NCBI GenBank assembly: GCA_028826165.1
Contig: JAPDFW010000121.1
Span: 62,001 to 126,000 of the forward strand
DNA from: Anaeramoeba ignava BMAN
Lineage: Eukaryota; Protista; Anaeramoebae
Reading direction: 5' to 3'
DNA length: 64,000 nucleotides
Made by a program: the position numbers and the translations under genes
The notes under the pieces: model-generated
Database searches by the model: none
Told to the model about the DNA's origin: nothing
What the model saw: only the letters and a program-made list of their open reading frames with translations
In this document: one piece after another, positions 1 to 64,000 of the stretch
Layout: each line of letters begins with the position of its first letter
Position numbering within the stretch: the stretch's first letter is position 1

Positions 1-315
1 GATAATGATAATGATAATGATAATGATAATGATAATGATAATGATAATGATAATGATAATGATAATGATAATGATAATGATAATGATAATGATAATGATA
101 ATGATAATGATAATGATAATGATAATGATAATGATAATGATAATGATAATGATAATGGTAATGGTAATGATAATGGTAATGATAATGATAATGATAATGA
201 TAATGATAATGATAATGATAATGATAATGATAATGATAATGGTAATGATAATGGTAATGATAATGGTAATGATAATGGTAATGATAATGGTAATGATAAT
301 GGTAATGATAATGAT
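1..315 (+). repeat. (GATAAT)n / GGTAAT microsatellite encoding an Asp/Gly-Asn tract
   Basis: Directly visible; in frame 1 it is contiguous with the first transposase exon. Confidence 0.95.
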
Positions 316-1867
316 CAAAGTAATCATAATAGTCAATCCAATTCTTCTCAAAATGAGTCTTGGAATCGGAAAAACCATCATCGAAGAAAAAGTAAGTGGA
401 ATTTCAGAATAAATTAACGAATTTTTCTACTTTGTATATCTTTTCATTTTAGTCAAACGAGCTGAGTTGATTCCTAGAATACGAGTTCTTAATTCTTATA
501 AAAAATGGATTAAAAAAGAGAATCAAATTATTTTCGTAGAACGAGATCAATTGATAAAATTGATCAAGAGATGTCCTACGTGTGGCTCACAAATTTCCAA
601 AGTAGAAGGTAGGCGAGGACCAGGACATCATTATGAAATGTATTGGGAGTGCAAAAATAACCATTGTGGGATATGGACTTCTTCATCGAAAACATGCACA
701 AATCAGAAAATAATTAACTTGAAATTTCAAAATGCCATTTTTTTAAGTGGAATCCATTTTGAAGCTTATGAAAGGTTCCTAGGTATTCTTGAATCAAAAC
801 CAGTTTCAAAAACCAGTTATTTTAACTATCAAAAGCAGTTGATTACACAAGTAATATTTCAAATTGAAGATCAATCAAATCGAGGAAACTCAAAATATAT
901 TTTAGGTTATAGAAATCACAAATAGGAAACTCCAAAAGCTGAGAACAAAATGTGGAGGAAGACAGCTCGTAATTTTGGTAGATGGACGATGGTCGCGCCC
1001 CCAAAGAAATAAGACGAAATCAGAAGGTTATTTTTGTACGGTGATTGCTATTGATTCACTAACGGGATATGTTATAGCTGTCTGCACGAAAACTCGCAAT
1101 GAAAAAGAAGAAGACAAAGGGAAACTCGAAGCGCAATGCGTTGTGGAGGTATTGAAACAATTCCAAACCGAGAATATTCTTGTCGATATCATTGTCACTG
1201 ATGCCGATTCATCCGTTAATAAACAAATAAATAAATATAAATCTCCACAAACTGTACACAAATGGGATACAAGTAAGTACACAAAACTCTGGTTTTAGAT
1301 TCTTATTAACTTTCATTTTTAATAGAACATAAAGAAAAAAATGTACTTTATCATTACAAGAGAGATTTTAAAGACAATCAACTTGTTTTATCCAAAATGA
1401 ATTCTCTCAAGTCTCATTGGAGAATTTGCGTGTCCAATGCGGTGGGCCTCTCTGATTTTCGAAATAGGATTTGGAATTGGATAGATCATCATTGTGGTGT
1501 TCATGAATTTTGTACCGAATTTTCGCAAAATCCGAAATGCACCGAACCAGAATTCAGAGATACGCAATCCAAAATTGAGGACACTCAAACAAGAGAAAGA
1601 CTCGAAATTTTTCTGGACAAAGAATTCTCTCCAGAACAATTAGAAAAATATTTGGGAAATTTTTCCACTAGCATTGTTGAAAGTTTTAATTCAACAATTT
1701 GGCCCTTTTGTCCAAAAAATTTGACATTCCAAAAATCTTATTACGCGCGTATTTCACTTGCTATTCTTAGATGGAATTTTGCGATCAAATATAACTTTCT
1801 TCCAGAAAATTGCAACCCTTTTTTTGGCAACTATATCTCATATCAACTTCAAAAGCACAAGAATTAA
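1..1867 (+). mobile_element. Mutator (MULE)-like DDE transposase gene, 5' end outside the window; introns 392-452, 851-905 and 1273-1325
   Basis: Removing three GT..AG introns joins ORFs 467, 975 and 1397 in frame. Motifs: CPTC..C..H.C zinc knuckle, VDGRW (D1), IVTDAD (D2), WDTKH (C/DxxH), TSIVESFNS (E). N-terminus is a (DN)n tract. Confidence 0.75.
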
Positions 1868-2397
1868 TCCAAATTTTTCCATTTTTGATCGCATAATTAT
1901 AACCACTTCATATTTCTCACACTTCTTTACTTTTTTTTTACAATTTGTTTTCGAAAATTATTCGACAACAATTAATATGAACCAAAACTCAAACACAGAT
2001 CCAATTTCTTTTTTCACTTTTTTTTTCAAAATTCAATAAAACCGTTATTTTTTTTTCTTTTTTCATTTTATTGTTTTATGAGATTTCATTTCTTTTCTTC
2101 TCAACAACTTTAGATCTTTACATGAGCTTGGAATTAAATGATGGATTTTTTTCTTCTTTCAAAAGAAATGTTTTATCAAAAAGAAATTAAGATTCCAAAG
2201 TTTTTCTTACAAAATTCGAAGAGATATTAACTGGAGGAATCAAGCATTAATTCCATTTCCGAGTTTCTGAGGAGATCTACACAGGTATTTTTGCCTCTTT
2301 GTTCACTTTTTCTTTTTTGAATTTTAAATGAAAAATTTCCCAAACATTATTGTTCCCTTTCTTATTTAAACTATTGGAACTAAAGTCAAAGGAAACC

Positions 2398-3755
2398 ATT
2401 AAAATTAAAATCAAAATTAAAATTAAAATTAAAATTAAAATTCATTTTAAAAATTAAAATTTAAATTAAAATTAAAATTAAAATTAAAATTAAAATTAAA
2501 ATTAAAATCGGATAAAAAATTAAAATCAAAATTAAAATTAAAATTAAAATTAAAAATTCATTTTAAAAATTAAAATTAAAATTAAAATTAAAATTAAAAT
2601 TAAAATTATAATTAAAATTAAAATCGGATAAAAAATTAAAATTAAAAATTAAAATTAAAATTAAAATCAAAATTAAAATTAAAATTTAAAATTAAAATTA
2701 TAATTAAAATTAAATTTAAAATTAAAATTAAAATTAAAATCAAAATTCAAATTAAAATTCAAATTAAAATTATAATTAAAATTAAATTTAAAATTAAAAT
2801 TAAAATTAAAATTAAAATTAAAATTAAAAATTAAAATTAAAAATTAAAATTAAAATCAAAATTAAAAATTAAAATTAAAATTAAAATCGGATAAAAATTA
2901 AAATTAAAATTAAAAATCAAAATTAAAATTAAAATTAAAATTAAAATTAAAATTATAATTAAAATTAAATATTAAAATTAAAATTAAAATTAAAATTAAA
3001 ATTAAAATTAAAATTAAAATTAAAATTAAAAATTAAAATTAAAATTAAAATTAAAATTAAAATTAAAATTAAAATTAAAATTAAAATTAAAATTAAAATT
3101 AAAAATTAAAAATTAAAATTAAAAATCAAAATTAAAATTAAAATTAAAAATTAAAATCGGATAAAAATTAAATTTAAAATTAAAAATTAAAATTAAAATT
3201 CATTTTTAAAATTAAAATTAAAATTAAAATTAAAATTCAAATTAAAATTAAAAATTAAATATTAAAATTAAAATTAAAATTAATATTAAAATTAAAATTA
3301 AATATTAAAATTAAAATTAAAATTAATATTAAAATTAAAATTTAAAATTGAAATTAAAATTAAAATTAAAATTAAAATTAAAATTAAAATTAAAATTAAA
3401 ATTTAAAAATTAAAATCAAAATTAAAATTAAAAATTAAAATCAAAATCAAAATTAAAATTAAAATTAAAATTAAATATTAATATTAAAATTAAAATTAAA
3501 ATTAAAATTAAAATTTAAAATTAAAATTAAAATTAAAATTAATATTAAAATTAAAATTAAAATTAAAATTAAAATTAAATATTAAAATTAAAATTAAAAT
3601 TAAAATTAAAATTAAATATTAAAATTAAAATTAAAATTAAAATTAAAATTAAAATTAAAATTAAAATTAAAATTAAAATTAAAACTAAAATTAAAATTAT
3701 AATTAAAATTAAAATTAAAATTATAATTAAAAATTAAAATTAAAATTAAAATTAA
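2398..3755. repeat. (AAAATT)n hexamer tract with interspersed AAAATCGGATAAAA variants
   Basis: Directly visible, about 1.35 kb. Confidence 0.95.
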
Positions 3756-5325
3756 TCTAGAAAGAAAAGGAAAGAAAATGAAGAGGAAAAAAAGATTAAT
3801 AGTAGAAAATAATACATTCTCGAAAAGGATGATAGGTTGAATTTGAAGTCAAAATTAGAAAAAAATGGGATAACAACAAAAAAAAAGAGAAGATGAATGA
3901 TATCAAATTTCAAACTTTGGAAATATTCAATTTTTATAGAAAGGAGATTAAAGGTAATCAGTTGGAGATAAATCCAATTAAAATAATTTCCAGAATATTA
4001 AAATAATAAATGGAAGGAATTGAAACATAAGAACTTGATAAACGAATTGGAATTTAATTTTTGAAAGGAATGAAATAGAAAAAAAAATGAAATTATGTCA
4101 AAAAATATGAAAATTTTCTAACCCAAGAATAATATGATTGAAAATCTTTTCGAATTTAAATTCAAAAAGACGAATCTTCTCTTTGTATATGAATCTTGGA
4201 ATTCTCAGTATAAAGAAGTTATTTGGAATAGGATAAAACTTGAATTTGAGATTGGAAAGAAAGAAGAAAGAATTCAAAATTAATTCGAAATGACGAAAAA
4301 AGGAAGAGAAATGAAACAAAAGAGTAACAAAAAGAATTTTTCTAAAAAAAAAATAAAAAATCAATTAAAATTTTGTATAATTTCGGAGATGAAAACAAAT
4401 ACAAATTTAAAACCAAATTCCAAAGAGAAATTGAAAAATGAGAAAATTGTAATTAATTTTATCGAGTAGAAATGCATAAACGAAAAAAATGAAAACTGAA
4501 AATTTAAAAAAAAATATCTCCCACCCCGAAAAAAACGGGAGCTTTAATAAATAAAAATAAAAAAGAAAATAATAATAAAAATGAAAAGGAAAAAATAAAA
4601 TTAAATCAATTCTAAATTTAAAATTAAAATTAACAAAAAATTTAAATGATAAAGAAAAGGAAAAAAAATTTTTTGTTTTATTTTTTTTTTTTATTGTTGA
4701 ATTTTCGCAAGTTTTTTTTATTATTTAAAGATCTTAAAATTATAAATTAAAATTAAAAATAAATTAAAATTAAAATTAAAATTATAATTAAATTAAAATT
4801 AAAATTATAATTAAAATTATAAATTAAAAAATATTTCTGGCAAATCAATTAAAATTATTTTAAAATTATCAAGCAAATAAAATTAAAATAAATAATAATT
4901 AAATAATGTTTCTTAAATAAATAAATACATAATCTATTTTTAATTCCAAATCTATGATTAAAAAAGGGATTTTATATTAAAAAAAATTAAAATAAAATTA
5001 ATTAAAAAAAATTATTTAAAAAGAAGAAAAATATTTTTTATTTATTTTTTCTCCTTTTCATTTTGCTTATTCACTTTTTTTTATTTAATTTTTTTTATTT
5101 ATTTTTTTTTCATTTTTTCTTTTTTATTTTAAAAAATTTTCTTTGTATTTTTTTTTTAAAAGAAAAAAAAGAAATGAAAAACAAATAATAATATTTATTA
5201 ACCATTTAATTTATTTCCTTATTAAATTTAAACAAATAAAAAAAAAGAAAAGAAAAAGAGAAGAAAAAAAGAAGAAAAAAAAAATTTTTTCCAATCAAAA
5301 AAAAAAACAAAAAAAAATTATTAAA

Positions 5326-6237
5326 ATGAATTCTCAATTAAATATATTTATAACAAATGATGATGGATATGAATCACCAACAATAGCAACATTTATCAGA
5401 GCACTTCTTTCAAAAAATCACAAAGTATATTGTTGTTTACCAGATCAAAACTGGTCTTGGTCAACAAAGATTATAAAAAGCAAAAAAACAACAGCAAAAA
5501 AAATCCGTTATAAATTAAGTCCAAATAGTTTTTATGAAATTTGGATTGTTAACGGACCGCCGGCAAATTGTGTTCAAATTGGATTACTTCATTTATTCAA
5601 AAATATCAAGTTTGATCTAGTTATTTCTGGACCGAATACAGGATCAAATTACGGGACTTTTGCACTAAGTAGCGGTACAATTGGTGCTGCTATTGAGGCT
5701 TGCAATCTTGGATTTAGAAGTGTTGCTCTTAGTTATCATACTCCTAATTTTGATGATTTTGATGATATGAATGCAGAACTTGAATCAAAGCTTTTTCCCA
5801 CTGCAAAAACTTCTTTATCAGCAATTGAACAGATTTTTCTTCAATGGCCTTTGAATCAAGAAAATGTTTTTTTCAATGTGAATATTCCAGTTCATTCAAA
5901 AGAAAATCCAATTTCGGTTTATTATTGTGTTCCTTTTAATCAAACTTATGGATCTCTTTTTGAAGAGAATAATTCTGAAAATTTCGAAAATGAACATAGT
6001 AGTTTTCCTCAGAAATTAATCGATTCAAATCAAAATGAAGTTGAAAAAACTTTTGATTTTTCTTTTGATAAAAATTGGGTTTTTCCTCCTTTGGATGAAA
6101 TTCCTCCAAAAAGTGATCTTTATGGATTATTAACTGGATATGGAACTGTTACTCTTTATTCATCTTGTCTTCATCATTTCAATTCTGCTTTTGTTTTTGA
6201 TCAATTAAATTTAAATTTAGATCAAAAAGAAAATTAA
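5326..6237 (+). CDS. surE: SurE-family 5'/3'-nucleotidase / acid phosphatase
   Basis: TNDDG, NGPPANCV, VISGPNTGSN and SSGTIGAA motifs. Probable start is the ATG at 5326; the upstream part of the ORF is poly-A leader. Confidence 0.9.
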   Translation: MNSQLNIFITNDDGYESPTIATFIRALLSKNHKVYCCLPDQNWSWSTKIIKSKKTTAKKIRYKLSPNSFYEIWIVNGPPANCVQIGLLHLFKNIKFDLVISGPNTGSNYGTFALSSGTIGAAIEACNLGFRSVALSYHTPNFDDFDDMNAELESKLFPTAKTSLSAIEQIFLQWPLNQENVFFNVNIPVHSKENPISVYYCVPFNQTYGSLFEENNSENFENEHSSFPQKLIDSNQNEVEKTFDFSFDKNWVFPPLDEIPPKSDLYGLLTGYGTVTLYSSCLHHFNSAFVFDQLNLNLDQKEN

Positions 6238-6416
6238 AATTAAAATTAAAATTAAAATTAAAAATTTTTTGATATTTTTTTTCTTTTGAAAATATTTGGT
6301 TAAAAAAAAAAAAAATTGAAAGAAAAAGAAAAAGAAAAAGAAGAACGAAAATTAAAAGTTAGAAAAAAAAAATTTCTTTTTTTGGGAATTTTGAGATTTA
6401 AATGAGGAAAAGAAAA

Positions 6417-8081
6417 TTAGTTATTATTATCATTATCAATATCATCATTATCAATTCCATCAAGTTTGAATAAACCACGATTAACAAGAAAACCAATAGC
6501 TCTTTCAAACCCAATAAAAGAAATAAATTCTTTGACATTTTCGTGGCAAAGATTAAAGAAGAAAGTATTGACAACATGATTCAAAGCAAAATTATGAGAA
6601 GTTGTCAAATCTTTAAGTCTTTCTTTGATATTCAATTTTTTTGGATCTTTTGAGCATTTTTCTTCATTATAATAAATAACATTTGTGAAGTATTTCTGAG
6701 CAATAGTATTTTCTTTAATAACAATAGATAAAACTTGCAGAATTGGAACCAATAGTTCAGGTGCTTTTCTTGTTGATTCAAATTCTCCGTCTTGAAATAC
6801 AAATGATTGATCTAATTGAATTTGCAAAATGTGTAATAATTTGATTAAAAGTGATTCTTGTGTTTTTTCTGATGTTGTTTTTGTAAGATGAGACACATAT
6901 CCTTCAGGAATAAACAAAAGCACAGTGATCGCCTTCAATTTGATCCGGTAAATCACTGAATTTTCATCCTCTAAATTTGGAGGATCAAAAATCAAATCAT
7001 CATCAATATCTTGTTCATTTTCATTTTCATTTTGATTTTCATTTTCATTTTGATTTTGATTTTGATTTTGATTTTGATTTTCTTTTTCATTTTCATTTTC
7101 ATTTGAATTTTCTTTTAAATTTTCATTTAAATTTTCGTTTGAATTTTCATTTAAATTCATTTTTGAATTGAAATCATCCGATAAATAATTTTCCATTTGA
7201 ACTTGTTTTGGGTTTGGAAATAGCAAAATATTAATTAAATGTAAACCAATTTGTTGTGTATAAATTTTCATGATAAGTTGACTTTTTTTGCTCTTCAAAT
7301 CCTTTTCCTTTTCATCAAGATAATCTTGATGTTCATCATTAATATCATTATAAATTAATAACAATAAATTGTGAATAATTTCAAATTTATCAGGATCTGG
7401 CCCTTTTGTTGATTGGAGATATTTCTCAATAATGAAGCATGAAATATCTCTGTATTTCTTCTTGCGAAGATCTTCTAGTAATTCTTTGTTCAAACTAAGA
7501 TGAAAAAGACAACGAGTAACAAAAGAGAGAAAAGAATCATTTTCAATTGAATTTTGAAGTGAATTTAAAAGTAAATCAAGTCCATTGATTGATTTGAAAA
7601 ATTGCTGCGCAGTTTCATTTTGGAAAAGGGTGTTAATTAGACATTTTAATGATTCTTCTCGCAACAAATCCTTTGATTCCTTTTCTTGTTTTTTTTGTGT
7701 TGTTTTTTGTTCTTGATCCTTCTGTTCAACTTGATTTTCCAATTTATTTTCCAATTGATTTAGATTGAATTGACTAGGAAATGTTGTTTGAGAAAGAAAA
7801 GAAACAAAATCACTTGTTAAAATATCTGAAGAAATTGTTTTTTCACGAAGTAAGATTCTTATTAGAATTAAATATTGTGTTTTTAATTCGTTTTTTAATG
7901 TGTTGTTTTTATTTAGAAGTTGATTTTTTGAAAATTGAATTAATTTTAATTTAATTTCTTCATCTTTTGAATTTTTGCAAAATTCTCTTTGGTTTTGATT
8001 TTCTGTGTTAAATTTTGTTAATAATTCAACTTGTTCTTGTTGATTTTGTGATTTTTGAAGTTGATTTAAAAGGGTTTCCAT
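6417..8081 (-). CDS. RIC8: Ric-8/synembryn-like G-alpha chaperone/GEF (armadillo repeats)
   Basis: ESLKCLINTLFQNETAQQFF and C-terminal FNLCHENVKEFISFIGFERAIGFLVNRGL match remembered Ric-8 signatures (ALKCLCN..F; LC.E....FVKYTGYGNAAGLL..RGL). Confidence 0.8.
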   Translation of the reverse strand: METLLNQLQKSQNQQEQVELLTKFNTENQNQREFCKNSKDEEIKLKLIQFSKNQLLNKNNTLKNELKTQYLILIRILLREKTISSDILTSDFVSFLSQTTFPSQFNLNQLENKLENQVEQKDQEQKTTQKKQEKESKDLLREESLKCLINTLFQNETAQQFFKSINGLDLLLNSLQNSIENDSFLSFVTRCLFHLSLNKELLEDLRKKKYRDISCFIIEKYLQSTKGPDPDKFEIIHNLLLLIYNDINDEHQDYLDEKEKDLKSKKSQLIMKIYTQQIGLHLINILLFPNPKQVQMENYLSDDFNSKMNLNENSNENLNENLKENSNENENEKENQNQNQNQNQNENENQNENENEQDIDDDLIFDPPNLEDENSVIYRIKLKAITVLLFIPEGYVSHLTKTTSEKTQESLLIKLLHILQIQLDQSFVFQDGEFESTRKAPELLVPILQVLSIVIKENTIAQKYFTNVIYYNEEKCSKDPKKLNIKERLKDLTTSHNFALNHVVNTFFFNLCHENVKEFISFIGFERAIGFLVNRGLFKLDGIDNDDIDNDNNN

Positions 8082-8284
8082 TAAGATCTTTAAAATGTAT
8101 TTTTAATTTGAAACTAAAAAGAAAAAGAAAAAAAATGAAAAAAAATTTTTTTTTAATTTTTAATTTTTAATTTTTAATTTAGATTTTTAATTCGAATTAT
8201 GAAAAAGAAAAAAGAAAAAAGAAAAAAGAAAAAAGAAAAAAAAGAAAAAAAAGATCTTTTTTAAAATGGGATTTTAAATTGATT

Positions 8285-8675
8285 TTAAATTTTAATTTCG
8301 AATTTAATTTTAATTTTAATTTTAATTTTAATTTTAATTTTAATTTTAATTTTAATTTTAATTTCGAATTTTAATTTTAATTTTAATTTCGAATTGATTT
8401 TAATTTTAATTTTAATTTGATTTCGAATTGATTTTGATTTTGATTTTAATTTTTGGAATTAATTTTAATTTTGATTTTAATTTTAAATTTGATTTTAATT
8501 TTAATTTTAATTTCGAATTTGAATTGAATTTAATTTTAATTTTAATTTTAATTTCGAATTAATTTAAATTTGAATTTAATTTTAAATTCGAATTGATTTT
8601 AATTTTAATTTTAATTTTGATTTTTGATTTTAATTTCGAATTGAATTTAATTTTAATTTTGATTTTAATTTAATT
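8285..8675. repeat. (TTTTAA)n tract with TTTCGAA variants, 3' flank of rvt
   Basis: Directly visible. Confidence 0.9.
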
Positions 8676-11286
8676 TTAAGCTTTTAATGATGTATCTTTC
8701 ACTTTGGATGATAAAATTAACTGCATAGGTACTAATTCAGTTATTAAAAATCTAAAAGTACCAAAATGATCCAATATTTCAGAACCAAATCTAACAATAA
8801 CCCATCTCCAATAAGAAGAAAGATTTGAATTCCACTTTCCTGACAATTCATTTTTACGAGAAATAAAATCTTGAATCAAAGCTGCATTTTCAGTTGATTC
8901 AAAAGGATCACAAGGTTCAATAGTGGAAAACATTTCAAGAAAATCAGAAGCATAAGGACTATCTTCAACTTTCTTCCAATCTTCACCATTAAAATTATCA
9001 TCTTTTGATTCCAAATCCATTGAATCTTTATTCTTAACAATTTTAATTCTTTTCATTTTTTTTATTCCAAAAGTTCTTTTTTTGATTGGAAATTTTCGAA
9101 CTTTTTTTCTTATAAATTTTCTTCTTATTGGTCTTTTTTTCATTCTTAAAAATTGTTTGGATTCTTCAAAATAATGTTGTTCAAAAGAAGCTAAATTGAG
9201 TCCAACATGATTCAAACCTAATCCACCTGAAGAAACTGGGAAAAATAAAAGAGCTTCAGGAAAATCCACTTTTTGAGTTAGAATTTTTTGAAGAGAATTT
9301 CGAATTTCTTGTTCAATTCCATGATCGCCAAATAAATTGTTGTGGATTTTCATCAATCGAGAACCAATCATTTTCAAATGATCTTGTCCAAGTGAAACAA
9401 AAGGAGCAACACATTTGAGAATATAATTCATAAAGGAATTATAAATGTTGATTTTGGATAAAATGGGAACATTTTCACCTTTTATTCTGTTCATCATATT
9501 TTGTTCCAAATCAACAATAGCAGATTCATAAACACCCCATTTCCCGTTAGGTTTCATTTCCAAAAGAGCCCAACGAGGAGGATCTTGAGGGAGATTTTTT
9601 AAAGTGATATTTTTTTGATTTTCAATTTGAATTTCTTGATTTTCATTTTGATTTCTGATTTAGTGGTTGAATCATTGTACTTCCACATTTCCTCATATTC
9701 AGTTCTATATTCAAATCTTTCGAAAAAGTAACCATTGATTCCCATGCATTTAATGCTTCATCTTCTTTGGTTGTTACAAAAAAAGCATCATCAACAACTC
9801 TTGCAATACGAACACTTGATTGTGTAAATACAAACAAATCAAAAAAAACAAGAACAAGTTCAGCAAACACTTTTGAAATTAAAAAATTCAAAGGAACACC
9901 TTCTTTTATAACCCCCGGGGTTTTATCACTATGTAAAGTTGGAATTTTCAAAAAGTTTTCAAAAAATTTTGTCCATTTTTTTGGAAATCCAATTTTTTCA
10001 CAAAGGAAAATAATCAAATCATGATTGATGCTTGGATAGAAATTTGCGAAGTCAGAACGAAGAAGATAAATGGGGTCTTGAGGCCTGACTTTTTGGTTTA
10101 TAGACACATTTGCAGAGATGTATTGAAGAAGATTCTGGAATGAATCAGGTGATTCTATGTCTCCATCACGTGAGTATTCATCAATACCTCCATCAAAATC
10201 AGGTATTTGAACCATAAAAAGCTCACTTAAATTATTGTGATTGATTGATTCAATTGAATTGCTTTCCATTTCTGAAAATCCATAAATATCATTAGTTAAA
10301 TCTGCAAAAAGAGGCTTTATAATTTGGCCAATTCGACTTCCAATTATATCAAATAGTAAAGATGTTAAAAGATCACAATCCACAAATGTTCTGTATTTAT
10401 TACGAGTCCAAATGGTGCGGAATTGAATAGGATCTTGTCCCCAATTCCAGTCCTCAATATTATTTATCAACAGAGTTAAAACACCTGCATATTCATTTAC
10501 AAGTAACTTATTTTTACTGATTGCTTTTGCTTTTGTTCTGTTTTCTGCTTTTTGATAAATATTGCCACTCAATGAATTCAAATGTGATTTAACTTCATCG
10601 TTTGTTATTTTTCTTTCTAATTGTGTCGGGATTTCTTCTTGAATATTTTTTTTCATTTGTTCAAAATTTTCTTCAAATTGTAAAAAAATTTGATCCAAAA
10701 TTTCTGACTTGATTATCTTCTTTTCTGGTTTGACCCAAGAATCAACTTGTTTTCTACATTCTTCTTTTGCTTTTTCTTCATTGATTTCTTCTTGATCTTG
10801 ATCTTTTTCTTTTTCTGCCCATTCTTCAAGAATACATCCAAAAATATATGCAAATTCTGCTCTTCTTGTTCCTTTTTTGATTTCTTCTTTAAGTGAATTT
10901 TCAATTTGTTCTAATTTTTTAGGTGATAAAGCACCTATTGAATATTCAAATTTGAAAGTATCTAGATTAAAAATATCTTGATGAAGAGATTCCTAAATTA
11001 AAATTAATTCAATTAAAAATTAAAATTCATTTATAAAATCAATTAAAAATTAAATTAAAATTCATTTATAAAATTAAAATTAAAATTCATTTAAAATTAA
11101 AATTTAAATTAAAATTACATTCGCAAATTTTGCTTCATGTAATCCATCAATCATAATTTGAATTCTTTCTAAAATATCTTTTTCTTTTTCTGTTTTTTCA
11201 ATAATTTTTTGATAATGTTCTGTTAATTTTTGTCTTTGTCTTCTTGCTTCTTTTAATTTAATTTGAGCAATTAATTTTTCTTCCAT
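8676..11286 (-). CDS. rvt: Reverse transcriptase-related cellular gene (rvt family), about 830 aa; intron 10993-11118; one apparent +1 frameshift near 9650
   Basis: Exon 1 11119-11286 splices in frame to 10992, which continues into ORF 10698. rvt-type motifs: N-terminal coiled coil, EFAYIFGCILEEW, WNW..NKYR..DCDLL..IIG, RSDFANFYPSINH (RT3), GVPLNFLISKVFAELVL (RT4), RVVDD (RT5), LPQDPPRWALL, FPVSSGGLGL, YWRWVIVRFGSEILDHFG..LVP. No endonuclease domain or LTRs. Confidence 0.85.
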
Positions 11287-11440
11287 TTATTTTTTTTTTT
11301 TTTGATTTAATAAAAATGAAAAATGAAAAAAATGAAAAAAATAAAAATGTTTAAATAGTTTTTGAAAAATTTTTTTTTTTAATTAAAAAAATTGAAAGAA
11401 TAAAAGAATAAAAGAAAAAGAAAAAAAAAAATGAAAGGAA

Positions 11441-14400
11441 TTAAAACCTTTTCATAAAAAGAAGAATTTGTGAAATTTCTTGATTAATTGGAAATTGAAA
11501 ATAAGAAAGAGAATCTTCAAGTTTTTTTTTTAAATTATCTAAAGAATTTGGGTATTTAATTAATTGTTCAGAATTTTTTTGAATAAGATTTTGAATCCAA
11601 TTTAAAATAACTTGTGGATTTGAATTAAAACAAGTTCCAAAGCATTAAAATCATTGATAATAATTCACTTTTTTCAAGATAAAAATTTTCAAAAAATGTT
11701 TTTGGATCATTACTTGTAAAAAATTCTAATAATTTTTGTGAATTTCGAAGAAATAATAATTGTCCTAAATCTTGAGAAATTGGTTTTAAATTTTGATTTT
11801 CGAATTGATTTTCAAATTGATTTTGATTTTCGAATTGATTTTGAAATAAATTTTGAAATTGAAATTGAAATTGATTTTCAAATTGATTTTGATTTTGATT
11901 TTGATTTTCAAATTGATTTTGATTTTCAAATTGATTTTGATTTTCAAATTGATTTTGATTTTCAAATTGATTTTGATTTTCAAATTGATTTTGATTTTGA
12001 TTTTCAAATTGATTTTGATTTTGATTTTGATTTTGATTTTGATTTTGATTTTGATTTTGATTTTGATTTTGATTTTCGAATTGATTTTGATTTTGATTTT
12101 GATTTTGAAATTTTTGGATTAAAGATTCAAAAATTTGAGTACTATCTCTTAAAATACTAGATAATTTACTTTGAATTATTCTTGATTGATTTGATTGTTG
12201 AATATTTAATTTAAATTTTGAATTTCTTGAATTTTTTGTTGAGTAAATACTTGCTTTTGATTTTCTGTTAAAGTTAGTTTCTGATTTGAAAAATGTGAAA
12301 GAAATTCATGTGTAAGATTTTCAATAAATTTATTTGAAATTTGTGAGGTCATTATATTTATGGATTGATCTTCTTTTTGGTTGTAAAAATGAATGTATTC
12401 TTGAGTTTTTTGTTTTGATAACATTATCCAAAATTTGAGTTAAAATTGGCTTGATTTTTTCAAAATAAGAAACTTGAATTTTATTCCATAAACTTTGATT
12501 TATTGTTGAAATTGTGATATTTGTGTTATATTTTTCTTGAATTTGTTTCCATAGATTTGAAAACTGTGTATGAACTTCTATTATTTCTTTATCTATAAAT
12601 GCAATAAACTTATCTTTTTCTTTCATAATTTGTTCTGATTGATTATCACTATAAACTTTCAAAATTTTATTGATTTTCTCAAGTTGTTCTTTCTTATTTT
12701 GAAGTCGATTTTCATATTGAAGTTTCAAATTTTGTAATTTTCGAATTTCTTGTTTAAGTAATTCTTTATCATTTAATTCTTTATCATTTTGATTTTCTAT
12801 TTCATTAACATTTTGATTTTCATTTTCATTTTGATTTTCATTTTGATTTTGAATTTCATTTTTAATTTCATTTTCATTTTTAATTTCATTTTCATTTTCT
12901 ATTTCATTAACATTTTGATTTTCATTTTTAATTTCATTTTCATTTTGAATTTCATTTTGGTTATCACTTTCTATTTGGTCTAATGTTATTTCTTGATTTT
13001 TATTTTTATCATCATTTTCATTTTCATTATCATTTTCATTTTCATTATCATTTTCATTTTCATTTTCATTTTCATTTTCATTTTCATTTTTATTTTCATT
13101 TTTATTTTTATTTTGATTTTGATTTTCATTTTCATCATCATTTTCATTTTCATTTTCATTTTCATTTTGATTTTGATTTTCATTTTCATTTTCATCATCA
13201 TTTTCACTTTGATTTTGATTTTGATTTTGATTTTGATTTTGATTTTCATTTTCATTTTCATTTTGATTATCATTTTCTATTTGGTCTAATGTTATTTCAT
13301 TTTCTTGTGTTTTATTTTTATCATTATTTTCATTTTGATTTCCATTATCATTTTCATTATCATTTTTATTTTCATTATCATTTTTATTTTCATTTTCATT
13401 ATCATTTTCATTATCATTTTCATTATCATTTTTATTATCATTTTCATTTTCATTTTCATTATCATTATCATTATCATTATCATTATCATTTTCATTTTCA
13501 TTTTCATTTTTATTTTCATTATCATTTTCATTATCATTTTCATTATCATTTTCATTATCATTTTTATTATCATTTTCACTTTGATTTTGATTTTGATTTT
13601 GATTTTCATTTCCATTTTGATTATCATTTTCTATTTGGTCTAATGTTATTTCTTGTGCTTTATTTTTATCATTATTTTCATTTTGATTTTCATTATCATT
13701 TTCATTTTCATTATCACTTTCACTTTCACTTTCACTTTCATTTTCACTTTCATTTTCACTTTCATTTTCATTTTCATTTTCACTTTCACTTTCACTTTCA
13801 TTTTCATTATCATTTTCACTTTCATTTCCATCATCATTTTCATTTTCGTTTTCATTTTCATTTTCATTTTCATTTTCATTTTCATTATCATTTTCATTAT
13901 CATTTTCATTATCATTTTCATTATCATTTTCATTATCATTTTCATTATCATTTTCATTATCATTTTCATTATCATTTTCATTTTCATTTTCATTTTCATT
14001 ATCATTTTCATTATCATTTTCATTTTTGATTTTCATTTTTGATTTTCATTTTCATTTTCATTTTCATTATCATTTTCATTATCATTTTCATTATCATTTT
14101 CATTATCATTTTCATTATCATTTTCATTATCATTTTCATTTTTCATTATCATTTTCATTATCATTTTCATTTTCACTTTCATTATCATTTTCATTATCAT
14201 TTTCATTATCATTTTCATTTTCATTTTCATTATCATTTTCATTATCATTTTCATTATCATTTTCATTATCATTATCATTTTCATTATCATTTTCATTATC
14301 ATTTTCATTTTCATTTTCATTTTTATCATTTTCATTATCATTTTCATTATCATTATCATTTTCATTTTCATTATCATTTTCATTATCATTTTCATTATCA

Positions 14401-15215
14401 TTTTCATTATCATTTTTATTATCATTTTCATTATCGTTTTCATTTTGATTTTGATTTTGATTTTGATTTTGATTTTGATTTTGATTTTGATTTTGATTTT
14501 GATTTTGATTTTGATTTTGATTTTGATTTTGATTTTGATTTTGATTTTGATTTTGATTTTGATTTTGATTTTGATTTTGATTTTCATTTTGATTTTCATT
14601 ATCATTTTCATTATCATTTTCATTATCATTTTCATTATCATTTTCATTATCATTTTCATTATCATTTTCATTATCATTTTCATTTTCATTATCATTTTCA
14701 TTTTCATTATCATTTTCATTTTCATTTTCATTTTCATTTTGATTTTCATTTTTATTATCATTTTTATTTTTATTTTGATTTTGATTTTGATTTTGATTTT
14801 CATCATCATTTTCATTTTCATTTTCATTTTCATTTTCATTTTCATTTTCATTTTGATTTTCATTTTCATTTTCATTTTCATTTTCATTTTCATTTTCATT
14901 TTCATTTTCATTTTCATTTTCGCTTTGATTTTTATTATCAATTTCACTTTGATTTTGGATTTGAATTTGGTTTTGGTTATCATTTTCTATTTGGTCTAAT
15001 GTTATTTCTTGGTTTTTATTTTCTGTAATTTGATTTTCCATTTTAAATAAGTGAAATAATTTTTATAAAAAAAAAAAGAAAAAAATTTGTTCAAAATTTA
15101 AATTTAATTGCAAAAAAAAATATAATTAATTACTATCATTTCCATTATCAATATTATTTAAGTTTTCTTTTTCAAGTGGATTTAAAATATTTTTAGAAAT
15201 TGTTTGAGAATCCAT
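11441..15215 (-). CDS. Hypothetical protein dominated by Asn/Asp/Glu/Gln low-complexity repeats with a recurring EITLDQIE(N/S)DNQ unit, then a coiled coil and helical C-terminus; several apparent frameshifts
   Basis: ATG at 15215 preceded by an Inr-like motif. ORFs 15041, 14036 and 12424 are collinear; the reading frame ends at TAA 11441-11443. Confidence 0.5.
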
Positions 15216-15301
15216 TTTAAAAAATTAGAAAAGAAAAAAATGAAAAAAAAAAAGGAAAAAAAAAAATAAAAAAATTTTTTAATAACAAATTTTTTTATTT
15301 T

Positions 15302-16135
15302 TTATTTTTTTTTTGAATTGCAATTATGATGTAAAGGATTTCTATGATTTAAACAAAAATTTTTTCCACATTTAGAACATCTTGCTTCAAATGGTTCTCT
15401 TTTTCCACAACCAGGAAAAGTACATCTAAATTTATGTCCAATTTTTGATAAATGAGTTTTACATCCACTTTCAATATGTTGATTAACCTAAATTAAAATT
15501 AAAATAAAATTTAAAATTAAAATTTAAAATCAAAATTAAAATTAAAATTTAAATTAAAATTAAAATTAATATTAAAATTAAAATTAAATTCAAAATTAAA
15601 ATTAAAATTTAAAATTAAAATTCATTTATAAAATTAAAATTAAAATTAAAATTAAAATTAAAATTAAAATTAAAATTAAAATTGAAATCAAAATTAAAAT
15701 TAAATTTAATATTAAAATCAAAATTAAAATTCATTTATAAAATTAAAATTAATATTAAAATCAAAATTAAAATTAAAATTAATATTAAAATTAAAATTAA
15801 AATTGAAATTAAAATTAAAATTAAAATTAAAATTAAAATTATAATAAAAATTAAAATTAAAATTTAAAATGCTTTTTTTTTACAATATTATTAACATCTT
15901 CATTGGGTTTAACAATAACAACTTTTCCACAAATTGGACAAGAAGGAACAACTCTATCAATTTTCTTTTCAAATTTTGGACAATTATGTTTTTCTGGATT
16001 TGAATGATCTGAACAAAAAGATTTCCCACAAAGTTCGCATTTTATAGGAAGAAAATCAAGTCTTTTACATTCAGAAAATGAACAATTAACTCCCCATCCT
16101 AATTCATCATATTCTTCTTCTTTTGTTGTTGTCAT
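15302..16135 (-). CDS. AN1-type zinc finger protein (ZFAND2/AIRAP-like); intron 15488-15883
   Basis: CSFSECKRLDFLPIKCELCGKSFCSDH..HNC, CPICG..VNQHIESGC and a second AN1 finger CTFPGC..CSKCGKNFCLNHR..HNC. Confidence 0.88.
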
Positions 16136-16150
16136 TTAAATTTTTAAAAA

Positions 16151-16394
16151 AAAATGAAAAAAATGAAAAATGAAAAATGAAAAAAATGAAAAAAAAAATA
16201 ATCTTTTAAACATAAAATTTAAAGTCAGAATTATTCTTGTTTTTTTGAGAAAATATTTTTAAAAAATAAATTTTAAAACAATTTAAAATAAATTTAAAGT
16301 CAAATTAAAATCAAAATGTTTTTTTTTTCTGTTTACAAAAAAAAATAATATTTTTTTTAATTTTTTAAATTTTCATTTTTTTCATTTTTTTTAA
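16151..16394. promoter_or_regulatory. Divergent promoter with tandem Inr-like TTTCATTTT motifs on each sense strand (example of a window-wide motif)
   Basis: Four to five TTTTCATTTT copies upstream of the minus-strand ATG at 16135 and two upstream of the plus-strand ATG at 16395. Confidence 0.55.
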
Positions 16395-18301
16395 ATGCAA
16401 ATTCCAAATTTTTTTCCCAAAGAACAAAAAGAAGAAGAAGAAACTGGACCAACAAAATTAATTCTTTCTAAAAAACAACGATTTGCACATTTATTAGATG
16501 ATTTTACTGTTTATTATCCCAAAAAATCAAGAGGAGATCGAAGTGTTGGAAGTGTTCAAACTGATAAACCATTTAAAACAACAGAAGTTAGTTTAAAATT
16601 AAATTCTAAAAAAAAAAAGCAATTTCAATTAAAATTTTTTTTCTAAATTTTTTTTTAAAAGAGAGTTGGTTATTTTGAAGTTGAAATTGTTGAAGTTGGT
16701 GTTGAAGGTTCAATTTCAATTGGTGTTAGTGAAGAAGATTTTAAAATTACTTCTCATGTTGGTTGGGAAAATGATAATAGTTATGGTTGGCATTGTGATG
16801 GTAGTTCTTTCAAAATATATTTGAATCTTTTATACTTTATTTCTTTTAATTCCAAATCAAAATTCATTTATAAAATTCATTTATAAAATTAAAATTAAAA
16901 TCAAAATTGAAATTAAAATTAAAATTAAAATTAAAATAAAAATTAAAATTAAAATTAAAATCAAATTTAAAATTCATTTATAAAATTAAAATTTAAATTA
17001 ATATTAAAATTAAAATTAAAATTAAAATTAAAATTAAAATTAAAATTAAAATTAAAATCAAAATTAAAATTAAAATTAAAATTAATATTAAAATTCATTT
17101 ATAAAATTAAAATTAAAATTAAAATTAAAATTAAAATTAAAATTCATTTATAAAATTAAAATTAAAATTAAAATTAAAATTAAAATTAAAATTAAAATTA
17201 AAATCAAAATTAAAAATTAAAAATTATAATTAAAATCCATTTATAAAATTAGATGGAAGAAAATTTCATCATAGTAGTAATGGAGAACGTTTTGGTCCAA
17301 CATCAACAAAAGGTGACATTATTGGATGTTGTGTTGATTTTCATCGTCAAATAATTTTCTTTACAAAAAATGGAGAATTTGTAGATATTGCTTGGACAAA
17401 TGTTATTGGAACATTTTATCCAACTGTTGGTCTTCATTCAAAAGGAGAAGTTGCAAAAATAAGATTAAAACATCCTTTTAAATATAATATTCAGCGTTAT
17501 ATTACTGTGAATATAAAATATTTATAAAAAAATTAAAATATTTATAAAAAAATTAAAATGTAAAAAAAAGATTGAAAAACAAAAAGAAAAGGAATTGATT
17601 CACAAACAACTTCTTGATCAAAATATCCCTCTTAATTTAATTCGTTCTTATTTATTTATTAAAGGATCTTTTGGAGCTTTAGCTAAAACTGGATTAATAA
17701 TAAATGAAAAAGATCAAGAAAAAGTTCAAATTCAACAAAAATTTAAAACTTTGATTTTAAATGGAGATATTCCTCAAACAATAGAATTATTGGAAATTCA
17801 TTTTCCAACTTTAATTATCAATCCAGAAATAATTGAACAATATTTAATGGAAAAATTCAAAATCAAAATCAAAATCAAAACGAAAATGAAAAAGAAATCC
17901 TTAAAAAATATCATTTAACAATTAAAATCTTTTCTCAAAATGTTATTGAACTGATAAAACAGAAAAAAACTCAAGAAGCTTTGGATTTCTGTTCCAAAAA
18001 ATTAATTCCATTTCTTGAAGTGGAAAAAAAATTCAATCAAAATTTATATTCAAAAGATATTGAACAGATTCTTGGATTAATTGCTTATACAAACCCAAAA
18101 ATCTCTCCTTTAAAAGATTTGTTTAAAAAAAAACTCAGAAAAGAACTTCTCATTTTGTTATCAAAAGAAATTTCATTTAATTTTGTTTTTGGTTCAGCAA
18201 ATGCTCTTGAAAAAAATGTAAAGCAGTTAATTCTTTGTCAAAATTGTGATAGAAATATTCGAAGAGAAGGAAAAGGAGAAAATTTTCATTTTAATTTTTA
18301 A
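16395..18301 (+). CDS. SPRY-LisH/CTLH-CRA protein (RanBP9/10, GID/CTLH E3 subunit-like); introns ~16587-16661, 16801-17252, 17507-17570; apparent frameshift near 17850
   Basis: Spliced translation GYFEVEI..VGWENDNSYGWHCDDGRKF..FGP..GDIIGC..FFTKNG..YPTVGLHS, followed by LILNGDI..IE (CTLH) and LGLIAYTNP..SPL (CRA). Confidence 0.82.
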
Positions 18302-18329
18302 TTTTAATTTTAATTTTAATTTTGATTTT

Positions 18330-18618
18330 AATTATTAAATTTTTTAATTGAAAATAATCAATTTTAATTTTAATTTCATTAATTATTTCTTTTGTAATTT
18401 GAATTCCATTTTTAATTTGATTTGAATAAATCCAATATTCAAATATTTGAAATGATTTATTACTTAATTCACTATAATCTGTAACTTTATTAAAAGTATC
18501 ATTTGTAACAGATAAAAACATTCCTCGATATAATTCACTTCTCATTATTAATATTAATTTAGGAAATTTATATTGTTTTTCTTTTCTTTCAATTATAAAA
18601 TCTTTTTCATTTTCATTT
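18330..18618 (-). pseudogene. 3' fragment of an RCC1-BTB paralogue (second BTB only)
   Basis: Near-identical to the KDFIIERKEKQYKFPKLILIMRSELYRGMF..IDYFQL block of the array. No upstream exon, and a deletion before the terminus. Confidence 0.8.
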
Positions 18619-19230
18619 CAAAAATGGAATAAAGAATATTAAATAATTAAATTTAAAATTAATTATATTTTATATATTTTATTAATATTTCTTTATTTAA
18701 AATAATATAAAATTATTCTCAATAATTTAATAAAATAAATAAAATCTTTTAATTAATTTATTTCAAAAATGGAATAAAGAATATTAAATAATTAAATTTA
18801 AAATTAATTCTATTTTATATATTTTATTAATATTTCTTTATTTAAAATAATATAAAATTATTCCCAATAATTTAATAAAATTGAGAAGAAAATTGAAATA
18901 TTTTAATAAAAATAAATATTTAATTTTAATAATATTTAATAATAATTTAATTTAAATTTATTTTATTTTAATCTGAAATAATATTTTTATTTATTATATT
19001 AATATTTTTAATTATTTATTATTCCAATTTTAATTATAATAAAATATATTAAAAAATGTGGAATAAATATTTTAATAAATATATATATTTAATTTTAATA
19101 ATATTTAATAATAATTTAATTTAAATCTATTTTAATTTAATTTGATATAATGTTTTTATTTATTATATTAATATTTTTAATTATTTATTATTCCAATTTT
19201 AATTATAATAAAATATATTAAAAATAAAAT
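18619..19230. repeat. AT-rich tandem duplications (about 145-bp unit x2 at 18619/18764, about 170-bp unit x2 at ~18900-19225)
   Basis: CAAAAATGGAATAAAGAATATT recurs 145 bp apart. ATTATTTATTATTCCAATTTTAATTATAATAAAATATATT recurs here and again in the intron at 19880-20145. Confidence 0.75.
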
Positions 19231-19695
19231 TAAAAATTAAAAATTTTAAATAAATTGAATTTAACATGATTGGATAAGATAAACTTTCTAAAAAAATAAT
19301 TTACTAATTATTCTATTTTTGATTTTTGATTATAATTTATTAATATTTAAATATTAATTAATAATAAATTTTATTTGATTTTTTTTATTTTAATATTTTA
19401 ATTAATGAATCTAAATTTAATTATTATTAATTTCTATTTTCTATTTTTATTTTTATTTATTATATTAAAAATATTCAATTTTTTAAAATTTATTATTTTT
19501 TTTTTTGGATTATTTTTTATTAATTAAATTTTTAATAAATATTTTAAATTAAAATTAAATTATTTAAAATTAAATTTGTTTCTTATTTATTATTTTAAAG
19601 AAATTAATTTGATTAAAAGTAAATTAAAATTGAATTAAATTTTGAAAAAAAAAAATTAAAAAAAAAAGTTTGATTTTCTTATTATTAATTAATTT

Positions 19696-21574
19696 TTAAA
19701 TGAAATAAGATTCAACTTCATCAACAACCCATGAATTATAAGAACCAGCTAAATAACTTTGTGCTTCATTTGATTGATAAGTAATTCCATTAGGTAGATT
19801 ATAACTGTAACCAAAATTTGACCAACCAGCTTGTAAATCAGAACGTAATTCAAAATCACTACCTATTTTAATAAATATAAATATTTTAATTTTAAGTTTA
19901 AATAATATTTTTATTTATTATATTAATATTTTTAATTATTTATTATTCCAATTTTAATTATAATAAAATATATTAAAAAAAATGGAATAAATATTTTAAT
20001 AAATATATAAATATTTAATTTTAATAATAATTAATAGTAATTTAATTTAGATTTATTTTATTTTAATTTGAAATAATACTTTCATTTATTATATTAATAT
20101 TTTGGATTATTTATTATTTTAATTTTAATTATAATAATAAATATTTATTAAATAAAAAATTATTTATATTTACTTCCAAAAGTTGGACCATAGCTTGAAG
20201 TAGAATAAATTGCATATTGAGGTTGTTTAATTGTAAACTTTGCAGGTTTTCTATCCCCTTTATCATTTCTTAATGAAAAAATAAATGCATTTGAATCATT
20301 AATGTATTCTCCATATCTTGAATGTTTAAATCCAACTCGAGTAAAACCTCCAAAAATAAAATTATCTTTTGTTTTGATAATAACTAATGTTTTTCCTTTC
20401 CCATCAACTTTTGAATGCCAATTTTGAGAATTAAATCCATCTCTTTTTGCTGAAAATCCTTTTTTCATTTTAGAAAAAAAATCATTATCATTTATCCATT
20501 CTTGTAATTTCTTTTGGAATTCCATTTCTTGTTTCATTTTCTCATTCTCTTCTTTCATTTTCTCAACTTCTTTCTTCCATTTATCTTCAATTTCTTTCTC
20601 TTTATTTTTTACTTTTTTTTCTTCCATTTCTCTTCAATTTCAATTTTCATTTGTTGATTTTCTTTCTCTTTCTCTTCAAATTCTTTCTTCCATTTCTCTT
20701 CAATTTCTTTCTCTTTGTTTTCAATTTCTTTGTTTTGAATATCAATTAAAAAATAATTTGGAAGAAAAATATCAAATTGTTTTAATTTATCAAAATCTTG
20801 TTTTGAAATTGAATCTTTATCAAATAATGAAAAAAAAGAATGAAATAATCTTTTCTTTGCATTCATTTTGTGTTTATATTTCATTCCTTTTAAGGATTTA
20901 ACTCTTTTTTCAATCCAATTATTTAAAAATTGAAAAAAATCAAATTGAAAAATTTCTTTTTTTTGTTGTTTAAATTGAATAAATTTGATAATTTCTTCTT
21001 TAGTTAAATTGAATAAATTTTCATTATTTTGAATTTGGGAAAAATTTTGATTTATTAATTCAAAACATTTTATTTCAATTTCATTTGAATTTAAATTTCG
21101 ATTTTGGAATAAAAATTGGAAAAAATTTGAATAATTAATTGAATTTGAAATTTTTTTTTGAATAATTTCTTTCAATAAATTTAATTTAAAATAAATTGAA
21201 ATTTCCAATAATTGAATAAGATTTTCTTGATTCTCAAAAGAAATATTTCCATAATAAATATAACTCAAAATTGATTCCATTTCTCTTTTATTAAATTGTC
21301 TTAAAAAAATCTTATTAATCTGATCTCTATCTCTTAAAAACTCATTAAAAAAAGAAGATCTTGAAGATAAAATTGATTTATGAACTTTAATTTCAAAAGT
21401 ATTTGGTTCTTTCTCAACAAAAATTGAAAAATCTTTAAATGAATTTCCATTTAAAAGGTTTGAATAATTTTTAATTAAATTTTTTGTTACTTTTTTTTCT
21501 AAATTTTTCATTTCATTTTCATTTTGATTTTGATTTGCATTTTGAATTTGGTTATTATTATTATTATTATCCAT
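19696..21574 (-). CDS. BTB/POZ (+BACK-like) - coiled coil - TLDc domain protein; intron 19863-20173; apparent frameshift near 20615
   Basis: FKDFSI..IKVHKSILSSRSSFF (BTB); FSAKRDGFNSQNWHSKVDGKGKTLVIIKTKDNFIFGGFT..YGPTFG, last exon SNFGYSY..YLAGSYNSWVVDEVESYFI (TLDc). Confidence 0.85.
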
Positions 21575-22004
21575 TTTGTGTTTTGTTTTTTGTTTTTGTT
21601 TTTTTGTTTTTGTTTGTTTTTTGTTTTTTGGTTTTTAAAAAAAAAGGAAAAAAATGAAAAAAAAAATTTAAATAAAAAAATTTAAATAAAAAAGTGGATT
21701 TTGAAAATAAATAAAAATATAAAAAATAAGAATAAATTTAAATTAATAATTAATTTAATTTTCTTTTTAATTTATTATTTTAAATTAATTTATTAATAAA
21801 TTATTATTATTTTTTATTAGTTTTTATTATTAAAAAAAAAGGAAAATTATTTTAATTTAATTTTTAATTTAATTTTTTTTTTTGGAATTTAAAAATTATT
21901 AATAAATTTAAATTTTAAAACAAATTTTCAAATTAATATTAATTCAATTTAATTCAAAAAAAAGATAAAATTTTAATTTCAAAAATCAATTTTCAAAATA
22001 TTTT

Positions 22005-22420
22005 TAAATAATAAAATATTTAAATCTAAAAACAATAAATTATTATTTTAATAATAAAATTAAATATTAAATTATATTTTAAAATTAAATTATAAATTAA
22101 ATATTAAATTAATTTTAAATATTTTCATTTTTTATATTTTTATGTTAAATATTTAAATAATAAAATATTTAAATCTAAAACAATAAATTATTATTTTAAT
22201 AATAAAATTAAATATTAAATTATATTTTTAAATTAATTTATTAATTAAATATTAAATTAAATCTATTTTCATTTTTATATTTATATGTTAAATATTTAAA
22301 TAATAAAATATTTAAATCTAAAACATTAAATTATTATTTTAATAATAAAATTAAACATAAAATTATATTTTTAAATTGATTTATAAATTAAATATTAAAT
22401 TAAATCTGTTCTTATTTTTT
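22005..22420. repeat. About 145-bp AT-rich satellite, ~3 copies; reverse complement of the 63378-64000 array
   Basis: TAAATCTAAAA(A)CA recurs at ~22021, 22171 and 22314. Confidence 0.75.
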
Positions 22421-22427
22421 ATTAATT

Positions 22428-24254
22428 TTAATTATTAAATTTGTTAATTAATAAATCAAATAAATTTGGATTTGTTTGATTTAATTGAAAATAATCAATT
22501 CCAATTTGAATTTCATCAATAATTTCTTGTGTAATTTGAATTTCATTTTTAATTTGATTTGAATAAATCCAATATTCAAATATTTGAAATGATTTATTAC
22601 TTAATTCACTATAATCTGTAACTTTATTAGAAGTATCATTTGTAACAGATAAAAACATTCCTCGATATAATTCACTTCTCATTATTAATATTAATTTAGG
22701 AAATTTATATTGTTTTTCTTTTCTTTCAATAATAAAATCTTTTTCTTTTTCATTTTCATTTTCATTTAAATAAATTCTTTTCATTGTTTCTTCAATTTTT
22801 TCATTTGAATTTATAATTTCTTTAATTTCATAATATAATTTTGGATTTATTATTCTGTTTGAATAAATCATTTCAAATATTTGATTTGATTCTTTAATTG
22901 ATTTTTTTGAAATAATTTCTTGAAGTTTTTCAATTTGATTTTCATCTTTTAATCTATATTTCAATATTAATTTATGAGCTTCAATTATTTCTCCATTTTT
23001 GGTTTTAAATGAAATATCACAAAATTCTTTTCTTTTAAATAATTTTATCAAATCTTCTTCAAGATTGGAAAAAGGAGAATAATAATAAAGAAATGATTTA
23101 TTATATCCACAAGAAATATGATAATTAGAAATTTCTTCATTAAATCTTAATTTAGGAAGTTCAATTTGAATTGGAATTAATTGATATTTTATATTTTCAA
23201 TTCCTAATTGATCAAAATAATTACTTCCAAATCCAATTAGTTTCCCTTTTAATGTTAAAATCAAAGTATAATTATATCCACAAGAAAAATCAAGAATATC
23301 ATCATCATTTTCAAATAAAGATGATTTGATTTCAGTAAATTCATAAGTATTTTCATCTTTGCCAAGTCCATTAAAAAAAGCTCTTCCACATGAATAAAGT
23401 TTTCTTTTTGTATTTTCATTTTCATTTTCATTTTCATTTTCATTTTCATTTTCATTTTCATTTTCATTTTCATTTTCATTTTCATTTTCAATTAACATTA
23501 TTGAATGAAATTCTCCACATTGAATATCAATTATTTTGCCTTTTGGAATATTTTGGATTTTGGTTAATTTTTGGATTTTTGTTTCATATCTTTTTGATTC
23601 TCCTAATCCAAGTTTTCCATAGTGATTATATCCGCATCCAAATAATTCTTGATTTGAATTTAAAAGAAAAATATTTTTTGAAGAATTTCCTGAAAATATT
23701 TTAGAAACATTTTTCATCATTAAAATTGGTTTTTCTGTTTTTGGAAGTGTTTTAGAATCAAAACCAAGTTGAGCAAAATGATTTGAACCAATTCCATAAA
23801 CATTTTGATTTGAAGTTAATAAGTAAATTGTACTGTATCCAGAAACAATATCTTCAATTATTCTATCATTTGTATCTTCAATTAATGATGAAATATTGAT
23901 AAATTCTTTTGGATTTTTTGGATTAATATCTCTTCCTTTGGCAAATACATTTCCTTCTATTGTTAAAATAGCTTCATTGTGAGAACCAACAGTTACTTTT
24001 TGAATATTTTCTTCAATTTGGATTTTTTCAGGATTTTGTTTTGAATCATTTTCATTTAAATATTCTATTGCTTTTCCATTTTTAAAAAGGAAAATTGTTG
24101 AAAAACCTCCTGATGAAATTTGTTTAATTTGTTTTTCATTTTCATTTTCATTTTCATTTTCAAATTTAAATTGAATTGGTTTTGTTATTTCATTTGTTTC
24201 ATTTTTGATAAGTTTTGGATCATAATTTAAACCAAAAAATAAACAATCATTCAT
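22428..24254 (-). CDS. RCC1-repeat + tandem BTB protein (copy 1, no CaaX)
   Basis: RCC1 blades (GSN..QLG, CG.N..G.LG, CG..H/YT) followed by FCDISF..AHKLIL and KDFII..LILIMRSELYRGMF BTB domains. Confidence 0.9.
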   Translation of the reverse strand: MNDCLFFGLNYDPKLIKNETNEITKPIQFKFENENENENEKQIKQISSGGFSTIFLFKNGKAIEYLNENDSKQNPEKIQIEENIQKVTVGSHNEAILTIEGNVFAKGRDINPKNPKEFINISSLIEDTNDRIIEDIVSGYSTIYLLTSNQNVYGIGSNHFAQLGFDSKTLPKTEKPILMMKNVSKIFSGNSSKNIFLLNSNQELFGCGYNHYGKLGLGESKRYETKIQKLTKIQNIPKGKIIDIQCGEFHSIMLIENENENENENENENENENENENENENTKRKLYSCGRAFFNGLGKDENTYEFTEIKSSLFENDDDILDFSCGYNYTLILTLKGKLIGFGSNYFDQLGIENIKYQLIPIQIELPKLRFNEEISNYHISCGYNKSFLYYYSPFSNLEEDLIKLFKRKEFCDISFKTKNGEIIEAHKLILKYRLKDENQIEKLQEIISKKSIKESNQIFEMIYSNRIINPKLYYEIKEIINSNEKIEETMKRIYLNENENEKEKDFIIERKEKQYKFPKLILIMRSELYRGMFLSVTNDTSNKVTDYSELSNKSFQIFEYWIYSNQIKNEIQITQEIIDEIQIGIDYFQLNQTNPNLFDLLINKFNN

Positions 24255-24357
24255 TTTTGAAAAGAAAAAAATGAAAAAAATAAATTTTGGAATTTTGATT
24301 TTTTGATTTTATTAACATTAATTCTAAAAACAATTTCTTCTTTGATTTTTCATTTCA

Positions 24358-24470
24358 TTTTCCAAACTAAATAATAGTTTCTTCTCCATTTGCTATTCTT
24401 TTTAAATGAGCTTCAGTTTTTGGACCAGTTTTATGAACAAGTTGAGATAATAAACCATTTGGATTTTGAA
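24358..24470 (-). pseudogene. Orphan C-terminal fragment resembling the end of an ABCC/MRP transporter
   Basis: Translates to LQNPNGLLSQLVHKTGPKTEAHLKRIANGEETII*, similar to the post-NBD2 tail of ABCC proteins. No upstream gene body. Confidence 0.5.
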
Positions 24471-24710
24471 GGAAAAGAAAAGTGAACCAAAACTTTTCAA
24501 AAAGAAAAATTAAAATAATAATAATAAAATATAATTTTATATTGAATTGAATATTGAATTGAATTGAATTTTATTTCATTTGATTTGTCAATTAAAATGT
24601 TGCAAAATTGGATTTCTGTTTTGTGTTTTATTTTGTTTGTTTTATCAGATTCAAATTAGAAAAAAGAAAAAAAAAAGTTAAATTCCCCTTTTTTGAGATG
24701 AAAATGATGC

Positions 24711-27700
24711 TTAATCTTCTTTCTTTTCCTTCATGGATTTCTTTGGTAGTTGAGAATCGTTTCCAATTTTGATTAAAAGTGAAATATATCTGAAAGGAAT
24801 TGAAAAAGCACTAAATGCGATTGAAATGATCCATTCAGATCGAGATAAAGGAATAGTTGAAAACAATTTACCTCCAAAATTTACAACAAGTAATTGTATC
24901 AAAACAATCAAAATTAAAGAAATAAAAAATGCAGTGTTTTGCAAGATTCCTTTAAAAATTTTCGTTTCATCATGAATCTTTCTGGAATTAATCTGATTGA
25001 AAAGTTGGCAAAAAACAAAAGAATTGAATAAAATTGTGTATAAATGAAGTTTTTGTTCAGGAATTGAGATATCATAATGGAGGAAAGATTGACCAAAGTA
25101 GAGTATGAAAAAGAGAACAAAAAGTTGATAAACTGTTTGGGCGAGAATATTATGAATCATTTGCTTGGGAAATAAGGAATCTGTTTTGGGATATGGTTTC
25201 TGCTTGAGGATATCATTTGTTGCTGGATCTTGTCCTATTGTAAAAGCAGCAATGTTTCCGATGACGGAATTTGCCCAAAAGATCTGGAAAATGTTGAATG
25301 GTGATTCTTTCTTGAAAATTACGAAAACAAAAGAAAGAAGGATACCAACTAGGTTAGAAGTTAATTGGAACTGAACAAATTTATTGATATTATCATGCAC
25401 AGAACGACCTGAGATGATAGCATTGACAATTGAGTTGAAATTATCATCCAGAAGAACAATGTCACTTGATTCCTTTGCAACATCTGTTCCTGCAATTCCC
25501 ATACTGAATCCTACGTCTGCTTGTTGAAGTGCTGGAGCATCACCTGTTCCATCTCCAGTAACTGCAACTACTTCTCCCAATTCTTGAAGGGTTTTAACTA
25601 GAATAAGTTTAACACTTGGAGATGATCTTGCTACTACTTGTAGTTTTGGAGCAATGCTTTTCCTTTCCTCATCACTCATTTCTTTCAGTTGTTTTCCTTC
25701 AATTACTTCACCATCAGATAAAATTCCATGTTTTCTTGCAAAATGACTGGCTTCTCGAATATCAGTTCCTGTCAACATTCGAACAGTTATTCCTGCTCTT
25801 TGGCATTCATAGATCGCATTTGAGGCACCTTTCCTAATTGGAAAAGAAAGACCCAAAACTGAAAAGAAAACCAAATCCTTTTCAAAATCATCTGCTTCAT
25901 CCAAGTTTTCATTGCTTATTTTATCCCACTCTTTATATGCTAGTGCTAATGTCCTTAATCCTAAATTGGTCATGTTTTCTATCAGATTTTGAATTTCTTG
26001 ATTTTTTTCTTCTGTTAATTGATGCTGATTTCCATTTTGATCTAAATAATGACTACATCTTTCTAATATAACTTGTGGAGATCCTTTCATATGAATTCGG
26101 TGCTTTCCGTTTTTTTCAAAAATTGTTGACATTCTTTTTCTTGAACTGCTGAATGGGAATTCTTTCACAATTTTCTCTTTGTTTTCTTTTTGGAAATCAA
26201 AAAACGGGAATTTCATTGCCATTAAGTAGCTAACTATCGCACCATCTATCTGGTTTCCCACCAATGTTTGACCATCCCAAATTACTTTTGAGTTCATTGC
26301 CATTCCTTCTCCTAAAAGATTAATAATTTTTTGATCCATCACTTCTGGAATTTCTTGGAAATATTGATCAAAGAAATATCCACTTGAAATATCCAATTTC
26401 ACTTCTGTTAGAACACCTGTTTTTTCACAACAAATCGCTAATATTTTTATTAGACAAAAAAAGATTCGTAATCAAATTGAACTTAATTGAAAAATTCTAG
26501 TTTTTTTTTTTTGGGTCTTACTTGTTACATTCCCCATTTTTTCACATGCTTCAAGTCTTCGAACAAGACTATTGCTTTTGATCAACTTCTTCATTGAATA
26601 ACCAAATGAAATTGTTGTAATAAATGAAAATCCAGAAGGAAAAGAAATGAGAAAAATGTTTCGAACAATTAAAACAATTTGAAAAAATTCATCATAGTTT
26701 TCACTGATAAATCCTTTTGGATTAGATACTGAAACAAAAAAAATTAAGGAAATGAATTAGTTTCTTTGGCAAAATCATTTGAAAAGATTTACTATTTTTG
26801 AAAATCCATGGAATAAGAAGAACCAATAATGCTAGTCCTGCAGAAAATAATCCTATAATCTCAATCAAATTTATTATATCAGAAATTCTTAATTGAAGAG
26901 GTGTTGGTTCAGGCTTCTCTTGTAAATATTCTCTTATCTGGCCAAATTGTGTATTTGTTCCAACTCCAATTACAATCATTCTCCCTTCTCCGTTTGTGAC
27001 TTGTGTTCCTTCATATAAAACAGGGTTATCTTTCTCATCTTTCTCAATAGAATAAGGTTCTCCTGTTATCTGTGATTCATCCACTTCAAGTTCTTTTTTT
27101 TTTTCATTTTGGATAAAAAGGATTAATAGATTTTATTTTATTTTTTTTTTGGATTGATTGTTTTTTTAATACCATTTGCAGAAATCACTAAGCCATCACC
27201 TGGAATAGTAACGCCAGGAGAAAGAAGAGCAATATCACCTATATTAACATCTTTACTTAAAATATTGATAACTGCAGATTGATCTTTTTTAACCTCACGC
27301 AAAACCTAAACAAAATCAAATCCAATTCAAATAAAATTGGATTTTGGGATTTGAAAATAATTTTTTTTTGAATTTTAATTGAAATGACTTACAGAAACTT
27401 CAAAAAAGTTATTGAGTTGATTCAAATTACTTAATTTCCTTTCCTTTTTATAATCTTTAATAGTTATTACTAGGCAAGCAACTAAAACAAGGATAAAAAT
27501 AATAATTTCTTGAATCAAAATTTTATTTGAATCTTTCATCTTTAATCCTAAAATCAAAGAAACAACAGAAGAAAACAACAAAAATAATAAAGAGAGGTCT
27601 TTTAAAGTATCAAGAAAAAAAGAAAGAAAAGTTTTCTCTGATTGATTTGAAATTTGATTTGTTCCAAATACTTCTCTTCTTTTTTTGAAATTAGATTTTG

Positions 27701-27946
27701 TTTCTGATAATCTTAATCCTATTTTTGGATCAACACACAATTTTGTTATGACCCCTTCTACACCTCCTTGCTCTTCTAATCTTTCTTGAGTTGAAAGACC
27801 TCCAAATTTTGTTAATCCCAAGAGAGTCTCTTTATCAATTCCAAAATTCAATGACACTACAAAAATGAATTTTCATTTTAAATATTTTTTTAAAAAAAAA
27901 ACAATGAGAACAAAATCAATAGTTTCTTTTATTGTTTGATCTTACT
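24711..27946 (-). CDS. PMCA-like (P2B) P-type ATPase with degenerate catalytic motifs (probable pseudoenzyme); multi-exon
   Basis: PMCA scaffold: RREVFGTN, IPGDG, DESQITGE, TPLQ, LVRRLEACEKMG, FPFSSSRKRMST, GLRTLALAY, VVARSSP..K, VAVTGDG..DAPAL..ADVGFSMGIAGTDVAKESSDIVLLDDNF, FVQFQLT, FNSFVFCQLFNQINSRKIH. The phosphorylation motif reads CCEKTGVLT. Confidence 0.88.
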
Positions 27947-28007
27947 TAAAAAAAGTAAAAAAATGAAAAAAAATAAAACTTTTAAATTGCGATTTTAATT
28001 TTGATTA

Positions 28008-29850
28008 TTAAAAAATTAAACAATTTTCTTTGTTTTTCTCTTTTTTTCTTTTTTGATTTTGATTATTAAATTTCTTAATTAATAAATCAAATAAATTTGG
28101 ATATGTTTGATTTAATTGGAAATAATCAATTCCTTTTTTAATTTCATTAATTATTTCTTTTGTAATTTGAATTCCTTCTTTAATTTGATTTGAATAAATC
28201 CAATATTCAAATATTTGAAATGATTTATTACTTAATTCACTATAATCTGTAACTTTATTTGATTTATCTTCAGTTACAGATAAAAACATTCCTCGATATA
28301 ATTCACTTCTCATTATTAATATTAATTTAGGAAATTTATATTGTTTTTCTTTTCTTTCAATTATAAAATCTTTTTCATTTTCATTTTCATTTTCATTTAA
28401 ATAAATTCTTTTCATTGTTTCTTCAATTTTTTCATTTAAATTTATAATTTCTTTAATTTCAGAATATAATATTGGATTTATTATTCTGTTTGAATAAATC
28501 ATTTCAAATATTTGATTTGATTCTTTAATTGATTTATTTGAAATAATTTCTTGAAGTTTTTCAATTTGGTTTTGATTTTGATTTTCATTTTGATTTAATC
28601 TATATTTTAATATTAATTTATGAGCTTCAATTATTTCTCCATTTTTGGTTTTAAATGAAATATCACAAAATTCTTTTCTTTCAAATAATTTTATCAAATC
28701 TTCTTCAAGATTGGAAAAAGGAGAATAATAAATGAATGAATTATTATATCCACAAGAAATATGATAATTGAAAATATCTTCATTAAATCTTAATTCAGGA
28801 AGTTCAATTTGAATTGGAATTCTTTTGATGTGGTTCGTTTTCATTTCCTAATTGACCAAAATAATTGCTTCCAAATATTATCAATTTTGAATTGGAAGTT
28901 AAAATCAAATTATGATTAAATCCAACAGAAAAATCAAGAATATCATCATCATTTTCGAATAAAGGTAAATTCAATTCAGTAAATTCACAAGTATCTTCAT
29001 CTTTGCCAAGTCCATTAAAAGAAGATCTTCCACATGAATAAAGTTTTCTTTTTGGATTTTCATTTTCATTTTCATTTTCAATCAACATTATTGAATGAAA
29101 ATTTCCAGATTTAATATCAATTATTTTGCCTTTTGGAATATTTTGAATTTTGGTTATTTTTTGGATTTTTGTTTCTTCTTTTCTTGATTCTCCTAATCCA
29201 AGTTGACCATGCTCATTAAATCCGCATCCAAATAATTCTTGATTTGAATTTAAAAGAAAAACATGATCGAAATAGATTCCTGAAAATATTTTAGAAACAT
29301 TTTTCATTATTAAAATTGGTTTTTCTGTTTTATCAAGTGTTTTAGAATCAAAACCAAGTTGACCATATTCATTATCACCAATTCCATAAACATTTTGATT
29401 TGAAGTTAATAAGTAAATTGAATTGTGTCCAGAAGCAATATCTTCAATTATTCTATCATTTGTATCTTCAATTAATGATGAAATATTGATAAATTCATTT
29501 GTATTTTCTGAATTAATATATTCTCCTTTGGCAAATACATTTCCTTCTATTGTTAAAATAGCTTCATTAGAAGAACCAACAGTTACTTTTTGAATATTTT
29601 CTTCAATTTGGATTTTTGAAGGATTTTGTTTTGAATCATTTTCATTTAAATATTCTATTGCTTTTCCATTTTTAAAAAGGAAAATTATTGAAAATTGACC
29701 TGATGAAATTTGTTTAATTTGTTTTTCATTTTCATTTTCATTTTCATTTTCATTTTCAAATTTAAATTGAATTGGTTTTATTATTTTATTTGGTTCATTT
29801 TTTAAAAGAATTGGATAATTATTTTGACCAAAAAATAAAATTTCATTCAT
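28008..29850 (-). CDS. RCC1-BTB-BTB protein (copy 2, C-terminal polybasic + CaaX CLIF); apparent frameshift near 28835
   Basis: Two overlapping ORFs collinear with the intact paralogues. Confidence 0.85.
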
Positions 29851-30037
29851 TTTTAAAAAGAAAAAAATGAAAAAAATGAAAATGAAAAAAATATTTTTGA
29901 ATTTTAATTTTAATTTTAATTTTAATTTTAATTTTAAATTTGATTTTAAATTTAATTTTAATTTTGATTTTAAATTTTGATTTTGATTTTGATTTTAATT
30001 TTAATTTTGATTTTGATTTTAATTTTAATTTTGATTA

Positions 30038-31858
30038 TTAAAAAATTAAACAATTTTCTTTGTTTTTCTCTTTTTTTCTTTTTTGATTTTGATTATTAAA
30101 TTTCTTAATTAATAAATCAAATAAATTTGGATTTGTTTGATTTAATTGAAAATAATCAATTCCAGTTTTAATTTCATCAATAATTTCTTTTGTAATTTCA
30201 ATTTCATCTTTAATTTGATTTGAATAAATCCAATATTCAAATATTTGAAATGATTTATTACTTAATTCACTATAATCTGTAACTTTATTAGATTTATCTT
30301 CTGTTACAGATAAAAACATTCCTCGATATAATTCACTTCTCATTATTAATATTAATTTAGGAAATTTATATTGTTTTTCTTTTCTTTCAATTATAAAATC
30401 TTTTTCATTTTCATTTAAATAAATTCTTTTCATTGTTTCTTCTATTTTTTCATTTAAATTTATAATTTCTTTAATTTCAGAATATAATTTTGGATTTATT
30501 TTTCTGTTTGAATAAATCATTTCAAATATTTGATTTGATTCTTTAATTGATTTATTTGAAATAATTTCTTGAAGTTTTTCAATTTCATTTTGATTTTGAT
30601 TTAATCTATATTTCAATATTAATTTATGAGCTTCAATTATTTCTCCATTTTCTGTTTTAAATGAAATATTGCAAAATTCTTTTCTTCTAAATAATTTTAT
30701 CAAATCTTCTTCAAGATTGGAAAAAGAAGGAGAATAATAAATGAATGAATTGTTAATACCACAAGAAATATGATAATTAGAAATATCTTCATTAAATCTT
30801 AATTTAGGAAGTTCAATTTGAATTGGAATTGATTGATAATTTGTATCTCCAGTTCCTAATTGACCATAATCATTACTTCCAAATCCTATTAACTTATGAT
30901 TAGAAGTTAAAATCAAAGTATGAACATATCCAACAGAAAAATCAAGGATAATATCATCATTTTCAAATAAAGATGATTTGATTTCAGTAAATTCATAAGT
31001 ATTTTTATTTTTGCCAAGTCCATTATATTGATAATCTCCACATGAATAAAATTTTCTTTTTGGATTTTCATTTTGATTTTGATTTTCATTTTCAATCAAC
31101 ATTATTGAATGATAAAATGTGTATTGAATATCAATTATTTTACCTTTTGGAATATTTTGGATTTTGGTTAATTTTTGGATTTTTATTTCATTTCTTCTTG
31201 ATTCTCTTAATCCAAGTTGACCATGCTCATTAAATCCACATCCAAATAATTCTTGATTTGAATTTAAAAGGAAAACATGAGCTGAAGTATTTCCTGAAAA
31301 TATTTTAGAAACATTTTTCATCATTAAAATTGGTTTTTCTGTTTTATCAAGTGTTTTAGAATCAAAACCAAGTTGACCATATTCATTTGAACCAATTCCA
31401 TAAGCATTTTGATTTGAAGTTAATAAGTAAACTGAATGTTCTCCAGAAGCAATATCTCGAATTATTCTATCATTTTTATCTTCAATTAATGATGAAATAT
31501 TGATAAATTCATTTGGATTTTCTGGATTAATATCTTTTCCTTTGGCAAATACATTTCCTTCTTTTGTTAAAATAGCTTCATTTTGATCATCAACATTTAC
31601 TTTTTGAATATTTTCTTTAATTTGGATTTTTTCAGGATTTTGATTTGAATCATTTTCATCTAAATATTCTATTGCTTTTCCATTTTTGAAAAGGAAAATT
31701 GTTGAAAAATCACCTGATGAAATTTGTTTAATTTGTTTTTCATTTTCATTTTCATTTTCATTTTCAAATTTAAATTGAATTGGTTTTATTATTTTATTTG
31801 GTTCATTTTTGATAAGAATTGGATTTTTATTTAAACCAAAAAATAAAATTTCATTCAT
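30038..31858 (-). CDS. RCC1-BTB-BTB protein (copy 3, CaaX CLIF)
   Basis: Intact 606-aa ORF with family motifs. Confidence 0.9.
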   Translation of the reverse strand: MNEILFFGLNKNPILIKNEPNKIIKPIQFKFENENENENEKQIKQISSGDFSTIFLFKNGKAIEYLDENDSNQNPEKIQIKENIQKVNVDDQNEAILTKEGNVFAKGKDINPENPNEFINISSLIEDKNDRIIRDIASGEHSVYLLTSNQNAYGIGSNEYGQLGFDSKTLDKTEKPILMMKNVSKIFSGNTSAHVFLLNSNQELFGCGFNEHGQLGLRESRRNEIKIQKLTKIQNIPKGKIIDIQYTFYHSIMLIENENQNQNENPKRKFYSCGDYQYNGLGKNKNTYEFTEIKSSLFENDDIILDFSVGYVHTLILTSNHKLIGFGSNDYGQLGTGDTNYQSIPIQIELPKLRFNEDISNYHISCGINNSFIYYSPSFSNLEEDLIKLFRRKEFCNISFKTENGEIIEAHKLILKYRLNQNQNEIEKLQEIISNKSIKESNQIFEMIYSNRKINPKLYSEIKEIINLNEKIEETMKRIYLNENEKDFIIERKEKQYKFPKLILIMRSELYRGMFLSVTEDKSNKVTDYSELSNKSFQIFEYWIYSNQIKDEIEITKEIIDEIKTGIDYFQLNQTNPNLFDLLIKKFNNQNQKRKKEKNKENCLIF

Positions 31859-32017
31859 TTTTAAAAAGAAAAAAATGAAAAAATGAAAAATGAATTTTAA
31901 TTTTAATTTTAATTTTAATTTTGATTTTAATTTTAAATTTAATTTTAATTTTAATTTTAATTTTAATTTTGATTTTAATTTTAATTTTAATTTTGATTTT
32001 GATTTTAATTTTGATTA

Positions 32018-33817
32018 TTAAAAAATTAAACAATTTTCTTTGTTTTTCTCTTTTTTTCTTTTTTGATTTTGATTATTAAATTTTTTAATTAATAAATCAA
32101 ATAAATTTGGATTTGTTTGATTTAATTGAAAATAATCAATTCCAATTTTAATTTCATCAATAATTTCTTTTGTAATTTCAATTCCATTTTTAATTTGATT
32201 TGAATAAATCCAATATTCAAATATTTGAAATGATTTATTACTTAATTCACTATAATCTGTAACTTTATTAGATTTATCTTCTGTTACAGATAAAAACATT
32301 CCTCGATATAATTCACTTCTCATTATTAATATTAATTTAGGAAATTTATATTGTTTTTCTTTTCTTTCAATTATAAAATCTTTTTCATTTTCATTTAAAT
32401 AAATTCTTTTCATTGTTTCTTCAATTTTTTCATTTAAATTTATAATTTCTTTAATTTCAGAATATAATTTTGGATTTATTTTTCTGTTTGAATAAATCAT
32501 TTCAAATATTTGATTTGATTCTTTAATTGATTTATTTGAAATAATTTCTTGAAGTTTTTCAATTTCATTTTGATTTTGATTTAATCTATATTTCAATATT
32601 AATTTATGAGCTTTAATTATTTCTCCATTTTCGGTTTTAAATGAAATATCACAAAATTCTTTTCTTTCAAATAATTTTATCAAATCTTCTTCAAGATTGG
32701 AAAAAGAAGGAGAATAATAAAGAAATGATTTGTTAAATCCACAAGAAATATGATAATTAGAAATATCTTCATTAAATCTTAATTTAGGAAGTTCAATTTG
32801 AATTGGAATTGATTGATAATTTGTATCTCCAGTTCCTAATTGACCATATGAATTATTTCCAAATACAATTAATTTCGAATTGGAAGTTAAAATCAAAGTA
32901 TGGTTATATCCAACAGAAATCTCAAGAATATTATCATTTTCAAATAAATAATGAATCTCAGTAAATTCATAAGTATCTTTATTTTTGCCAAGTCCATTAT
33001 ATGCATAATAACCACATGAATAAAGTTTTCTTTTTGGATTTTGATTTTGATTTTGATTTTCAATCAACATTATTGAATGAATATTTCCACATTGAATATC
33101 AATTATTTTACCTTTTGGAATATTTTGGATTTTGGTTAATTTTATGATTTCTTTTTCTTTTCTTTTCTTACCCAATCCAAGTTGCTTAAAATAGTTATAT
33201 CCGCATACAAATAATTCTTGATTTGAATTTAAAAGAAAAACAGAATTTGAAGTATTTCCTGAAAACATTTTAGAAACATTTTTCATCATTAAAATTGGTT
33301 TTTCTGTTTTATCAAGTGTTTTAGAATCAAAACCAAGTTGACCATATTCATTTGAACCAATTCCATAAGCATTTTGATTTGAAGTTAATAAGTAAATTGA
33401 ATGTTCTCCAGAAGCAATATCTCGAATTATTCTATCATTTTTATCTTCAATTAATGATGAAATATTGATAAATTCTTTTGTATTTTCTGAATTAATATCT
33501 TTTCCTTTGGCAAATACATTTCCTTCTATTGTTAAAATAGCTTCATTTTGATCATCAACATTTACTTTTTGAATATTTTCTTTAATTTGGATTTTTGAAG
33601 GATTTTGATTTGAACTTTGTAAATATTCTATTGCTTTTCCATTTTCGAAAAGGAAAATTGTTGAAAAATCTCCTGATGAAATTTGTTTAATTTGTTTTTC
33701 ATTTTCATTTTCATTTTCATTTTCAAATTTAAATTGAATTGGTTTTGTTATTTTATTTGGTTCATTTTTGATAAGAATTGGATTTTTATTTAAACCAAAA
33801 AATATAATTTCATTCAT
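32018..33817 (-). CDS. RCC1-BTB-BTB protein (copy 4, CaaX CLIF)
   Basis: Intact 599-aa ORF with family motifs. Confidence 0.9.
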   Translation of the reverse strand: MNEIIFFGLNKNPILIKNEPNKITKPIQFKFENENENENEKQIKQISSGDFSTIFLFENGKAIEYLQSSNQNPSKIQIKENIQKVNVDDQNEAILTIEGNVFAKGKDINSENTKEFINISSLIEDKNDRIIRDIASGEHSIYLLTSNQNAYGIGSNEYGQLGFDSKTLDKTEKPILMMKNVSKMFSGNTSNSVFLLNSNQELFVCGYNYFKQLGLGKKRKEKEIIKLTKIQNIPKGKIIDIQCGNIHSIMLIENQNQNQNPKRKLYSCGYYAYNGLGKNKDTYEFTEIHYLFENDNILEISVGYNHTLILTSNSKLIVFGNNSYGQLGTGDTNYQSIPIQIELPKLRFNEDISNYHISCGFNKSFLYYSPSFSNLEEDLIKLFERKEFCDISFKTENGEIIKAHKLILKYRLNQNQNEIEKLQEIISNKSIKESNQIFEMIYSNRKINPKLYSEIKEIINLNEKIEETMKRIYLNENEKDFIIERKEKQYKFPKLILIMRSELYRGMFLSVTEDKSNKVTDYSELSNKSFQIFEYWIYSNQIKNGIEITKEIIDEIKIGIDYFQLNQTNPNLFDLLIKKFNNQNQKRKKEKNKENCLIF

Positions 33818-34074
33818 TTTTGAAAAAGAAAAAAAATGAAAAATAAAAAATGAATTTTAATTTTGATTTTAATTTTAATTTTAATTTTGATTTTAATTTG
33901 AATTTTAATTTTAATTTTAATTTTAATTTTAATTTTAATTTTAATTTTGAATTTTAATTTTGATTTTAATTTTTGATTTTGATTTTAATTTTAATTTTAA
34001 TTTTGATTTTGATTTTAATTTTAATTTTAATTTTAATTTTAATTTTGATTTTAATTTTAATTTTAATTTTGATT

Positions 34075-35802
34075 TTAATTTTGATTATTAAATTTGTTAA
34101 TTAATAAATCAAATAAATTTGGATTTGTTTGATTTAATTGAAAATAATCAATTCCAATTTGAATTTCATTAATCATTTCTTTTGTAATTTCAATTTCATT
34201 TTTAATTTGATTTGAATAAATCCAATATTCAAATATTTCAAATGATTTATTACTTAATTCACTATAATCTGTAACTTTATTAGATTTATCATCTGTTACA
34301 GATAAAAACATTCCTCGATATAATTCACTTCTCATTATTAATATTAATTTTGGAAATTTATATTGTTTTTCTTTTCTTTCAATTATAAAATCTTTTTCAT
34401 TTTCATTTAAATAAATTCTTTTCATTGTTTCTTCTATTTTTTCATTTTGTATTATTTTCTGAATTTCTTCAAAAGAATCAAGATGATAATTTGAATAAAT
34501 CATTTCAAATATTTGATTTGATTCTTTAATTGATTTATTTGAAATAATTTCTTGAAGTTTTTCAATTTGGTTTTCATAATCTTTTAATCTATATTTCAAT
34601 ATTAATTTATGAGCTTTGATTATTTCTCCATTTTCTGGTTTTAAATGAAATATCACAAAATTCTTTTCTTTCAAATAATTTTATCAAATCTTCTTCAAGA
34701 TTGGAAAAAGATGAAGAAAAAAGAAATGAACTCAAATATCCACAAGAAATATGATAATTGGAAAATATTTTCTTTAAATGTTAACTCGGGAAGTTTAATT
34801 TGAATAGGAATTAATTGATTCTCTGTATTTCCAGTTCCTAATTGACCATAAGAATTATCTCCAAATCCTATTAGCTTGCCTTTTGTTGTTAAAATCAAAG
34901 TATGATATTCACCAACAGAAAAATCAAGAATATCATCATTTTCAAATAAAGATGATTTGATTTGAGTAAATTCTCTTGTATTTTTGTTAAGTCCATTGAA
35001 TTGAGAATGCCCACATGAATAAAGTTTTCTTTTTGCTTTAAATTCAATCAATATTATTGAATGAGCTTCTCCAGTTTGAATATCAATTATTTTGCCTTTT
35101 GGAATATTTTGGATTTTGGTTAATTTAATGATTTCTTGTTCTCTTGTTTTCTTACCCAATCCAAGTTGCTTAAAATAGTTATATCCGCATACAAATAGTT
35201 CTTGATTTGAATTTAAAAGAAAAACAGAATTTGAAGAATTTCCTGAAAATATTTTAGAAACATTTTTCATCATTAAAATTGGTTTTTCTGTTTTTAGAAG
35301 TGATTCAGATCCAAAACCAAGTTGACCATATTTATTTGAACCAATTCCATAAGCATTTTGATTTGAAGTTAAAAAATAGCCTGAATGAAATCCAGAAACA
35401 ATATCTTGAATTATTCTATCATTTGTATCTTCAATTAATGATGAAATATTGATAAATTCATTTGGATTTTTTGAATTAATATCTTTTCCTTTGGCAAATA
35501 CATTTCCTTCTGAAGTTAAAATCAATACAGAAAATACACCAACAGTTATTTTTTGAATATTTTCAATTTCGGATTTTTTTAGGCTCTTCTTCTGAAAAGG
35601 ATAAATATTCCGTTGTTTCGTTGTTTGAAGAAATATATGTTCCAAATCTTCCTGAATCAATTTTTTTAATTGGTGATTTTTTCATAAGAATTTTTAGTTG
35701 AATTGGTTTTGTAAATTTTCTCTCTTCTTTTGTGAGGATTGAATATAATGAATTTTCACCAAAAAAAAATACTTCATTATTTTGGATTGTATTTGGATTC
35801 AT
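34075..35802 (-). CDS. RCC1-BTB-BTB protein (copy 5, divergent N-terminus, no CaaX); 2-3 apparent frameshifts, possible pseudogene
   Basis: ORFs 35802, 35660 and 34674 are collinear with the paralogues. Confidence 0.75.
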
Positions 35803-35863
35803 TTATTGAGAGAATGAAAAAAATGAAAAAAATGAAAAAATGAAAAAATGAAAAAAATAGATT

Positions 35864-37678
35864 TTAAAAAATTAAACATTTTTCATTTTCATTTTGATTT
35901 TGATTTTGATTTTGATTATTAAATTTGTTAATTAATAAATCAAATAAATTTGGATTTGTTTGATTTAATTGAAAATAATCAATTCCTGTTTTAATTTCAT
36001 TAATAATTTCTTGTGTAATTTGAATTCCATTTTTGATTTGATTTGAATAAATCCAATATTCAAATATTTGAAATGATTTATTACTTAATTCACTATAATC
36101 TGTAACTTTATTAGAAGTATCATTTGTTACAGATAAAAACATTCCTCGATATAATTCACTTCTCATTATTAATATTAATTTAGGAAATTTATATTGTTTT
36201 TCTTTTCTTTCAATTATAAAATCTTTTTCATTTTCATTTAAATAAATTCTTTTCATTGTTTCTTCAATTTTTTCATTTAAATTTATAATTTCTTTAATAT
36301 CAGAATATAAATTTGGATTTATTATGGAATTATTTGAATAAATCATTTCAAATATTTGATTTGATTCTTTAATTGATTTTGTTGAAATAATTTCTTTAAG
36401 TTTTTCAATTTCATTTTCATCTTTTAATCTATATTTCAATATTAATTTATGAGCTTTGATTATTTCTCCATTTTCTGTTTTAAATGAAATATCACAAAAT
36501 TCTTTTCTTTCAAATAATTTTATCAAATCTTCTTCAAGATTGGAAAAAGGAGGAAGAGAATAATAAAGAAATGATTTGGGATATCCACAAGAAATATGAT
36601 AATTAGAAATATCTTCTTTAAATCTTAATTTAGGAAGTTCAATTTGAATTGGAATTAATTGTTGTTCTGTAATTGAAATATCTAGTTCGGAACCACGATT
36701 CTTGAAGGCAATCAATTTACAATTTGATGTTAAAATCAAAGTATGAGAATTTCCAATAGAAATTTCAAGAATATTATCATTTTCAAATAAAGATGATTTA
36801 ATTTCAGTAAATTCATAAGTATTTTCTTTTTTGCCAAGTCCATTATATTGATAATTTCCACATGAATAAAGTTTTCTTTTTGGATTTTCAATTTCAATCA
36901 ACATTATTGAATGAACAAATCCACATTGAATATCAATTATTTTACCTTTTGGAATATTTTGGATTTTGGTTAATTCCGCAAATTGTTTATTTTCTTCTTC
37001 TTTTTTTGATTCTCCTAATCCAAGTTGGCCAGAATAATTATATCCGCATCCAAATAATTCTTGATTTAAGTTTAAAAGGAAAACATAATGTGAAGAATTT
37101 CCTGAAAATATTTTATAAACATTTTTCATCATTAAAATTGGTTTTTTTGTTTTCAAAATTGTTTTAGAACCAAGTTGACCATATCCATTTGAACCAATTC
37201 CATAAACATTTTGATTTGAAGTTAATAAGTAAAGTGAACATCCAGAAACAATATCTTGGATTTTTCTATCATTTATATCTTCAATTAATGATGAAATATT
37301 GATAAATTCATTTGGATTTTTTGGATTAATATATTCTCCTTTAGCAAATACATTTCCTTCTTTTGTTAAAACAGCTTTAATTCCAGAACCAACAGTTACT
37401 TTTTGAATATTTTCTTCAATTTGGATTTTTATAATTTTTCGAGGTTTTCGATTGTATTGATCTTTTGGTAAATATTCTATTGCTTTTCCATTTTTAAAAA
37501 GGAAAATTGTTGAAAAATTTCCTGATAAAATTTGTTTAATTTCATTTTCATTTTCATTTTCATTTTCATTTTCATTTTCATTTTCAATCTCAATTTCATT
37601 TTTAAATTTAAAAGGTTTTATTATTCTATTTTGGATTAAAACAAAAACTTCATTTAATTTCATTTGATTTGACTTCAT
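35864..37678 (-). CDS. RCC1-BTB-BTB protein (copy 6, CaaX CLIF without polybasic stretch)
   Basis: Intact ORF; probable ATG at 37678 after Inr-like motifs. Confidence 0.88.
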   Translation of the reverse strand: MKSNQMKLNEVFVLIQNRIIKPFKFKNEIEIENENENENENENENEIKQILSGNFSTIFLFKNGKAIEYLPKDQYNRKPRKIIKIQIEENIQKVTVGSGIKAVLTKEGNVFAKGEYINPKNPNEFINISSLIEDINDRKIQDIVSGCSLYLLTSNQNVYGIGSNGYGQLGSKTILKTKKPILMMKNVYKIFSGNSSHYVFLLNLNQELFGCGYNYSGQLGLGESKKEEENKQFAELTKIQNIPKGKIIDIQCGFVHSIMLIEIENPKRKLYSCGNYQYNGLGKKENTYEFTEIKSSLFENDNILEISIGNSHTLILTSNCKLIAFKNRGSELDISITEQQLIPIQIELPKLRFKEDISNYHISCGYPKSFLYYSLPPFSNLEEDLIKLFERKEFCDISFKTENGEIIKAHKLILKYRLKDENEIEKLKEIISTKSIKESNQIFEMIYSNNSIINPNLYSDIKEIINLNEKIEETMKRIYLNENEKDFIIERKEKQYKFPKLILIMRSELYRGMFLSVTNDTSNKVTDYSELSNKSFQIFEYWIYSNQIKNGIQITQEIINEIKTGIDYFQLNQTNPNLFDLLINKFNNQNQNQNQNENEKCLIF

Positions 37679-37738
37679 TTTTTGAAAAGAAAGAAAAATG
37701 AAAAATGAAAAATTAGAAAAAAAAAAAATTTTTTTCAA

Positions 37739-39681
37739 TTAGAAATCAAAATGATAATTTAATCGAAGTTTTTCAGATAATTCACTATCCAAATTTTTGA
37801 TATTTTGAGGAGCTTCAGCAAAACAAACAAAAAAAGTAGTAACACCAGATGAAATTACTTCTCTAAAATTCAAAATAAATATTAAAATTAAATTAAATTA
37901 AAGTAAAAAATGATTTAATTGAAAATTTACAAAACAACCAAAGAAATAGACATTGCAATCAAAAGAGAAATCAAACTTATAACAATCCAAATTGAACTTT
38001 CATCAAACATCAAATAAGTAACAATTCCTGAAATTATTGCTGAAACTATTCCTGTCACAATAGAAGCTAATAAAATAACATTCCAAATTAAATCATCATT
38101 AATCACAGCTGTTAGTCCTCGATTTTGAAGAAGATGATAAGCTTTTTTGGAACTTTCAACAAATGAAGTACCATAAGTAGCAACATAAACAAAAGCAAAT
38201 TGATTAAACTTTTTTTTTTTTTAGAAACAAAAGAAAAATAAAATATTTATAAATTTTGGTTAGTTCAAATATTTTTAACAGGAAAAAAAAAGTAAGAATT
38301 TTTTTTTCTTTTTTGTTTTTGTTTGTTTTTGATTAGTTCAAATATTTTTCAAAATAATAAAAAATTTTACAAATTCAGTTAACCATTCAACAAATCCAAA
38401 AATGCAAGCAAAAAAAGTTTTAATATATTCATTTTCGCTTCTCATTCCATATTGAACCATTTGTTTCACAGTTTTAAGAATTGCGATCACTAAAGAACCA
38501 AAACAAATTGAACCAAATGAAAATGTGATTGCTCTTTTAAAAGATTTTAATGTTGGATCATCTGGCATATTTCCATTTGCAAAGTCTAAGAAAAAAAAAT
38601 GTTTTTTGTTGTTATTATTGATTTTGATTTTGATTTTGATTTTCATTTTCATTTACAATAAGATGCAAAAGTTCCACAAGAAGTTGTATGGACAATATTC
38701 TTAATCACATTAGTTGTCCAATAATAAGCTAGAAGAACAAAAAAGTTCCAAAAATTATTATCAATTTTATATATTTTGGTTCCAACATAAACCCAAGAAA
38801 TGATCCAAATAATATGAACACCAATTCCAAAAACAAAAGCAATAACAATCTTTTAATTTAAAATTTTTTGATTTAAATTATTCAAATTGAATTTTTTGAA
38901 TTTGAATTTTGATCCAAAAAATACCATTGCAGGATATTTTTGAGTAACTTCACTAACAGAAGATAAGAGAACTGAAGAGAAAGATATTCTCCGAGCCCAT
39001 GTATTAAACAAAATCAAAGCAAAAATAAATGAAATTGTGAAAAGAATTCCAGAAAGAAATGAACCAAGTGAAAACATTACAATCGCCATAATTGCAAGAA
39101 AAACAATACTCTAACAAAATTTAAAACTTGGAAATTTAACACTGCAAAAAAAATCAACGTTGATATTTAAAGGAATCAATTACCAAAATATAAGTAAAAT
39201 ATATTAATTTTCTCGCATATTTTTTCATCATTTGAATCCAAAAAAAAGAACCAATTATTCCAATTAAAACTGAAATTATAATTAAAATCCAAAACGATTT
39301 TGATGCTTGTTTATAATACTTTGAATTTGAATCATTTTCATTCATTTTTTTTGAGTTTGATCTTGCAGAAACTGCAAATAAAATTGTTAAATGGAAAACA
39401 AACAAAAAAATTGCCCAAATATCTTTGCAATTTGATTTTTTTTCTTCTTCTTCTTCATTTGAATCATCAAAAAAATCAACTATATTTCCTTTTCCTTTTT
39501 TTAATGATTCTATGTCTGAATCACTATTCATTAAGTTTTGTTCTTCATCTGAATTTAATTCTAATTCTTTTTTTTTGTTCTTTTTTTCTTTTTTTTTTGG
39601 ATTTTCTTTTGGATTTTCTTTGTTTTGTTCGAAATCAACAAGAATAAAATCTTCGTCTGAATTTTTTTGAATTGAATTCAT
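37739..39681 (-). CDS. Choline transporter-like (CTL/SLC44, Pns1-like) membrane protein; multi-exon
   Basis: CKDIWAIFLF, RISFSSVLL, YWTTNVIKNIVHTTSCG, SFKRAITFSFGSICFGSLVIAIL, FNQFAFVYVATYGTSFVESSKKAY..INDDLI, SSGVTTFFVCFAEAP. Confidence 0.85.
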
Positions 39682-39741
39682 TTTATTATTTTGTAGAAAG
39701 AAAAAATGAAAAAATGAAAAAATGAAAAAATGAAAAAATGA

Positions 39742-40019
39742 AAATTTTAATTTTAATTTTAATTTTAATTTTAATTTTAATTTTAATTTTAATTTTAATT
39801 TTAATTTTAATTTTAATTTTAATTTTAATTTTAATTTTAATTTTAATTTTAATTTTAATTTTAATTTTAATTTTAATTTTAATTTTAATTTTAATTTTAA
39901 TTTTAATTTTAATTTTAATTTTAATTTTAATTTTAATTTTAATTTTGATTTTAATTTTAATTTTAATTTTAATTTTAATTTTAATTTTAATTTTAATTTT
40001 AATTTTAATTTTAATTTTG
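39742..40019. repeat. Nearly perfect (TTTTAA)n tract
   Basis: Directly visible; begins at the stop codon of copy 7. Confidence 0.95.
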
Positions 40020-41895
40020 ATTATTAAATTTCTGAATTAATAAATCAATTAAATTTGGATTTGTTTGATTTAATTGAAAATAATCAATTCCTCTTTCTAA
40101 TTCTTGAATAATTTCTTGTGTAATTTGAATTTCATCTTTAATTTGATTTGAATAAATCCAATATTCTAATATTTGAAATGATTTATTACTTAATTCACTA
40201 TAATCTGTAACTTTATTTGATTTATCTTCAGTTACAGATAAAAACATTCCTCGATATAATTCACTTCTCATTATTAATATTAATTTTAGGAAATTTATAT
40301 TGTTTTTCTTTTCTTTCAATTATAAAATCTTTTTCATTTTCATTTAAATAAATTCTTTTCATTGTTTCTTCAATTTTTTCATTGGAATTTATAATTTCTT
40401 TAATTTCAGAATATAATTTTGGATTTATTATTCTGTTTGAATAAATCATTTCAAATATTTGATTTGATTCTTTAATTGATTTATTTGAAATAATTTCTTG
40501 AAGTTTTTCAATTTGATTTTGATTTTGATTTAATCTATATTTTAATATTAATTTATGAGCTTTGATTATTTCTCCATTTTTGGTTTTAAATGAAATATCA
40601 CAAAATTCTTTTCTTTTAAATAGTTTTATCAAATCTTCTTCAAGATTGGAAAAAGAAGAAGAATAATAAAGAAATGATCTGTTATATCCACAAGAAATAT
40701 GATAATTGGAAATATTTTCATTAAATCTTAATTTAGGAAGTTCAATTTGAATTGGAATTGATTGATTATATGTATCTCCAATTCCTAATTGATCAGAAGC
40801 ATTATATCCAAATCCTATCATTTTCCCTTTTGATGTTAAAATCAAATTATGATAACTTCCAACAGAAAAATCAAGAATATTATCATTTTCAAATAAAGAT
40901 AATTTGATTTCAGTAAATTCATAAGTAGTTTCTTTTTTGCCAAGTCCATTAAATTCAGAATTTCCACATGAATAAAGTTTTCTTTTTTCATTTTCATTTT
41001 CATTTTCATTTTCATTTTCATTTTCATTTTCTTTTTCTTTTTCATTTTCATTTTCATTTTCATTTTCATTTTCATTTTCATTTTCATTTTCAATCATCAT
41101 TATCGAATGTGCAATTCCACATTGAATATCAATTATTTTACCTTTTGGAATATTTTGGATTTTGGTTAATTTTTGGATTGTTTCTTCTCTTCTTAATTCT
41201 CCTAATCCAAGTTGACTATATCTATTAAATCCGCATCCAAATAATTCTTGATTTGAATTTAAAAGAAAAACATGATCTGAAGAATTTCCTGAAAATATTT
41301 TAGAAACATTTTTCATCATTAAAATTGGTTTTTGTGTTTTTGGAAATGTTTTAGAATCAAAACCAAGTTGACTATATTCATTTGAACCAATTCCATAAAC
41401 ATTTTGATTTGAAGTTAATAAATAAATCGAATTAGCTCCAGAAACAACATCTTCAATTATTCTATCATTTTTATCTTCAATTAATGATGAAATATTGATA
41501 AATTCTTTTGGATTATTTGAATTAATATCGTATCCTTTTGCAAATACATTTCCTTCTATTGTTAAAATAGCTTCATTTCCCCAACCAACAGTTACTTTTT
41601 GAATATTTTCTTCAATTTGGATTTTTTTAGGTTTTTGATTTGAATATTCTTCATTTAAATATTCTATTGCTTTTCCATTTTTAAAAAGGAAAATTGTTGA
41701 AAAACCTCCTGATGAAATTTGTTTAATTTGTTTTTCATTTTCATTTTCATTTTCATTTTCATTTTCATTTTCATTTTCATTTTCATTTTCATTTTCATTT
41801 TCAAATTTAAATTGAATTGGTTTTGTTATTTTATCTGGTTTATTTTTGATAAGAATTGGATATTCATTTAAACCAAAAAATAAACAATCATTCAT
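40011..41895 (-). CDS. RCC1-BTB-BTB protein (copy 7, no CaaX); apparent +1 frameshift near 40285
   Basis: Collinear ORFs; nearly identical to copy 8. Confidence 0.85.
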
Positions 41896-42174
41896 TTTTG
41901 AAAAGAAAAAAATGAAAAAAATGAAAATGAATTTTAATTTTAATTTTGATTTTAATTTTAATTTTGATTTTTGATTTTAATTTTAATTTTAATTTTAATT
42001 TTAATTTTAATTTTAATTTTAATTTTAATTTGAATTTGAATTTTAATTTTGATTTTGATTTTAATTTTGATTTTAATTTTAATTTTAATTTTAATTTTGA
42101 TTTTAATTTTAATTTTAATTTTGATTTTAATTTTAATTTTAATTTTAATTTTGATTTTAATTTTAATTTTAATT

Positions 42175-44010
42175 TTAATTTTGATTATTAAATTTTTTAA
42201 TTAATAAATCAATTAAATTTGGATTTGTTTGATTTAATTGAAAATAATCAATTCCTCTTTCTAATTCTTGAATAATTTCTTGTGTAATTTGAATTTCTTC
42301 TTTAATTTGATTTGAATAAATCCAATATTCAAATATTTGAAATGATTTATTACTTAATTCACTATAATCTGTAACTTTATTAGATTTATCATTTGTAACA
42401 GATAAAAACATTCCTCGATATAATTCACTTCTCATTATTAATATTAATTTAGGAAATTTATATTGTTTTTCTTTTCTTTCAATAATAAAATCTTTTTCAT
42501 TTTCATTTTCATTTTCATTTAAATAAATTCTTTTCATTGTTTCTTCAATTTTTTCATTTGAATTTATAATTTCTTTAATTTCAGAATATAAATTTGGATT
42601 TATTATGGAATTGTTTGAATAAATCATTTCAAATATTTGATTTGATTCTTTAATTGATTTATTTGAAATAATTTCTTGAAGTTTTTCAATTTGATTTTGA
42701 TTTTGATTTAATCTATATTTCAATATTAATTTATGAGCTTTGATTATTTCTCCATTTTCGGTTTTAAATGAAATATCACAAAATTCTTTTCTTCTAAATA
42801 ATTTTATCAAATCTTCTTCAAGATTGGAAAAAGAAGGATAAGAATAATAAAGAAATGATCTGTTATATCCACAAGAAATATGATAATTGGAAATATTTTC
42901 ATTAAATCTTAATTTAGGAAGTTCAATTTGAGTTGGAATTGATTGTTTATATGTATCTCCAATTCCTAATTGACCATAATTATTACGTCCAAATCCAATT
43001 AGTTTCCCTTTGGAAGTTAAAATCAAATTATGAAAGCATCCAACAGAAAAATCAAGAATATTATCATTTTCAAATAAAGATGATTTGATTTCAGTAAATT
43101 CATAAGTAGTTTCTTTTTTGCCAAGTCCATTAAATTCAGAATTTCCACATGAATAAAGTTTTCTTTTTTCATTTTCATTTTCATTTTCATTTTCTTTTTC
43201 TTTTTCTTTTTCTTTTTCTTTTTCTTTTTCATTTTCATTTTCATTTTCATTTTCAATCATCATTATCGAATGTGCAATTCCACATTGAATATCAATTATT
43301 TTGCCTTTTGGAATATTTTGGATTTTGGTTAATTTTTGGATTGTTTCTTCTTTTCTTAATTCTCCTAATCCAAGTTGACCATCACTATTTAATCCGCATC
43401 CAAATAATTCTTGATTTGAATTTAAAAGAAAAACATGATCTGAAGAATTTCCTGAAAATATTTTAGAAACATTTTTCATCATTAAAATTGGTTTTTGTGT
43501 TTTTGGAAATGTTTTAGAATCAAAACCAAGTTGACTATATTCATTTGAACCAATTCCATAAACATTTTGATTTGAAGTTAATAAATAAATCGAATTAGCT
43601 CCAGAAACAACATCTTCAATTATTCTATCATTTTTATCTTCAATTAATGATGAAATATTGATAAATTCTTTTGGATTATTTGAATTAATATCGTATCCTT
43701 TTGCAAATACATTTCCTTCTATTGTTAAAATAGCTTCATTTCCCCAACCAACAGTTACTTTTTGAATACTTTTTTCAATTTGGATTTTTTTAGGTTTTTG
43801 ATTTGAATTTTTTAAATATTCTATTGCTTTTCCATTTTTAAAAAGGAAAATTGTTGAAAAACCTCCTGATGAAATTTGTTTAATTTCATTTTCATTTTCT
43901 TTTTCATTTTCATTTTCAAATTTAAATTGAATTGGTTTTGTTATTTTATCTGGTTTATTTTTGATAAGAATTGGATATTCATTTAAACCAAAAAATATAA
44001 TTTCATTCAT
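42175..44010 (-). CDS. RCC1-BTB-BTB protein (copy 8, no CaaX)
   Basis: Intact 611-aa ORF. Confidence 0.9.
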   Translation of the reverse strand: MNEIIFFGLNEYPILIKNKPDKITKPIQFKFENENEKENENEIKQISSGGFSTIFLFKNGKAIEYLKNSNQKPKKIQIEKSIQKVTVGWGNEAILTIEGNVFAKGYDINSNNPKEFINISSLIEDKNDRIIEDVVSGANSIYLLTSNQNVYGIGSNEYSQLGFDSKTFPKTQKPILMMKNVSKIFSGNSSDHVFLLNSNQELFGCGLNSDGQLGLGELRKEETIQKLTKIQNIPKGKIIDIQCGIAHSIMMIENENENENEKEKEKEKEKEKENENENENEKRKLYSCGNSEFNGLGKKETTYEFTEIKSSLFENDNILDFSVGCFHNLILTSKGKLIGFGRNNYGQLGIGDTYKQSIPTQIELPKLRFNENISNYHISCGYNRSFLYYSYPSFSNLEEDLIKLFRRKEFCDISFKTENGEIIKAHKLILKYRLNQNQNQIEKLQEIISNKSIKESNQIFEMIYSNNSIINPNLYSEIKEIINSNEKIEETMKRIYLNENENENEKDFIIERKEKQYKFPKLILIMRSELYRGMFLSVTNDKSNKVTDYSELSNKSFQIFEYWIYSNQIKEEIQITQEIIQELERGIDYFQLNQTNPNLIDLLIKKFNNQN

Positions 44011-44401
44011 TTTTGAAATGAAAAAAATGAAAAATAAAAAATGAATTTTAATTTTAAATTTAATTTTAATTTTAATTTTAATTTTAATTTTAATTTTAAT
44101 TTTAATTTTAATTTTAATTTTAATTTTAATTTTAATTTTAATTTTAATTTTAATTTTAATTTTAATTTTAATTTTAAATTTAATTTTAATTTGAATTTGA
44201 ATTTTAATTTTAATTTTAATTTTAATTTTAATTTTAATTTTAATTTTAATTTTAATTTTAATTTTGATTTTAATTTTGATTTTGATTTTAATTTTGATTT
44301 TAATTTTGATTTTAAATTTAATTTTAATTTTAATTTTGATTTTAATTTTAACTTTAATTTTAATTTTGATTTTAATTTTGATTTTAATTTTAATTTTAAT
44401 T

Positions 44402-46141
44402 TTAATTTTGATTATTAAATTTGTTAATTAATAAATCAATTAAATTTGGATTTGTTTGATTTAATTGAAAATAATCAATTCCAGTTTCTATTTCATCGAT
44501 AATTTCTTTTGTAATTTCAATTTCATCTTTAATTTGATTTGAATAAATCCAATATTCAAATATTTGAAATGATTTATTACTTAATTCACTATAATCTGTA
44601 ACTTTATTAGATTTATCTTCAGTTACAGATAAAAACATTCCTCGATATAATTCACTTCTCATTATTAATATTAATTTAGGAAATTTATATTGTTTTTCTT
44701 TTCTTTCAATTATAAAATCTTTTTCATTTTCATTTAAATAAATTCTTTTCATTGTTTCTTCAATTTTTTCATTTGAATTTATAATTTCTTTAATTTCAGA
44801 ATATAATATTGGATTTATTTTGGAATTATTTGAATAAATCATTTCAAATATTTGATTTGATTCTTTAATTGATTTTTTTGAAATAATTTCTTTAAGTTTT
44901 TCAATTTCATTTTGATTTTGATTTAATCTATATTTCAATATTAATTTATGAGCTTCAATTATTTCTCCATTTTTGGTTTTAAATGAAATATTGCAAAATT
45001 CTTTTCTTTTAAATAATTTTATCAAATCTTCTTCAAGATTGGAAAGAGAAGGAGAATAATAAAGAAATGATTTGAAATATCCACAAGAAATATGATAATT
45101 GGAAATATTTTCATTAAATCTTAATTTAGGAAGTTTAATTTGAATTGGAACGAATTGTTGTTCTGTATTTTCAATTCCTAATTCACCAAAATAATTATCT
45201 CCAAATACTATCAATTTCCCTTTGTAAGTTAAAATCAAAGTATGAACATTTCCACAAGAAAAATCAAGAATATTATCATTTTCAAATAAAGATAATTTAA
45301 TTTCAGTAAATTCATAGGTATTTTCTTTTTTGCCAAGTCCATTATTTTTCCAATAGCCACATGAATAAAGTTTTCTTTTTAGATTTTCATTTTCATTTTG
45401 ATCTTCAATCAACATTACTGAAAAATACATTGAGGATTGAATATCAATTATTTTGCCTTTTGGAATATTTTGGATTTTGGTTAATTTATCGATTTTTTGA
45501 ATAGCTTTCATTCCTAATCCGAGTTGACCATAATAATTCCAACCACATGTAAATAATTCTTGATTTGAATTTAAAAGAAAAACATGAAGTGAAATATTTC
45601 CTGAAAATATTTTAGAAACATTTTTCATCATTAAAATTGGTTTTTCTGTTTTTTCAAGTGTTTCAGAATCAAAACTAAGTTGACCAAATTGATTTGAACC
45701 AATTATATAAGCATTTTGATTTGAAGTTAATAAGTAAATTGTACTGTTACTTGAAACAATATCTTGAATTATTCTATCATTTTTATCTTCAATTAATGAT
45801 GAAATATTGATAAATTCTTTTGGATTATCTGGATTAATATCATCTCCTTTTGCAAATACATTTCCTTCTTTTGTTAAAATAACTTCATTTTGATAACCAA
45901 CAGTTACTTTTTGAATATTTTCTTCAATTTGGATTTTTTCAGGATTTTGTTTTGAATTTTTTAAATATTCTATTGCTTTTCCATTTTTAAAAAGGAAAAT
46001 TGTTGCTAAATAACCTGATGAAATTTGTTTAATTTGTTTTTCATTTTCAAATTTAAATTTAATTGGTTTTTTTATTTTATCTGGTTTATTTTTGAAAAGT
46101 TTTGGATTATTATTTGAACCAAAAAATATAATTTCATTCAT
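44402..46141 (-). CDS. RCC1-BTB-BTB protein (copy 9, no CaaX)
   Basis: Intact 579-aa ORF. Confidence 0.9.
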   Translation of the reverse strand: MNEIIFFGSNNNPKLFKNKPDKIKKPIKFKFENEKQIKQISSGYLATIFLFKNGKAIEYLKNSKQNPEKIQIEENIQKVTVGYQNEVILTKEGNVFAKGDDINPDNPKEFINISSLIEDKNDRIIQDIVSSNSTIYLLTSNQNAYIIGSNQFGQLSFDSETLEKTEKPILMMKNVSKIFSGNISLHVFLLNSNQELFTCGWNYYGQLGLGMKAIQKIDKLTKIQNIPKGKIIDIQSSMYFSVMLIEDQNENENLKRKLYSCGYWKNNGLGKKENTYEFTEIKLSLFENDNILDFSCGNVHTLILTYKGKLIVFGDNYFGELGIENTEQQFVPIQIKLPKLRFNENISNYHISCGYFKSFLYYSPSLSNLEEDLIKLFKRKEFCNISFKTKNGEIIEAHKLILKYRLNQNQNEIEKLKEIISKKSIKESNQIFEMIYSNNSKINPILYSEIKEIINSNEKIEETMKRIYLNENEKDFIIERKEKQYKFPKLILIMRSELYRGMFLSVTEDKSNKVTDYSELSNKSFQIFEYWIYSNQIKDEIEITKEIIDEIETGIDYFQLNQTNPNLIDLLINKFNNQN

Positions 46142-46205
46142 TTTTTAAAAGAAAAAAATGAAAAAATAATTTTGAATTTTTAATTTTTAATTTTAATTTT
46201 AGTGA

Positions 46206-49110
46206 TTAAAAAAAATAATTCCAAAAATTTGCGCAAAATAAATGAAATGAATGATTTTCTTTATCAAAAAAAGAAGGAGTTTTTGGAAGAATTGGCAAAC
46301 AACATAAACTGCAAATTTCATAATCAATATTGTTCTGAACTAATTGTTTGGCAACTACCCAATTGTTTATTGAAATTTGATCAATATTATCCTCATCTGG
46401 AATTTCATCTGGAATTACATTGTGTTCTTTTAAAATTGATTTGAATTGGAAAAATCTAGTTCGAAAACGGTTGATTAAATTTTGAATTGAAGATGATTCA
46501 TAATTTCCATGATAAAATTTGTGAATATCATCAACAACCTTAAAAAATTTGCATAAAACAAATAAATAAGAAATGTGTTTGCGAACTTTTTCTGATTCAA
46601 ATACTAGTTTGAGTTGTTCTTCTGCGAAATTGGGAGATTCTTTTAAATCTGGTGAATTTATCAATTTATGGAAATTCTTCAGAAAAGTTTCTAATGTTTG
46701 AATAATTTTGAATTGAATTTTATTCCAAAATTGTTTTTTTTCGTTTCTTTCATATAAAAATTTTCCATAATAAATTGTTTTTTTGGATTTCTTGCTCTTT
46801 TCATTTTCATCTTCATTTTCATTTTCATTTTCATTTTCATTTTCTTGAGTATTTTTAGAATTTATTTGATTTTCTTTTGATTTCTCAATCCTATAAATAA
46901 ATAATTTTCGTTTTAAATGAAAAATTTGGTTTTGAATCTTTTCTGTTTGATTTTGGAAATTTTGTAATTTTTCACGAAGTTGAATTGCGATTTCGAGTTG
47001 GTCATTTTCTTTGGCTTCTTGATACTTGAGTTTCAAGAATCTCATTTGTTTTTGGATTTGAATAATTTTTTGGCATTGTTCAAATTCTTTTGAAAATGAA
47101 GGGATATTTTGTAATTCTTGAGCTAATTCAATTAGTGATAATTTTTTGATTTTTTCTTTTTCTATATTTTGATTTTCTAATTTATTTTGATTTTCTAATT
47201 TATTTTGATTTTCTAATTTATTTTGATTTTCTAATTTATTTTGATTTTCTAATTTATTTTGATTTTGATTTTGAATTTGATTTTGAATTTGATTTTGAAT
47301 TTGATTTTGAATTTGATTTATATTTTGATTTTGATTTTCATTTTGATTTTGATTTTGATTTTCATTTTCATTATGGTTTTCATTTTGAATTTGATTTTGA
47401 TTTTGGTTTTGGTTTTCATTTTCAATTTGATTTTGATTTTGATTTTGATTTTGATTTTGATTTTGATTTTGATTTTGAATTTGAATTTGATTTTTATTTT
47501 CATTTTCATTTTGATTTTGATTTTCAATTTGATTTTGATTTTGATTTTGAATTTGAATTTGATTTTGATTTTGATTTTCTAATTGATTTTCATTTTCATT
47601 TTGATTTTCATTTTCATTATGGTTTTCATTTTGATTTTCATTTTCAATTTGATTTTGATTTTGATTTTGATTTTGATTTTGATTTTGATTTTGATTTTGA
47701 TTTTGATTTTGATTTTGATTTTGATTTATATTTTGATTTTCATTTTGATTTTGAATTTGAATTTGATTTTGATTTTGATTTTGATTTTGATTTTCATTTT
47801 CAATTTCGTGAGATTCAAAAAGTGATTCAACTACTTCAATAGATTTCCAATCAAAAGGTTCATTTGCTTTTTTAAATTTTGTTTTTTTAAAATTTTTTTC
47901 TTCTAAATTATTTTCAATTTCAAAAGAATTTTCAATTTTATTTTGATTTTGAAATTCATTTTGATTTTGATTTTCTAATTGATTTTTATTTTTATTTTGG
48001 TTTTCATTTTGAATTTGATTTTGATTTTCTAATTGATTTTCATTTTCATTTTGATTTTCATTTTGATTTTGATTTTCAATTTGATTTTGATTTTGATTTT
48101 CAATTTGATTTTGATTTTGATTTTGATTTTGATTTTGATTTGATTTTGATTTTGATTTTGATTTTGATTTTGATTTTGATTTTCATTTTGATTTTGATTT
48201 TTTGATTTTGATTTTGATTTTCATTTTGATTTTGATTTTGATTTTTATTTTGATTTTTATTTTGATTTTTATTTTGATTTTCAATTTGAATTTGATTTTG
48301 ATTTTCATTTTGATTTTGATTTTTATTTTGATTTTTATTTTCAATTTGATTTTGATTTTGATTTTGATTTTGATTTTGATTTTCTAATTTATTTTGATTT
48401 TTATTTTGATTTTCAATTTGATTTTGATTTTGATTTTCTAATTGATTTTCATTTTCATTTTGATTTTCATTTTCATTATGGTTTTCATTTTGAATTTGAA
48501 TTTGATTTTGATTTTGATTTTGATTTTGATTTTGATTTTGATTTTGATTTTGATTTTCAATTTGATTTTGATTTTTATTTTCATTTTCTAATTGAATTTG
48601 AATTTGATTTTCAATTTCGTGAGATTCAAAAAGTGATTCAACTACTTCAATAGATTTCCAATCAAAAGGTTCATTTGCTTTTTTAAATTTTGTTTTTTTA
48701 AAATTTTTTTCTTCTGAACTATTTTCAATTTCAAAAGAATTTTCAATTTGATTTTCTTCATTCTCAGGAGCTGATACAAAATCTGAGAAAGAAATGCTTT
48801 GAATTTGAGAGAAATTGCCAAATGGTTGAAGGTTTGTTGACTGAACAAATGAATTAAATTGCATTAAAGGATTTTGATTTATAAATTGATTTTGATTTGT
48901 ATTTATAAATTGGTTTTGATTTTGATTTATAAATTGATTTTGGTTTTGATTTATAAATTGATTTTGGTTTTGGTTTGGATTTATAAATTGATTTTGATTT
49001 TGATTTTGATTTTGATTTTGATTTTGGTTTTGGTTTTGATTTATAAATTGATTTTGATTTATAAATTGATTTTGAATTTGATTTTGATTTTGATTTTGAA
49101 TTGGATTCAT
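46206..49110 (-). CDS. Synergin-gamma-like AP-1 accessory protein with long N/Q tracts and an internal duplication; apparent frameshifts in the repeats
   Basis: FGNF and FSDF gamma-ear-binding-like motifs. C-terminal CSLCCL...FHLFCANFWN resembles the synergin-gamma tail (C..C.L...YH..CANFW.N). Confidence 0.6.
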
Positions 49111-49313
49111 TTGTTAAAGAAAAAAAATGAAAAAATGAAAAAATGAAAAAATATTTTTTCCGATTTCTTTAAATTTATTTTTTTTCGTTATTTCAAGATT
49201 AAAAATGAATGCTTTTAAAAATCAAAAATCAAAAACTCAAAAACCGAAATTAAAAGAAAAATGAAGAAAGAAAATGAAAGAAAAAAAAAAAGAAAAATCA
49301 TTTTTAAAGAAGA

Positions 49314-50528
<1,215 letters not shown>

Positions 50529-50829
50529 TGAATTTTTTATTTTTTTGAGTTTTATTTGTGTTAAAATTAAAATTTGGGAAAATAAAAAAAAGGAAAAAAA
50601 TGAAAAATAAAAAATTAAAAAAAATAATTTTAAAAATAAAAAGAAGACAAGATCAAAAAATATCAAAATTTTAAAACTTAATTAAATAATTAATTAAATA
50701 ATTTATTAGATCTTTTTTTTTGGAATGAATTTTATTAAAGATTTCCTTAATATTTCCTTTTTAATTTCTTTTATTTCCATTATTAAAATTTTTTTTACTT
50801 AAAAAATAGATAATTTTTTCTTTTATTAA

Positions 50830-52995
50830 TTTTTTATTAATTTTTTTAATTATATTAAATTAATATTTATAAATAAATTTATTTAGAATTAGATTTAAAA
50901 ATAATTTATAAATTAATATTAATTAAAAATAATATAAAATAAAGAAATAAATTTATTTAAATTATTTATTAATTTTTTATTAATTTTTTTAATTATATTT
51001 AATTAATATTTATAAATAAATTTATTTAGAATTAGATTTAAAAATAATTTATAAATAAATATTAATTAATAATAATATAAAATAAAGAAATAAATTTATT
51101 TAAATTATTTATTAATTTTTTTATTAATTTTTTTAATTATATTTAATTAATATTTATTAATAAATTTATTTAGAATTAGATTTATAAATAATTTATAAAT
51201 AGATATTAATATAAAATAATATAAAATAAAAGAAATAAATTTATTAAAATTTTTTATTAATTTTTTTATTAATTTTTTTAATTATATTTAATTAATATTT
51301 ATAAATAAATTTATTTAGAATTAGATTTAAAAATAATTTATAAATAGATAATAGTATAAAATAATATAAAAATAAAGAAATAAATTTATTTAAATTATTT
51401 ATTCATTTTTTTATTAATTTTTTTAATTATATTTAATTAATATTTATAAATAAATTTATTTAGAATTAGATTTAAAAATAATTTATAAATTAATATTAAT
51501 ATAAAATAATATAAAATAAAGAAATAAATTTATTAAAATTTTTATTAATTTTTATTAATTTTTTAATTATATTTAATTATTATTTATAAATAAATTTATT
51601 TAGAATTAGATTTAAAAATAATTTATAAATAAATATTAATTAAAAATAATATAAAATAAAAGAAATAAATTTATTTAAAATTTTTATTAATTTTTTATTA
51701 ATTTTTTCAATTATATTTAATTAATATTTATTAATAAATTTATTTAGAATTAGATTTAAAAATAATTTAGAAATAAATAATAATATAAAATAATATAAAA
51801 TAAAGAAATAAATTTATTTAAATTATTTATTAATTTTTTATTAATTTTTTTAATTATATTTAATTAATATTTATTAATAAATTTATTTAGAATTAGATTT
51901 AAAAATAAATTTATAAATAAATATTAATATAAAATAATATAAAATAAAGAAATAAATTTAATAAAATTTTTATTAATTTTTTATTAATTTTTTCAATTAT
52001 ATTTAATTAATATTTATTAATAAATTTATTTAGAATTAGATTTAAAAATAATTTATAAATAGATAATAATAAAAATAATATAAAATAAAAGAAATAAATT
52101 TATTTAAATTTTTTATTAATTTTTTATTAATTTTTTTAATTATATTTAATTAATATTTATTAATAAATTTATTTAGAATTAGATTTGAAAATAAATTATA
52201 AATAGATATTAATTAAAAATAATATAAAATAAAAGAAATAAATTTATTTAAAATTATTTTATTAATTTTTTATTAATTTTTTTAATTATATTTAATTAAT
52301 AGTTATTAAATAAATTTATTTAGAATTAGATTTAAAAATAATTTATAAATAGATAATAATATAAAAATAATATAAAATAAAAGAAATAAATTTTATTTAA
52401 ATTATTTATTAATTTTTTATTAATTTTTTTTAATTATATTTAATTAATATTTATTAATAAATTTATTTAAATTAATTTTAAAAATAATAAATAAATTAGA
52501 TATTAATATAAAATAATAAATAAAATAAAAGAAATAAATTTATTTAAATTATTTATTAATTTTTTATTAATTTTTTTAATTATATTTAATTAATATTTAT
52601 TAATAAATTTATTTAGAATTAGATTTAAAAATAATTTATAAATAAATATTAATTAAAAATAATATAAAAATAAAGAAATAAATTTATTTAAATTTTTATT
52701 AATTTTTTATTAATTTTTTTAATTATATTTAATTAATATTTATTAATAAATTTATTTAAAATTAGATTTAAAAATAATTTATAAATAAATATTAATATAA
52801 AATAATATAAAATAAAGAAATAAATTTATTTAAATTATTTATTAATTTTTTATTAATTTTTTTAATTATATTTAATTAATATTTATTAATAAATTTATTT
52901 AGAATTAGATTTAAAAATAATTTATAAATAAATATTAATTAAAATAATATAAAATAAAGAAATAAATTTATTTAAATTTTTTATTAATTTTTATT
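50830..52995. repeat. AT-rich satellite A, ~144-bp unit, ~15 copies
   Basis: TTTAGAATTAGATTT recurs at ~50885, 51027, 51171, 51316, 51461, 51601, 51745, 51890, 52031, 52174, 52321 ... 52900. Confidence 0.9.
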
Positions 52996-53107
52996 AAAAA
53001 TTTTGAATTAAAGAATAGGAAAATAATTTATTTCACATTCTTACAAATTATTTTGGAAAATGATTTAAAAATTAAAAATTAAAATTGTTTCTGAATGCAA
53101 GTAATAA

Positions 53108-54585
53108 TTAATTTGAATCCAATTCATTCAATTCACTTTCTGATTCAGTAAAATCTTCTAAATCAGTAATTTTTGATTTTGATTTTGATTTTGATTTTGA
53201 TTTTGATTTTGATTTTGAAATATAATTTGCATCAAGAAATTCATCTTCATCAAGTAAAGTATCATTAATTGTTGTTTGATCAAAGTTTTTTTTAGACCAT
53301 TTTCTTTTTAAAGAAGAAATAATTTGATGTCTTATTGATTTTACAAAAACAATAAAAATGAGAAAATCCCAAATTCCTTGACTTGGAACAAGAAAAGCTT
53401 GAAGAACATCAAGTGTTGTTGAATGTGATACATCAGGTTTAATTAATTCTCTGAATCTTTTTACTGTTGATGGAATTGCTATTACTAAATAAACTAATGG
53501 AATTAATGTCATTCTTAATTGTACTTTCAGTTTTTCTTTTTTTCGTCTTTTATCTGAATCTCTTGCTAAATTGGATACTGATTTATATACTTTTCTTATC
53601 TTATAAAGACAGAAAATGTAAATTATTAATAATATAACAAGGAAAAACCACCAAATTGAATAAACTGTCCACATTAGATGTGATTCATTTGTATAACACC
53701 TTTTTTATTTTAATTTTGATTTTAATTTTAATTTTAATTTTAATTTTGATTTTGATTTTGATTTTGATTTTAATTTTGATTTTGAATTTAAATTTTGATT
53801 TTGATTTTGATTTTGATTTTAATTTTGATTTTAATTTTCATTTTGATTTTGATTTTGAATTTGAATTTGATTTTGATTTTGATTTTAATTTTAATTTTAA
53901 TTTTAATTTTGAATTTGAATTTTGATTTTGATTTTGATTTTAATTTTAATTTTGATTTTAATTTTGATTTTGATTTTGATTTTGATTTTAATTTTGATTT
54001 TGATTTTGATTTTGATTTTGATTTTGATTTTTAATTTTGATTTTAATTTTAATTTTGATTTTAATTTTGATTTTAATTTTGATTTTAATTTTAATTTTGA
54101 TTTTGATTTTGATTTTGATTTTGATTTTAATTTTAATTTTGATAAAGAAATGAAATAAAAATATACCAATAAGCTCCACCTTTTTTAGGAGAAGCAAAAA
54201 CAATCCAAATAACACATAAAACAGCAGATAAAAAAACAGTAAAAACATGGAGTCTTTTTTGTAAATAATTACAAAAAGAATCACGAGTATTAAAAACAAT
54301 TTTCAAAAAAGTAATAAAAGAAACAGAAGCAGTCCAAGAAGGAGTAGCACCCAACATAACGCTTATCCAAACAACTTGCACTGAGCAGAGATTATCATTT
54401 GAGGGTCCTGGCAATGAAAAAGAAAAGGATAAAAGAAAATCATATATTGATAAAATAAAGATTAATTTTCGAAATAAATTTCTTAATGATGGATAAGCTA
54501 TATGTGTTGCCATAATTCCTATTGACCCCATCATGCTAAGAATTCCACTTGTTATTGTTAATCCTGCTAATAATCTATAACTCAT
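53108..54585 (-). CDS. 7-TM GPCR, cAMP-receptor-like (CAR/GCR1) family; intron 53700-54166
   Basis: SGILSMMGS, RKLIFILSIYD, LCSVQ, WT, spliced AYWCY in ECL2, LIPLVYL..PST..R, LQA..PSQG.WDFLIF. Confidence 0.8.
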
Positions 54586-54953
54586 TTTTTTTTTGTTTTT
54601 TAATAAGATCAAATAATTATTTTAAAAAAAAAGGAAAAGAAAAAAATAAATTAATTTTTTTTTTTTTGCTTTTTTTTCTTTCTTTTTGAAATCTTTTATT
54701 TTTTTTTATTTTCAAAAAAGATCAAAAAATAGAACAAAAAAACATTATTACATTGAACAAAAATTTTGAATTTTGATTTTAATTTTGATTTTGATTTTAA
54801 TTTTGATTTTGATTTTGATTTTGATATTGGATTTGGATTTTGATTTTGATTTTGGATTTTGATTTTAATTTTAATTTTGATTTTAATTTTGATTTTAATT
54901 TTGATTTTGAGTTTGATTTTAATTTTGATTTTGATTTTGATTTTGATTTTTAG

Positions 54954-57900
54954 TTATTTTTTGAATGAATTTTTTTTCAGATTTAATTTCAAATTTAAAT
55001 GAATTTTTTGATTTTCTTCAATTTGATGTTCATTTTCAATTTGATTTTCATTCTGATTTTCATTTTCATTTTCTTGAAAATCCAAACCACTTTTCGAATC
55101 TTCAGATTCAGTAAAATTTTCTAAATCAGTCATTTTATATTTTGAAAAATTTCTTGTAACTTTTGAATGATCCACATTATCTTCATCAAGTAAAATATGA
55201 TCAACAGTTGAAGAATCTGAATTTTCTTTAAAGCATTTTCTTTTTAAAGAAGAAATAATTTGATGTCTTATTGATTTGACAAAAACAATAAAAATAAGAA
55301 AATCCCAAATTCCTTGACTTGGAAGAAACCAAGCTTGAAGAACATCAAGGGTTTTGGATGAAGATACATTCGGTTCAACTAAAGAACGAACTCTATTTAT
55401 TGTTGATGGAAGTGCTAATACTAAATAAACTAATGGAATTAATGTCATTCTTAATTGTATTCTTAGCTTTTCTTTCTTTTTCCTTTTTTCTGAATCTCTT
55501 GCTATATTTGATACTGATTTATTAATTCTGATCTTTCGAATACATAAAACGTAAATTATTAATATTATAACAAGGAAAAACCACCAAATTGAATAGATTG
55601 TCCAAATAAGAAATGCTTCTTTTGGATAACACCTTTTTAATTTTAATTTTGATTTTGATTTTGATTTTAATTTTGATTTTGATTTTTAATTTTGATTTTA
55701 ATTTTGATTTTGATTTTAATTTTCATTTTGATTTTGTAATTTTGATTTTGATTTTGATTTTGATTTTGATGATTTTGATTTTGATTTTATTTTTTTGAAT
55801 TTTTGACCTTTTGATTTTGATTTTGATTTTGATTTTGATTTTGATTTTGATTTTAATTTTGATTTTGATTTTGATTTTAATTTTGATTTTAATTTTGATT
55901 TTGATTTTAATTTTGATTTTGATTTTGATTTTGATTTTGATTTTGATTTTGATTTTGATTTTAATTTTGATTTTGATTTTTATTTTGATTTTAATTTTTT
56001 TGATTTTTTGAATTTAATTTTGATTTTGATTTTGATTTTGATTTTGATTTAATTTTGATTTTGATTTTAATTTTGATTTTGATTTTGATTTTGATTTTGA
56101 TTTTGATTTTGATTTTGATTTTGATTTTGATTTTGATTTTGGATTTTAATTTTGATTTTAATTTTAATTTTGATTTTGATTTTGATTTTAATTTTGATTT
56201 TTAATTTTGATTTTGATTTTAATTTTGATTTTGATTTTGATTTTAATTTTGATTTTAATTTTGATTTTTGATTTTGATTTTGATTTGAATTTTAATTTTT
56301 GATTTTTTTGATTTTGATTTTGATTTTTGATTTTGATTTTGATTTTCATTTGATTTTAATTTTTGATTTTTAATTTTGAATTTTGATTTTGATTTTGATT
56401 TTTGATTTTGATTTTGATTTTAATTTTGATTTTGATTTTAATTTTGATTTTGATTTTGATTTTGAATTTGATTTTGATTTGATTTTGATTTTAATTTTTT
56501 GAATTTTGATTTTTGATTTTGATTTTTGATTTTTGATTGATTTGACAAAATTTTGATTTTGAAAATCCCAAATTTTTTTTTGATTTTTTAATTTTGATTT
56601 TGATTTTTAATTTTGATTTTGATTTTAATTTTGATTTTGATTTTGATTTTGATTTTAATTTTGATTTTGATTTTGATTTTGATTTTGATTTTGATTTTGA
56701 TTTTGATTTTGATTTTGATTTTGATTTTGATTTTGGAATTTTGATTTTGATTTTGAATTTTGATTTTGATTTTGATTTTTGATTTTTGATTTTGATTTTT
56801 GGATTTGATTTTGATTTTGATTTTTGATTTTGAATTTGAATTTTGATTTTAATTTTGATTTTAATTTTGATTTTGATTTTAATTTTGATTTTAATTTTGA
56901 TTTTAATTTTGATTTTGATTTTGATTTATATTTTGATTTTGATTTTGATTTTGATTTTGATAAAGAAAGGAAATAAAAATATACCAATAAGAACCACCTT
57001 TTTGAGGAGAAACAAAAACAATCCAAATAACACAAACAATAGTAGATAAAATTTTAAAAATGAGTTTTAAATAATTACAAAAAGAATCAATTTCAAAAAC
57101 AATTTTTAAAAGAAACAGAAGCAGTCCAAGAAGGAGTAGCAGTTAACATCACAGCATTTCAGTTTTTTTTGACAATTTTATTTTTGATTTAATGAAAAGA
57201 TAAGGATAAAAGATTTTGATTTTGATTTTTAATTTTTTTAAATTTGGATTTTTGATTTTATGTTGCCATAATTTTTGACCCAAATTTAGCTAATGTTCCA
57301 CTTGTTATTGTTAATGCTTCATAGCTTTTTATTTTCATTTTATATTTTTGATTTTATTTTTGATTTTATTTTGCTTTTTTTTAGGAATTTTTGATTTTGA
57401 TTTTGAATTTGGAAAAAATTTAATTTTTTCAAATTTTGATTTTCTTTTTTTTAATTTTTTATAATTTTAAATAAATTTATTTATAAATAATAATTTAATA
57501 TTAAATTTTGATTTTAAATTTTGATTTACATTTATATTTCAATATTTAATTTAAATATTTATAAATAATTTTTGATTTTTATTTTTTTGATTTTTAAATA
57601 ATTTTGATTTTTAATTTTAAATTTTAATTAGAAAATGATATAATAAAAAGGATTTTGATTTTAATAATTTAATTATAATTTTGATTTTAAATTTAATTTT
57701 AAATAAATTTATTTTAAATAATTTTAATTTTAATTTTAGAAAATTTTAAAAGGGTAAATTTTAATTTTTATTTTAATTTTAATTAAATAAAAATTTTTTG
57801 ATTTTGATTTTTATTTAAATTAAATTTTTTAAATTTTAATTCTGTTTTTGATAAAGAAAGGAAATAAAAATATACCAATAAGAACCACCTTTTTGAGGAG

Positions 57901-58306
57901 AAACAAAAACAATCCAAATAACACAAACAATAGTAGATAAAATAACAGTAAAAATGAGGAGTTTTTTTTGTAAATAATTACAAAAAGAATCACGAGTATT
58001 AAAAACAATTTTCAAAAAAGTAATAAAAGAAACAGAAGCAGTCCAAGAAGGAGTAGCAGTTAACATCACAGCATTTCCAACAACTTGCACTGAGCAAATA
58101 GTGCTATTTTTTGATCCTGGTAATGAAAAAGATAAGGATAAAAGAAAATCAAATATTGATAAAATAAAGATTAATTTTCGAAATAAATTTCTTAATGATG
58201 GATAATAATTTCTTTAAGCTATATATGTTGCCATAATTCCTATTGACCCAAACATAGCTAATGTTCCACTTGTTATTGTTAATGCTTCATAGCTTTTATC
58301 GCTCAT
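54954..58306 (-). pseudogene. Second CAR-like GPCR paralogue; 12-bp insertion makes an in-frame TAA near 58215; intron region contains a garbled duplicate of exon 1
   Basis: Exon 1 58306-57876 and exon 2 ~55633-54954 align to the first GPCR. GCT TAA AGA AAT TAT TAT CCA here versus GCT TAT CCA in the first copy. Confidence 0.6.
55636..56960. repeat. (TTTTGA/TTTTAA)n intronic tract
   Basis: Directly visible. Confidence 0.9.
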
Positions 58307-58449
58307 TTCTTATATTTGTTTGTTTATTTTTTTTTGTTTGATTATTTTGCTTTTTTTCTTTTAGGAATTTTTTTTGATTTGAATTTTGAATTTGGAAAAA
58401 AATAAATTAATTTTTTTTTCAAATTTTCCCTTTTTTTTAATTTTCCCAA

Positions 58450-60000
58450 ATCTAATTTAATTTTTAATATAATTTTAAATAAATTTATTTATAAATAATA
58501 ATTTAATATTTAATTAGAAAATGATATAATAAAAGGATAAATATTTACATTTATATTTCAATATTTAATTAAATATTTATAAATAATTTATTTATAATTT
58601 TATTTTAAATATAATTTTAAATAAATTTATTTATAAATAATAATTAAATATTAAATTAGAAAATGATATAATAAAAGGATAAACATTTACATTTATATTT
58701 CAATATTTAATTAAATATTTGTAAATAATTTATTTATAATTTAATTTTAAATATAATTTTAAATAAATTTATTTATAAATAATAATTTAATATTTAATTA
58801 GAAAATGATATAATAAAAAGGATAAAATATTTACATTTCTATTTCAATATTTAATTAAATATTTATAAATAATTTATTTATAATTTAATTTTAAATATAA
58901 TTTTAAATAAATTTATTTATAAATAATAATTTAATATTAAATTAGAAAAATGATATAATAAAAGGATATATATATTTGCATTTATATTTCAATATTTAAT
59001 TAAATATTTGTAAATAATTTATTTATAATTTTATTTTAAATCTAATTTTAAATAAATTTATTTATAAATAATAATTAAATATTGAAATTAGAAAATAATA
59101 TAATAAAAAGGATAAAAATATTTGCATTTATATTTCAATATTTAATTAAATATTTGTAAATAATTTATTTAATAATTTTATTTTAAATATAATTTTAAAT
59201 AAATTTATTTATAAATAATAATTTAATATTTAATTAGAAAATGATATAATAAAAAGGATAAATATTTACATTTTATATTTCAATATTTTAAATTAAATAT
59301 TTATAATTTTTTTAAATAATTTATTTATTTAATTTAAATTTTTAAACTATAATTTAATAAATAAATTTATTTTTTATCAATATTTAATTAAATATTTATA
59401 AAAATTTATTTATAAAAAATTTTATAATAAAATTTTAAATAAATTTATTTACCAATAAATATTTAATTAAATATTTATAAATAAAATTTATTAATAATTT
59501 TATTTTTAAATATAATTTTAAATAAAATTTATTTATAAAATAATAATTTAAATAATTTTAAATTTAATTTTAAAAAATAATTTAATATTTAATTAGAAAA
59601 TAATATCCCATTTATATTTCAATATTTAATTAAATATTTATAAATAATTTATTTATAATTTTAATTTTTAAATATAATTTTAAATAAATTTATTTATAAA
59701 TAATAATTAAATATTAAATTAGAAAATAATATAATAAAAAGGATAAAATATTTACATTTATATTTCAATATTTAATTAAATATTTATAAATAATTTATTT
59801 ATAATTTTATTTTAAATATAATTTTAAATAAATTTATTTATAAATAATAATTAAATATTAAATTAGAAAATGATATAATAAAAGGATAAATATTTGCATT
59901 TCTATTTCAATATTTAATTAAATATTTGTAAATAATTTATTTATAATTTTATTTTAAATCTAATTTTAAATAAATTTATTAATAAATAATAATTTAATAT
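58450..60000. repeat. AT-rich satellite B, ~144-bp unit, ~10 copies; shares a core with satellite A in inverted orientation
   Basis: ATTAGAAAATGATATAATAAAAGGATA recurs at ~58514, 58656, 58797, 58941, 59087, 59233, 59718 and 59863. Confidence 0.88.
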
Positions 60001-60323
60001 AATTAAAAAAATTAATAAAAAATTAATAAAAGAAAAAATTATCTATTTTTTAAGTAAAAAAAATTTTAATAAAGGAAATAAAAGAAATTAAAAAGGAAAT
60101 ATTAAGGAAATCTTTAATAAAATTCATTCCAAAAAAAAGATCAAATAAATTATTTATTTAATTATTTAATTAAGTTTTAAAATTTTGATATTTTTTGATC
60201 TTGTCTTCTTTTTATTTTTAAAATTATTTTTTTAATTTTTTTATTTTTCATTTTTTTCCTTTTTTTTATTTTCCCAAATTTTAATTTTAACAAAAATAAA
60301 AACTCAAAAAAATAAAAAATTCA

Positions 60324-61134
<811 letters not shown>

Positions 61135-61672
61135 TCTTTTTTAAAAAATTATTTTTCTTTTTTCTTTTTTTAAAAATTTCATTAAAATTTTATTTTTAAT
61201 CCTCTTTATTCTTTTATTTTTAATTTTTATTTTGATTTTTATTTTGATTTTGATTTTAATTTTGATTTTTAATTTTAATTTTGATTTTCATTTTGATTTT
61301 GATTTTGATTTTGATTTTGATTTTGATTTTGATTTTGATTTTGATTTTGATTTTGATTTTGATTTTGATTTTGATTTTCATTTTGATTTTGTTTTTCATT
61401 TTGATTTTTATTTTCTAATTGATTTTGATTTTAATTTTGATTTTGATTTTGATTTTGATTTTGATTTTGATTTTAATTTTGATTTTGATTTTCATTTTGA
61501 TTTTGTTTTTCATTTTGATTTTGATTTTGATTTTTGATTTTGATTTTGATTTTGATTTTCATTTTTCATTTTAATTTTCATTTTCATTTTCATTTTCATT
61601 TTGATTTCAATTTTGATTTTGATTTTGATTTTCTAATTGATTTTAATTTTGATTTTGATTTTCTAATTGATT

Positions 61673-63342
61673 TTAATTTTGATTTTGATTTTGATTTTGA
61701 TTTTGATTTTGATTTTGTTTTTCATTTTGATTTTCATTTTTGAAAAAAAAGTTTGGTCCTTCTTGTGGTTCAAGAAATCCATGAAAAACAATTGGCGATT
61801 CAGATAAATTCCAACGAGCTCCATATTCTTTATAAATTATAAATTATAAATTATAAAATATAAAATATAAAATAAATTATTAAAATAATTGGAATAAAAG
61901 TTATTTATACCTTCAGAATTACGAATTTCGAAAGTATTCATTTCACTTTTTTGATTACCATTTACAATCTAAAATAAAAATATTTAATTTAATTTCGAAA
62001 TTTAAATAATAAATGTAAAAATATTTACAGGTAATAAATGAATATTAACCCAAGATAAATCCTTTAAAATTTTAATTAAACATTCTTCTGCAATTTTATT
62101 TTGAGCTTCAGTTGAACCACGAAGCTTTCCTTGTAACCACCAACTCTTTTCTGAACGTGAATAATGCTTTGCCAAAGCACGAGCACCCACAGATAATTGA
62201 ACAGGTTGTTTTTTTGGTTTTTCAATTTTGATATTTTTTTTCCCTAAATTTTCAAGTGTTTTTGCTAACCTTTCTTTTCTTGCTTTTTCTTTCTGTATCA
62301 TTTTCTGTGTGATAAAAGGTGCATTAAAGGAATGGAAAAGTTCTTGGATTGTTGGTGGGAAAATATTATATATAGAACTTAGTGTTATTCTTAATTGCAA
62401 AAGAGTTCTAACTCCATCAATTCCAAGTGAATTTAATAAAGATATCAATTGATTTTCTTTTTGATTTTCTTTTTCATTTTCAATTTGATTTTGATTTTGA
62501 TTTTGATTTTCATTTTGATTTTCATTTTGATTTTGATTTTGATTTTGATTTTGATTTTGGTTTTGATTTTGATTTTGATTTTGATTTTCTTTTTCATTTT
62601 CAATTTGATTTTCTTTTTCATTTTGATTTTTATTTTGATTTTGATTTTGATTTTCATTTTCATTTTCATTTTCATTTTGATTTTGATTTTCATTTTCATT
62701 TTCTTTTTCATTTTGATTTTTATTTTGATTTTGGTTAATAAATAACTCTTTCACTTTATTTGTTAGTTTTGCGATTTCTTGATATCTTTCTTGAATTTCA
62801 GGTATATTTTTAAAAGGAATAAATTTATATGGAAATTCATTTTTTTCTTCCCAAAGCTTAAGTGAATAAATAATGTGTTTATAATATGGTTTAAATGGAT
62901 ATCTAGGAAAATATTTTTGTGGATCCTTCAAAAAATTTTTATTCTGATTTTCATTTTGATTTTCATTTTGATTTTCATTCTGATTTTCATTTTCATTCTG
63001 ATTTTTATTCTGATTTTGATTTTGATTTTGATTTTGATTCTGATTTTCATTCTGATTTTCATTCTGATTTTCATTTTGATTCTGATTTTGATTCTGATTT
63101 TCATTTTCATTTTCATTTTCATTTTCATTTTGATTTTGATTTTGATTTTCATTTTGATTTTGATTTTGATTTTGATTTTGATTTTGATTTTGATTTTGAT
63201 TTTGATTTTCTTCTTCTTTTCCTTCATCTAAAAGTCTATTTGAGATTTCGATCGTTAACCAACTAACTTTTGAAATGTTATTTTCTTGAACTTGTTTTAA
63301 AATTTTTAAAAAAATTGATTCAAGAAATTTTAAAGAAATCAT
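61673..63342 (-). CDS. Conserved hypothetical protein with C-terminal LSVGARALAKH...EIR..YGARW....F.GFLEP domain; introns 61969-62028 and ~61828-61910
   Basis: Spliced tail WVNIHLLP-IVNG..TFEIRNSEEYGARWNLSESPIVFHGFLEPQEG; stop at 61673-61675. Resembles the C-terminal domain of plant ASCH-domain proteins. Confidence 0.7.
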
Positions 63343-63377
63343 TTTATTTTTTGAAAATGAAAAATGAAAAATGGAAA

Positions 63378-64000
63378 ATGATTTAATTTAATATTTAATT
63401 TATAAATTAATTTAAAAATATAATTTAATATTCAATTTTATGTTTAAAATAATATTTTATTGTTTTAGATTTAAATATTTTATTATTTAATTAATAAACA
63501 AAAAAATATCAAAAATAAGAATAGATTTAATTTAATATTTAATTTATAAATTAATTTAAAAATATAATTTAATATTCAATTTTATGTTTAAAATAATATT
63601 TTATTGTTTTAGATTTAAATATTTTATTATTTAATTAATAAACAAAAATATCAAAAATGAGAATAGATTTAATTTAATATTTAATTTATAAATTAATTTA
63701 AAAATATAATTTAATATTCAATTTTGTGTTTAAAATAATAATTTATTGTTTTAGATTTAAATATTTTATTATTTAAATATTTAACATATAAATATAAAAA
63801 ATGAGAATAGATTTAATTTAATATTTAATTTATAAATTAATTTATAAATATAATTTATTAGTTAATTTTATGTTTAAAATAATAATTTATTGTTTTAGAT
63901 TTAAATGTTTTATTATTTAATTAATAAACAAAAATATCAAAAATAAGAATAGATTTAATTTAATATTTAATTTATAAATTAATTTAAAAATATAATTTAA
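63378..64000. repeat. AT-rich satellite C, ~143-bp unit, at least 4 copies, runs off the window
   Basis: GAATAGATTTAATTTAATATT recurs at ~63520, 63662, 63805 and 63948. Confidence 0.88.

Follow-up and report, generated by a model that had tools for sequence, protein, structure and literature searches.

Gene structure and genomic setting

The window that we analysed is a 64,000-nucleotide stretch of an Anaeramoeba ignava contig. On its minus strand, from the ATG at 11286 down to 8676, lies a gene whose public record (GenBank KAJ5068051.1, here P0001) gives a product of 795 aa labelled "hypothetical protein". As we read it, the gene consists of a first exon of 56 codons (11119..11286, minus strand; MEEKLIAQIKLKEARRQRQ...AKFAN, from the ORF and its translation), a spliceosomal intron of 126 nt (10993..11118, minus strand) that has GT..AG borders, 5.6% GC and a fill of AATTTT-like repeats, a second exon of 2313 nt (8679..10992, minus strand), i.e. 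771 codons after an extra base is removed, and a TAA stop codon (8676..8678, minus strand). Exon 1 encodes the conserved helical N-terminus of rvt reverse transcriptases (RTs), and exon 2 the RT fingers and palm followed by the rvt-specific C-terminal domain. Our main reading, to which we give a probability of roughly 0.85, is that A. ignava has here a cellular rvt (UG37) gene, intact and transcribed, for a stand-alone polymerase of 827 aa; of its identity as an rvt and of its intactness we are highly confident. The initial annotation had described a spliced protein of ~830 aa, which agrees with 827 aa after correction, and every item that it reported as seen is present in the sequence.

Two genes lie downstream, Ric8/synembryn (6417-8081), ~600 bp away, and SurE (5143-6237). 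The locus is situated among eukaryotic genes on a 167-kb contig, and its GC content of 29% is like that of its neighbours and of the host. The flanks contain AT-rich microsatellite-like arrays only, with no LTR and no target-site duplication found, while a Pfam search of the gene returned RVT_1 only, with no endonuclease domain, and an Rfam search of 7500-12500 returned no match. Together with the cellular neighbours and the presence of one locus of this lineage in the 42.8 Mb assembly, these observations bear out the earlier suggestion that the gene is non-mobile. That it might instead encode the RT of a non-LTR or Penelope-like retrotransposon, or belong to a bacterial or symbiont contaminant, we consider extremely improbable. 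Anaeramoeba does have bacterial symbionts, but the spliceosomal intron, a GC content of 29% as in the neighbours and the location 600 bp from a Ric8 gene, on a 167-kb contig, all speak against contamination. The top Foldseek matches were R2, LINE-1 ORF2p and group II intron RTs, as one might expect of a retroelement, but these matches are limited to the generic RT core (TM 0.3-0.38 by query, 10-14% identity), and neither the lack of an endonuclease domain, LTR or target-site duplication nor the single-copy state of the lineage fits a retrotransposon. Assignment to non-LTR, Penelope or group II intron RTs was accordingly rejected: we found no such domains, no Rfam match, a fold that is generic for RTs and few copies.

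An assembly error and an invented intron

As assembled, exon 2 is read in two frames that overlap only at 9659-9646 (14 nt), with a stop at 9645-9643, and this could be taken to mean that a true +1 frameshift near 9650 breaks the gene and makes it a pseudogene. However, in the contigs of all four public runs, which come from two studies (X1, X2 and X4 represent one sample, X3 a second study, and the evidence is from long contigs), the base at 9655 is absent and a C replaces the G at 9657. The minus strand at 9655..9657 reads AATCAGAAATC in the assembly vs AATGAAAATC in the runs. In the runs' version exon 2 is open over 771 codons without a stop (the local translation is ...RKCGSTMIQPLNENQNENQEIQIENQKNITLKNLPQDPPRW...), the family-invariant residues 3' of the break are all retained, and the C-terminal piece by itself matches the UG37 profile at 9.3e-55, all of which makes a pseudogene very improbable. 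The extra base that had been suspected near 9650 is thus a one-base assembly error, comprising on the plus strand a surplus base at 9655 and a G for C at 9657 (9655..9657).

The public gene model bridges the same place with a second "intron" of 97 nt (9584..9680, minus strand), which is really coding sequence. The X2 and X3 contigs, which are spliced at intron 1, run unbroken over 9584-9680. Across the false intron KAJ5068051.1 reads ...RKCG-N-PPRW..., whereas in the restored reading 'KCGSTMI' is matched in the alignment by 'KTGAMAI' in Herpetosiphon and by KSGAV in the family consensus; the model loses 32 aa, among them the RT motif E strand that follows K-C-G (the primer-grip region). The second intron is an annotation artefact, and the 795-aa record is a case of an assembly error masked by an invented intron, the true product having 827 aa. 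Our alignments, trees and fold were built on the P0001 record, i.e. without these 32 aa.

Intron 1, in contrast to this artefact, is real. The X2 (record 9) and X3 (record 17) contigs skip its exact 126 nt, with a splice joint at 10991>11118 that could equally be set one position further right, giving the intron as 10993-11118 and confirming the one initially proposed, while the X1 and X4 contigs read into it. X2 and X3 were taken as RNA because their contigs are without the intron and the assembly is without an intronless copy; the kinds of these runs are recorded as 'DNA?' and '?', and their RNA nature is deduced from the missing intron only. X2 and X3 being taken for RNA, the gene is transcribed and spliced; as assembled contigs, they make splicing visible but tell neither how strongly the gene is expressed nor where its transcripts end.

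Membership of the rvt family

Profile searches were run with the exon pieces (window:9646-10992:-, window:8679-9659:- and window:11119-11286:-). The PADLOC profile RT_UG37 matched the first of these with an E-value of 1.3e-76 and the second with 9.3e-55, and it was covered from 5 to 772 of its 778 positions by segments in order along the gene: positions 5-60 in exon 1, and 53-273, 356-520, 510-673 and 679-772 in exon 2, with positions 273-356 unmatched. UG37 is rvt (Mestre 2022; PMC9226505). The Abi/DRT defence RTs (AbiK, Abi-P2, DRT9) fall in the same UG/Abi super-group (PMC9226505), and membership of another of these groups was considered and rejected, as the runner-up profile, UG17, reached only 1e-14 and only over residues 297-438, against 1e-76 for UG37. 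There were weak matches of the RT core to the PADLOC profiles Drt3a (2e-11) and Drt9 (1e-8), but outside the RT core the Abi/DRT groups other than UG37 gave no match, and the solved structures of AbiK and Abi-P2 ranked low (E 1e-4 by profile; rank 43 by fold).

Among 472 homologues found, the nearest are proteins of 750-850 aa that align end to end, and the best non-self matches, with 30-33% identity, come from bacteria or metagenomes. We matched 40 named bacterial rvt loci, among them that of Herpetosiphon aurantiacus DSM 785 (locus L030), whose product is of the same length class and aligns over query residues 3-783 (BLASTP 3e-23 and 3e-16), although at only about 25-28% identity. The two proteins have in common an N-terminal helical region, the RT core, GGLGL and a C-terminal domain with YWxW...FG.FRF; both have an aromatic gate and a V before DD (YYPS/RFVDD in Herpetosiphon, FYPS/RVVDD in A. 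ignava), and both are stand-alone, without a conserved partner. Unlike its bacterial counterpart, the A. ignava gene resides in a eukaryotic nucleus, carries a spliceosomal intron, uses AT-rich codons, and encodes a disordered Lys/Arg-rich insert of 35 residues (P0001 residues 654-689, pLDDT <50) as well as a linker rich in N, Q and E that follows motif E. The full-length match to the UG37/rvt profile and the end-to-end homology with the Herpetosiphon gene uphold the rvt identity that had been proposed from the letters.

To our knowledge, rvt is the sole RT group common to bacteria and eukaryotes. The further suggestion that the locus might represent an undescribed stress or defence polymerase system is not supported, since rvts are already described: coiled-coil multimerisation and protein priming are published properties of the family (PMC9226505), and the Neurospora rvt has terminal transferase activity and is induced when translation is blocked (PMC3520738). 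The defence context of UG37 has been called 'inconclusive' (PMC9226505), and when we looked for conserved neighbours in the 40 bacterial rvt loci we found none beyond close relatives, and no conserved partner gene. A literature search found no paper linking Anaeramoeba with rvt. What is new, then, is that the Anaeramoebae, a deep anaerobic protist lineage, join the hosts of rvts, and that they do so with two old lineages, of which the one in the window is expressed.

Catalytic motifs and predicted fold

Motif states were counted in an alignment of 171 rvt rows, 53 of them fungal-type and 118 on the bacterial side. RT motif A, SDFANFYPS, lies at 10030..10056 (minus strand), with its catalytic Asp at 10053-10051 (P0001 D370; D in 166/171 rows) and a Tyr at 10038-10036, the steric-gate position (Asp+5), where Y or F is found in 115/171 rows and G in 51/171. 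GVP..ISKVFAE is also present in the RT core. Motif C, RVVDD, with the catalytic Asp pair (P0001 D457 and D458), lies at 9787..9801 (minus strand); its R is found in 166/171 rows and its two D's in 169/171 and 168/171, and DD is most often preceded by V (74/171). In the rvt-specific C-terminal domain (GGLGL; YWxW...FG.FRF..ELVP), the piece that matched UG37 at 9.3e-55 alone, GGLGL is at 9213..9227 (minus strand), with both G's in 165/171 rows and G613 invariant in a second alignment (A2) of 119 rows, and YWRW, followed by FG..FRF, is at 8802..8813 (minus strand) near the C-terminus, its conserved Tyr at 8813-8811 (Y in 151/171 and W in 147/171 rows). All family-conserved columns, including the motif A Asp and the motif C Asp pair, are thus retained.

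RVVDD and FYPS had been regarded as atypical, but they turn out to be normal for the bacterial side and for basal eukaryotic rvts. On the bacterial side 71 of the 118 rows have V before DD and not one has H; RVVDD is the second commonest pentapeptide there (16) and FYPS the commonest motif (24). It is only in the fungal-type clade that His stands before DD (RxHDD, 41/53) and Gly at the gate (FGPS, 37/53). The fungal-type rvts, represented by Neurospora crassa RVT and by those of Aspergillus, Blastocladiella and Calcarisporiella, belong to the same family, with the same domain order and catalytic residues, and are likewise non-mobile cellular genes, yet they differ from the A. ignava gene in these two positions and are longer (850-1090 aa). 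In Vermistella antarctica (P0024) NFYPS and RVVDD are identical to those of A. ignava, and Gonapodya prolifera (P0065) and Nowakowskiella (P0125) have RVVDD as well; these three rvts are <30% identical to the A. ignava gene, and both of our trees place them with the fungal-type clade.

The AlphaFold model of P0001 has an RT fold (pLDDT 89.2, pTM 0.89) and begins with two helices, 2-34 and 38-51 (pLDDT 86-98). A segment of ~100 residues, partly of low confidence, separates the strands of its finger hairpin (247-260) from that of motif A (365-369). In a profile alignment to the GsI-IIC RT (6ar1) the family D falls on D138 and the y of 'dfyps' on F143.

Copy number and evolutionary origin

The claim that rvt is single-copy was true of the window lineage but not of the genome. 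A. ignava has a second rvt lineage (paralog B), with 27-29% identity to the window gene, consisting of two recent copies (contigs C101 and C56), which agree to 97.4% over a length of 3.5 kb, and of a decayed pseudogene with 15 stops (C56:626457-627338). Gonapodya too has several rvts, and single-copy is therefore only a loose feature of the family. A. flamelloides has a relative of the window gene at 28-32% identity, and neither this relative nor paralog B has an intron at the position of intron 1.

Lateral gain of the gene had been thought probable, and on this point our two trees diverge. In the first, built with a site-heterogeneous model (LG+C20 PMSF, 63 rows), the A. ignava gene and that of A. 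flamelloides group together (99% SH-aLRT), and this pair is placed with all bacterial rows, across a 99% SH-aLRT branch from 18 fungal-type and other eukaryotic rows. In the second (LG+G4, 43 rows), however, the best tree unites all 17 eukaryotic rows, with 58% support. In AU tests, also under LG+G4, holding the gene with the other eukaryotes was not rejected (p-AU 0.635) and was 6.1 log-likelihood units better, nor was joining lineages A and B, i.e. the window lineage and paralog B, in one clade (p-AU 0.553). With the trees in conflict and neither origin rejected by the AU tests, these analyses do not decide between lateral gain and vertical descent.

One scenario, which we would put at somewhat less than an even chance, is a separate bacterial transfer into the Anaeramoeba lineage, independent of the one behind the fungal-type eukaryotic rvts, the intron and the host-like composition being acquired later. 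The C20 tree, the bacterial or metagenomic best matches and the bacterial-type motifs A and C argue for it. On the other hand, the AU result for a eukaryotic grouping and the LG+G4 tree point away from it, the motif states are shared by Vermistella, Gonapodya and Nowakowskiella and so are possibly ancestral, no donor clade emerges, and the sequences combine a strong compositional bias with long branches. The other scenario, to which we assign the same chance, is vertical descent, starting either with an rvt of early eukaryotes or with a single ancient transfer between domains, with the ancestral Y and V kept in an early-branching eukaryotic rvt and paralog B being, presumably, an old duplicate. 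This would agree with the LG+G4 tree, in which all eukaryotic rows fall on one side, with the AU test that does not reject a union of the two lineages, and with RVVDD and FYPS being common to basal eukaryotic rvts; but the support of 58% is low, the 99% branch of the C20 tree contradicts it, and rvt is patchily distributed among eukaryotes. A narrower proposal, which we regard as rather unlikely, is that both Anaeramoeba lineages are early-branching eukaryotic rvts with the bacterial (ancestral) aromatic gate and Val before DD. If true, they would populate the long, otherwise empty branch that separates fungal-type from bacterial rvts and mark a stage before a switch from dNTPs to NTPs, and both the cross-domain origin of rvt and what the gate residue does would become directly testable.

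Proposed activity

A mechanism can be sketched from family biochemistry and the alignment, and we judge its chance of being right at just under one half. The A. ignava rvt would multimerise via its N-terminal helices and prime on itself, probably at the conserved C-terminal Tyr of YWRW, which is a candidate for this role; such protein-primed synthesis, reported for AbiK, has also been proposed for rvt, and the basis for a priming role of the C-terminal Tyr is reportedly the 2018 work of Yushenova and Arkhipova. To judge by the family, it would then add short untemplated tails in an Mn-dependent, terminal-transferase-like manner. By analogy with the Neurospora gene, our best guess at its function is a stress-induced role.

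The Tyr of FYPS would act as an aromatic steric gate, as in bacterial rvts, where fungal rvts have Gly, and with such a residue in place dNTPs are predicted to be preferred to NTPs. The prediction is drawn from one aligned residue and from the family literature on dNTP vs NTP preference across rvts. The initial idea that these motif states may alter the choice between NTPs and dNTPs is sensible, given that the Y falls on the steric gate, but the trait characterises a whole clade rather than this gene only. Tyr or Gly at the gate may then provide a simple rule on dNTP vs NTP use across the rvt family; Tyr/Gly in motif A and Val/His in motif C mark the bacterial and basal rvts, on the one hand, and the fungal-type rvts, on the other.

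The rvt gene and its reading frame

The minus-strand gene at window 11286..8676 is a real, intact and expressed rvt gene, an added member of a known family. Its sole Pfam match is a weak one to RVT_1 (1.2e-7), while the PADLOC profile RT_UG37 matches the two pieces of the gene at 1.3e-76 and 9.3e-55 (next best group 1e-14), with positions 5-772 of 778 following in order along the genome sequence; the rvt identity proposed in the initial annotation thus stands. UG37 corresponds to the rvt elements, summarised as single-copy genes in which an N-terminal coiled coil drives multimerisation and synthesis is protein-primed and dependent on the C-terminal domain (Mestre et al. 2022, PMC9226505). An exhaustive HMMER search returned 472 relatives, the nearest being proteins of 750-850 aa that align end to end, and a scan of bacterial genomes gave 40 named loci, including one in Herpetosiphon aurantiacus DSM 785 (query residues 3-783 matched). 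All family-conserved columns are retained in the A. ignava protein. No paper linking Anaeramoeba to rvt was found in the literature searched.

The window is extremely AT-rich. Translation places the start codon (ATG) at 11286, a first exon of 56 codons at 11286-11119 and, after a GT..AG intron of 126 nt and 5.6% GC at 11118-10993, a long second exon that ends at the TAA at 8678-8676, all on the minus strand. The product is 100% identical across 438 residues to GenBank protein KAJ5068051.1 (795 aa), titled "hypothetical protein M0811_12637 [Anaeramoeba ignava]". As assembled, exon 2 is split between two frames, the first running into a stop at 9645-9643 and the second open no earlier than 9659. 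We aligned Logan contigs from four public runs (X1, X2 and X4 from one sample, X3 from a second study) to window 8500-11500, and in all four a long gene-spanning contig has one base fewer at 9655 and C for G at 9657. Exon 2 in this version comprises 2313 nt, or 771 codons, free of stops, and the corrected protein has 827 aa, reading ...RKCGSTMIQPLNENQNENQEIQIENQKNITLKNLPQDPPRW... at the former break. The frame break is therefore an assembly error, and the extra base suspected near 9650 is indeed surplus; the corrected gene model is a useful by-product of the analysis.

The GenBank model masks this break with a false intron, excising 9680-9584 (97 nt) to give ...RKCG-N-PPRW.... Since a 2483-nt contig of X2 and contigs of X3 have 10993-11118 spliced out exactly, as the initial annotation had proposed, yet cross 9584-9680 unbroken, no second intron exists. 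What the model deletes also matches homologues: its KCGSTMI falls in RT motif E, opposite KTGAMAI in Herpetosiphon and KSGAV in the family consensus. Contigs of X1 and X4 extend into intron 1, so these runs are DNA; X2 and X3, whose run type is absent from the record, we take as cDNA because the A. ignava assembly holds no intronless copy of the gene. If so, the gene is transcribed and spliced, although Logan contigs, which show splicing, are uninformative on expression level. Single contigs also carry two amino-acid changes, Phe>Ser at 9115 (A>G; X2) and Pro>Leu at 10313 (G>A; X4), and two silent substitutions, at 9450 (G>A; X3 and X4) and 10156 (T>G; X1). In a T/A tract shortly before the ATG, at 11326, some runs differ by one base in length. 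All of these may reflect either polymorphism or noise in the contigs.

Genomic context and copy number

A mobile element can be rejected, as the initial annotation had held: Pfam finds no endonuclease domain, the flanks contain nothing but AATTTT-like arrays of the kind that fill the intron as well, and the genes next to it on the downstream side encode Ric8/synembryn and SurE. These neighbours, and a GC content of 29% vs 25% in Ric8, likewise dispose of contamination. Rfam families gave no match. The AATTTT/AAATT-like microsatellites lie at 8090-8680, 10995-11117 and 11700-12150 (both intergenic flanks and the intron), and the intron array is inverted relative to those of the flanks, with arms of up to 120 nt and 70-90% complementarity; rather than terminal repeats, these arrays seem to be a feature of non-coding DNA across the genome.

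The claim that the gene is single-copy holds for its own lineage, which has one copy in the 42.8-Mb genome, but not for rvt as a whole, since a second lineage, paralog B (27-29% identity; motifs YFPR and RALDD), has two copies and a pseudogene. The two copies (L002, C101:228867-233039; L003, C56:606490-610632) share 97.4% identity across some 3.5 kb, with dissimilar upstream flanks. In both, the main ORF and the conserved N-terminus (MADRQQERE...) are in different frames, the shift falling in A-rich low-complexity sequence that encodes Asn, Lys and Glu; as at 9655, these breaks may stem from homopolymer errors in the assembly. The decayed copy (C56:625428-628814, with rvt similarity at 626457-627338 and beyond) lies some 17 kb away from the intact copy on that contig and has about 15 stop codons and ~60% protein identity over nearly its full length.

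Origin

The closest relative, A. flamelloides P0012, is 28-32% identical and intronless, and the intron is therefore specific to the A. ignava gene. In an LG+C20 tree of 63 rows the two form a pair (99% SH-aLRT), which with paralog B falls on the same side of a 99% branch as all bacterial rows, without a resolved place among them, the fungal-type and other eukaryotic rows lying across it. Under LG+G4 (43 rows), constraining the pair to the eukaryotic clade was not rejected by the AU test (p-AU 0.635; constrained tree 6.1 log-likelihood units better), nor was joining both Anaeramoeba lineages (p 0.553), and the best tree then unites all eukaryotes at 58% support. Within the family, the Anaeramoeba genes lie close to the split between bacteria and eukaryotes; given the compositional bias and the long branches, a separate lateral gain and early vertical descent are indistinguishable.

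Active site

The initial annotation considered RVVDD and FYPS atypical. Among 171 aligned rvt proteins, however, the residue before DD in motif C is His in 41/53 rows of the fungal-type eukaryotic clade, and motif A is FGPS in 37/53, whereas in the remaining 118 (bacteria and both Anaeramoeba lineages) it is Val in 71 and His in none, FYPS is the commonest motif A form (24) and RVVDD the second commonest pentapeptide (16). NFYPS and RVVDD recur identically in Vermistella antarctica, and RVVDD in Gonapodya (P0065) and Nowakowskiella (P0125). Judged by these counts, the supposed oddity is refuted, and the R(L/M)HDD and FGPS pattern that the initial annotation expected is that of the fungal-type clade.

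The Tyr of FYPS, five residues past the motif A Asp, pairs in a profile alignment to group II intron RT 6ar1 with F143 (the Asp with D138), at the RT steric-gate position (HIV-1 D110/Y115). The gate is therefore kept in bacterial-type rvts and the A. ignava gene, and lost in fungal-type rvts, a clade-wide rule that is a second useful by-product. The Herpetosiphon enzyme reportedly uses dNTPs and the Neurospora enzyme is said to be able to use NTPs; for the A. ignava protein a dNTP preference is predicted.

Structure and possible function

An AlphaFold model built with 119 homologues is confident (pLDDT 89.2, pTM 0.89). Long helices at the N-terminus are followed by the RT core and by a C-terminal domain, itself helical, that is broken up by a disordered Lys/Arg-rich stretch (residues 654-689). 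There is no solved rvt structure. The PDB matches, which do not extend beyond the RT core, are to group II intron RT, R2, LINE-1, DGR and DRT9; Abi-P2, matched by fold, and AbiK, matched by sequence profile, rank lower.

The 40 bacterial loci have no conserved neighbour gene in common, and the defence signal for UG37 is inconclusive (Mestre et al., PMC9226505). The Neurospora protein is dispensable, strongly induced upon translation block and active as a terminal transferase (PMC3520738). Most likely, the A. ignava protein would form a multimer that primes itself and, under some form of stress, uses Mn-dependent polymerisation to add short deoxynucleotide tails without a template.

Elsewhere in the window, long ORFs without a Pfam match lie at 12330-14036 (minus strand) and 14033-14983; they consist mainly of repeats of Asn, Glu and Asp (NENENE, NDNEND) and have a coiled-coil-like C-terminus. 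BTB-domain genes, one with RCC1 repeats, lie at 20609-21574 and 22428-24254 (minus strand).
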